Shown here one piece after another: positions 1 through 64,000 of a stretch of DNA of 64,000 nt. The position numbers and the translations under genes were made by a program. The DNA is taken from NCBI RefSeq assembly GCF_009914755.1, contig NC_060928.1. The stretch is one strand, 5' to 3'. Each line of letters begins with the position of its first letter. The first letter of the stretch is position 1. The notes below the pieces were generated by a model. The model did not search any database. It was given only the letters and a program-made list of their open reading frames with translations, and was not told where the DNA came from. Source of the DNA: the human T2T-CHM13v2.0 reference genome, Homo sapiens.

Positions 1-2057
1 TTAAGTTTCTAGAGCATACCTCACAAAGCCCATACCTGTTTTTTAACTACATTGTGTAATAATTTTATAAAAAATGGTTTAATGCTATCATTTTTACTGC
101 TTTTATTATGATGCTTTATAATTTATCGGCTGTGTGAATAAGTAGCCTTTAAACGATGATTTGTTGTTTTCCATAGAAGTGAGCTTATTATTGATTCATG
201 ACTTTCCATGAGAAAGATGAAAATTGATCTGATCTGATTATAACATAACTTGCAAAATCACCAAATAATCTCTTTACATATTAGCGCTTTATAAAATCAA
301 ATACTTCATTTATGCTTGGGGAGAAGTGGAGGAAGTCCACAGAATTGGTATAGATGACTTTTAAAAGTTCTGATTGAGTCTGGTCAATACAAATCATACT
401 TTTTTTTCCTTTAAGTGTGCTATATTATCTCAAATCATAATAGCATGCATTAGTACAGTAGTTTCTGGCAACTTACATTGATTATATTTGTATTATAGAA
501 ACTTTACTACTAATAATAAACATCTTTATAGCTCTTAACATTTTTTGGAGGAGTTTACTGTAATACATATTGTTTTATTATCACATAACATAATCTATAG
601 GTGCTATCATTAATATTACAGAGATATGGAGACTCAAGTTTATACTGTTTAAGCACATAATTGTACAGTACATATCCTATTAGCAGAAGATCCACAAATG
701 AAACATGAAATGTTTTGCTGAAAGTTTATTGTGCTTTCTACTAGAGCAGAAGGCCTTAGATTATTTGTCTTGTCTGAAACCATTTATAAACTATCATGCT
801 AGTCATAATAACAGGAAATTCATATTCCTTGGCAATTTTGAAAGAGAGAATGATAACTTCAGATTTGAGACAGTACATATTAAGCAGTCTAATATTTTAT
901 AAGTATATATAAAATGGAAATGAAGCTCTAGAAATGATTGGACCTAATGATACACCTTTTAGGTGATGCTGTAATTAATGTATTATTTCACTCTCAAGAG
1001 TATCAAAGGCATAGGGAGATGAAAAATAAAGGTTTAGGAATAGGAACACTTATATGAAACAAAATCAGGAAAGAATTTTGGAAAATAGTCATTAGAGTAT
1101 AAACACAGTCCAGTCTTGGAGGTTTCTTTTTAATGAATTTGGACAACTTGAAAAAACATACACTTGGTAATGTACTAGCGTCTATTTTTAATAGTTAACT
1201 GGAAAAGTTTAATGAGAATTCAGATATACTGTATTTTACTATGCGAACTAAACTAAGTAAAATCATAAAATATATAAACCTATCTTTTCCTATTATGTAT
1301 ACTGATGTTTAAAATGCTAATTAGTATTCTTCTACAGTGAGAAGACAATTTCATTGCACATCATGTTACGTTTATTCCTGTGTATGTTGTTTCCTCTATC
1401 TACTGATATTTACAGAATTCTTAGGTTTTTTTTTAATATTAACACCTCCTAAATTATGATCTTCCACAAGCATAGTCCACATGCATAGAAGCACATATTA
1501 ATAACTTCTTAATCAACTATCACACATCTACTATTGACTGTACAATAAAATCTAACCCACATGGATATTGACCCATACTGTAAATCACAGTGCATACATT
1601 CGTTCATCGGACATAGCACATTTCAGTCAAGAAATCCCTCGTCAACATGTATATCCCCTATCAAATTTTGCTCTCTTAATCTACCAACCACTGAGAAATC
1701 ATCATCCCTCTCAGGAGTGGCACCCTCCTGGTTCCAGGCCCATGACACTTGGGGGTGACTATACTGAAACCATACCTGGCATCTGGTTCTTACTTCAGGG
1801 CCATAGAATTAAGATCGCCCACACGTTCCCCTTAAATAAGACATTTCCATGGACTAATGACTACCACCCTATTAACCAGTCACAGGAGCACTGTCATGTC
1901 ATGCATTTGGTACTTTTAACTTTGGGGGATGCTATCACTCACCTGGTCCCTGCCGAATCCGCAGTAGAGGAACTCGGATTTGATTCCTGCCAAATCAATT
2001 GTAGAAGCTAACCTTATATTCATATTCCAGGCTGGCATTATAACCAGAAGGTGTTAC

Positions 2058-2082
2058 TTAATTCATGCTTGAAGGACATAAC
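2058..2082 (+). promoter_or_regulatory. CSB1-like block (NUMT copy)
   Basis: ttaattcatgcttgaaggacataac versus human ttaattaatgcttgtaggacataat. Confidence 0.85.
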
Positions 2083-2100
2083 AATTAATAGACACGCAAG

Positions 2101-2244
2101 CCCGTACCGACGCTCACGCCCGTACCGACGCTCACGCCCGTACCGACGCTCACGCCCGTACCGACGCTCACGCCCGTACCGACGCTCACGCCCGTACCGA
2201 CGCTCACGCCCGTACCGACGCTCACGCCCGTACCGACGCTCACG
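2101..2244. repeat. Perfect minisatellite, 8 x CCCGTACCGACGCTCACG
   Basis: Eight identical 18-bp units read directly, with 4 CpG per unit. Lies between CSB1 and CSB2. Confidence 0.98.
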
Positions 2245-2285
2245 CATGCACTCTGAATTTCAAGAACTATTTCCGATTAAATCTG

Positions 2286-2302
2286 CAATACCCCCTCCCC
2301 GC
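2286..2302 (+). promoter_or_regulatory. CSB2-like block (NUMT copy)
   Basis: caataccccctccccgc versus human caaacccccctcccccgc. Confidence 0.8.
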
Positions 2303-2340
2303 ATCTCTGACTTTACTATCAACCTAGCTAAATGTATCCT

Positions 2341-2359
2341 TGCCAAACCCCAAAAACAA
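2341..2359 (+). promoter_or_regulatory. CSB3 block (NUMT copy)
   Basis: tgccaaaccccaaaaacaa, the canonical CSB3 sequence. Confidence 0.92.
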
Positions 2360-2737
2360 AAGACTAAAATGCAGCACAGTCAGAGCCCAGAAATCATATT
2401 TTAACCATGAACGCCTCAACAGCTACCCCTCGATTGATGTAATTTTTCTAAAAAATCTTAACACCCTCCTACTAAATTAATCCTCCACTTTGTATAATAA
2501 ATATAATAACTAAATTTCTGCCCTAATACTAATATAATACCTTGAGCATATCCCCCGAAAGCATTGCCCCATATATCATCTCCTAAATCAATCATACTCT
2601 TGATTATGAGTGATCTTCTTAGCCAAACCTCTGCCAATTCAACTTTAAAGACCCTGAATTTCCAGAACTGTAAACGACTATTTTTATTTATTTATTTATT
2701 TCTCATATTTTAATATTTACACTTAAGAATTTATGCA

Positions 2738-2808
2738 GTTAATGTAGCTTAATTATTCAAAGCAAGACACTGAAAATGTCTAGATGGATCCGCACAACCC
2801 TATAAACA
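2738..2808 (+). pseudogene. mt-tRNA-Phe(GAA) nuclear pseudogene
   Basis: gttaatgtagctta...gacactgaaaatgtc...tataaaca, anticodon GAA at 2772-2774, positioned between the D-loop and 12S. Confidence 0.93.
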
Positions 2809-3773
2809 GAGAGGTTTGGTCCTGGCCTTTTTACTAGCTCTTAGTAAGATTACACATGTAAGCATCCCTGCCCCAGTGAAAATGCCCTCTAGGTCACCCG
2901 GATCAAAAGGAGCAGGTATCAAGCAAGCATGAATACAGCTCAAAACAACTTTGCTCAACCACACCCCCATGGGAAACGGCAGTGATAAATCTTTAGTAAT
3001 AAACGAAAGTTTAACTAAGCTATACTAATATTTAGGATAGGTCAATTTCGTGCCAGTCACCGCGACCATATGATTAACCCGAGCTGACAGAACTCAGCGT
3101 AAAGAGTGTTTAATTAAGGTCTACCCTCAATAAAGCTAAACTCCAATTGAGTTGTAAAAAACTACAGCTGAAATAAAATATACTACGAAAGTGGCTTTAA
3201 TACCCTGAAGACACAATAGCTAAAACCCAAACTGGGATTAGATACCCCACTATGCTTAGCCCTAAACTCTAATAGTTACATTGAGAAAACCATTCGCCAG
3301 AGTACTACAAGCAACAGCTTAAAACTCAAAGGACTTGGCGGTGCTTTATATCCCTCTAGAGGAGCCTGTTCTATAATTGATAAACCCCGATACAACCACC
3401 TTGCCACCTCTTGCCCGCAGCCTATATACTGCCATCTTCAGCAAACCCTAAAAAAGTTACAGAGTAAGCACAAGTACACATATAAAAACATTAGGTCAAG
3501 GTACAGCCTATGAGGTGGCAAGAAATGGGCTACATTTTCTATATCCGGCAAATCTCACAACAACCTTTATGAAATCTAAGGGCTCAAGGAGGATTTAGTA
3601 GTAAACCAAGCGCAGAGTGCTTGGTTGAATAAGGCCATGAAGCATGCACACACCGCTCATCACCCTCCTCAAATATTACTCTAGAAATCACTATTACTAA
3701 AAACTTTCTATGCACATACAGAGGAGATAAGTTGTAACATGGTAAGCGTACTGGAAAGGGCGCTTGGACAAAC
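2809..3773 (+). pseudogene. Mitochondrial 12S rRNA pseudogene
   Basis: Motifs aggtttggtcctggcctt, aaactgggattagataccccactatgcttagcc and aaactcaaaggacttggcggtgc. 3' end gttgtaacatggtaag shows CpG decay of gtcgtaac. Confidence 0.96.
3510..3572 (+). CDS. MOTS-c-like small ORF, MRWQEMGYIFYIRQISQQPL* (20 aa; expression unknown)
   Basis: Translated by hand from ATG 3510 to TGA 3570-3572. First 11 residues equal MOTS-c (MRWQEMGYIFY). Confidence 0.4.
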   Translation: MRWQEMGYIFYIRQISQQPL

Positions 3774-3842
3774 CAAAGTGTAGCTTAACCCAAAGCATCC
3801 GGCTTACACCTGGAAGATTTCATCATGATCTGTTCACTTTGA
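3774..3842 (+). pseudogene. mt-tRNA-Val(TAC) nuclear pseudogene
   Basis: caaagtgtagcttaacccaaagca...ttacac...cactttga, anticodon TAC at 3805-3807, between 12S and 16S. Confidence 0.93.
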
Positions 3843-4719
3843 GCCAACGCTAGCCCCAAACCTCGCTAAAAATATTATCAAACTATCTTAATCAAACCAT
3901 TTACATTAAACGAAAGTATAGGTGATAGAAATTTTTACCCTGGTGTAGTAGACATAGTACCGTAAAAGAAAGGTGAAAGAACTATATAAAGCACTAAAAA
4001 GCAAAGACAAGCTCTTATACCTTCCGCAAAATGTATTAACTAGAAGTAACTTTACACAGAGGATTATAGCCAAGTCCCCCAAAACCAGATGAGCTACCCA
4101 AGAACAACTGAAGAGTACACCCATCTATGTGGCAAAATAGTTGGGAGATTCATGACTAGCGGTGACAAGCCTACCAAGCCTGGTGATAGTTGGTTGTCCA
4201 ACGTGGAATCTTAGTTCAACTTTAAACTTACCCACAGAATTATTTACTCTCCCTGTAAATTTAGCTGTTAGTCTAAGAGGGACAGCTCTGTAGACCCTAG
4301 GAAACGACGTTCCTACAGAGAGTAAAAAATACTACCACCATAGTTGGCCCAAAAGCAGCCACCAATTAAGAAAGCATTTAAAGCTCAACATCTAACTATC
4401 TTCAATTCTAATCACTCTACTGAACTCCTAACATCATACTGGACTAATCAATTACTTAATAGAACCAATAATGTTAATATAAACATTCTCCATTGCATAC
4501 GTTTACATCAGACTGGAATAACCCACTGACAGTTAACAACCTAATATTAATAAATGATATAATAAGCACCCTATTATTTACACTGTTAACCCAACTAAGG
4601 TATGCTCTAAGGAAAGATTGCAAAAAGTAAGAGGAACATGACAAATCTTACCCCACCTGTTTACCAAAAACATCACCTCTAGCATTACCAGTTTTAGAGT
4701 CACTGCCTGCCCGGTGACA

Positions 4720-4763
4720 TATGTTCAACGGCCATGGTATCCTGACCGTGCAAAGGTAGCATA
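4720..4763 (+). ncRNA. MIR1973: Annotated miR-1973 precursor sequence (16S-derived; authenticity as a miRNA doubtful)
   Basis: tatgttcaacggccatggtatcctgaccgtgcaaaggtagcata matches my recollection of hsa-mir-1973; mature accgtgcaaaggtagcata at 4745-4763. Confidence 0.75.
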
Positions 4764-4795
4764 ATCGCTTGTTCCCTAAATAGGGACTTGTATGA

Positions 4796-4870
4796 ATGGA
4801 CACACAAGGGTTCAGCTGTCTCTTACTTTTAATCAGTGAAATTGACCTATCTGTGAAGAGGCGGATATAA
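4796..4870 (+). CDS. MTRNR2L13: Humanin-like 24-aa ORF [24 protein letters not shown]
   Basis: ATG 4796 to TAA 4868-4870. Homologous to humanin [24 protein letters not shown]. Peptide matches humanin-like 13 from recall. Confidence 0.8.
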   Translation: [24 protein letters not shown]

Positions 4871-7503
4871 ACAAATGAGACTAGAAAACCCTATGGAGCT
4901 TTAATTCATTAATGCAAATAAAAACCCAAACAAGTCTAGAGGCCCTGGCCTACTATCCCTGCATTAAAAATTTTGGTTGGGGTGAGCTCGGAGCATAGTT
5001 CAACCTCCGAACAACCTAAACTAAGACTGCAGTAGTCTAAGCGAGTTAGTACACATTGACCAAATAATTCAATCAACGGAATAAATTACCCTACGGATAA
5101 AAGTATTGACAATAGGGTTTACAACCTCGATGTTGGATGAGGACATCCTAATGGTGTAGCCGCTATTAAGGGTTCGTTTGTTTAACGGTTAAAGTTCTAT
5201 GTGATCTGAGTTCAGACCTGAGTAATCCAGGTCAGTTTCTATCTATATAACATTTATCTTAGTATGAAAGGACAAGAGAAATAGGGCCCACTTCATAAAG
5301 TGCCCTCACTCCATATAGTCTTCCATGCAAAGAAAAATTCATATATTGTCAAAACCACTAAGATTACTAAAAAGTATTTTTCTCAATGTAGACATATGTA
5401 TCAGAAAAACAGAAAAATGTTTACAGATAACATATAAGCAACAAAAATCTAGAAAACTAATCTTATTTATCATATATATATTTCTATATATACATGTAAG
5501 GTAGTTTACATCATGTAAATTACCCTTATTTCAAATTTACATGTACCATGTACATGTACAATACCCTGAAAGAGACTGTCATTAATGCTGGTCATGCCAC
5601 AGCTGTATCATTTCAATGACCAGAAGCTTGCCTGGTCATCATGGAAGTAGTACACTTTTCATGACTTTATGTTATTTCAACTGTTGTTTTATCTCTATGT
5701 TTCTGTATGACATGTCTAGAATGGTACATATGCTCCTAGGGTATGATGTATTTTAAATCAAAACATTTATATAAAATCAATTTTAATTTAGATTTGAATA
5801 GTTTTCTGTTATCTATGACTTGTAGTTATACATGATTTTTTTCTCCCACATTACCCTTGCTATTGAGACTCTCATATTCGATCAATTGTATCAGCACCAT
5901 TTAGTCCTTCCCCACTCTGGAGGTGCAGATTTTAAATATATGCTCAATTATTACATAACTAATAAAATTCATGGTATCATGTGTACCAATTTTTGCAAAA
6001 AGACATTTTGAAAGTAAGTCTATCATTCAAAAGTCATTGAAAACACATTTTAATGTCTAATTATGATAAAAAAATTCACACTTGCATTTGTTTTGAGAAA
6101 TGAATCTGTTATTGTCAGCAATTTAATATGGCATACTGCAAGAAAGTTACTGCTTTCTGACAACACAAAAATTCATAGCTCTCATAAAGAAATGAGTCTG
6201 AAACATGGGAAATTTCCCATGCTAAGCATTTAACTTACAACATAGTCATAAAATTAATAATTATATTCCAATGAAGACAATGGCAAGCTTTTTAAGCTTG
6301 AATGTTGTTAAAAAGGACTATATTGGACAAATTACCATATAGACACTAGAGAATTCTAATATAGACCTGACAAAAATGGACCTTTATTATAATATAGACT
6401 ATAATTTATTACCTAATATTTTTAAGGCAAATTGCTTTTGAAGTTTCCCAGTTCAGAACATTCACATGATTCACTAGAAATGCTTAAGTACATACAGAAC
6501 TTGCCTTTATCCTTAAACTGGGCCAATAATTTCCTCATCATCAAGTGTGTTTGCTTGTGGAACAATGAATGTTACAGGGAGTCCAGTTGATAACACCTGC
6601 CCATTCAAGTCTTTGCTTATGAAAGAACAGGCATTTTCTTCACTCTTCCTAGTCTCTTTACCTTTACACTCATCAGACAAGTCAGTTTAGTATACTCGTT
6701 GATTTTCTTTTCATTTTTTTTCTATTCTTATTCTATTATCTGGATTCCAACAGAGAAGGTCCTGAAAAATATATATTTTTTTATTTTATTACACCAATTT
6801 ATCTGGTTTTGAAGCACAAATATGTATTAACAACAAACTTAGTGAAGAAGGCTTGGAGCTCTTACACATGAACACATACTTTTGATATATTTTAGTTCTG
6901 TTAAAAATGTACATAGCACCTCTCCCACCCCCACACACTGCTTATAAGTATAGTAGAGAAAATGCAGTATTTCCTCAGAAGACGATGGAGAATTTTCCAG
7001 CCTCATTCCCTTTTAGGATACTTACAGTCTGAAAAAGGCATTTCATCCCATCTTGAGCCATTGAGGACAGGTAAAAGTTGGTGTCCAACATTAGACTAAG
7101 TTTCTTTGGTAATGTAAGAACTACGACAAGTCCTTCCTTCTCAATATTTTAGTTTTTGCTTTATTTTTGGTGCTATGCTAATTGGCTACAAGATATTTCT
7201 CACTATCTTAACTTTAAAAAGTGTGAGATTCTTTTTAATTTCCTAGGATATGTAGCCAAAATATTGCAGATAATATTTGGATAATATTGGTAATCAATTT
7301 TAACACACTTGAAATTAAGGAATAATTACAACTACCAAACTGAAAAAGAGCATTGGTTTTAGAAATATTTGTCAAGAAATGAAGAAGCTGGTTATTACTA
7401 TGCAACAACTGAATTTCTTATTTTTAGCATATGAACATGATTAGTCTTTCAGATCTGGCATTTCATTAATTGATCTGATTTTTAGTGAACTGCCATAGTA
7501 GTC

Positions 7504-9752
7504 TAATATGGTTTGGCTGTTTCCCCACCTAAATCTCATATTGAATTCCCATGTGTTGTGGGAGGGACCTGGTGGGAGGTAATTGAATCATGGGGACAGG
7601 TCTTTCCCATGCTGTTCTCATAATAGCAAATAAGTCTCATAAGATCTGATGGTTTTTAAAAGGGGAGTTTCCCAGCACAAGCTCTCTTCTGTTGTCTGCC
7701 TCCATGTAAGATGTGCCTTTTACCTTCTGCCATGATTTTGAGGCCTTCCCAGCCATATGGAACTGTAAGTATAATAAACCTCTTCTTTTGTAAATTGCCC
7801 AGTCTCAGGTATGTCTTTTTCAGCAGTGTGCAAACATACTAATACAGTAAATTGGCACCAGAAGTAGTGCTTTGCTGAAAAGATATGTGAAAAATTGGAA
7901 GTGACTTTGGAACTGGGTAACAGGAAGAGGTTTTGGAGGGCTCAGAAGACAACAGGAAAATGTGGGAAAGTTTGGAACTTCCTAGAGACTTATGGAATGG
8001 CTTTGACAAAAATGCTGACAGTGATGTGAACAATAAGGTCTGGGCAGAGGTGGTCTCAGATGGAGATGAAGAACTTCTTGGGAACTGGGGCAAAGGTGAC
8101 ATTTGTTATGTTTTAGCAAAGAGACTGGTGGCATTTTGCCCCTGCCATAGAGATTTGCAAACTTTGAACTTTACAGAGATGATTTAGAGTATCTGGCGGA
8201 AAACATTTCTAAACAGCAAAGCATTCAACAGGTGACTTAGGTGCCATAAAGGTATTCAGTTATAAAAGGGAAACAGAGCATAAAAGTTTGGAAAATTTGC
8301 AGCCTGACAATGCAATAGAAAAGAAAATTCCATTTTCTGATAAGAAATTCAAGTCAGCTGCAGAAATTTGCGTGAATAATGAGGAGCCAAATGTTAATCC
8401 CCAAGACATTGGGGAAAATGTCTCCAGGGCATGTCAGAGGTCTTCATAGTAGCCCTGCCCATCACACGCCCAGAAGCTTAGAAGGAAAACATGGTTTCAT
8501 GAGCTGGGCACAGGGCCTGCCTGCTCTGTGCTGCCTAGGGACTGGTTATTCTATGTGCCAGCCACTCCAGTCATGGCTAAAAGGGGCCAAAGTACAGCTC
8601 AGACTGTTGCTTCAGAGGGTGGAAGTCCCATGCCTTGGCAGCTTTCACATGGTGTTTAGCCTGCAGGTGCACAGAAGTCAAATATTGAGATTTGGAACCT
8701 CCATGTAGATTTCAGAGGATGTATGGAAATGCCTGAATGGCCAGGCAGAAGTTTGCTGCAGGGGTGGGCCCTCATAGAGAACCTCTGCTAGGGCAGTACA
8801 AAAGGGAAATGTAGGGTTCGATCCCCTACACAGAGTCCCTACTGGGACACTGCCTAGTGGAGCTGTAAGAAGAGGGCCACTGTCCTCCACACCCAAGAAT
8901 GGTAGATCCACCAACAGCTTGCACTGTGTGCCTGGAAAAACCACAGTTACTCAATGCCACCCCATGAAAGCTGCCAGGAGGGCAGCTTTACCCTGCAAAG
9001 CCACAGGGAAAGAGCTGTCCAAGGCCACAGGAAGGCACCTCTTGCATCAGTGTGACCTGGGTGTGAGACATTAAGTCCAAGGAGAGCATTTTGGAGCTTT
9101 AAGATTTGACTGCCCTGCTGGATTTTGGACTTGCATTGGGCCTGTAGTCCCTTCATTTTAGCCCATGTCTTCCATTTGGAGTGGCTATATTTACCTGATG
9201 CCTGTAACCCCATTGTATCTAGGAAAAAACTAACTTGCTTTTGATTTTACAGGCTCATAGGCAGAAGGGACTTGCCTTGTCTCAGATGAGACTTCGGATT
9301 TTGGACTTTTGAGTCAATGCTGAAGTTAGTGAAGACTTTAGGGGACTGTTGGGAAGGCATGATTGGTTTTGAAATGTGAGGACATGAGATTTTGGAGGGG
9401 CCAGGGGCAGAATAATATTGTTTGGCTGCGTCCCCATCCAGATCTCATCTTGAATTCCCATGTGTTCTGAGAGTGATCCAGTGGGAGGTAATTGAATCAT
9501 AGGGGCAGGTTTTTCCCATGCTGTTCTCATGGTCGTGAATAAGTTTCATGAGGTCTGACAGTTTTAAAAAGAGAAGTTTCCCTGCACAACTGTCTTCTCT
9601 TGTCTGCCACCATGTGAGACATGCCTTTCACCTTCTGCCATGATGGTGAGGCCTTCTCAACCACATGGAACTGTAAGTCTAATAAATAAATTTTATAAAT
9701 TGCCCAGTCTCAGGTATGTCTTTTATCAGCAGCATGAAAACAGACTAATACA
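7504..9752 (+). mobile_element. Full-length THE1 (THE1A/B-like) MaLR element: LTR 7504-7846, internal region, LTR 9413-9752
   Basis: Two direct LTRs (..atggtttggctg...actaataca). Internal region starts gtaaattggcacca and ends in a purine tract. Perfect 5-bp TSD TAGTC at 7499-7503 and 9753-9757. Confidence 0.96.
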
Positions 9753-9817
9753 TAGTCTGCTTGATCAACATTATAACATCCACAAGCCTTTTTCTGAGTT
9801 GTAGTTAAGTCAACTAA

Positions 9818-10135
<318 letters not shown>

Positions 10136-10287
10136 TAACAAACAATACCGATTATAAATCAGCATTGACTTTGTGTCACTACTGTATGGAATTAGTTATT
10201 TCTGATTTTCTAGGCTGTGTTCTACCACTCCCAGGAGAAGAGTAGTTTATCTGTTGTGCAAATAGTAGCATATTTTCCCCCTTTCTC

Positions 10288-10380
10288 TTGCTTAGATGTA
10301 ATGATATCAATACATGTCAATATAATACAAGTATTGCTTAGATATGATGACATCAATACATGTCAATACAGTACAAGTTA
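10288..10380. repeat. Imperfect tandem duplication, 2 x ~46 bp
   Basis: ttgcttagatgtaatgatatcaatacatgtcaatataatacaagta repeated with a few substitutions at 10334. Confidence 0.9.
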
Positions 10381-11294
10381 CTGCTTACCTTGACATTCAG
10401 TGATTTGGACTCTGAATCTTTCATGGGATGTGTAAATTCCAATCCCAAGCATAATCCCTATAGAATGTTAATCCTTGTAAAATCTCATTCAGATATGAAA
10501 ATTTCTGCTTGTAGTGTATGCATTTTATGTTCTGACCACTATCAGTCCATTCGTCAGGCCCTTGAAATAATATCTAATAAAAAATTTATCTAGCTCCTGG
10601 TAGAAAATTATTCCTAAAGTTACCTGACTTAAAATCCCACTGAAACACATGTTCCTGCATCAGCAAATAATGGAACTATATTTCTCCTGACCTATGCAAG
10701 TCTGGCGTAAAACTTTCAGCAATTTGAAGCATGCATAATTAAATTAGTGCTATTTCTTGAGCACCTGATTGTACTGATGAAACTATGTTTATATGAATCA
10801 CAAGTTTGAGATTCAGTACTAAAAGCAAGTAAAGAAAGCAAGAAAAAAAATTACTTCTTGCTAAAGATTTTTTTAAAGTATATTATTTTGAATACTGACC
10901 TAAACATAGGGCTATTTTAGAATGACTAGCTCAGAACATACTAACAACAAAGTAATATATTGTATTCTGATACCTTTTAACTTCCTCCAGTCCAGGAAAT
11001 TCTGCAAGGACATAATAATGTGGGATCTTCCTGAAGATGAGATTAATCCCATTTGAAGTTATTCTACAAAAAAAAATTCAAACAGGTGGAATTTGTTAGT
11101 GTTAACAGGATTTGGGTTGAGAAGGAAATTCTATCTTCTGAGGCAAAAGGCATATAGAGTTTCATTTTTCCAGGATGGAGATCTCCAGTTCAGGCTGAGC
11201 AGTGAGGATTGAAATTGCCTTTGCCACAAAGTGACAGCCAGGAGGGATGTGTGCTGTCAGAGCTGCTAAGGGCCGACCCAGATATTGAGGCTAG

Positions 11295-11495
11295 TTTATT
11301 GTACATCTCAAAATAACTGAAAGAGTGGAATTAGAATGCTCCTAACACAAAGTAATAATAAATTCTTGAGGTGAGGGATACTCCACTTACCATGATTGAT
11401 CATCACACATTGTATACTTATATCAAAATATTACATGTACCCCATAAATATATGCATCTATTATGTATCCATAATAATTAAAAAATTAAAAAAGA
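11295..11495 (+). mobile_element. L1MA-type 3' end fragment
   Basis: Typical L1M 3' UTR: tcctaacacaaag...catgtaccccataaatatatg...aaaaattaaaaaa. Confidence 0.75.
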
Positions 11496-12089
11496 ACTAC
11501 TTCTAGAAGTGGCTTTCTGATTATTTTCTTATGTTTTCTAAAAGTGACCTTTGCACCTGAGTTGGGGAGATGAAGAGAATACTGTAAGTGAAGAAGCTTT
11601 GGGCCATTCCTTGCAAAACAAGCCTGTAATAAATGGCATAGATGTGTCAACAGTCTCAGTGCGGATGAAAAGCAGTAAAACAGTCAGTGTGACTAAAAAT
11701 TAGCCATTTCAAATGTGATGTTTCCCACATTGTCCTTCTTTTATTCTTATTTTTCTTCTCTTCTATTATTATCAATTTCTTATCTAGTATATACTTTTTA
11801 ATTTGATTTACAAACATATATACACATATTTAGACACAATGACATATCAAGAATTTTAAAAATATGTATCTAGCAGGATTTATTATAGATGATTGTAAGT
11901 GAAATGCCAAATAAATAGAGCTTACACAGATGAGCTTATTCACCTCATAGATAAGAGATCTGAAGATAAATAGTCCAGAAAATGAGTCCCTTCTTGCTTT
12001 CGGCTATACATACCACATTTTAATTCTTATATCCCCCTTTTACTTTTTTAGGAAATTATGGTGGCTTTAATTTGAAAATGTATCCATCA

Positions 12090-12830
12090 GACTTGTGTTT
12101 CAACTCCAACATGTGAAGAGCTTAGAAGTCATCATACCTGTCTTTACAACAAGAAGAAGCTGAACATACAGAAAATCAAGACATTTTCATGTGTCCACCA
12201 GAGAACTAAGGTCAGAGTAAATCGTCATGATGAAATCTGGAGAGACAGGCAAGTCCAGAGAGACACAATAAAAATCTTCTCACCTGGAAAAGACATCACT
12301 AAAGACAATAACTGGTAGGGTCTCTATACTTCTGGAAGCTGAGTGTAGAAGTGTAGAGTAAAAACTAGAGTGAGAATAAGAAAATCATATTTTTTTGCAG
12401 GATACACACATTTCTGGAGTTTACCTTCGGAAATCTCACCAGGTTCTCCCTGTGGAGATCTGAGAAAGACCCTCTGTTGGCTCTAGCAGGGTAGAAAATA
12501 CAAGTGTAATCATAATGAAATATAATATATGACATACACAGAGTCTTTTGCAAGGAAAAAGACTCAGTCCCTTCTAGACTTCCTGTCACATCAAAAGTGA
12601 AATAAACAAACACAAAACCTCATTGTAGCGTCAAGATTCCAAGCATGTACGTTGAGAACTTTTCAGCCAGGAAAAGGAGGCAGAGCCTGGTCTTGCAAGC
12701 AGAGCTATATTACTGAAGAAACACTTTTTAAAATCTCAAGGACAAGACCCAGACCTTATTAAAATATTAAGATTTAATAAAAACACATAAAATATTCCTG
12801 TTTTCCACACTTTACCACCACCCCAATAGG
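12090..12830 (+). mobile_element. Old L1M 5' region fragment
   Basis: aagagcttagaagtcatcatacctgtctttacaacaagaagaagctgaac resembles L1M 5' end consensus; limits approximate. Confidence 0.5.
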
Positions 12831-14677
12831 ATTCCAGTAAAATAATAGTGGAGGTGGCTGATTAGGATAGACTCACTGATGAGATATTTAAGGAAAGGCT
12901 AAAACACCATGAGGAATTTGGCAAGGCAGGTATCTTGAGTATAAGATTTCCAGGGAGAGGGGTCATCACTGAGGCAAGAATACCACTGACTGAACCAAGA
13001 AACATCAAGGAGACTACTATAGATTAAATAAGTAGGAAGAAAAAGAGAAGAGGAAGTCAAAGTGGTAACATGTAGTCAAATCATGTACAACCTTGTAGGA
13101 TATTGTGAGGGGTTAGCTTATGTGTAGTAGCAGAAAAATTTGTTAGGAAGCTGTTTTAATAATGGAAGGAAAGACAATAATGGATCTACCGAATATAGTA
13201 CCAGTGTAGACACCATGCTGTGTCTATTAAATGCTGTGTCTATTAAACCATTCAGTAGGTTTTCGCTTCTTTCCCCATGTGAACTTTTTCCCTATGACTT
13301 TGTTTTTTTTCTCAATAACGCAGTTCTGCCAGCCACAAAGGCATGAAAACCTAAAATCATTTTAATTGCTTTCTGTCATTTGCTATGAATGAATATATTC
13401 CACTAATTCTAGCTCAGGAATGTCTCTTGAAAATGATTGTACATATTGGAAATCCATAAATTTATCATTATATTTTTAATTGTTCTTACAGCTATATTCT
13501 ACCTACAGCACATCTTAAATACTTAACCTAGAACAATCATTATGAAGTTTTATATAATTTACCTATTCAAAAATCTTCATTGGCTCCTTATGCAGTTGAA
13601 ATTAAAGCTTTTCAAGTGCTGTTGAAGTGCTTGGCTCTAATATCTACTATTTGCTCTTTATCTAAACAATGCTTCAATCCAGCACAAATTCTCACTATTT
13701 ATAATATGTAAAAGATGAGTTTTTGCCTTAACAACTTTCTTATTTTGTTATCTTGGGCATGAATAACTTTCTTATGATTTAAATTTACTAGTTTAAATAT
13801 TTATACTAAATTACTGTAAATAGTCAGTCTCCTTTGGGATGCCTAGAAAAATGTCTTTCACTCACTTAATATTTTCTGATCTCATGAGTAAATTATTTTA
13901 CCGAAGTAATGTATTACATCATTTTAGAAAAGATAATAGTTTTAATGACTCAAATGTTTTAAGTGATTTTATCAGTAAATTTTGTCTCATTAGATGTTAT
14001 AATCTAGATTATTAGCAAGGGAAAAATAATACAACAAATTAATACCAAAATTCAAATTCAAAATAAACATTTATACTGGAAAAAATGAACCAAATGCAAA
14101 ATGCGAACTATATCCAACTTCTTTTCACTATAATATATGTTATACAAATTCAAATGAGTAATTACAAACACTTGGAAAACTTAGCTAAGCATTAGTTGTG
14201 CCATTGATAACTAAACAATGAGGCTTTCTCAGCTACGAATAACAGAGACAAGATGTAAAAATAATTTTAGAAGATACCACATTTTCCCTTTCAAACACTG
14301 ATGTTTTGTGAGGAGAAAAAATACATCATAACTAGGCTAAAAGAACATTATGTATTGGAGTTTTTTTTTTTTCTGAATTTACCAACATCTTTGGCCCACA
14401 CTTATTGGCCAGAGTGAAATTAGAAACTTCCACATAGCTTTGGCATAGTAGTGGAAAATCAGGAGGGGAACTCTATTTTTCAGGCTTATGTAAGGAAAAT
14501 TGTGAGCCTATGTAAGTCTGTAGGAAGCACTTCAAACATAGTGCAAGGCAGAGACAATGAATCATTATTAGATAGTACCTAAATAGGTGAATTAAATAAT
14601 TTTTTGACACACCATGGTCTTATAATTCTATGTAGAGGCTCCCTGGGTCCCAGTCTTCCCAATAAAATACATGAAAT

Positions 14678-15495
<818 letters not shown>

Positions 15496-16120
15496 AAGCT
15501 ACTTAGATTGCATGTGGTTAGTAGAAAGTCAGGTTGGAAAAATAATACCTCTGTGGTTGGAAATATTGAGCCTGGAAGCCCATGGCCAAAACTCCACTGT
15601 TAGGAATCAGCCACTGAAAGAGCCCAAGAACATCAGACACACCTCAACAGTCTTCAGTTCATGTAACAAACTAGTTTGCTAACAACCCAGAAATTTGAAA
15701 GTCTAGAGGTCTTGTTGGATCTGCAGAATCAATTTTCCCTCTGTACTGTAAGTTTGTAAGCTAGTTTGTAAACTAGAAAGGGAAGGAAGTGGTAGCAGAT
15801 ATCTGAAAGACTGAGTATTTAACTCTATAGAGAAATTCTCAGAGCTATAGTATATATCTCTATGGTGTTTGTCTGCAAAAGCTTGAAATACACAAATAAA
15901 CTACTCAAATTAAGTTATTCTAACATAACTAGAATATATTTCGTTAACTTTGCACTTGTACCTACTTCATTAAAAAGCAGATATCAGTTAGAGGAAAAAA
16001 AGTACAAGTATAGCTCCACCAACTACTAACATAACTATGGTAGTTCTTTTCCTAAAGATAAAGCTAAGAAACCTGTTTCACCAGCTGTATTAGTATAAGA
16101 CTAAGACATGTTTCACCATC

Positions 16121-18456
16121 TGTATTAGCTCGTTTTCACACTGCCAATAGAGACATACCTGAGACCGGGCAATTTATAAAAGAAAGAGGTTTAATGGGCT
16201 TACAGTTCCACATGGTTGGGGAGGCCTCGCAATCATGGCAGAAGGTGAAAGACACATCTCACGAGGCAGTAGACAAGAGAAGAGAGAGTGTGCAGGGAAA
16301 CTCCCATTTTTAAAACCATCAGATCTTGTGAGACTCATTCACTATGATGAGAACAACACCAGAAAGACCTGCCACCCTGATTCAGTTACCTCCAACTGCA
16401 TCCATCCCACAACATGTGGGCATTCAATATGATATTTGGATAAGCACACAGCCAAACCATATAATTCCACACTTGGCCCTTCCCAAATCTCATGTCCTCA
16501 CATTTCAAAACCAATCATGCCTTCCCAACAGCCCCCAAAGTCTTAACTCATTTCAGCATTAACTCAGAAGTCCACAGTCCAAAGTCTCATCTGAGACAAG
16601 GCAAGTCCTTTATGCCTATGAGCCTTTATACATTTTCTTATGTTCCTCTGAGCCCTCCAAACTGTTCCAGAATCTTCCTGTTACCCAGTTCAAAAGCAAG
16701 TTAGTTACTTCCTAGATACAATGGGGATACAGGTATTGGGTAAATACAACCATTCCAAATGGGAGAAATTGGCCAAAACAAAGGGGCTAAAGGCCCCATG
16801 CAAGTCTGAAACCCAGTGGGGCAGTCAAATCTTAAAGCTCCAAAAAGCTCTCCTTTGACTCCATGTCTCACATCCATGTCACACTGATGCAAGAGGTGGG
16901 TTCCTATGGTCTTGGGCAACTCTGCCCACATGGCTTTGCAGGGTACATCTTCCCTCCCATCTGCTTTCACAGGCTCACATGAAATTGAGTGTCTGAAGCT
17001 TTTCCAGGTGCATGATCCAAGCTGTCTGCAGATATATTCTTCTGGGGTCTGGAGAATGATGGCCCTCTTCTCACAGTTCCACTAGGCAGTGCCCCAGTAG
17101 GGACTCTGTGTGGAGGCTCCAACCCCACATTTCCCTTCTGTATCACTGTAGCAGAGGTTCTCCGTGAGGGCCCCCGACTGCAGCAGACTTCTGCCTGGGC
17201 ATCCAGTCATTCCCATACATCCTCTGAAATCCAGGAGGATGTTCCCAAGCCTCTATTCTTGACTTCTGTGCACCCACACTCCCAACACCACAAGGAAACT
17301 GTCAAGGCTTGGGGCTTCCAACCTCTGAAACAACAGCCCAAGCTGTGTCTTGGCCCCTTTTAGTCACAGCTGGAGCAGCTGGGATGCAGGACACCAAGTC
17401 TCCATACTGCAAACAACAGAGGGACCCTGGGCCTGGTCCAGAAACCACCTTTTCCTTCTAGGTCTCTGGGCCTGTGATGGGAGGGACTGCTGTGAAGACC
17501 TCTGACATTTCCTGGAGACATTTTCCCCATTGTCTTGGGGATTAACATTTGGCTCCTCATTACTTATGCACATTTCTGTGGCCAGCTTTAATGTTTCCTC
17601 AGAAAATGGGATTTTCTTTTCTATTGCATTGTCAGACTGCAAATTTTCCAAGCTTTTATACTCTGCTTCCTTCATAAAACTGAATGCCTTTAACAGCACC
17701 CAAATCACCTCTTGAATGCTTTGCTGCTTGAAATGTTTTCCACCAGATACCGTAAATCATCTCTGTCAAGTTAAATTCCACAAATCTCTAGGTCAGGGGC
17801 ATAATGCCACCAGTCTTTTTGCTAAAACATTGCAAGAGTCACCTTTGCTCCAGTTCCCAAAAAGTTCCTCATCTTCGTCTGAGACCACCTCAAGCCTGGA
17901 CCTTATTGTTCATATCACTATCAGCATTTTTGTCAAAGCTATTCCACAAGTCTCTAGAAAGTTCCAAACTTTCTCACATTTCCTTATCTTCATCTAAGCC
18001 CTCCAAACTGTTCCAATCTCTGCCTGTTACCCAGTTCCAAAGTCGCTTCCATATTTTTCTGATATTTTTTCAGCAATGCCCCACTCTACTGGTACCAGTT
18101 TCTTATGTTAGTCTGTTTTCATTTTGCTGATAAACACCTGCCTGAGACGGGGTAATTTACAAAAGAAAGAGGTTTATTGGACTTAACAGTTCCACATGGC
18201 TGGAGATGCCTCACGATCATGGTAGAAGGCAAAAGGCATGTCTTACAAGGTGGCAGACAAGAGAAGAGAGCTTGTGCAGGGAAACTCCCCTTTTTAAAAC
18301 TATCAGGTCTCGTGAGACTTATTCACTGTCAGAAGACAAGCACAGCGAAGACCTGCCTCCATGATTCAATTCATGAGTCAATTCCCACCAGGTCCCTCCC
18401 ACAACACATGGGAATTCAAGATGAGATGTGGGTGGGGATACAGCCAAACCATATCA
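16121..18456 (-). mobile_element. Full-length THE1 element on the minus strand: LTRs ~16121-16464 and ~18104-18456
   Basis: Reverse complement of the same LTR-internal-LTR structure as 7504-9752, ending cagccaaaccatatca. TSD not clean. Confidence 0.95.
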
Positions 18457-18497
18457 CCCACCCAACTTTCTGAACCAAGCAGTTAGTACTTCATGAG

Positions 18498-18934
18498 TGT
18501 GGTAGGCTCATCAATAATCCCCAAATATGTCCATGTCCTAACTCCTGAAAACTGTGAATATATTATCTTAGATGGCAAAAAGGACTTTGTGTATTTTATT
18601 AAGTTAAGGATCTTGAGATTGGGAGATCATCCTGCATTATCCCACTGCCTCTTGTGTAATCACATGGTCATTAAAATAGACAGGCAAGAAGTCAATTGGT
18701 GATAGTGGAGAGAGTGGGAAGATGTTACACTGCAAAGCAGCCTTGAAAGTTAGAGAAAGGCAGACATTAGAAGCTGGAAAATACTATTTCTTCCCTAGAG
18801 CCTCCAGAAGAAAAGCAGCCCTAAGAACACATTTTAGACTTCTGACAACTAAAACCGTGAAGTAACTTATTTATATTGCTTAAGGTCACTATGTTTTTGG
18901 CAATTTGTTACAGCAGAAATAGGAAACATATACA
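18498..18934 (+). mobile_element. MLT1 (MLT1D-like) solo LTR
   Basis: tgtggtagg...gatggcaaaaaggactttg...aattttgttacagcag-like 3' end...taca. Flanks atgag / atggg. Confidence 0.85.
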
Positions 18935-20949
18935 ATGGGTCTAGAAATTGTTTTCACTTTCTCCAATACAGAATTGAGTCATTGGCTCCCATTTTAGCCA
19001 TGCAAAGGGGCACAGTAGGAAAAAGAGGACAGGAGAATATGCAAAGTATCAATTATTTCCTCAGCAGCAACAAGCAAAGCAACAGGTTTGCAGCACAACT
19101 AAACACCCCAGTTCCTGTAATAACAAGTGTTATTCTTCAACCACTATTAAGAGAAACAATGAGTAAACAAGGCTAAAACATGAAAAAGCTGGAGAAGTGC
19201 ATCAGAGATAATGAGTCATTAGGATACAAAGTAAAATGCTCACAAATATTAGATAAATCTATTAATTGATAAAGAATATTTTATAATGTCATATTTCACA
19301 ATAGTCATCTTTGGTCATAGATTTGATTTTTGGCTAGTCCATAAATTACTCTTATTATAAGATTTCAGAAAATATTTTTTGACATATTGCACATAGCTTT
19401 AGCTATTTCCATACCTCACAATGCCAAAATGCATTAACTTTAAAGAATAAGACTGCAGGTTATTCTAAATAGAAAACATGTTTTTTTTTTCTTTAAAACA
19501 ATCACTTTCATTTCTGTGAAAGAAATTACACAAATTATTTGCCACTAAAAGAGACACACACAAATCTGGTATATGTCATTATGGGGAGACTATGCTATTC
19601 TAATGTGTTCAGCTATGTGATTTAAATTTTAGAAGCAGCCATGCAGAGTTTAGAATCATACTGCATGAACATCTATTCTCATTATACATTTATTAATTAA
19701 AACTGGATTTAACTCTCTTTTTTATGAGAAGAACAGAAAGATGTTGGTGCTTTGGGAAGTATCTTTAAGTCAGTTCTTGTGTTAGTAGCATAGGATGGAT
19801 GTAATTAACTTCTACTTTGGGCCTTGCGTGTATCTGTAAGAACTGTGGATTTTACCTGACACACAATCTTGTAAGGGCAAATGGCTGGGTTTATATTGCG
19901 TTAGATTCAACATTACTTATGATTACCAGCTGGACTTATAATGAAGTGTCTGTCATTGAGTTTCCAACAGTAAGGCTTCTGCCAAATTTAAAGCAAATTA
20001 ATGAAACTTGTTCACTGAAGGGAGACATTGGCATTAAAGTTTGGCAGATGTTATTTGTCACCCACTGCAGGATATGGTTTTAGCTTGATTTTGCTATTGT
20101 AATCTATGTATACTGGAGAGAATATAACCCAGAGAATCACAAAACTAGTTTTATTTACAATATTATTTAAATATTATGTTGGTCTAGTTGCTGAATAGTC
20201 TCACTTTCACAAGAATATACACTGAAGCTATGTGTGTCTGTTTATAATTCAAATATCCTATATTTGATTTATTCAACAAATGTATATTTGTCTCAAGGAG
20301 ATTGTAATCATATGATAAAAAAGTAAGTTACTATGGTTGAAAAATCTATAGTGCTTCAGCATGTAACCCTGATAACAATACTTGAAATGGTTTTTTAATC
20401 TCTATTTTAAGGAAGAGAAATGAGTTTAGTAATTTTCTAGACACCTAAATAAGTGTAAATTCAAGGCTATCACTAGTTTTATCCATTAAAAGTCATAATA
20501 TGCTACATGAAAGGCAGTGCATTGCAAGGTTTTATTAGAAATGAGAGCACTCTGAAGTAGAAAGAGTTAGAAATTACATACATTTGAACAAGAATGGGAT
20601 TCACAAAAATGGCTACATTTTGGTCTCACCATAAAGAAAGAGGATATCACTGATGTTTCTTCATATCTGCACAGTCACCATCAACACTGACATACATCTA
20701 GTATGCATACATTCACTATATTGGGCTTTTTAAAATTGCTTCTTTAGACAATATATTTTTCTAATTAATTTAACCTTCCTACCTATATATTTCACAGGGA
20801 TCTTCTGGGTTTGTTGCTGTTCTTTCCAAAGTATTTCCTTCAAGAATATTTTCACAGAAGATTTCTTTTCAGTCTCGTGTGCATGAATATCTTGGATAGG
20901 CCATGTTATTTACATGATATTTTGACCAATATGTACATTTTTGATGCTT

Positions 20950-21680
20950 AATACATGCATTAGATTGGTTAAAATTAAAATATAGGTGACCACATGGTTT
21001 TAGCTATTTCCTAAATTGATGGTGAGGCCATGGGGCAACTGGAAATCTACTGCATTGCTAGTGGAAATGCAAAATGGTAAAAACACTTTAGAAAAAATTT
21101 GGAAGCTCTTAAAAAATTAAACATCCCCATGCCATATTACTCAGACATCCCATTCCTACTTACCCAAGTAAAATAAAAATATACCCAAAGATTTCTACAT
21201 TTAAAAATGTATATAGTAGCTTTATTGTAATAGCACTGAGCTAAAAATAATTTGAATGTTCATCAGTAAATGAATGGATAAACAAATTAGACTATACTCA
21301 TTTAATAGAATACTATTAAACAATACAATGATATGGAATACTGATACGTGCAAAAACACAAATGAATTTTAAGAAAATTATGTAAATACAAAAAACTAGG
21401 CAGAAGAGAAGAGTATATAGAATTAGAGAAATGTATATAACCTCAAGAAAATAGAAATAAATAAATGTGGCAGAAATCACATCAGTAGCTCCGTGAGAAT
21501 TTTACCTGTAGGACAGATGTTTACAATATGAGCCAAAAGAAAACTTTTGGGGTGATGGAAATGTCTGCTGTCTTGATCAAGGTTATGATTTCAGGATGTA
21601 TTAATTTGTTAAAATTTATCCAATTATACACTTTAAGTACATACAGTTTATTGTATTTCAATTAAAACCCCATAAAGTTA
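20950..21680 (+). mobile_element. Old L1ME-type 3' fragment
   Basis: gcaactggaa...gctagtggaaatgcaaaatggt, aatgaatggataaacaaatt and ttttggggtgatggaaatgt. Confidence 0.75.
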
Positions 21681-23884
21681 TAATTCTTTAAATCACTGAA
21701 AGGCAGTGTCAATTTCTTTCAACTCTTTGAAGTATTTGTGCTATTATTATTTTATTTACAATGTAGCTATTGAAAATTTTGCTGTTATTTTGACTCTTGT
21801 TCCTTTTTAACTGCTGGTTCAAAAATGATTTTAGAATAGTTTTCTTTGATATGATCACATTTTATTGATACATACCTACATGTATATTTCCAGCTTTTTT
21901 ACCAGCTTGATTTCTTTGACCTGAATTTCTGCATTTCTACCTCACTAATGTTGATGCTTTACAGTTATAAATGTTTAACTTAATTTTATTATCATTATTA
22001 TTTCAAATTATCCGATTACATTATTCATCTCAACTTTTAGTTCCATAAATATGTTCAAAGTTTGTGCATGATGACCCGATGATATATGACCCTGTTGATT
22101 GATTCTATTGACTTGATTTCAAACATAATATCTTCTCTCCTTGTGTTACTATCAATTTTTGTTTAAATGCCTAGTACTTTATATAAAAATATTTAAAATA
22201 CTTTGAGGCCTAGAATGATATTGTATTCCTCTTGAGAGAATTTATTATTGCTTCTGTCAACATCTAGGTGTAGAAACAATCATAAATCACCATAGTACAA
22301 TTTCAGAGATTTATATATTTTGGCCCTGTCTGGACCCTGTGGTTCCACTTCACCCCTGGTGCTTACATTGCCTTTCGTAGTCTTTATTCCAACGTTGACT
22401 TTTACCACGGAAGGCGTTCTTAGCTGACTATAGAATCCTTTTTTTCTTTCTTTCTCTCTCCAGAAAGTTATGAAAAGTAGTGATTTTTTGCTTGGTTTCT
22501 CAGTCTCTCAGCTAATTGTTCTGAATTGGCAGACATCTTTGGGTAAAGAATGATTTCAAACATACGGCTCGCATTTCTGTTCTTTCTCTTTTAGATTTTG
22601 ATTACATACGATTATTCTTTCTTCTTTTTTTTTCAATCCCTCCAGGTTTCCTAGTTATTCACCTTGGAAGAGTGGATGAAAATTTCCTGGCTAACCATTA
22701 CCAAAAATATAATCTCCCTGAGTGGGTAACTTTTCACTGTTATTTACATTTGACTAAATGTGTAAACTAGAATGGTATATCGAAAATAATATTTAAAAAA
22801 GTAAAAGCTGGAGGGTACGAAATACAGAGTTTACTTTTAAAATAGAATTAAATGTTTAGTTTTAATAAAATAAAAGAAATACTAGATAGCAAAAATAACT
22901 TCGCTTTTCTTCATAGAATTCATATAACAATTTTATATATTTGGCAAAGGTCAATTAAATTACCCTTAGGACTCATATTCCCTTCTGCATGAAGACACGA
23001 GTAAATTATAACTTTTTTTTCTGATACTAAGGAAAAGGTACCCCCACTACACCACTTGCCAAGTGTTGTAAGAACAATGTGTGCCCTAAGCACTTTGCAA
23101 AATTCCTTCTAGTATTTAGTTGTATCTATATACAAGTTAAACTTAAAAGTTTGCTGTAAAATTTTAAAAATATTTTAACACAACTTTAAAATAATATGAG
23201 TGTAAATTGAACCTCATTTTTGAAAATATAAAAATTTATATGTACAAGATTACAACATTTTTAAACATTTAGACATTTATTGATTTTTACTTAAAATTTT
23301 TTCTTTGATATTTTGGAGTCAATAGTTTTTTCCTATAAGCCTCCAATAATTTTATTTCAATGGTTAAAAAAATAGAAATATCTTTAAAATGAATGAGAAT
23401 ACCTTTTCTTAATTTTAATATAATAACTACTATAGCTTTAAATTCTCTTACACGGGAAAATGACTGAAGAAAAAAAATCTGTCAGAAAATTTATATCCCA
23501 CATATTATCCCACAAGTGGCATACTTCAATCACTCAATGGCACATTTCAATCAAACAGTACTTTGCCATTTTAGCTGAGTCATAGAGAGTTTTTGTTAAA
23601 ATATTTCAGGACAACTTCTATTATTAGTGATGTATTGGCAGTAACTATACACCTCTTTTGAAACCCTAATTAGAATAGACATTTTTAAGAAACATTTGAA
23701 CACAAAATATACTGGGTCATTGATCCCAGGAAGTCCTATCCGGATTGACTCATACCATTTGATAATGGTGATTCACAGAAGACATACCTTATGTAAGTAG
23801 GAAAAAAAAAAGGAAATCATTGATATGTAAAGTTTGAAATTAATTGTATACTGTGTACTATATACTTAATTAAAATTGCTTTAA

Positions 23885-24460
23885 AAAACTAAAACAATCC
23901 AGTTATCCATCAACTATCAAATGGATAAATCTTGGGTTAATAATATAAATTTTGGAGGGTTATATAATTTGGGGTTTTTGTTATAATTATTGTATTATTA
24001 ATATAAATAATAATTATGACTTATTAATGATGATTATAAAATAATGGTTTTGGGTTATTAATATAGATAACAATAAATATGTGATTTATTGTCAATTATA
24101 CCAATTATTGTTTGGCAACCAAAAAAATTCTACTGATATACACAACACTATAGATATATCTGAAAAGTATGATGCTGAACTAATAAAGCCAGATATAAAA
24201 TACTTCATGTATGACTTCATTTCTTTTAAATTATATACAAGTTAAAACTATAGAGAAGGAAAACATCAGTGGTTGCCAAGATCCAGCAGGAAATGTGATA
24301 GCAAAGGGGTAGAAGGAGAATGTTGGTGTTGAGGGAAACATTCTACATCCTGGATTCGTGATGATGGTGCACACCTATATCATTTTCAATACTTATCCGA
24401 TTGTACACTTAAAAACAGTGATTTTTACTCTGCTTAAATTATGTTTTAATAAAAGTTTAT
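23885..24460 (+). mobile_element. Old L1ME-type 3' fragment with an AT-rich low-complexity insert
   Basis: tccatcaac..aaatggataaa, gctgaactaataaagccaga and catcagtggttgcc motifs. Confidence 0.6.
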
Positions 24461-25814
24461 TTTAGAACACTATTTAAACAATAATCAGTAAGATAAATAG
24501 CCACATATTTATGTTCATAGTCAGTATCAAAGTTTAAATTTATCCCTTCCTAAGTGAGGTTAACTATTCTATTGAGTCCTCTGTGTTTTTCCTTAGGGAG
24601 GTGGACTGTTCACAGTAACGTTTTCCATCTTAGAGGCTCCTGGAAAATCCTAATACGGAAGCATTAGAGTCAACAATATGAACAAACACTGTGTTGAAGA
24701 ACATGTGCCTTTAGTTTCCATTTCCCATTTGGACAAACTTTGCTCTGTAAATTTTTATTTCATTTCTCCTTTAAGTCCATGTTGCTGATGATTAACATTT
24801 CTTGAATATTAGCCTGTAGGTTTTGAAGATTATTCAGCACTTAATTAATCTTTTGAAATCATTCTCACATATCTCTCCTAGCTCTGACCTCTTTTAAGAG
24901 GACGATTTTTACAGCAATGGAAGAAAGTGTATTAACTCAATTAACAATTGAACAAGCAAAGTCCTCTGCTCTTTGCCTCAGTACACTTAGGCAAAAGGCA
25001 ATAAATTCACACTTCATCCTCTGCCTGTCAGCAAGTAAGTTATTTGTGAGAGTCCAATAACCCCCAACTAACTTCAGCGATGTAAGACATATACAGAGAT
25101 TTGAATTGTGCAAATATGGTATCACTATCATGTTAACAGATAAACAAATTGAGATGTAAAGAGTCTTGTTCAGTGTCAACAGGCAAGAAAATGCTGAAAT
25201 CAAACCTCGAATGAAGATCTACCTTCCAATTTACTTTTATTTTTAACATACCTTGTTGCTAGATATTGACTTAATGAGAAATACAGTATATTCTTTCTAA
25301 GATGTCATGCACTAATTATTTCATTGAATAACCCATCTACCCTCTACATGCTATTTAGACATCCTGGGAATTAGTAAATCATGACCAAAATAAAAACTAT
25401 TAAAAGGTATAATTTTATTGTTTAATGTAAGCCAAATATTAAAAAATTCATTACATATATCCAATGGTATATTTATAATAAGCAGAATATTTTTTCTTTC
25501 TTATATATGTGTATATTACTGTACATAGAATATGTTCACTTTAAGGTCTAAAAGAATCAGCAATAGCAAGAAACAGTATGCTGTAAATTATGAATCAGTT
25601 GTTTCATCCATGCTGACATAAAATATGTCCATTATTTTTTCTAAATTTAAAACAATGTCATGTTTAATTCCCAACAGATATGAAAGGATACTAAGCCATA
25701 ATATTGCGACACCAGTGTCAGCAAATTGAAAGTGGCAAACAAAGAAAAGGGAGCTTAGTTACTATTCATGAAGGTTGTACATTTTCTCTATTGACTCCAA
25801 ATGATCGTTTAATT

Positions 25815-25960
25815 CTTTTTTCTATGATGCCTAGGCTCAAGTGCAGTACCTATTCATCATTGCTATCATAGTACACTGTACCCTTGAATTACAGGGCTTC
25901 AGAGATCCTCCTGCTTCAGTCTCTGGAGTAACTGAGACTACAGGTGTGCGCCACCTCACA
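25815..25960 (-). mobile_element. FAM-like fossil Alu monomer
   Basis: Single monomer retaining a degenerate 7SL-derived ctattca...atcatag segment absent from dimeric Alus. Confidence 0.7.
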
Positions 25961-26761
25961 GCTCCAAATGCTCTTTACAGATTGAAATCTCTACATTTCT
26001 GACATAAAAAAATGAGCTGAGCAAAGCATTTGGTATTGAAAATGCATCTGCTTTCTGACAACAGACAACTCATTGTTATTAAAATGCCACATCTTTTTTT
26101 TTAATTTACAGTACTTTTTTTTTTCTTTTGACAGGTGTCAGGATGAAATGCTCATGTATGAGAGCAACATAAAAATATCTGGAGTTGAATTTAAAGAGGA
26201 AGTTTCAGATGCAAAGAAAATGCAATGAACTATTTTTAAAATTTAACTTTAGCAAAATAAACAAAGGTGATTTTTACAGCTTCTTCATAATTTTTCATCC
26301 CATGGTCCTTTCCTGATAGTCCTGCTTTCAGTTAGATTTTTTTTTTCACAAGCCAATTAAATTGTACGTGACAATCTCTTTTCTATCACAATTGATCAAG
26401 CTTCTGAAAGACGGAAAAATGATAATGGAATAATTAGGAATTAGGCTATATAAACTGAATTATTTTCTAACTTTAAGATTTATTAACAATTCTTGGCAGT
26501 GCTCGTATCTAAATAGGTCTTGGAGTGTCTGTCCAAACATGTTCCCTTTTCTGAGAAATTTTCATCTCCCGTGTTCACATTATCACTCCTGAGACAGTTG
26601 ACTTTCACAACCCTTACTTGTGTGAGAAACAAGCCATATGCACTTTCCTCCAATAACACCCTCCACACAAGCCACAAATAAAGGATCAAGGGTAGGTTGA
26701 TTACCTAATACAACCAAACAGAGACCCTCTCACAAAAATTAGAAGTTGCCACACGAAGAAA

Positions 26762-27062
26762 CTTTATTCACTCGTCGATTGATGGGCATTTTGGTTGGTT
26801 CCAAGATTTTGCAATTGTGAATTGTAGGAGCTAAGCTATGAGGACACAAAGGCATAAAAATGATACAATGGAGTTTGGGGACTTGGGGGTAAGAGTGGGA
26901 GGGGGCGAGGGATGAAATACTACAAATATGGTGCAGTGTATACTGCTCAGGTGATGGGTGCACCAAAATCTCACAAATCAACACTAAAGAACTTACTCAT
27001 GTAACCAAATACAATCTGTACCCCAATAACTTATGGAAAAATAAAATAAAATAAAATAAAAT
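26762..27062 (+). mobile_element. Short L1PB-type insertion with 5' inversion
   Basis: 26762-26825 is antisense L1 (ttgatgggcattttggttggttcc). 26826-27062 is sense L1PB 3' UTR (gagctaagctatgaggac...gatgggtgcaccaaaatctcacaaatc) with an (AAAAT)n tail. Confidence 0.85.
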
Positions 27063-28489
27063 TTTAATTAGTTAGAACTAAGGTTTAAGGTTATTTAGAT
27101 ACAGTTCAAGAGTATCTATGTTGAAGTCAAATTTTGAGGCCCTCTTTATTGGAAAGAGTATATACTAGAAAATCTAGATTTAAAAATTAGAAAAATAAAT
27201 ATTCTGAAGAAACAAATGAGAGACTGAAAAATGAAACATAGTTTTTCTGGTAGTTTTCAGTTTCTTTTGTTGTTAGAGCCTTCCCTGGCACTTGAGTTTC
27301 AAGAAATGTGCCAATTTCTTCGTAATAGATTCCCCTTTACTAAAACTAGTTTATACTTGTTTCTCTTTTCGTTAAGAAATTATTTAGAAAAAAATTAAAT
27401 CGTTTATATTTATTTTCAAAAAACTTTCTGGCCTTTTTATTTTTCACATATTTTAAGCTTTGAGCATTTTAAGTTTGTTCTGTTTGCTTACTGCTAAATA
27501 ATTAGTTCCATTTCCTACCCTTGAAAATGTCACTAGGGAACAGAATGTTTGAAAGATAAGAAGACTAAAATCTTCCCTTGCTTGAAGCTATAAAAAAAAA
27601 TAACTCGAAGCTACATAACCTTCAAAAAGTTTAATCTGATAAAGTGTTAAATTAAGAACATTCTCCAATTCCCAGCCTTATATTTTGCTTAATATGAAGG
27701 CATGTACAAAAATATGCAATACTATTTTGCTTTTTATTATGAAATTGTCCTTGGAAATATTATTTTAACACAATATTTAAAAATTCAAATCTCAGAGAGT
27801 AATATGTCCTGTAAACAGAAACATTTAAATGTTATATGCTGTAATTATAATAATGTGGCTTTCTTAATAATGTTAAACTGCTAATAAATGTTTAATCCAC
27901 ATCTATTAACTTCTAAAAATTATGGATGCTTACAAAATATATTTTTTGAAGTAGTGAAATTAGATAATTTCTTCTCTTCCTGCACACTCGAAGATAAAAT
28001 AAAACATATAACTCTCTTGGCTTAATTAGTCTAAACTCAAGTAATGAGTTTTAAAATCTTTCTTTTGTTTATATGAATATTTCATAATTCTTATAATTTT
28101 AACGTTATTAGTTCTTTTATTTTACTTTGAAAAAATGTATTTATGAATTTTGTAAATTTACTAAAAGTAATTTGCTTGCAAAGAGAGCAAATTTTTTTCA
28201 CAGAAAAAAATGTGCAAACTCTGACATTTCATTGTATTTAAACTTTGCATATAAATAAAGCAACCTTTTATTTGTAGGTAAAGTGTCTAAATAATCTTTC
28301 CAGATATTTGAGTTTTGATTTCAATATATTTACTTATTGAGTAAAACTTATTTCTTATTTCTATTTTAAAGATACAGATGCAAAAGAAATGGAGAAATAA
28401 GCCTTTAAAGAAAATCTACTATGTGTTAAGCAGAATGCTGTATAGTTTATTATACAATTTTTAAATTAGTTTTTCTTTTCTTTTCTTCC

Positions 28490-28777
28490 CCCACTCACTC
28501 TCACCCAGATAGCGGCTCACTGTGTCTCCCAGGCTGTAGTGCAGTGGTGCAGTCACCCTCACTGCAGCCTCAACCTCTTGGGCTCAAGAAATCCTTCTAT
28601 GTCAGCCTCCCAAGTAGCTGAGACTAGGCGCCCGCAACCACACCTGGCTAAATTTTGTAGAGATGGGGGTTTCACTGTATTGCCCAGGCTGGTCTCGAAC
28701 TCCTGGGTTCAGGCAATCTGCCCATCTGAGCTTCCCAAACTGCTGGGATTACAGGCTAAAGTCACCACCCCTGGGTC
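28490..28777 (-). mobile_element. AluJ-like
   Basis: Diverged Alu with cactgcagcctcaacctcttgggctcaag and ttgcccaggctggtctcgaactcctggg. Confidence 0.88.
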
Positions 28778-28781
28778 TAAT

Positions 28782-28782
<1 letters not shown>

Positions 28783-28829
<47 letters not shown>

Positions 28830-28868
28830 TTTGTAGAGACGGGGTTTCACCATGTTGCCCAGGCTGGT
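28783..28868 (-). repeat. (TTTA)n microsatellite joined to a ~36-bp Alu left-arm fragment
   Basis: About 12 TTTA units followed by gtagagacggggtttcaccatgttgcccaggctgg. Confidence 0.85.
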
Positions 28869-30549
28869 AAATCTCTTTTAATCATGCAAATAATTGTAAT
28901 AGGAATTTTTAAAGATGAATTCCCTAAAATGAAGTATCTTTTCCAGGTACACAACCAGTATGTCCTGACTAGATTTTAAATTGAGATTTCATTTTATTAC
29001 ATATACTTGCGTTAGGCTTTTTCTCATGAACTCATTAAAAAGTTCTCTTTCATTTTCAATAATAATTGGGTTTTCTAGCTCCTAAACCAGTCAATTATTT
29101 GAGCTTAATAATATTTGTGTCAATCATAATCATAAAATATTTGGTAAAAATATTAGACTCTTCAGGAAAACCTTCTGAGGAACCTATCTATTCTTGACAT
29201 TGCACCCTAGGCATGAACTAACCTGGGGTGAGCTATGAATGAGTTAGCTATGTTCAAACCCCAAAATGACACCCTTTTTCTTCTTCTCTGTACTCTTGTC
29301 ATTGTGTTGCTTCCAGATTGTCTCTTTTTGCCATTCAATTGTTTCACTTTTTAATTTTTCCCACGTGACTTTCTTACTATCATTTAATTCTCATTTTTTT
29401 CCTCCCACATTTATTTTTCAAAAATATGGTAGCTTCCAACTTTATCTAGTGATTGTACAGCATTATGAAAATAGTTCTATCCTCACTTGTTTCCGTGAGG
29501 TTTGTAGAATTTTCCTGGAGCTGGGTCAGTCAATTTGGTAATAAGTAATAAGCTTTGCTACATTCCAAGTCAATCACATATTTAACCCCTTAAAGTTTAC
29601 TGTCAGTTCTGCAGTCTCATTTGTCAAATGTGTTTTTGTTTATTTATTCAATTTGTTTATTCAACTAAAATTAAATTAGATGACGGATATAAAATGTCCT
29701 TCAGAACTCTATCTAAATCATAACTCTAGTCTTTGCCTTGATTCATGTTTATGTACATATTTGCTGGCACCTTTATATTGTACATATAACTATATATAAT
29801 TCTTTCCAACTTTGGGAAGTTTAATATTGTGACATAAAATTGTATGACAAATGTCACTTTAATAAGACTTTAAATACAACAGGACTCATGATTTAATATG
29901 TCTCAGTAAAAGCAAAGGTAAAAAAATTCATTTGTAATTATCTGTGACATAGTTTTATTAGGAATATTTACTTTTGTCTTGATTATACATCATTGTATCA
30001 TTGCCTTACAAAACAACAAAGTTAACCTTACAACTTGATGACAAGGTAATGTTGAAAGCAACTTAATTTATAGCAAGTGATAGCTAAGATTTACAATATA
30101 TTACTAACTTTTTTAATATAATGAAGAAAGCATAATGCTTCATATAATGAAGAAAGCATAAATGCTTTCAAATAATCTCAGAACTTTTAGTTTCTTAAAT
30201 TCACTCTAGAAGCTAGAAAAAGTCAAGTGTATTATGAATTTTTAACACATAAATCACAGAGAGATTTGGTCCTCAGAATAATCCATCTGCTACAGTTTAA
30301 AATTATGTATGGTTAACTAATAGAAATGCTTTAAAAATAATTATATATTGTTTATTAAAACATCAGTGTGACACATAGTGGTGAAAATGTCACCAAATTT
30401 TGTATTTTAGTAATTTCACTGAGATTTTTGGTAGAAAACTATATAGTATATATTTCTTTATACTTGTTCAATGCCTAATTTAAAATCTTACAGTATATAT
30501 ATATATCATACATACAAAAACATACTCTCTCTATATATGGTTTTAATAA

Positions 30550-32150
30550 TAAGTAAGCAACATCTGAATATTTACCATCAAATTTCTGAATTTTAGTAAC
30601 ATGTTGACTGCTCAATGTGTACCTTTTAATTTTACATAATATCCACTTCTCCCTCAGGAAATTAATAACCTGAAATTAGTGTTATATATTGAAATTAGTG
30701 TTATAGATTGCCAATTTTTAGAGTTTTACCGTTTGTTTATGCCTATTTTTGAAATTTATGTAAATAGCATCATATGGAATATAATGATGAGGTATTTGGA
30801 GGCTATAATTATAAAGTCAAGATTATCAATATAAAGTTAATATCAAAATTGGAAAATTACTGTATTTACATATATAAAATAATCCACTGTATGAATATAC
30901 CACAAGCTGTTTATATATTACATTGTTGAATGACTACTGTTTTATGACCCTTCATTTATTATTACTGAAAATTATGCTATATTCTTGAACATTTATTCTG
31001 AGGCACATGGCAAGAAACTTTTCATGGGTATGTAAGAAGTTAAAAGTACACATATCTTTAACTTCAATAATTAATGCAAAAGTATTTTCTAAAGTGCTTG
31101 TAACAATTTTCCTCCTAAGAGCATACTGATGAAACCCATGTATTGCAGACTATATTTTTCTGACAATTTGCTGAGAGTGAAACATTATCTCATTATGGTT
31201 TTTAATTAGAGATGAGGTTGAATAATTTTTCATACGTTATTGATTATTTGTTTTTCATCTTCTGTATAATGTTTGCTAATGTGTTATTGCTTATTTTGCT
31301 AGTAAATTGTTCCTTTAATTGATTCATGGGAGTTGTTCATATATTTTACGTAAAAATTATTTGCCGATTTTAAGTATTGTAGATATCTTCTAGTTGTGGC
31401 TTGTCTTTCTGCTAAATTTCCATCATATTTTGATGAAAATAATTTTAAATTTCATATAGTTGTAGCTTAAATTTTATCTTCCTTTATTCTAATATTTTCC
31501 TTCAATGAGATCATAGCACCATTAGGATATTTTTATAGATTATTTGGAAAAACATAACATTCACAAATAAATTAATTATCTTTCTGGAATTGTTGTTTGT
31601 AACTGGCATAAAGAAAGAATAAAAGTCTATTTACTTTATATGATTAATGAATTTTTCTGGTACCGTTTTCTTATTTTCCCACTCATTTGCAATAGCAGCT
31701 TAGTATCATATAAAAATTTCACAGGTGTCTGAAAATTTCCTTATTGTTATACACAGATATTGCTGCACCAACCACATTGTTTTAAACAATGAGGCTACAC
31801 AAATAATGTATGAATATCTAGTAGGTTATTCTTCACACCATTGTCTTACTTTTCACATTTTTGATAGCCATCTCTAGCATATATGTTTTATAACTTTTTT
31901 TTACTTTATTCACATTAATGCTACAAATCAAACGAAGGATAACAAATTACCTAACAAATCTGCATCCTATTAGCATGACATGTCTCTCCATTAATTTTCA
32001 TCTTACATATTTTTCAGTAAAATTTTATGATTGTCTCCGTTAAGGTCTTGTAATTCTTTTGTTCAGTATATTCCTTGTTAGATCATATTTACATGACAAA
32101 TTATATTATTTTGAATTAAAATATGTAACTTCTTATTGCTGATTTATAAA
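30550..32150 (-). mobile_element. Highly diverged L1M fragment(s)
   Basis: T-rich antisense L1 motifs (atccactgtatgaatataccaca, tatctcattatggttttta, gatgaggttgaa); limits approximate. Confidence 0.6.
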
Positions 32151-33316
32151 AATGAATACTAAAGATCTAACCTGAGAGGAGAGAAAGCTCTGTTCACATC
32201 ATTATTTGGCAGAGGAGAATACTCCAAAGATTGATTTATTTGATTGTAGAACTCCATTGCAGATTCCTTAGTCTGAATGATTCGACTGCCTATTAATCCT
32301 TTAAGAATCTACACTCCAGAAAGTCCAATGCAGTGTGAATAGAAAGACTATATTTTCTAACTTAAAAAAAGTGTTTTTGAAATCATATCACATGATTGTG
32401 AATGAATCATACATCTCAAATTGGGTTAGGCTAGGGAGGGGAGCAGAGACTAGGTGGATTTATGTTTTGCTCAGCTTGACTAGCTTCACTTTAAAATTCC
32501 AATTTTGAAATTTCTGAGTTATACCTAACTTTATAAGTAACTTCACCTCACAAGAAAGCAACATAATTTTTCACCGGAAAGAGGAGGTCAAGGAGAGATC
32601 CTGTACTGTATTTGACATTTCTTCAATTGCAGTCTTCAATCTCCACCATAGTGGAGTGACAGTGGTCATAAAGACACCCAATTCCACATTCAATAAAGAC
32701 TTTCAATACAGAATGAGTCTTTGGATTTATAGCTTTACCTTTCCTACATTTAATAACTATGTAATTCATCAAATAGAGATTTTCTATTTGAAGATTAGAA
32801 AAGGAAAAATGAAAGGCAACATTTACTGCTGCCTCTGGTTTTATTTTCAAATTCAGGATCTTACTAATTTACATAAATACTAGTGATATTTTAAACAGTG
32901 CAAACTTAAATGAATCTCATTAATCCCCATTGACTACTATGCAAGAGTGTTTAGTGGTCTTCTCTCTTACATATCTATCTCTAACATCAAGCCAGCTGCC
33001 TGATACATGATTGCCAGAGAAGTTCATATTTTCTATTCACTTGTGCTCAGTGAAACTCCTAGCCAACAGCAGTGAGAAGTTAAAACAAGAAGTATGCTGA
33101 GAACTACTAGTAAATACTTAAGACTGAGTTATTTCTATATGCCAAACTCTATCTCATGAGGATGAAATGGGCATTATGTTAACCCTCTTTATGGCAGCTT
33201 TCACTAATGTTCAAATAGGATCAGAATCAACAGCTGCTAAGTGACAGGACAGTTAGAACATAGAAATGTCTGAAACTAAAACACGCAATTTTAACCATTG
33301 TGCAAAGAACATATAG

Positions 33317-33318
33317 TA

Positions 33319-33354
<36 letters not shown>
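33317..33354. repeat. (TG)n(TA)n microsatellite
   Basis: Read directly. Confidence 0.9.
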
Positions 33355-33737
33355 AAATTCCTGATTATGTTTCTGGAAATCCTCTTCATCAAGTGTCTCT
33401 TAATATGAGTCATTTAATCTGGTGGTAGTTTTGACTTTTTTTTTAACTTCCTCTTTCACATAGAAACTTAAGGAACCTTAGCCCAGGATAAAAAGTAAAG
33501 CTCAACTGCCATGAGGGGAAGCTGCTATTAGATCTTGCCAGTAACTGAAGTCTAAGAAGGTATGAATAATGGGAATTCTAGGCAAAATGTTTGAGATAAG
33601 CCTGTAAGAAAAGATCAAGACATTCTAAAGTTATGCATATGTTTCAAATTTATTTGGCTGAGGAACAAGCAAAAATAACTATGGTATGATAGAGGATAAT
33701 ACCAGCTCACTGCTTTTGAAAATCTAAGTACATGTTC

Positions 33738-34104
33738 TGTCTTAGTCCAGTCAGCCTACGATAAGAAAATTACCATAAACTGAGTGAAATATACAATGGA
33801 AATGTATTTCTCACAGTTTTGGAGGCTTGGAAGTCCAAGATCAAGGTGCTGGCAGATTCACTTTCTGGTGAAGGCCATCTTCCTAGTCCATAGATAGCCC
33901 TCTTCTTGCTGCATCCTTACCTGGTGTAAAAGGTGAGGGTGCTCTCTGAAGTTTCTTTTATAAGGGCACTAATAATCCCATTTATAAGGATTCTGCCCTC
34001 ATGAGCTAGTAAACCTCCCAAAGGCCCTACCTCCTAATACCATCATTAGGGATTAGATATCAACATGTGCATTTTGGAAGGACACAAATATTCATTTTAT
34101 AGTG
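33738..34104 (-). mobile_element. MLT1A-like solo LTR
   Basis: tgtcttagtcc...tctcacagttttggaggct..gaagtccaagatcaaggtgctggcagatt. Confidence 0.85.
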
Positions 34105-34176
34105 AGTGCTCTATGGCTATGATGTACATCTTTTGAAATATAATTACATGTCAGTATTTGACAGGGCTAAGATTAC

Positions 34177-34556
34177 TGTGTTAGTTTTCTAAGAGTGCTA
34201 CAACAAAGTACCACCGAAATGGGTGGCTTAAACAACAGAAATTTATCTTCACAATTTTAGAGGCTAGAGGTCCCAAGTTCAAGGCGGGTTTCCTCCAAGG
34301 ACTTGCTTCTAAATTGTAGACAGCTGTCCTCTCCTGACATCTCCATGCTGTGTTTCTTCTGCGAGCCTTTGCCTTAATCTTTGCTTTTTATGGGGACATG
34401 CATCATATTGGATTAATGTCTACCCTAATGACCTTATTCTAACTTAATTGCTTCTCTAAAGTCCCATCACCAAATACAATTACAATCCAAATTACTGGGG
34501 CTTAGAATCCATATTTTGACATATAAATTTGTAAGGGACACATTCATCCCTTAACA
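34177..34556 (-). mobile_element. MLT1B/C-like solo LTR
   Basis: tgtgttagtttt...gggtggcttaaacaacagaaatttat...cccttaaca. Flanks attac / attgc. Confidence 0.85.
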
Positions 34557-34683
34557 ATTGCCATATACATTATAGGCTTTATTTGTATTTGATTATCCAA
34601 TTAAACATAATGAAGTCTCTTTAATAGGATTCAAAATTCAAACACTGTGTCATGAATACTCTATTTGTATTCAAATATGTATA

Positions 34684-35043
34684 TGCTATAATCTGAATGT
34701 TGGTGTCGTCCCAAAATTCATGTTAAAACCTAATGACCAATGGAATAGTATTAAGAGGTGGGGATTTTGGAAGGTTATTAGGTCATGAGGGCTCCATCCT
34801 CATGAACGGGATTAATGCCCTATAAAAAGGCTCAGGGGAGCCAGTTTACCCCTTCTGCCATGTGAGGATGCAGGAAGAAGTTCCCTCCCTACTTTAAAGC
34901 AAAGGCAGAGCTCTCATCAGACTGAACCTGCCAGCACTTTGATTTTGAACTTCTCAGCCTCCAGGGCTGTGAGCAATAAATTTATATTGTTTATCAATTA
35001 CCCAGTCAAGGTAATTTTTTATAGAAACAAAAATTGATAAAAC
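34684..35043 (+). mobile_element. MLT1A-like solo LTR
   Basis: tgctataatctgaatgtt...cccaaaattcatg...ggtcatgagggctccatcctcatgaacgggatta...gtgagcaataaattt. Confidence 0.85.
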
Positions 35044-35219
35044 CATTATGCTTTCATTTCTTTACAGTATTTTGTACTATTTTGATGAGATATTAAAATG
35101 ATAAGATCTTAAATTAAGTGGTATGTACTCAGGTATTCATTTTATTACTACAGTTTGAAATTACATATGTATTATAAATATCCAGTAATTTGATAATATC
35201 AAATATTACAAATAAACAT

Positions 35220-35520
35220 AGACTTAACATGGTGACTCAACCCTGTAATTGCAGTACTTTGGGAAACCAAGTTGAGAGGATCACTTGAAGCCAGCAGTTC
35301 AGAACCATCCTAGGTAATAAGCCCCTATCGCTACAAAAATTTTTAAAAGCTTATTCGGGTATGATAGTGTGTGCTTGTAGTCCTAGCTACTCAGGAAGCT
35401 GAGGCAGGAGAATCAGTTGATCCCAGAAGCTCAAAGTTACAGTCATCTATGATCGTGCCATTGTACTCAGTCTTGGCAACGGAGAAAGGTCTCTCCAACA
35501 TAAAAGTTAAAAAATTAAAA
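35220..35520 (+). mobile_element. Diverged AluJ-like
   Basis: ggtgactcaaccctgtaattgcagtactttggga...gctgaggcaggagaatc, with an A-rich tail. Confidence 0.85.
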
Positions 35521-38500
35521 ATTAATAACCCATAGTTTATAAATATAGAATAACACTCTCCATTCTGAAGAACTGATAATGGCAAAGTAAAAAGGCAATA
35601 TTCATGTTAAGGAGGCAACTTAGAATCTCAACTACAACAAATTGACGAGTAGCAGATGGAACTTGCATAGTAGTAGCACATGTACAAGATATTAGGTAGA
35701 ATATTGGAAAAATGGTGAAAAAGGAAATGTATGATTCACATAAGAAAACTATAGATCAAATCATTAAAAATCACCATGGCTTTAGAAATAGTCTTTTTGA
35801 ATATTTTTTCAAAAGTTTTGAGACACGTATTTCTGCTATATTAAATCTTGATGTTCAGACTGTGAAAAAACAAAATTACTTCACAGGGACTATCTAAGGC
35901 TATCAACTAACAATAAACACTTTTAGACTCTTAATATGTAATAGGGTAGGTGTATGTCATGTGAACACATTTTACTAGTAAACACATGTTCCCAGAAAAA
36001 AATGTCAACTGCACTATAATAGGAAAATCATGTCCAGGTCATTTGGCCTTCCGAAAACTGAACTCTCTACTTCTAGCTTGAGAAAAGAATGTCATCACCA
36101 GCTATATTTCTTCAGAGATAGAACTTTAATAAGAACACAAACTTTTGATGACTTTATTACATGGAATGCCAATGGTAGTTGACCTTTCTAGTTTAAACTG
36201 AAGCCATATAATTTATGTATAGCTGCTATACCGAGAGCTATAGAAAAATGACAGTAACGTTTTGTACATTCTAAATACGCTATCTTACAACAATACATTT
36301 TCTGTCCTGCAATCAATTTAATGATTTCTGCAATTTTTTTTACTTTTTATATATTAAACTTACATTTTTTTCTTTTCTTACACAGCATAGATACTGCAAT
36401 ATTATAGTTATATCCACGTTTTTAGGGACATAACCTTAAAGATGCATAATTTTAATATTCATCATTGCATGCTAAGACACATTTGAGAAAAATATATCCC
36501 TCCACATTTTCCCAAAGCTGTACTCACTTAATTGTATCATTTACTTCTTTCATCTGCATTTTGAAAATACCTCCACCCTAGGAACTAAATAGTAATTGTT
36601 TCTTAAAAATATGTATGTATTTTAAACTTAATTTATTTTAGTTAAAAGACTTTATCTTCTTTACTATTATATCCTAGAAATGAGTACAAATCCAAACACA
36701 TAAGAATAGGTAAACTATGCTATTAAAATGGGTACAAAATCTGAACAGGCTATTGAAAATTAAAAAAACAAACAATACAATCTCACTTCTTATGATTATT
36801 AAGAGGGTCCCTAAAAAATACACTCACCTTTCATGTTCCATCTTTAAAAAGATTAGATAAAGAAACATTAAATGGGTATAGAGATCAAAATATCACCTAC
36901 CATCCTGGCAATGATACACTGGGTTATGCTACTTGATTGAAAGTCCACTGGGCCTGCTCTCTGAATCCCAGATTTACCACTTTGTTTGCAGACAACACTG
37001 AAATGAGCAGGTCACTCCCCATGGGAGGTGGACATAGACTAGACCTATTTATAAATCCTAAAGAAGATTTAAAACCTAAAGGGAAGCAAAGAAAATAGCT
37101 GTAGCTGCACTATGCATGCCAATTTTACCCCAACAAAGTGTGTTTATCTGATAAGTCGCTTCGTCTATCTAATGCATTTAAAATTAGAAATTGGCATAAT
37201 TTACCTGCAAAATAGGGAAACTGACCACATGAGCTTTCAACCTGATAGCAGCAGAAATAAAGAGAACATTTACTCACTTTTGTAAACAGGCTTGTTTGGA
37301 CACAAGAAGTCAGGCAAAAATTTCAATCACAGGTGCCAAGCTCTCCCTGCTAATAGCTGTACTCATGGAAAGAGGAAGAGAGAGAGACAGACAGGCAGAG
37401 AGATCAGAGAGAGAGACTCCCACATGCCTTTAAATGATTTTCCTGGAGAATGTCTACAGCCATGACTAAAATTTAGTGACAGTTCCATTTTTATCAGTAC
37501 AAAACAGACCTTTTATTAAACCATCTCTTAAGTAAAACTCACTTGTATGTCAAACCTAGATTTATTAGGAAGTGTTTCAGTAAGAATTGTAAATAAAAAT
37601 GGCTTGCCAGAGTCAAATTGTGAGTGAGTGGGAAAAAAATCCATGTCGTTGATGATTTTTGGTTAAAAATGAGCTTCAGCATGTTTCTTCATTGCAACTG
37701 AAAATAGTAGGTTACACCCAATTCTTGTTTCTCTGGTTTTGGATTCTGTAACAGTAACTCACAGTACACCTAAAAGTATGAACTTCATTGCCATAGTCTC
37801 CTCTAGTTGGAAAAGATAAAGTCACATGAAGCCTGCATTTTTTGAATTAAAGAGAGGTCTAAAAGTACTTTAAATATAATATCACAGAATTGTTACAGTG
37901 TATTTAAATGAAATTGATGTCACTGAAAGCTGTCATCTAGCTGTAGAGGGCCAGTGTCTCTTCACAGCCAGCTTTCATCTCAGGAAGCAGCTTTCTCCAG
38001 ACATGCTGAACCTTCATTTATTTTGTCAAGAAAAATAAACAGCTGCTTTCTTTCTTCCCATGATAAATAAAGTCTTTTCAACTGGAAAGAATAAGATTGG
38101 GTCCACATAATAAATTACTATGTCAATAAGGTACTATTGATTCTTGGGGTAATCGTCCTTAAACTATGTGGGATAAGATAATTCTGCTAAGTAGATCTAA
38201 TGTTATTCAGGGGTAATATAAGGTATTTGTATAAAATAAGGAAAAAGGATCATAAATTTTAAAAACTTTATGCAGAATTACACATAATATGTTTTATAAC
38301 AACCTATGAATGGAACTCCAAAATCAGTAAAATGATTAATTAATATGCATGGAGTGATCCATTGAGACATAGTGCTGTTTTTTGGAAGAGAGGAAGCTTC
38401 CTTTGCCTTTTAATCATTGTTATTTTGGACATTTCTTCAGTAGTTTTTAAAGATTAGGCTGCAATATGGAGATAGAAGATAATTGCAAATCTCCCTGTCT

Positions 38501-38713
38501 TAAAATAAATCTTTCACATTTTTCTGTGTAGTATCTTGCTTAAAAGCATATAAAATTATTGCTTTAGTTTATTTCTTCAAACGTGGTCATTGAATACCAT
38601 GTTAAATAATAAAATATAAGAAAAAATAATGCTTGTCATATTGAATCTTTAGTTTTATGTATATCCAATTTCTTGTTTCTAAATATGTGGATGAATCGCT
38701 TTAAAATATTTTC

Positions 38714-38954
38714 CTGAGGCGGGTGGATCACGAGGTTAGGAGTTCAAGACCAGCCTGGCCACGATGGTGAAACTCCATCTCTACTAAAAATGCAAAAATT
38801 AGCCAGGCGTGGTGGCAGCTGCCTGTAATCCCAGCTACTCAGGAGGCTGAGGCAGGAGAATTGCTTGAACCCGGAGGTTGCAGTGAGCCGAGATAGTGCC
38901 ATTGCACGCCAGCCTGTGTGACAGAGCAAGACTCTGTCTCAAAAAAAAAAAAAA
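38714..38954 (+). mobile_element. 5'-truncated AluS
   Basis: Starts ctgaggcgggtggatcacgagg and ends in an A-tail. Confidence 0.93.
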
Positions 38955-40093
38955 TTCCCAACCATACTGATTCACGTTCTTGATAATTATTCTTGATAAT
39001 TTTTCTAACAAGCAAGTAATTTTATAACATTTGTCATTAAAAATATTATAGTAAGTCAGTCATAGCACAATTATGTACATGCTAATTACAATCAAAGTCC
39101 TGTCTCTATCTCTAAACTCATCCCGAAACAATATACTAAGAAATTCACTTCCCACTTCCAAATTCCTAAATGTTACATTAATGTGCATCTCAGTCTTAAT
39201 ATATTAAAAGCAAAATTGATTATATTTGTCTCCTCTCTACTGCACAAATTAGTTTCTCCTATATTCTTCTCATTTAATTAGCACCTGCAAAACCAAATCT
39301 GCAAATAATCGCTTGATTCCTCCTAGTTGCTCTTAATAGATCATCTTTCATCAATTCCTGCCATCAAATATAATTCAAATCCATTTATTTTCACTGCTGA
39401 CATTAACTCCTACCTGTAGTACTACCATAGCTTTAAACTGACCCCCTGCTGCCAAGCTACAAGCCTTACTCCACGTAATAACTAGGGTGAATTTTTAAAC
39501 ATAAATAGTTTATATTATTCTCCTGCTTAAGATTTATCATGCCAGATTTAACACTTATCAAAACGGCCAAAATCAAGCCCCCAGAGACAAAGGCAAGTAA
39601 ACAAAATCCTACAGACTATGGATGGTAGCTTACATTTGGATGTAGGGAATGGCATAGGAAGAACAAAATTGGCACAGGGACATCAGCTAATCCCTGATAT
39701 AAAACCTCAGTCTCTCTGGAATGAATGTAAAATCTGAAGATTTTCTGGAATGATAATAAACAATGGTACTAAATGCGAAAGATAGCAAAGCAGGCATTTA
39801 AATTTGATTGTCTTGGGTCTAAGCACCAATTCTTGAGCTGGGTACATAGAAGGAGCATCATTTCAAGGAAACCATCACCAAGATGAAGCACACAAAAAAT
39901 CATACTGTCATCTAGGACCAACAGAGTAGAGCTTGTCAGCCCTCTTGACAACCATGTATATGTAACTTTTAGAAGAAGCAGAAAGAAAAGAGGTACCATT
40001 TTAATTTAGATATTATTTTTATATATAATTGCATAGATTTATGTATACATATGCATAAATATACACAATAATATATAGTGAAAAATAAAATCA

Positions 40094-40200
40094 GATCAAC
40101 TTAGAATGTTAAGTGTTTATTGTGCATATAAAAAACCCACTTTATGATCAACTTAGAATGTTAAGTGTTTATTGTGGATACAAAAAAAAAAAACACTTCA
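40094..40200. repeat. Tandem duplication, period 52 bp, at the end of a probable old ERV1 LTR (~40078-40560)
   Basis: gatcaacttagaatgttaagtgtttattgtg occurs identically at 40094 and 40146. Confidence 0.9.
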
Positions 40201-40678
40201 CAAACTGGGAGACTTCATATCAAAAAATGGCACAAAGACACTGTATTACAGCAATTATAGCACACCTTACCAATCATAAAGGATAAAGTATTTTGACTTT
40301 TTAATGATTGACTGCCATGTATATTTTTAGGTAAATAGAGCTGTTTAATCTGATTCATTAATAAGTGATTGGTTTAGTTGGTTTAATTTCATTTAATCAT
40401 GCTGATAAGGATAAAAAAGCTTATGTTTGTGTTTTATTTATGTTTAAGGTTAGTGTTTTGGGGAAATCAGAATGACTTAAGTTTTGGTTACATGGCTATG
40501 GGTGGTTGACTTTAGGGTATTCAGACTGTTATCTCCATTTTTGTTTATTTATTTCTAACAGGACATATATTGTTTATATTCCCTTCTGCCCTTTGAAGGT
40601 AATTGAAATGAACGAACAATAGACAGACTAACAGGAGAAAAGGCATATAAATGTATTAACATGCAAGCCAAATCCTTT

Positions 40679-40799
40679 ATATGGTCCTGAAAGCATAGAA
40701 AACACAGCAAAAATAGACAAATGGGATGACATCAAACTAAAAAGTTTCTACACAGCAAGGAAAACAACAGAGTAGAGACAACCCACAGAATTGGAGTCT
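40679..40799 (+). repeat. 121-bp inverted copy of 41897-42017 (L1 ORF2-derived)
   Basis: Manual reverse-complement alignment gives 4 mismatches and no gaps. Confidence 0.93.
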
Positions 40800-40861
40800 G
40801 TATTCAAATTATATTTGAAATATTACTCCATTAGATTTCAATCTCAGAAATGTTTCTTTTC

Positions 40862-43800
40862 AAATTATTTTTAACTGACAAATAATGATTGCATACATTT
40901 ATAAGGGAAAATATAATGTTTTGATATGTGTTAACAAGTTAAAGACTAAATGAAACTCATTAGCATATTTATCATCTCACTTATCATTTTAATGGTAAGA
41001 CGTTTAAAACTGGCTCAGCAATTTTGAAATATATAAAATATTAACTGTAGTCATTGTGCCATATAAAACTCAAACATTTATTCCTCCTCTCTCATTGAAA
41101 CTTTGTACCTTTTGACCAACATCTCCACATTTCCTCTCTTATCCTTTGCTTTCATAACCATCATTCTACTCTCTATTTCTATGAGTTCAACTTTTTTAGA
41201 TTCCACATGTAAATGATATCATGTAGTATTTGCTGTCTGTGCCTGGCTTATTTAGCAGAACTTCCTCCAGTTTCATTCATGTGTTGCAAATGACAGAATT
41301 TTCTGCTTTTTAAAGTCTGAATAATATTCAATTTTGTAAACACACCATATTTTTCTTTATGCATTCATTGGTTGGTGGACACTAAGGTAGACTCCATGTA
41401 TTGACTATTATCAATAGTGCTGCAGTGAACATGGGAGTGCAGACATCAGTTGTTCATATTGATTTGAATTCCTTTGGATATATACTCAGAAGTGGAATTG
41501 CTGAAGCACATGGTAATTCTGTCTTTAATATTTTGAGGAACCTCTATGTGGTTTTGCATAACGGCTGTACAAATTTACGTTCTCACTTAATAGTATACAA
41601 GGATTCCCTTTTCTCCACATCTTCAATAACACTTATCTTTCATCTTTTTGACAATAGTCATTCTAACTGTTAGGAGGTATTATCTCATTATCTCATTGTG
41701 GTTTTAATTTTCATTACCCTAATGATTAGTAATGTTAAGTATTTTTTTAATGAATCTGTGGAACATTTGGATGTCTTTCATAAATGTGTATTCAGGTCTT
41801 TGCCCATTTATATTTGTTTTTTTTTCTGGCTATTGAGTTGATTATCCTATACATTTTGGATATTAACCCTTTATCAGATGTATGGCTTGCAAACATAGAC
41901 TCCAATTTTGTGGGTTGTCTCTACTCTGTTGTTTTCCTTGCTGCATAGAAACTTTTTAGTTTGATGTCATCCCATTTGTCTATTTTTGCTGTGTTTTCTA
42001 TGCTTTCAGGGCCATATTCAAAAAATTATTGCTTAGATCAATGTTAAGCAGCTTTTTTTTCGATGTTTTCTTCATTCATTTTAGAGTTTCAGGTCTTACA
42101 TTTTACTTTTAATCCATTTTGAGATGTTTGTTGTATATGATATAAGAATCAGATTTTATCTTCTGCATGTGGTTATCCAGCTTCCCAACACCACTGAAGA
42201 TACTGTCCTTTCCTCATTGTGTGTTAGTGGCACCCTTACAAAAAATAATTTCTATAAATCTGTGGGTTTATTTCTGGATTTTTTATCCTGTTCCAGCGTA
42301 TGATGTATTTTTAAGCCAATACCATTATATTTTAATTATTATCACTTTGTAATACATTTTGATGCCTGATAGTATGATGTCTCTCAGGTTTTTTTGTTTG
42401 TTTGTTTTGCTCAATTTGTTTTGACTATTGGGCCTTTTTTTCTGACTTTATATGGATTTTTGATTGTTTTGTATATTGGTGTGAAAAAATGAACCTGAAA
42501 TTTTACTAAGAATTGCACTGAATCAGTAGATTTACTTAGGTAGTTTGGACATTTTAACAGTATTAATTCTTCCAATCCATGTACAAAAGATGTCTTTCTA
42601 TTTATTTGTGTTTTTTGTCAATATCTTTTATCAATGTCTTATAGTTTTCAGTATACAAATATTTCACATCTTTGGTTAAATTTATATCTAAGAATTTTTC
42701 TTTGCTAAGTATTTTTGTTGTTATTGCTATTGCAAGCAGGATTGATTTCTTAATTTCTCTTTGGAGAGTTCATTATCAGCACATACAAAGATAACTGATT
42801 TTTTTATGTTGATTTTATATCCTTCAACCTTAGTGAATTCATTTATTATTTTTAACAGTTTTTTCATGGAATCTTTATAATTTTCTACAATAAGACCTAT
42901 AATTTTCTGTAATATGTCATCAGCAAACAGACAATTTCACTTCTTATTTTTTCCTATTAGGATGTTGTTTATTTATTATTCTTGCCTAATTACTCTGGTG
43001 AGGATTTCCAGAACTATGTTGAAAGGAAGTGGTGAAAGTGAACTCCCTTGTTATGTTTTTGATCTTAGAAGAAAAACTTTCAACTTTTGACTCTTCAGTA
43101 TGATTTTAGCTGTGGTTTTGTTATACATGGCCATTACTATTGTGGTACTTTTCTTCTACATGCAGTGAGTTGACAAGTTTTATAATAAACGAATGTGGAA
43201 TTTTGTCCAATCCTTTTCTCTGTTAGTATGATCATATGGTTTTGTCCTTCATTCTATTAATATATCACATTTATTTATGTTTGTTCAACCTTTCTTGCAT
43301 CCCAGAGATAAACCCAGCTTAATCATGGTGAATAATTATTTCAATGTGTTGTTGAATACAGTTTGATAGTGTTTTGCTTACAATTTATGCATCTATGTTT
43401 ATCAAAAATATTTGCCTGTACTTTTTTGGTAGTATCTTTGTCTGGCCTTGGTATTAGGGTAAGTTTCAGAGTATTCCTTTTTCATCAATTTTTTGGAAGA
43501 ATTTGAGAAGGATTGGTATTAATATTTCTTTAAATGTTTGGCAGAATTCAGCTGTGATACCATCTGACCGTGGATTTTCTTCAATGGAAGATCTTTCATT
43601 ACTGATTCATTCTGCTTACTCATCATTGATCCATTCAGATTTCCTGTTTCCTCATGATTCTATTGGTAGGCTGCATGTGTCTAGGGATTTATACAATTCT
43701 AGGTTATCTAATTTGTTGGTGAATAATTGTTCATAGTACTTTCTTATGATCTGTTGTAGTTCTACGGTATCAGTTATAATGTCTCCTCTTCCATTTCTAA

Positions 43801-44120
43801 TTTGATTGATTTGAATGGTCTTTCTTTTTTCTTAGTCTAGCTAAGGGTTTGTCCTTTTTTTTTTTTCAAAAGACCAGCTCATAGTTTCGTTAATTTTTTC
43901 TATTGTTTTCCTAGTCTCTATTTCATTTATTTCTGCTCTGACTGATCTGATCTATATTATTCCACTCTTTCTGCTAACTTTGAACTTAGTTCTTTTACTG
44001 GTTCCTTAGGGTGTTGTGTTACATTGTTAATTAGAGATCCTTGAGGTGTAATGTCAGATTGTTCAAGATATTTCTTCTTTTTTTACTTAGACATTTATTA
44101 TTGTAAATTTCCTTCTTACA
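40862..44120 (-). mobile_element. L1MA-type element, ~3.2 kb (3' UTR and ORF2 remnant)
   Basis: Continuous antisense L1 (ttttagattccacatg, aatagtgctgcagtgaacatgggagtgcaga, gaaggattggtatta, ggcagaattcagctgtga). Confidence 0.92.
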
Positions 44121-44309
44121 AATGTTCTATGACTTGCCTTTCACCTCAATCTTCAATATTCTATTTGTTCAAGTAGTCATGATGTTTGTATGAAGGAGAA
44201 AATATATATTAATGATTCTATATACTATCAGTCAAATTCAACATCTTGTCTGACACCTATAGCAATGTTCTCAAACCTTTACTGAACGTGCATCTGTAGC
44301 TATGTTTTT

Positions 44310-44626
<317 letters not shown>

Positions 44627-44721
44627 TGAACTTTCATCTGTGAATTTTTTTATGTTTTCTCTATATATAATACACAAAATAGGACAACGTAAAGTTAAAA
44701 GTGTAACATTAAAATAAAATA

Positions 44722-45017
44722 TTTTTTTTCTTTTTTAATCAGAATCTCATGCTGTTGCCCAGGCAGGAATGCGGTGGCACCATTTAAGCTCACTGCAGCC
44801 TTGACCTCCCAGGCTCAAACAATCCTCCAACCTCAGCCTCCTGAGTAGCTGAGGCCACACGCACATGCCACCACGTCCAGGTTTTTTTTTTTTTTTTTTT
44901 GTAGAGATGGAGTGTTACTGTGTTGCTGGTCTCTAACTCCTGGGCTCAAGTGATTCTCCCACCCTGACTGGGGTTACAAGCATATAATTATATAATTACA
45001 GGCCACTGCACCTGGCC
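44722..45017 (-). mobile_element. AluJ-like
   Basis: cactgcagccttgacctcccaggctcaa, with an AT-rich insert near the 5' end. Confidence 0.88.
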
Positions 45018-46943
45018 TATGAATATTTTAAATGTTGTATAATTAGTATGGTGTTAAAATAAATATAATTTAATGTGTATAGTTTTTATGTATTTTGGAG
45101 TTAATGCATTATAATACAACAGTTTAAATGGCTGGTTTAATTTTAAATGGTTGGTTTTACTGATTACATCAATGAAAATGTTACTTTACCAAAATATGTA
45201 GGCCTAAAAGAAAAAATTTCATCTTGGTTTCAATGAACTAATCATGATATTTTATTTTCAGTCATAATGTTTAACTTTAGTTTTGAAATTAAACTCATTA
45301 AATTTCATCTTCATTGATATCAAGCAGTTGTTCTTAATGACTAATCAATATATATTACATTTTAATAATTGTGATTACATTTCATACTTCCACTGAAATT
45401 TTTATATGAAAAGTCATGTAAATGTTGTAATACTCCTTTTCCAAGTCGTGTAAAAGTGTCATGAGTGTTTCTGTAGGTGAGAAATTTTGCCGTATTGGTG
45501 CAGAATCAGTATGTGATTGACAGAAGACAAGGAACTGAGGTAAGGGATACAAGTATCTTCCCATTAGATAAAGAGTGCAGAAATTTAGCTGATACAAGAT
45601 GGGCACCAGATCAGAGCACCTGGAATCTGAGGGGCAAATATTATTGGCACTTTAAGGCATGTTGTTGCTCATCACACCTCCTGATAAATATGAAGACCCT
45701 ATGTGATTCCTTCAGACTCTTCCCACATCTTCTAGAGATCTGCCATGTGAAAATTCCTGGAAACAGCCCAAACACAGTCCTGGGTAAATTACGAATTAAA
45801 AGTTAATTTTCTGTCAGTTCTTAGCAAGCTGAAGCTTTAGGAATGCATGAATTTCTTTTAGGTGCCAGAAACTTTTCCAAATAACTGTTTCAGACTTATG
45901 GTTTCACAAAACAAATTTCGTCTCAGAAGCAGTTGCTTTTACTGTGAAGGAACTGTATAAATGCCTCTGTTTGTTTTTCAAAAGTATCTGTTTGTTGATA
46001 TAATTCTGATATCTTATTCCAGCAAAGACCGACAGATTTTACAACATGTATTTCTATAAGATATATAATCTATATGTAAGCTTGTTAAGTCTTTTGAAAG
46101 AACTAGGATCATATCCTGTAGCTCTTTGTAAAAATATTTTTCTTTGGTTACGTTATGGATGTTTCAGAGTATGCACTGCACATATAGTGTTCTCTCTATT
46201 ATCATACTCTAGAATATATCTTTATTAAAATTTAAGCCAAAACAACCACTCTTTCAATGGGAACACTGAAATAATAAATAGTTTCTGATATAACCAAACC
46301 ATTTTTAAACTAAAGTATCACAAAGTATTTTAGGGTTGAGACATATTATTATTCAAAAAGTGTAATGTTAAAAAGTAAAAAAGATAAAATTTTTGCCCTC
46401 ATGTAAATATAAAATAAACACTTATTAATGATTTTATTTCATTCATTAATTATTGGAAGAAACAATGAGATGTTACAACTATGTTCACAGAAGAATCCAG
46501 AGTGTCAAGCATCCATCGACGAAAAAAAAGAATAATGACATAAATTTATAAATAGAATCAAAACTGTCAAATATACAGGGCAATAGGCAATTAAATTACA
46601 ATTGACATAATTTGCATTTCTATGAACAAGATCATTTTTATTAGTATGTGTTCTACTACTTACAGGTTGTAAGTAACTCAGTGACAATAAAATGCAGAGA
46701 TAACCTGGCAGGGTGTGTTAGACAGGATACCCATAATCATTGTCCATTCAGAGTTTTTCAGTGTTTCTTGACACTAGCAAATAGCAAACACCAATACATT
46801 TTAGGAATGTATAATTTTCCTTACCATTCTCTAACAAATCTTCAACATAATATATTTCCCTAAGTATAAATTCTGCTATTCCTATGTGGGCTATTTCTAG
46901 GTTTTATTTATGAATATTACTGCTACCAAGTCCTCGTACCTGT

Positions 46944-47395
46944 TGTTAAATAAAATTCATTGGAGGCATTGTTTTGGACTAAGCTCCTGCACTAGGCCCC
47001 AATAGATCAAAACAAAATGGAGTCACTCATGCTAAGTGCCATGTAATCAAACTGAAATTTTAAAGAAGCAGGAAAATCCCAAAGCGTCCTAAAAACAGGA
47101 GATTCACATCAACCAATATGAAAGGGCCCAGTCAACCTAAGCCAGCATGACTTGAAATCCTCTCTGCCTTAACTCTTACAAGGAAAGTAACCTGAAGTAA
47201 CATGAGGTTAACAAATACACATTTTTTATTACTGTTTCCTTGTTTGTGCTCAAGTTACCTTACAAAATCAACTGTTCTGTCATGCCCAGCAAGGTACCTC
47301 TCTCTTTCTAGATGGAATGCTGTCTGCTTCATGGATCACTAATAAAAGCCAATTCAATCATTAAAATTAATTTGTTGAAATTTTGTCCTTTGGCA
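46944..47395 (+). mobile_element. ERV1-class solo LTR (MER67/MER31-group-like) inserted in old antisense L1
   Basis: tgttaaataaaatt...ggactaagctcctgcactaggcccc...aaaatggagtcactcatgct...aataaaagccaatt...tggca. Confidence 0.75.
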
Positions 47396-48589
47396 TTGCA
47401 TTCAATTAACATACATAAAACTTTTTGTTGGGTATTTACCTAGAATTAGAAGTGCTGGGAATTTTTTATGCATTTGTTTATCTTTTGTAGATACTGCCAA
47501 ATAACTTTCCAAAGTAGGTGCATTAACTTACAATTACATCAGCAGTATATGGAAGTTTCAATTTTTTCACAATCGTGAGAACACTCAATATTATTTGCCT
47601 CTGTATTTTAGGTATTTTGATGCGTGTATATTACGATTGAAGTTTTTTGTGTAAAATTATTTGGATGCATTTAATTATCTTTAATTTTCTAAGATTGCCA
47701 TCATATTTTCTATGCATATTTATGATTTTTTCATCTATTTTTCTCATTCTAATAAAACTGTTTTCTTTCTCTTTTCTAAATAAATTAGGTAGTACTTCCA
47801 GAAAATATTTGAGAAAAGTAGTTAAATGCTTGTCTTATTGCTGACTTTATAGAAAATGTTTCTACTGTTCAATCATTTTGTATACATCTACAAATATATA
47901 CTTTTATATATTTATCATATCACATATATTTTATGTAACATTTTTAGAATGTTGAGTGAATGTAGTTTAATTCCTTTATTATATAGTCTTTTAAATTCAA
48001 TTCACATGAACTATCACATGATTTTCACCAAATGCAGAAGTGACTATACAATTTTTTTTTCTTAGCCGTTAATGTGGAGTCCTAGCTTTTATACATTTAT
48101 TATTCTTTAAATGTGAGGTTAGGTTGTGTTTCTAATATTTTATTTGGATATCATATAAATATAACTTAATGCAATTGATTCTTAGTATTTTTTTGCAAAA
48201 CCTCGACCTTTTAAAAAAAATTCAAATCATATAGTAGATTCATAGCAAATAATTTGTTTTTCTTTTTTATGATTTAGAATAATTTCAAAATACACTTGAA
48301 TTAAATAGTCCACATTTTTATTTAGATATAAAAGAAACAACGTATTTGAGGTTTCAAGTACTCTTAAAACATATTTAAATTATTTTTTCTTAAAGAAACC
48401 AAGAGAAGCATCCACAGTAAACATCTACCTCCAGAAGATGAATAAATAAACTAGAACAAAAACTGGATTCTTCTTTATATTTATTGAATAATTTAAAAGA
48501 CATGATATTGATAGCATAGTTTTAATGTCATAATTTCAAACTCTGAAAATACTTTAATTTCACTACATACTTTAACTTACTTTTTCTAC

Positions 48590-48848
48590 CTTTTTTTTTT
48601 TTTCCCCAGACAGAATCTTACTCTGTTACGCCCAGGCTGGAGTGCAGTGGCGTGATCTCAGCTCACTGCAAACTGTTTCCTGAGTAGTTGGAATTTCAGG
48701 CTCATGCCACAATGACTGGCTAATTTTTGTATTTTTAGCAGAGACCAAGTTTCCTCATGTTGGCCAGCCTGGTCTCAAACTTCTGGCCTCAAGTGATCTG
48801 CCCTCTTCAGCCTCCCAAAGTGGTGGGACTACAGGTGTGAGCCTAGCC
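48590..48848 (-). mobile_element. AluS with internal deletion
   Basis: Poly-T, ggctggagtgcagtggcgtgatctcagctcactgcaa, a missing right-arm segment, then the left arm. Confidence 0.92.
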
Positions 48849-51800
48849 AATTTTTTGCTATGTATTTTAAATGTCATGTTATTTTTTGCATGTGGTTGCC
48901 TGCTATATTTAACAGTCAATTTGTAATCTTGCTGTGTCTCTCTTCTCAATGGCCTATTATAGGATGCATCTATTGTTTGCTTTTACTAAAAATTCAGTGT
49001 GAAAGTCTATTTTAATATCATAGTTGACACAAATTTTTAACTATTTTTAGATTATATATTTTTTATTTTTTGTCTTTTATTGTTTTTGAGGTTAAGATAA
49101 TTATTTATAAGAATAAATGTAACAATATTTAAAAAACATTCTTAAACCTGTCTTATATCAACATGAAAATAAATGACATTTTGGCCACCAAAAAGGAATT
49201 TAACATATTTTATATCTTTGATTTTAGGTCTCCTCTGTCTACTGAAGACAAAGTCTTAATTTCAAAAATCAAAGTGCAAAATATCTCTCATAACTTTGCC
49301 GGCTTCTAATCTCTAGTCTTACCTACTGCCTTTTCTCCATTTAATTACTTTTTTCCTACAGTCTAATTGAATTTCTTTTTCAACAAATTGTTTCTTTTCT
49401 TTAGACTTTTACATGTGTTATTTCCCCTTGAATTGGACAAAATATACAAGACTTCTTAAACTACTTTATGTATTCTTATATTTCTCAAATCCAGTTTAAA
49501 TACTACATCCACTTGAAGGCCTTCTTTAACCTTTACTTTGATCTGACTGTCCTCCACTATGTTCCCATATTTTGATCTTATTTTTAAAAATCATTAATCA
49601 CATTGTTTTGGTTTTGTTAAATTGTATAAAAATCCCTGATGGAAATTTAAAATTCTCTCAGACAAATCGTGAGTTGTACTTCTTTTCAACTCCACACTTA
49701 GTATCATTTTTTTTTTATTTCAGAAGGCTTTTAATAAATATGTATTATTTAGGAACATTTCTGACAGCTTTTCCCACATTTACTAACCTCATTATAATCC
49801 TTCTGCAGAAATGGATCTTAACCTAGAATCCTCAAACTTAAAAAAATATGGGAGCCATCAGCAAGTTCACAGGAAAATTTTTGGAAAATAAACTCTGTAT
49901 CTGAAGAGAATGTCTCCTCATGTATCTGTAAAAAGAATCCATTACTCTAAAATATTCAGAAAGATCAGTATATATTTATTATGTAGAAACTGCTTTCAAG
50001 AGATTGATTGTTGAGGAATTTTTCCATGGAAATCATAAATGTATTTTCACTGGGTTCTACTGTAGTTGTGTAAACCAACAGGTCCTTCAACAAGAGTTCT
50101 TCAGAAATCATATACTTACGTAAAAGGAAAAAACATTACTTATGTAAAATAAACATAGTCTACTCTGTTTCAGTATATAACCTCACAATAAGAATTGATC
50201 TATATGCTAAGTAGGCTAATTCTTCAATATAATTTGGAAGTGTCATTGATGTATGCACATAAAACTCATATCACCAAGGTCCACTGAATACTAAGTGTAT
50301 TAACATAGGCAAGAGGAAAGAATACCAGGTAGAATTATCTTTTACCCCCATGATCTTCCCCTTGGTTGAGCCTGACCTCATCCTCTGCATTAAAAGCTTA
50401 TTTACAGTTCTCTCTCATAATGATGGTGGTGAGTCAAATAAAAGACAAGGAGCCAGAGTCCTCTGTCTGCAGTGCCACTATAATTCACCTGTAATTCACG
50501 TAGAGCTCTCACCTGCATCTTCACCTGCAACTTCTACATATAGTTTCCTTCTGTCTTGTTTACAAAACTCAGCTGTTTTATGCCTTTCTTACCTTCCTTT
50601 ACATCAAATAACTCACATTTTGTTTTGTAAAGGCCAACATTTATTGTAACATTTCTTCTTGTGTTAGAGTTTTATTTGCATAGGTATTGTTTTTGTTAGT
50701 ACTCTGGATAAAAAGTGCAATGAGTCCATTTCGATTTTTATTTGGAGATATATTTTTACAACGATTGTTTTCCACAGATGCATATATAGTGTTAGAGTGT
50801 GAACCTCTCTCTTTATATAATTTTAATAGGTTTGATTTAAAAGCTCTAGAACAAGTTTCATGAAGCAAATGTCACAAAATATATAATATAGTTTAAAATG
50901 TTTTTAAAATTACATACATACATTGATTTCCGGACATTATAATTTATTTATAACAACAAGTGATGGGTACTAAAATTTACTAAATATATGTAAACTCACT
51001 TAATAAACAACAAACGTGCTTGCTTGCTACTTTTCCATACATTAATCACATGGTCATGATACAAGGGAATTTGAGAATAACAAGGTAAAAATCACCAGAA
51101 ATTCATTCTAATTGTTACAGAGTATTGACCCATCATATTTCATACATTAGAGAATGAAATTTTAATTTTACTTAATTTATGTTATTAGGTGTTTTATTTT
51201 TTAACAAGTTTAAGTTGTAGGATATAGGTTTTTAAAAGATAGGTGAAAAGCAAATACAGACTATGGCCACCAAATCAATAGACCTTTAAAAACCAATTAG
51301 TTCTTCAAATATATACCAAATGGACAAGGTACACATTAATATGAAAGTCATAAGTAAGAAAAGTAAATAGAAAAAGGAAAGTAATTGCTTTTCAGTGAAG
51401 CTTTAAAAAGAATAAACCAAAGCAGTCAGGAAGAAAATCCTGTGGCTTACAAAATGATTTGCCATTGCAACGGTTAATTTCTAGTTTATAATGGGTTTTA
51501 TTTCCACACTTTTGCAGTAATACATTCATTTCATGCCCAATTTATACCAGAGTTGGCCAGAGAATCCCTTATAGAGATAAGGCAGTTATATTTCATCTTA
51601 TCTTCTGAGCTATATCAGCATAACATTCTGTAACACTGGAAGATACTAACACAATGTACCAATAAAATGTAGGCAAGATCAGTTTTATCTCTCTAATGGA
51701 GAAAAGACTGTTGATTTAATAACACATGTAGCTTTCAATCTACTCAGCTAGCATAGCTGTATTGTGTTAGTCAGTTTGACTCATTTCTCAAAATTTTGAA

Positions 51801-52135
51801 TGGCACTTGTTTTTGCTTATATACATCACTAAATTATTCAAAACTGATTATGTATATGGAAGTATACTTTAAAAAGTGGGACATTAGCAAGCAAACTTCA
51901 CTTTTCTTTTTGATGTACTTCATTACATTTCAGCTTTTAAAGGGAGAAAAAAACTAAAAAGTATATAGCCAAAATATTTAAATTTTGTAATATCAAAATT
52001 GTAATAATTATACTAGGGAAAACATTTAATTTAGGAAAACAAAGCTTGCATGTGATAATAATCATATGAAATCTAGTTAGTATGTTTTGGTAATCTTGAT
52101 TAACAAAAGTTTACATAAGCTTTTATAGAATGCAG

Positions 52136-52650
52136 GCATATTTGAGACTCCTACTGTCATTTTTTTAGTTACAAAGGGTAGATGAGAAATAATATTTTTT
52201 TATGAGAGTGTAGTACAGGAAGAACCTAATTGCTATTTTCATGAGAAGATGAAGGGAGTGTGAAAGTGAGAAGTTAAGAATGAGAGTTTGTTTGCCAAAA
52301 GACAGAGAGTCCAGAGCATGCAGTGAAATGAATTTAGAGAGAGGAGATAGGGAGGACTTGGTGAAGAGAAAAGGAAGAACACACAGCTATGGGCAGGAAA
52401 ATACGAATATGGAAAAGATGGTAGTTAAAATTGGCAATGTGATTTTCTAAAGCATTATCACAGAGAGGTGGATTAGAATTCACTTAGGCTTTTCATAAAC
52501 AGCAGCAGCGCTCTGGATGGTCTGCAGTCCTAACATATATTATTACCTTCTTAATTGAAGGACACCAGCCAATTCCGAAAGGAAGATCCTGGTTTGGATT
52601 AACTATATGTTTTAAAGGTGCAGTGAGGTCCAAGGTGGAACTCAAGAGTT
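52136..52650. repeat. Left arm of a ~0.5 kb inverted repeat (partner ~54990-55505)
   Basis: For example agcagcagcgctctggatggtctgcagtccta (52501) versus taggactgcagaccatccagagcgctgctgct (55106). Confidence 0.95.
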
Positions 52651-53059
52651 CATTGTTACCTGCATTTATGCTCATAAAAAGTCAAGTAGAGGCATCTGTG
52701 ACTGCCCACTGTGAGATGCTAAAGTCTAAGTTTGCAAGGCTGGGGAAGAGGGTGGGAAGTCGGGGAGTGGAAGGAGGTGTGGAAGTCAGGATGTTCCATA
52801 AAGGCAGGGAATATATGGACAGCCCAGCATAGGTTTTCAAAGACCAATCATAGGTATTCAGAACCCAAGAGGATAGAGAGGTGGCAACAGAAATGATGGG
52901 ACATTGTTTACACATAGTGAGATTAAGCAATACTCATTTGAACTCCTTAAGTAAGCATATAATAGCAAGCAATAATAATCAAATGTCTCACTGTAGGAGA
53001 ACAGAGTTAAAAATAAGAATCTTATGGATGTGATAGTACTCTGTTTCTTGGTCCAGGTT

Positions 53060-54240
<1,181 letters not shown>

Positions 54241-54252
54241 AAATTTACTAAG

Positions 54253-54607
<355 letters not shown>

Positions 54608-54989
54608 CTATATTATTTGAACTCATTAGGAAAAAATTATACATTTTTCAGACAATATCTCCAATATTGGCATTTGCTAATTGTATGTATTTTCATTTTG
54701 AATCTGCATATATAACTAGTTTGTTTATTTTTCGTTGTATTCTTTTCCTGTAGAAATATTTGTTGTCATACTAGTTTGAAGATCTTAGGAATATAAAAAA
54801 ATTAAAAAATCTATATTACAGGATATGCTTAAAAAGTCACTATCAAGTGAATAGGAAAAAGTAACCAATAATTTCAATATTGTAAAAAAAGTTGGATATA
54901 GATAATTACTAGAGCTCCACAATCTCAGAATCCATATTAGCTGAGGAACAGCAAAAAGAGGGTTCCAGAAATTTCAGGCTTCGTGTTCA

Positions 54990-55505
54990 ACTCTGAGATC
55001 CACCTGGAGTCTGGTAACATATCTAAAACACATAGTGAATCCAAATCAGGATCTTCCTTTCAGAATTGGCTGGTGTCCTTCAATTAAGACGGCCGTAAAA
55101 TATGCTAGGACTGCAGACCATCCAGAGCGCTGCTGCTATTCATGAAAAGCCTAAGTGAATTCTAATCCACCTGTCTGTGATAATGCTTTAGAAAATCACA
55201 TTGCCAATTACAACTACCGTCTTTTCCATATTCGTATTTTCCTGCCCATAGCTGTTTGTTCTTCCTTTTGTCTTAACCAAGCCCTCCCTATCTTCTCTCT
55301 CTAAATTCATTTCACCGCATGTTCTGGACTTTCTGTCCTTTGGTAAACAAACTCTCATTCCTAACTTCTCATTTTCACATTTCCTTCATCTTCTGTGACA
55401 ATGGCAATTAAGTTCTTCCTGTCTTGCACTCTCATGGGAAGGCTAATTTTCTCGTACACAGTTTTTAACTAAAAATTGAAAGCTGGAGTCTCACAGATAT
55501 GCTTG
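54990..55505. repeat. Right arm of the ~0.5 kb inverted repeat
   Basis: Reverse complement of 52136-52650. Confidence 0.95.
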
Positions 55506-55899
55506 ATCTCCAATGCTGCCTTTACATCTGTCCTGTTCCTTCTCTTTTAAAATAGCCTTGCTTCTTTCTTTAAGACATGCCACCCAGCTACATCACCCTT
55601 CTATATCTTCTTCTCATTATTAAGTAAACATGCATCCAGTTACTACAGAATTTAAAACGTATATGATGTCTTGCTCTCCCCTTAAATATTTCACCACATT
55701 TGTTCTGACTTCAAATTCATGTGGAATTTCCAATGGTACATGGCAACTTAGTGACTGAAAAATATGATATTCAGTGAATTTCCCTTTATATCCATTCTCA
55801 TGGTTACATTTGTACTTCTAATAGCGTGAATTCCTACATCACATCTCTGCAATATTATGTTGTTTTTGCACCCAATTATTCTAATTTAATTACCTCCAC

Positions 55900-56600
55900 T
55901 ATATATCTTATTTGGCCTATTGAGAATTCCAATTCTGAAGTGGACAACTTGGTTTCTCTCTTTTTTAAAAACTCTATATCTGATCTACCTGTATCTATTT
56001 TACAGCTTACACTTTAGTTTTGCTTTGTTTTTCTCTTATTTATCAATTTCTTCTTTGTTTTTTGGCGTTCCTACTAGGCTGCATGTGTTATCACGCAAGC
56101 TCTGTCATCAAAAACTTAACCATATTCCCTATCGTCCGTTTTTTTTTTTAACTCTTCTGGATAAACCCTAGTCTTGGGAAACTCCAAATGATCATCCTCT
56201 CTCCCACTCTGAGGCTCCTGAATATTGCCGTAGTAAATTGTACAACCTTTAGATTGTGGCCACCATAAATTTAAGTGTTCAACTTCATGTTTGCCCTCAA
56301 TATTGCAGAACAACCTTCCATTTCCTTCATCACCTCCCTTTCTCATTTATCACAACAGTTATTTCAAAAGTTTCCAATCGCTTTAAACTTCTGACCCTAC
56401 AAACTCTCCTCTATACTCAGCAGATAAACTCACTTTCCACTTACTGAGAAAACAGGCACCAATTTTCTGCCATTAGACCTATAAATTTACTTGTATTGCC
56501 ACTGCTAAATCTGTTTTCTATCGTTGGGCTTTCACTCACGTGCTGGATATCATCATTCTCCTAGCAATTTAGGGAATTTTAATTTTTACTTGCACCATTT
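55900..56600 (+). mobile_element. L2 ORF2 remnant
   Basis: Pyrimidine-rich, with L2-like ctggataaacc...ccaccataaatt...gccctcaa and ccacttactgagaaaa; limits approximate. Confidence 0.55.
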
Positions 56601-57308
56601 TATCTTATTTAAAATTACCACCTCTTACTGTGTAAGCATGAGCACAAACTCAAATTGCTTTCCATCATAACTAAATGCAATGCAAGCTTATCAATTATAC
56701 TCCAGATTGGGAGAAAAAGTGAAATAAAAGGCATTATTGGGATAATTCATAAAATTTGCATATGAACTATATATGTTAATAGTTTTCTCTATCAGCAGTA
56801 ACTTCACTGAATTTGATAATTGCATAGTAGTTATTTAGGGGAATGCCCTTTTGTTTAAGAAAATAAATGGAAGCATTTATAAGTGAAGAGAAACTAAAAG
56901 ATTCAGAAATCTAGATAAAAAGTATACAGATATTGTGTCTATTGTTAGCATTCCACTATATATTTCACATTATTTTCAAATGGAGACTTAAAAAGTTAAT
57001 CTATCTTGACCCATGTTACTCTCTGTCTTTCTTCTTCATCATGGCCAGACTTAATAATTGGTTTGTCTATATTTGCTATTTCATCACTTACTTTTCATGT
57101 TGTTGTAATATAGATTTTATCACCAGGGTTCTATTGAAACTTAACAATTATTACCTTATTGATATACTCTGCCTCAATTATTATTCGATCTATAAGTTGA
57201 TTATCAGAGCAGCAAATGGTGAATTTGCTGCTTTTCAAGTCAAGGAAAAGCACAAGAAAAATCATGCTTATTTAATGGTTTCCAATACATGAGACAGTTA
57301 AAGAAATC

Positions 57309-57747
57309 TGTGTTAGAGTTCTCTGGGGAAACAACCAATAGGGGTGTGTGTGGGCGGGGGGGGAGGGGGTGGTGTACAGAGAGAGAGAGACTTATTTTAA
57401 ATAATTGGTTCCTGTGACTATGTGGGGTGGCAAATATAAAATCTGCAGACCAGGTTAGAACGATGGAGACATAGGAGAGAATTGATGTGTTGTGAGTTCA
57501 AAGGCAATCTGGAGGCAGAATTTCTTCTTTCATAGGGGACTGAAGGCTTTCTCCCCCAATACCCTCAGTTTAAGGATGAAGATGAGACCCACCCACATTA
57601 TGGAGAGTAATCTGCTTTACTCAAACTTTACTGACTTAAATGTTAATCACATCTAAAAAATTCCTTCACAGCAACATCTAAACTGGTATTTGACCAAACA
57701 TCTGGGCATCATAGCCTAGCCAAGTTGAAACAAAAAATTCCATCGCA
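57309..57747 (-). mobile_element. MLT2 (ERVL) solo LTR
   Basis: tgtgttagagttctc..gaaacaaccaatagg, TG/GA tract, gagacccacccacattatggagagtaatctgctttactcaa and cctagccaagttga. Confidence 0.85.
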
Positions 57748-59911
57748 AAGGTAAGAGTTTATATCTAATCTTGTGGGAAAGATATTTTATTTTAGGTAGA
57801 TTTGAGGGGATGAGAATGACTTCAATATGTATTTGTACCACTACAATAAATAAAAGCCCAAGCATTTCTTTCATGAATTGTTATTTTCAGTTTTGGGTTA
57901 AAGTGTTTTTTTCTTATCTTACTAAATTTCTGAAGATTAACACATTTTCAGTTTGGTATATGTAATTTTATATCAGTATTCAGTGTATAGGGAATTAGCA
58001 ACTTATTTTCACTTCTCCAGTGGGAAAAATTAAATGTTCTATACAGTATCAGGTGATAATTAACATAAATCCAGTAGAATTACATTATTTCCATTTGATT
58101 CCCATTTTTGAAATAAAAAATTTCTTATAGTTTCTGACTTAAATGCTTTGTTCTTATTGAAATTCTAACAGGTTATGTTTAAAAACTGCTACATATTTAA
58201 GTTAAATTCACTCAAGTTATCAATGTACCAATTTAATAGGAATAAGTCTTTTAAATTACATTTTTACTAGCAGGAAAGCAAGAGCCATCAACCAGAAAAA
58301 TGACATTCTAATAATACGTAAACAATAGACTTAGAAAAATATCAAACAATTGTAACTATGTTAAGATCAGTTTTAAATTCCCAGTTTAAAAAAATGAAAA
58401 ATAAATGCATAATACTTAGCAAAAATTTTAAGATGTTCAAGAAAGTTTATGCTCTCTTGGCAATTTTCATTTTTAGAAAACAAATAATTCTCAATTATGG
58501 ATGTAATCATCAAATAATTTATTTTCTCTCCTTTTCATCATCTTTATTATTAAAATGGAGCTTTTATTTTGCAGATGCTGATGCTGTATGAGAGGTTAGG
58601 AGATTTAAACTCCACTCTAATGGAAATGACCCATGGAGATAGGTGCTGAAGTTTTTGGTCTCAATAGCTGTCTCTAGGCTAAAATGTCTTAGCTCTACGT
58701 TGCCGTTCTTTGAGATACTAGTGTCTTGTGTTTATAGATTAAATAGCTTGGCTGTATAAGTACTGACCAAAAACGTATTAGCTTTTCCATAGACTCTGAA
58801 TATAAAATACATTTAGCGACTGCTTCAGTGTTCACATAGAAGTAAAGTTATTTTTAAATTAACCTTTGTATGTTTTTCCAGCCTTAATGTCTTTATATGA
58901 GTTCAAGATGATGAACAGTCTTGGTATAACGTGAAATCATTTGTGAATTTGGATAAGAGCAGTATATGCCTATTCAAAAATATTATTCTAGGTATCTATT
59001 ATATAACATGGTTACAGTATAAAGCTTTTTGTTGTTACTCTATACAGCTAAAACTCATGAAATACTCAATTACAGTTGTTAGTTAAATCAACAAAAGCAC
59101 TCTAGAAACACTGCCAATTAGCTTGCTCAGATAAGTTTTAATTTGCATGTAAAGGATGTTAGTTAAATGTCAATTGCTTCCTCAAGATGAATTATTGCTA
59201 TTTCTCTGTAGTTAACTCGAAAACATGTTGCAAGAATTTTGAGAGAATTTTGTTTAGACAGTAAGTCAACTGCATCTATTCAACCTCTTTTTTTTAGATT
59301 TAGCAAAGTGAGCCAATAATTGTGTCTTTTATTAAATTTTAATCAAATATTTAATTGCAATTTTATGTTATTGTGAAAACATATGGCATATGATCTAGTA
59401 TTCAGATTAGTATTAATAACTACATTTTTGTTGCTGATTTTCAAATATTTGTTACATGTAGAAAAAAATGGGATTTCTGTCTGCCTAATGACATTTTTTG
59501 AGTTAGTAAACATTTTATTAGAAACAAATACTGAAAATTTCCATAGTACAAGGAGGGTAAAATGTTCATTGTCTTCTTGAAAGGTCTAGACAGAAATCCT
59601 AAGACTACAGATTAATATCATACAATTGAAGATGTTTAAAACTATGTGATCTCTAGCATTGTTCTGTGTTTTGAATATAATTATCCTGTGTACATTGATC
59701 TTGCAAGCTGAAATAGTAATAATATTAGAAAAGCCAATCAATAATTATATTAAAATCTGAGATTTGCTAAGATGAAGATGTAAAGTTCTCTGGTCTGTTA
59801 TAATTGTAAATCACTCTTTATACATTTTTATTATACTTATACCCACCTCTGTTACAGAAACCACATTTTTTTTCCCTTCAACCCCTTGGCTTGTGGTTAA
59901 TTGGTGCTTGA

Positions 59912-60228
<317 letters not shown>

Positions 60229-60829
60229 TTATAGCTGAAAAGAATAGTGAAATATTTTTCTCTTCCACAAAAATACTTCTGAATATTGCTTTCAAAAACA
60301 AACTTTCACAAAACTAGTTTTTGCCTCCTACCGTTGTTAATTGATTCAACAAGTACTTATTGAACACAAATGAGGTCAAAATCTATTATGGCATCTATTA
60401 AAAACTGTTATTGGCTAATATCCACAGGACAAAAAGATAAAAAATAAAGTGTTTTAAAAAATTCTGCCCTATCTATTGCATTTTCTGACCTGGATTTTGT
60501 GTTGGTGTATGTAAATATATATGTATTTATTAACAGCGACACTTCACTAAATGAATTTGGAGTGCTTATAAACTTAGGAGTGCAAATTCCAAAATTGTGT
60601 TATATTCATTTAGCAACAACAAAAAACAGCACACTAGTTCTAGTTTTGGAGGAACCAGATGCAGTTTCTAATACAAATTTTATATTGAAAAATATTATGA
60701 GATATTTTACCTGCACTTATTTAATAATTATTAAATGTATCTAATACATTTAAGTTTTTATTAAGTATGCTACAAATAATATAAACTGATAAAAAGTGAT
60801 GGCCAGTATCTTGAGAAATTCCTGAGACT

Positions 60830-60921
60830 TGTGTGTTTACATTCGTGTGTATGAGTGTGTGTAAGAGTGTTCATGAATATGTGAAAGTGTGTGTGTTTGT
60901 GTGTGTATGTGTGTATGTGTG
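60830..60921. repeat. Degenerate (TG)n tract
   Basis: Read directly. Confidence 0.8.
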
Positions 60922-62534
60922 TAAGGATGTTGATAAGGAGTGACCTTGGGTTAGTTACATAGCCCATTTAGTGAAGCGAGCTATCTTTTATATGACAATT
61001 AATCCTTATGTTCTGGATAATATTATACCACTATTAGAATTCAATTATTAAGTAATTATGAGAAGAAATCATTCTTCTGTTTGAGATGTGAGGGTATGAA
61101 AAAGCTCAGACTTTAAAAAAATGTTAAGTCATTGCAGAAATGCTTAACATTTCTGTGTTTCTTTTATTTATTTATTTTTTGCTTTCTTTGGCTCAGAGTA
61201 GATTGGTTTCATCTCTTAAGTATATAATGGGAGTGCTTTTCCTAAATACCTTTTGACTATTCTTCCTCACCTATAGCTTTACCAATTGGTAAAGAAAAAT
61301 AAATTATTTGTAAGTCTTCAGAAACATTGGGCTGTTGATAAATTGCAAAGAGCAATACCCTCAGATCTTTCTACAGGCAGTGAATGAGTAATGTGGATAT
61401 GAAATATCACTGTAAAAATTACCAAAAATATTATTTTCATAGAAACCAACGTTTTTGAGACTCTGAATGCTTTTAACTCCTATGTTAGAATACATATTTT
61501 CATAAATATTCCCAGAATCCTTGAGTCAGCTTTCTAAAATCCACCTTTCAGCCTGCCCAGGCAGTCACTTTTATTCAGAACATAACTTCTTAGAAGGAAT
61601 GAGGAGACAATTAATCCTGAAGTGAATTCTTTAATACTAGAGAAGGTGAAAAGAATACAACTTAGCACAAGTCAACTAGTTGTGAATTATAGGAAATATA
61701 GTTCTATATTATTATTACTCTGTGTTTGAGACTTTCTTTTACAAAAAGAATCTATAATTTGAGAGGAGTTTTCTGTAGAATCATAGCAAGCCTTCATTTT
61801 TTAAAAATATTTCCCATTCTTAGTTTTTTTCTTCTAGATAATAGAATTAAAAGCAAATGTTTGTAGAGTGTGACAAATAGCAAACAAATTTATGTAAAAT
61901 TAAGTAAAATTGGTTGCTTGGAATCAAGCAACAAAAATAGTTGACCTAATTTCAAATTTCTCAATTGACATTGGTTTGTGCACTAATTGCTTAAAACAGA
62001 TATATCTGCAGATAGTTTCATCCTTAAAAGGAATATTGTTTGCAATTATGTATGATGCTTTGAATCATATTAAACAAAGATATTAAAACATGATGCCATC
62101 CAAATGTTGGTTGGCTATTCTGTCTCCTCCATACACACTTTTTTACATAATTGTAGTACAAATATTCCTAACCTCAGTAATCTAGAGCACTCAAATATAG
62201 GTCAAACCACATCTAGTAACACTGAAAAAAATCCTTTTAATTTCCTTTAATTTTTGTTGTGGTGGGAAGTAAAATAGGTTACTATAACCCCTTACTTTTG
62301 GTTCTCTGCTTGCTTTATTTCATTCTTATTATTTTTTTAAAAGTTCAGGTGCAATTTATATACGATAAAAAATAAAATGCTAAAATGGAAACTCAAAGTA
62401 TACAAAAAAGAAAACACACAGTTCTAAGTGTTCTATTTGATGAATTTTGCTAATTCCATGGAAATGTGAAACTTACAAAAGAAAAAAATAAAGCAAAGAA
62501 TGATGGAGAACATTTCATCACTAAAGTTCCCCAG

Positions 62535-62883
62535 TGTAAGGGAAATGGCTGCACTTTAGTCAGGAGTAGGCCAAGGCAGGCTTCTGATGTGGCATGACTC
62601 AGCAGGTTTGGAGCACAGGTGCACAACTCTGCACATTATGTAACCACTCCATGTGAGGCGCATTATGTAACCACTCACATGACCTCGCACTTGGCTCGGA
62701 GCCACTATTGTCTGTAAAAGGTATAACTACCCTGCTGATGCTGTACATACGGATGGCTTGCTTGCTCCCAGAGAGAGAACAAAGCCATGTTGAAACTTCT
62801 TACAATTCCTCAAGTGTTCTTTCAGCTGTCTGCCACTTGTCTACCCACTCCCTTCGGTCCTCAGCTTGGGTTGGAATCTGACA
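62535..62883 (+). mobile_element. LTR18A-like 5' LTR of a HERV-S (HERVL18) provirus
   Basis: tgtaag...tgaca, ~350 bp, with TGACTCA (62595) and ATTATGTAAC (62635, 62662). Followed by a tRNA-Ser PBS. Confidence 0.8.
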
Positions 62884-64000
62884 CTTGGTGTGACACTTGA
62901 CATAGTCGACAGGATGCCAAAGTGAGTGAGCCTTTGGCCCCTGTTGATTCCAGGTCAGCCATGTGGCCACAACATGGATTGTGGTACTTGGATAGGCTGT
63001 GCTTACAAGCATCTGTGCTGCTTGGATGGGCTCTGGTGGAAACCTGGGTGGTGGTAGGTGGGTCCCCCACAAGCATGGAGAAGGCACTGAAGCAGCTGGA
63101 AGCACAGAGCATCGAGAAGGAGCCAGCCTTTGCCAGCAGTTGGTTGGGCATTTGTGACTGTGCTGCAGGAATTGCCTGCTTAGTCCCTAAGGGGTCCCGC
63201 GGGGAGGTGTGGGAATTAAAGAAACAGTGTTACCAGCGTCCAGGAAACCCCTGCCCACCTGGATGCTTTGTCTGTGAAACGAGGGGGCAGATTGTATATG
63301 CTGTTCCACCTCTGAGATGGAAAAGCTGGCCTCTATCACAACTCATCCCTTCTTTCGTCAGTGGCTGCAAGTAAGTAGCTGGCTGGAACAAGGGCAAGGT
63401 GACCACACCCTGACTGAGAGGCTATGGGCAACCACAGGAACTGTGAACGATGCCGGTGAAATACTCAAAACTGTCAGTAGATGGCAGTCGTATACAGACT
63501 TGGTGCAAGTCATTCAGGAGAAGGGTAATGCTGCATGACCAGGTCCCTCCCGGGAGTTCCAGTTCAAAGATTATTTGCTGCAGCTGGGCGCGGGTGTAGA
63601 GCTTTTTCTATTTGATTAAGGAACTGGCCAAGGTGACCAGCTTAGAAAAACACCGGACGACTGGAGGCCACATGTGAAATTAGCAATCCACTTGTCCCCC
63701 ACCAACATACGGCAAGTGCTGGCACTGGTAGACACTAGCACAGATACATTCTATGGGTGGACATTCTACATGGCTTGGCAGCTGACCCATTTATCACGGA
63801 CTTGATGGACCACTTTATGATGAAATTGGAACAGTACCACTATAGTAGAACAATAGTGGCCACATAGTGGCCAATGCATTCTTCTCAATTGACATTGCTC
63901 TAGAGAGCCAGAAATAGCTTTCCTTCATGGAACGATGACAATGGACTTTCACAGTGTTGCCGCAGGGCTATATGCATAGCCTCACTATATGTCATGGTCT
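62884..64000 (+). mobile_element. HERV-S-like internal region, internally deleted gag-pro-RT remnants (runs off the window)
   Basis: Gag-like MWPQHGLWY...EKALKQLEAQ; protease-like VLALVDTS (D at 63731); RT ANAFFSI...QWTFTVLPQGYMHS (63870-63998) with in-frame stops. Confidence 0.88.
62898..62915 (+). promoter_or_regulatory. Primer-binding site complementary to tRNA-Ser
   Basis: tgacatagtcgacaggat versus TGGCGTAGTCGGCAGGAT (15/18; all differences G>A). Confidence 0.85.

What the first reader, a model, noticed from the sequence alone, without database searches (positions are those of the whole stretch)
2101..2244. Perfect CpG-saturated 18-bp array (8 copies, 32 CpGs) inside an otherwise CpG-decayed NUMT
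Seen: eight identical CCCGTACCGACGCTCACG units, while the surrounding NUMT shows methyl-CpG decay (gtcgtaac>gttgtaac at 3731, ggccgcgg>ggccatgg at 4730, acgacctc>acaacctc at 5121). Known: this CSB1-CSB2 position is where many mammals (pig, dog, horse, rabbit) carry heteroplasmic ACGT/ACAC-rich tandem repeats that human mtDNA lacks. Short alternating remnants (gacacgca, cacgcatgcac) flank the array. Inference: an ancestral mitochondrial repeat became an actively turning-over nuclear VNTR and/or escapes germline methylation. That would create a mini CpG island in a CpG desert upstream of the MOTS-c-like, miR-1973 and humanin-like sequences. Best candidate here for an undescribed regulatory element.
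Basis: partly seen in the sequence, partly recalled or inferred. Interest (0 to 1): 0.8.

Follow-up and report, generated by a model that had tools for sequence, protein, structure and literature searches.

The report
Mitochondrial-fossil minisatellite, recently re-expanded
A perfect eight-copy, CpG-packed 18-base repeat inside an ancient mitochondrial DNA insert on human chromosome 4 is a leftover of a repeat that ancestral primate mitochondria carried, re-amplified fairly recently in the nucleus; a regulatory role is possible but unshown.

Summary
Window 2100-2245 holds 8.1 identical 18-bp units with 32 CpGs (o/e 2.0), lying between CSB1 and CSB2 of an old D-loop/tRNA-Phe/12S/tRNA-Val/16S NUMT (about 1467-5317).

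Twenty-one other human NUMTs carry a degenerate 14- to 18-bp tract of the same motif family at exactly this site. Six younger, human-like NUMTs do not. The array is therefore a fossil of an ancestral primate mitochondrial RS3-type repeat, and living lorises and galagos still have 14-bp control-region repeats.

The rest of this NUMT has lost 22 of 39 ancestral CpGs, 20 of them to TG/CA. Eight flawless copies cannot be as old as the insert. By self-calibration they were amplified or homogenised within roughly the last tenth of its age.

The exact unit occurs nowhere else in T2T-CHM13. A 2026 NUMT catalogue that reports two NUMT-derived VNTRs misses this one, because it falls in an unaligned gap between numt_640 and numt_641.

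Escape from methylation is neither needed nor tested. The only hints of function are that the block meets the 200-bp CpG-island criteria and coincides with the annotated 5' end of predicted lncRNA LOC105377383.

Verdict: a new member of a known kind, of moderate interest.

The parts
1467..5317 (+). Old NUMT: control region, tRNA-Phe, 12S, tRNA-Val, most of 16S
   Evidence: query bases 18-3866 (window 1467-5315) match other NUMTs at 71-89% identity; mt-tRNA-Phe and mt-tRNA-Val; catalogued as numt_640 and numt_641, fixed, present in GRCh38 (PMC13179385 Suppl. Data 3).
2064..2081 (+). CSB1 core
   Evidence: position; the same word, with at most 1-4 mismatches, precedes the repeat tract in the paralogous NUMTs. 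The name is recalled.
2091..2100 (+). Degenerate upstream remnant of the ancestral repeat tract
   Evidence: Aligns with the start of the tracts in L015, L018, L034 and L064, judged by eye.
2101..2244 (+). Eight identical 18-bp units, 32 CpGs (TRF phase 2100-2245)
   Evidence: all 8 exact genome-wide occurrences of the unit lie here.
2245..2257 (+). Downstream remnant of the ancestral tract
   Evidence: Homologous to the tract ends in L015 and L032, judged by eye.
2258..2274 (+). Conserved block that closes the repeat tract in all old NUMTs
2291..2300 (+). CSB2-like C-run
   Evidence: Name recalled.
2341..2358 (+). CSB3
   Evidence: Name recalled.
1980..2391 (.). Stretch in which every 200-bp window meets GC>=0.5 and CpG o/e>=0.6
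   Evidence: 412 bp, GC 0.507, o/e 1.49, 35 CpGs. No 500-bp Takai-Jones window anywhere in the 64 kb.
1943..2162 (-). First exon of predicted lncRNA LOC105377383; its 5' end lies in unit 4 of the array
   Evidence: Hub annotation (XR_007075329.1, predicted). The minus strand reads CAG|GTGAGT at 1943/1942.
1941..1942 (.). Junction of a 13-bp deletion private to this NUMT, at the lncRNA splice donor
   Evidence: 13 of the 16 aligned paralogs carry 13 bases here, L015 diverges from this point and L023/L024 keep the 13 bases but have a different 5-bp gap just upstream. The deletion changes the exon side of a pre-existing GTGAGT to CAG.
2738..2808 (+). mt-tRNA-Phe relic
   Evidence: aragorn, mammalian mitochondrial mode.
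3774..3842 (+). mt-tRNA-Val relic

Best explanation
The array is a nuclear minisatellite seeded by the RS3-type tandem repeat that ancestral primate mitochondrial DNA carried between CSB1 and CSB2.

The repeat entered chromosome 4 with a D-loop-to-16S NUMT tens of millions of years ago. Much later, one 18-bp unit was amplified, or the array was homogenised, in the nucleus. That unit is the 14-bp mitochondrial motif plus 4 bases and one substitution. The most likely mechanism is replication slippage or unequal exchange (inferred).

The CpG saturation is inherited from the CG-rich mitochondrial motif. It persists only because the present copies are young. No special protection from methylation is required.

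The block now forms the only CpG-island-like patch in the 64-kb window. It coincides with the annotated 5' end of a predicted minus-strand lncRNA, so it may act as a weak promoter or first exon, but this is not shown.

Shown here: position, homology to the paralogous tracts, uniqueness, and CpG decay of the surroundings. Inferred: age, recency and mechanism of amplification, and any transcriptional role.
For: (1) Array and CpG content.

(2) Same site in paralogs. Of 27 other NUMT loci with a CSB1 examined, 21 carry a tract of the same motif family between CSB1 and the conserved downstream block.
- TRF reports period 14-18 arrays in 10 of them, at 75-95% matches.
- None is perfect.
- The 6 loci without a tract are the younger, human-like type (three of them, L023/L024/L027, on the derived side of the tree; L053, L057 and L061 judged by their sequence).

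(3) Unit homology. The window units align to the 14-mers of L013 and L033 with exactly one 4-bp gap and about one mismatch per unit.

(4) Literature.
- RS3 repeats lie between CSB1 and CSB2 in mink 'as in other mammals' (PMC8774856, passages).
- Humans and great apes have no control-region repeats.
- Loris and Galago have 14-bp units x ~19 (PMC7348793, Table 1).

(5) Age of the NUMT. Terminal branch 0.069 substitutions per site. 17 of 39 ancestral CpGs kept in the rRNA part, and 20 of 22 losses are TG/CA. 7 of 18 kept in the D-loop flanks.

(6) Arithmetic.
- If the array were as old as the NUMT, about 18 of its 32 CpGs should be gone.
- P(all 32 kept) = 0.436^32, about 3e-12.
- With the NUMT's own decay rate, zero differences bound the age of the present copies to below about 0.1 of the NUMT's age (95%).

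(7) No donor elsewhere. The unit (up to 2 mismatches) occurs 8 times here, plus 2 unrelated single hits in 3.1 Gb.
Against: - No orthologous primate loci, other human assemblies or reads could be examined, so recency and polymorphism are inferred, not seen.
- Period-18 variants also occur in other NUMT tracts (L043, L066/L067, L025). The 18-bp unit length may therefore already have existed in the donor mitochondrial DNA rather than arising in the nucleus.
- Some paralogous tracts also keep many CpGs (L033 10 in 70 nt, L025 12 in 90 nt), so such tracts may decay more slowly than the rRNA parts.
- The single-stranded array folds no better than shuffles (z +3.5 and +0.99). This gives no support to a hairpin-driven slippage mechanism.
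- Branch lengths are not clock-like. Younger-looking L027 has 0.068 and L023/L024 have 0.035 plus a shared 0.049. Absolute dating is therefore rough.
Confidence: 0.72

Rival explanations
1. The array is a long-standing, germline-unmethylated CpG-island promoter of LOC105377383. Its CpGs survive because they are not methylated and/or are under selection.
For: - Meets the 200-bp CpG-island criteria and is the only such CpG cluster of its strength in 64 kb.
- The annotated lncRNA 5' end is at 2162, inside the array, with a consensus donor at 1943 (hub annotation).
- The modern human D-loop 3' part (chrM 72-573) showed weak cis-regulatory activity in a reporter assay (PMC13179385, passages).
- Each minus-strand unit contains GCGTG. 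I recall this as the core of AhR/ARNT and HIF sites; this was not tested.
Against: - Hypomethylation alone cannot keep 144 bases identical across 8 copies for the age of the NUMT. At 0.05-0.069 substitutions per site, 7-10 changes are expected (arithmetic).
- Ancestral CpGs 73 bp upstream (2028) and 40 bp downstream (2284) are decayed, so there is no sign of an old protected island.
- Fixed NUMT windows are on average 88% methylated in blood (PMC13179385; not locus-specific).
- The lncRNA is only a predicted model. A 5' end inside a perfect repeat may be a mapping limit.
- No paper holds the term LOC105377383.
Confidence: 0.15
2. The eight identical units were transferred as such from mitochondrial DNA and have simply survived unchanged.
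For: Living mitochondrial arrays are near-identical (95-98% unit identity in Loris and Galago; PMC7348793 Table 1). Period-18 variants exist in other NUMT fossils.
Against: The same NUMT lost 22 of 39 ancestral CpGs, so P(32 of 32 kept) is about 3e-12. All 21 paralogous tracts are degenerate.
Confidence: 0.01
3. The perfect array is an assembly or polishing artefact of T2T-CHM13.
For: None found. Only one assembly could be read.
Against: - A 144-bp array is far shorter than the long reads behind this assembly (recalled).
- The flanks are collinear with the paralogs on both sides.
- The flanking NUMT segments are listed as fixed and present in GRCh38.
Confidence: 0.02
4. The units were copied in from another genomic locus (gene conversion or a nested later insertion).
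For: None.
Against: No other locus in the 3.1-Gb assembly holds the unit or the array. The last unit runs in phase into ancestral tract sequence.
Confidence: 0.01

Closest known systems
RS3 tandem repeats of the mammalian mitochondrial control region (between CSB1 and CSB2)
   Same: - Exact position between CSB1 and CSB2.
- Short CG/ACGT-type units.
- Period 14 in most paralogous fossils, as in the 14-bp control-region repeats listed for Loris and Galago (PMC7348793 Table 1). The motif and position of those living arrays were not seen.
- Variable unit length and copy number among lineages (PMC8774856 passages).
   Different: - Sits in nuclear DNA, not in mitochondrial DNA.
- Its 18-bp unit is private to this locus.
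- The copies are perfect although the surrounding insert is old.
- Heteroplasmy and a role at the H-strand origin do not apply.
NUMT-derived VNTRs in humans (PMC13179385, Nat Commun 2026: chr12:126.59 Mb and chr2:238.01 Mb in T2T-CHM13)
   Same: Tandem amplification of NUMT sequence after insertion. Replication slippage is the proposed mechanism. Both lie in gene-poor or intronic settings.
   Different: - Not among the two loci that paper reports.
- It lies in the 803-bp stretch between numt_640 and numt_641, which their alignment to the modern reference mtDNA leaves out.
- Its seed was itself a mitochondrial tandem repeat.
- The unit is short and CpG-saturated.
- Copy-number variation is not yet shown.
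Cat Numt macrosatellite (Lopez et al. 1994; seen only as a reference-list entry in PMC13179385, details recalled)
   Same: Mitochondrial DNA amplified in tandem in the nucleus.
   Different: There a multi-kilobase unit was repeated tens of times. Here an 18-bp unit is repeated eight times inside a single-copy NUMT.
Orphan CpG islands and CpG-rich minisatellites that act as promoters (general knowledge, recalled)
   Same: A small CpG-dense block in a CpG-poor, gene-poor region, coinciding with an annotated non-coding transcript start.
   Different: Only about 150 bp of true CpG density. The unmethylated state and promoter activity are untested.

Membership tests
NUMT | Collinear homology to mitochondrial gene order (control region, tRNA-Phe, 12S, tRNA-Val, 16S) in nuclear DNA | tested here: met
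   Catalogue rows numt_640/641.
Mitochondrial RS3-type control-region repeat (as ancestry, not current membership) | Tandem short units located between CSB1 and CSB2 | tested here: met
   21 of 27 paralogous NUMTs have a related tract at the same site.
Mitochondrial RS3-type control-region repeat (as ancestry, not current membership) | Unit sequence homologous to the mitochondrial motif | tested here: met
   aligns to the L013 and L033 14-mers with one 4-bp gap and about one mismatch per unit.
Mitochondrial RS3-type control-region repeat (as ancestry, not current membership) | Resides in mitochondrial DNA, with length heteroplasmy | tested here: not met
   It lies on chromosome 4 (hub annotation). 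It is a fossil, not a member.
VNTR / minisatellite | Head-to-tail units of roughly 10-100 bp | tested here: met
   period 18, 8.1 copies.
VNTR / minisatellite | Copy number varies among individuals | not testable with these tools
   Only one human assembly is held. The catalogue of PMC13179385 does not cover the array.
CpG island | At least 200 bp, GC>=0.5, CpG o/e>=0.6 (Gardiner-Garden and Frommer, recalled) | tested here: met
   window 1980-2391.
CpG island | At least 500 bp, GC>=0.55, o/e>=0.65 (Takai and Jones, recalled) | tested here: not met
   0 windows.
CpG island | Unmethylated in the germline | not testable with these tools
   No methylation data for the locus. Flank CpGs at 2028 and 2284 are decayed.
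Promoter of LOC105377383 | Experimentally supported transcription start in or next to the array | not testable with these tools
   Only a predicted RefSeq model (hub annotation). 0 papers hold the term.

The most novel reading that the evidence does not exclude
A repeat that once sat at the mitochondrial replication origin has been exapted in the nucleus. After a recent, possibly hominid- or human-specific, expansion it forms a germline-unmethylated mini CpG island. This island would drive the lncRNA LOC105377383, whose splice donor was sharpened by a private 13-bp deletion in the same NUMT, with copy number tuning expression.
Probability: 0.15. Interest if true: 0.65.

Novelty: new member of a known kind. 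Interest (0 to 1): 0.4.

Why it matters
- It adds a third human locus to the newly described class of NUMT-derived tandem repeats. It is the first whose seed was itself a mitochondrial control-region repeat.
- Human NUMTs turn out to preserve a dated series of the primate RS3 repeat: present in 21 old inserts and absent from 6 younger ones. This matches its loss from human and great-ape mitochondrial DNA.
- There is a practical blind spot. Catalogues built by aligning to the modern reference mtDNA skip the CSB domain of old NUMTs. They therefore miss this array and may overstate the 'depletion' of that D-loop part among fixed NUMTs.
- If the array proves polymorphic or unmethylated, it would be a clean natural test of how a CpG-dense VNTR behaves in a CpG desert.

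Tried and rejected
- Hairpin or cruciform potential of the array: no better than shuffles on either strand.
- ARAGORN in bacterial mode found no tRNAs. The mammalian mitochondrial mode found both.
- Modern mitochondrial DNA as a reference: not held. The assembly has 24 contigs without chrM, so young NUMTs were used as stand-ins.
- Literature:
  - LOC105377383: 0 papers.
  - A 12-base motif of the paralogous tract: 2 unrelated papers.
  - NUMT + VNTR + control region: 25 papers, 15 listed. NUMT + minisatellite: 28 papers, 15 listed. None concerned this locus, judging by title and abstract.
  - A NUMT-dating preprint (10.1101/016428, passages) concerns a chromosome 8 NUMT.
  - The vertebrate control-region survey (PMC13353940, passages) and the treeshrew paper (PMC8766473, passages) gave no primate motif.
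- Absolute dating from the tree: branch lengths are not clock-like, so only a wide range is given.
- A CSB1 word search at 2 mismatches is at chance level (135/110 hits against 131/130 for the reversed control). Only hits with at most 1 mismatch were used. Seven of the 30 fetched loci were non-NUMT chance hits, and 2 further hits were not fetched.

Full report
**Observation.**
The sequence at window 2101-2244 is eight head-to-tail copies of one 18-base unit. TRF reports 2100-2245, period 18, 8.1 copies, 100% matches, no indels, score 292. The 144 bases have GC 0.72, 32 CpGs and CpG observed/expected 2.0.

For comparison:
- NUMT to the left: 9 CpGs, o/e 0.34.
- NUMT to the right: 50 CpGs, o/e 0.45.
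- Non-NUMT DNA of the window: o/e 0.18-0.20.

The three decayed sites it quoted are where it said. At those sites other NUMTs still hold the undecayed state in 8 of 18, 9 of 20 and 8 of 16 loci.

**Anatomy of the surroundings.**
Window about 1467-5317 is a NUMT running from the control region through tRNA-Phe (2738-2808), 12S and tRNA-Val (3774-3842) into 16S. A CSB1 core lies at 2064, a CSB2-like C-run at 2291 and CSB3 at 2341 (names recalled). The array therefore sits between CSB1 and CSB2.

The assembly held for this window is T2T-CHM13 without chrM, so no modern mitochondrial sequence was available. Other NUMTs served as comparison.

**The array is a fossil of a mitochondrial repeat.**
A search of the assembly with the NUMT returned 69 matching pieces at 66-89% identity. 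Most of them broke at the array. I extracted the stretch between CSB1 and a conserved downstream block from every NUMT locus I could fetch. I then ran a census with the CSB1 word at no more than 1 mismatch.

Census details:
- 32 sites were found and 30 were fetched.
- One of the 30 is the window.
- Seven are non-NUMT chance hits.
- Two hits were not fetched.
- The 2-mismatch class is at chance level and was not used.

In all, 27 other NUMT loci with a CSB1 were examined. Twenty-one carry, at exactly this site, a tract of one motif family built on a 14-base unit rich in CACG/TACG.

TRF finds period 14-18 arrays in 10 of the 21:

| Locus | Period | Copies | Matches |
|---|---|---|---|
| L013 | 14 | 4.1 and 5.1 | 90% and 81% |
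| L018 | 14 | 4.5 | 75% |
| L025 | 17-18 | 3.6-4.7 | 86-87% |
| L029 | 14 | 3.2 | 87% |
| L033 | 14 | 4.0 | 95% |
| L037 | 14 | 3.0 | 75% |
| L043 | 18 | 4.3 | 86% |
| L064 | 14 | 2.9 | 85% |
| L066/L067 (duplicates) | 18 | 4.4 | 82% |

The rest hold one or two decayed units. None is perfect.

The three of them included in the tree lie on its derived side.

The window's units align to the 14-mers of L013 and L033 with exactly one 4-bp gap and about one mismatch per unit.

Literature agrees:
- RS3 repeats lie between CSB1 and CSB2 in mink 'as in other mammals', with an ACGT core (PMC8774856, passages).
- A survey of primate mitochondrial genomes lists no control-region repeats in humans and great apes.
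- The same survey lists 14-bp units x ~19 in Loris and Galago, and other unit lengths in Indri, Tarsius and Alouatta (PMC7348793, passages and Table 1).
- I did not see the sequence or position of those living arrays.

**The present copies are young.**
A tree was built from 17 rRNA parts covering window 2830-4970. It used 16 of the 29 other NUMT loci then fetched (L013-L041); loci with partial or split coverage were left out. It puts the window in a star-like cluster of old NUMTs, with a terminal branch of 0.069 substitutions per site.

I took as ancestral those CpGs still present in at least 3 of 10 other old NUMTs (the five young ones and the long-branched L025 were excluded):
- In the rRNA part the window keeps 17 of 39. 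Of the 22 losses, 20 are TG or CA.
- In the D-loop flanks it keeps 7 of 18. Two more sites fall in a deletion.
- The nearest sites are 2028 (lost), 2274 (kept) and 2284 (lost).

Arithmetic on these numbers:
- An array as old as the NUMT should have lost about 18 of its 32 CpGs.
- The chance of keeping all 32 is 0.436^32, about 3e-12.
- Using the NUMT's own decay as the clock gives 32 x 0.83 for CpGs plus about 4-5 for the other 80 bases.
- Zero differences then bound the age of the present copies to below about 0.1 of the NUMT's age at 95%.
- If the array were unmethylated throughout, the bound is about 0.3-0.4 of the NUMT's age.

With recalled neutral rates of 1-2.2e-9 per site per year, 0.069 corresponds to roughly 30-70 million years. 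The copies would then be younger than a few million years if methylated like their surroundings. This dating is rough, because branch lengths are not clock-like.

The unit (up to 2 mismatches) occurs only here in 3.1 Gb, apart from two unrelated single hits. The reversed control gives 241 and 225 hits. Conversion from another locus is therefore excluded.

The period-18 tracts in L043, L066/67 and L025 show that 4-bp gains are common in this motif family. The 18-bp length may thus predate the transfer. The need for later nuclear homogenisation is unaffected.

**Mechanism.**
Replication slippage or unequal exchange within the tract is the ordinary route and is what I infer. Single-strand folding of either strand is no better than shuffles (z +3.5 and +0.99), so a hairpin-driven process has no support.

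**Function.**
The array plus flanks (1980-2391) meets the 200-bp CpG-island criteria. It is by far the densest CpG cluster in the window, with 34 CpGs per 200 bp against at most 8 anywhere outside the array and its immediate flanks. No 500-bp window meets the stricter criteria.

The hub's annotation places the first exon of predicted lncRNA LOC105377383 at 1943-2162 on the minus strand, so its 5' end is inside the array. The minus strand reads CAG|GTGAGT at the exon end. That junction coincides with a 13-bp deletion private to this NUMT, absent from all 16 paralogs in the alignment, 13 of which are cleanly aligned across it.

This is suggestive, but it rests on a predicted model whose 5' end may be limited by mapping in a perfect repeat. 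No paper holds the term LOC105377383.

Fixed NUMT windows are on average 88% methylated in blood, and the modern D-loop 3' part has weak reporter activity (PMC13179385, passages). Neither statement is specific to this locus. Nothing ties the array to the downstream MOTS-c-like, miR-1973 or humanin-like sequences.

**Comparison with what is known.**
PMC13179385 (Nat Commun 2026) reports two NUMT-derived VNTRs as a new source of variation: chr12:126.59 Mb and chr2:238.01 Mb. This locus is not one of them.

Its Supplementary Data 3 lists numt_640 (chr4:119,599,582-119,599,932 = chrM 16301-16645) and numt_641 (chr4:119,600,736-119,603,315 = chrM 574-3175). Both are fixed and present in GRCh38. That leaves window 1933-2735, including the array, unaligned.

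The same gap occurs at the chr1 and chrX NUMTs I checked. The array is therefore a third, overlooked member of that class, with the twist that its seed was a mitochondrial repeat.

Searches for this locus in print found nothing. The large supplementary PDF of PMC13179385 could not be read, and its spreadsheet was cut when stored.

**Verdict.**
The mitochondrial-repeat origin is well supported, and recent nuclear amplification is strongly inferred. Escape from methylation and a regulatory role are open. This is a new member of a known kind, with interest 0.4.

Noticed in passing
window 1933-2735; L013 (chr1:237.36 Mb); L033 (chrX:125.04 Mb): In 3 of 3 old NUMTs checked, the catalogue of PMC13179385 leaves the CSB1/repeat region unaligned between neighbouring NUMT segments, although CSB1-CSB3 are physically present. 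The reported depletion of chrM 72-573 among fixed NUMTs may therefore partly reflect divergence of the ancestral control region from the modern reference.
   Followed up: partly
window 1941-1942: A 13-bp deletion private to this NUMT turns the exon side of a pre-existing GTGAGT on the minus strand into CAG. This gives the consensus donor used by the predicted lncRNA exon 1943-2162.
   Followed up: partly
27 other NUMT loci (L013-L071): Human NUMTs form a time series of the primate control region. 21 old inserts keep a 14-18-bp repeat tract after CSB1, and 6 younger, human-like ones lack it. This matches the absence of control-region repeats in human and great-ape mitochondrial DNA (PMC7348793).
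   Followed up: yes
L035 (chr2:126.25 Mb): An Alu-like element with a poly-T run is inserted right at the end of that NUMT's repeat tract. The identification is by eye.
   Followed up: no
window 4796-4870: An intact 24-codon humanin-like ORF in the 16S part (MTRNR2L13 pseudogene).
   Followed up: partly
window 3510-3572: A MOTS-c-like ORF in the 12S part, open for 20 codons under the standard code.
   Followed up: partly
window 4720-4763 (MIR1973) and NUMT 16S part: An EWAS in blood reports its top hits at MIR1973 (cg22914762, beta 0.23-0.29) and at other NUMT-related genes such as MIR1974 and MTRNR2L5/8/13 (PMC11740490, passages). This pattern looks like probe cross-reaction with unmethylated mitochondrial DNA rather than locus methylation. 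That reading is my inference.
   Followed up: no
L066 and L067 (chr10:47.60 and 48.52 Mb); L023 and L024 (chr7:144.02, chr9:33.67 Mb): Pairs of NUMTs with near-identical control-region tracts, that is, post-insertion segmental duplicates.
   Followed up: no
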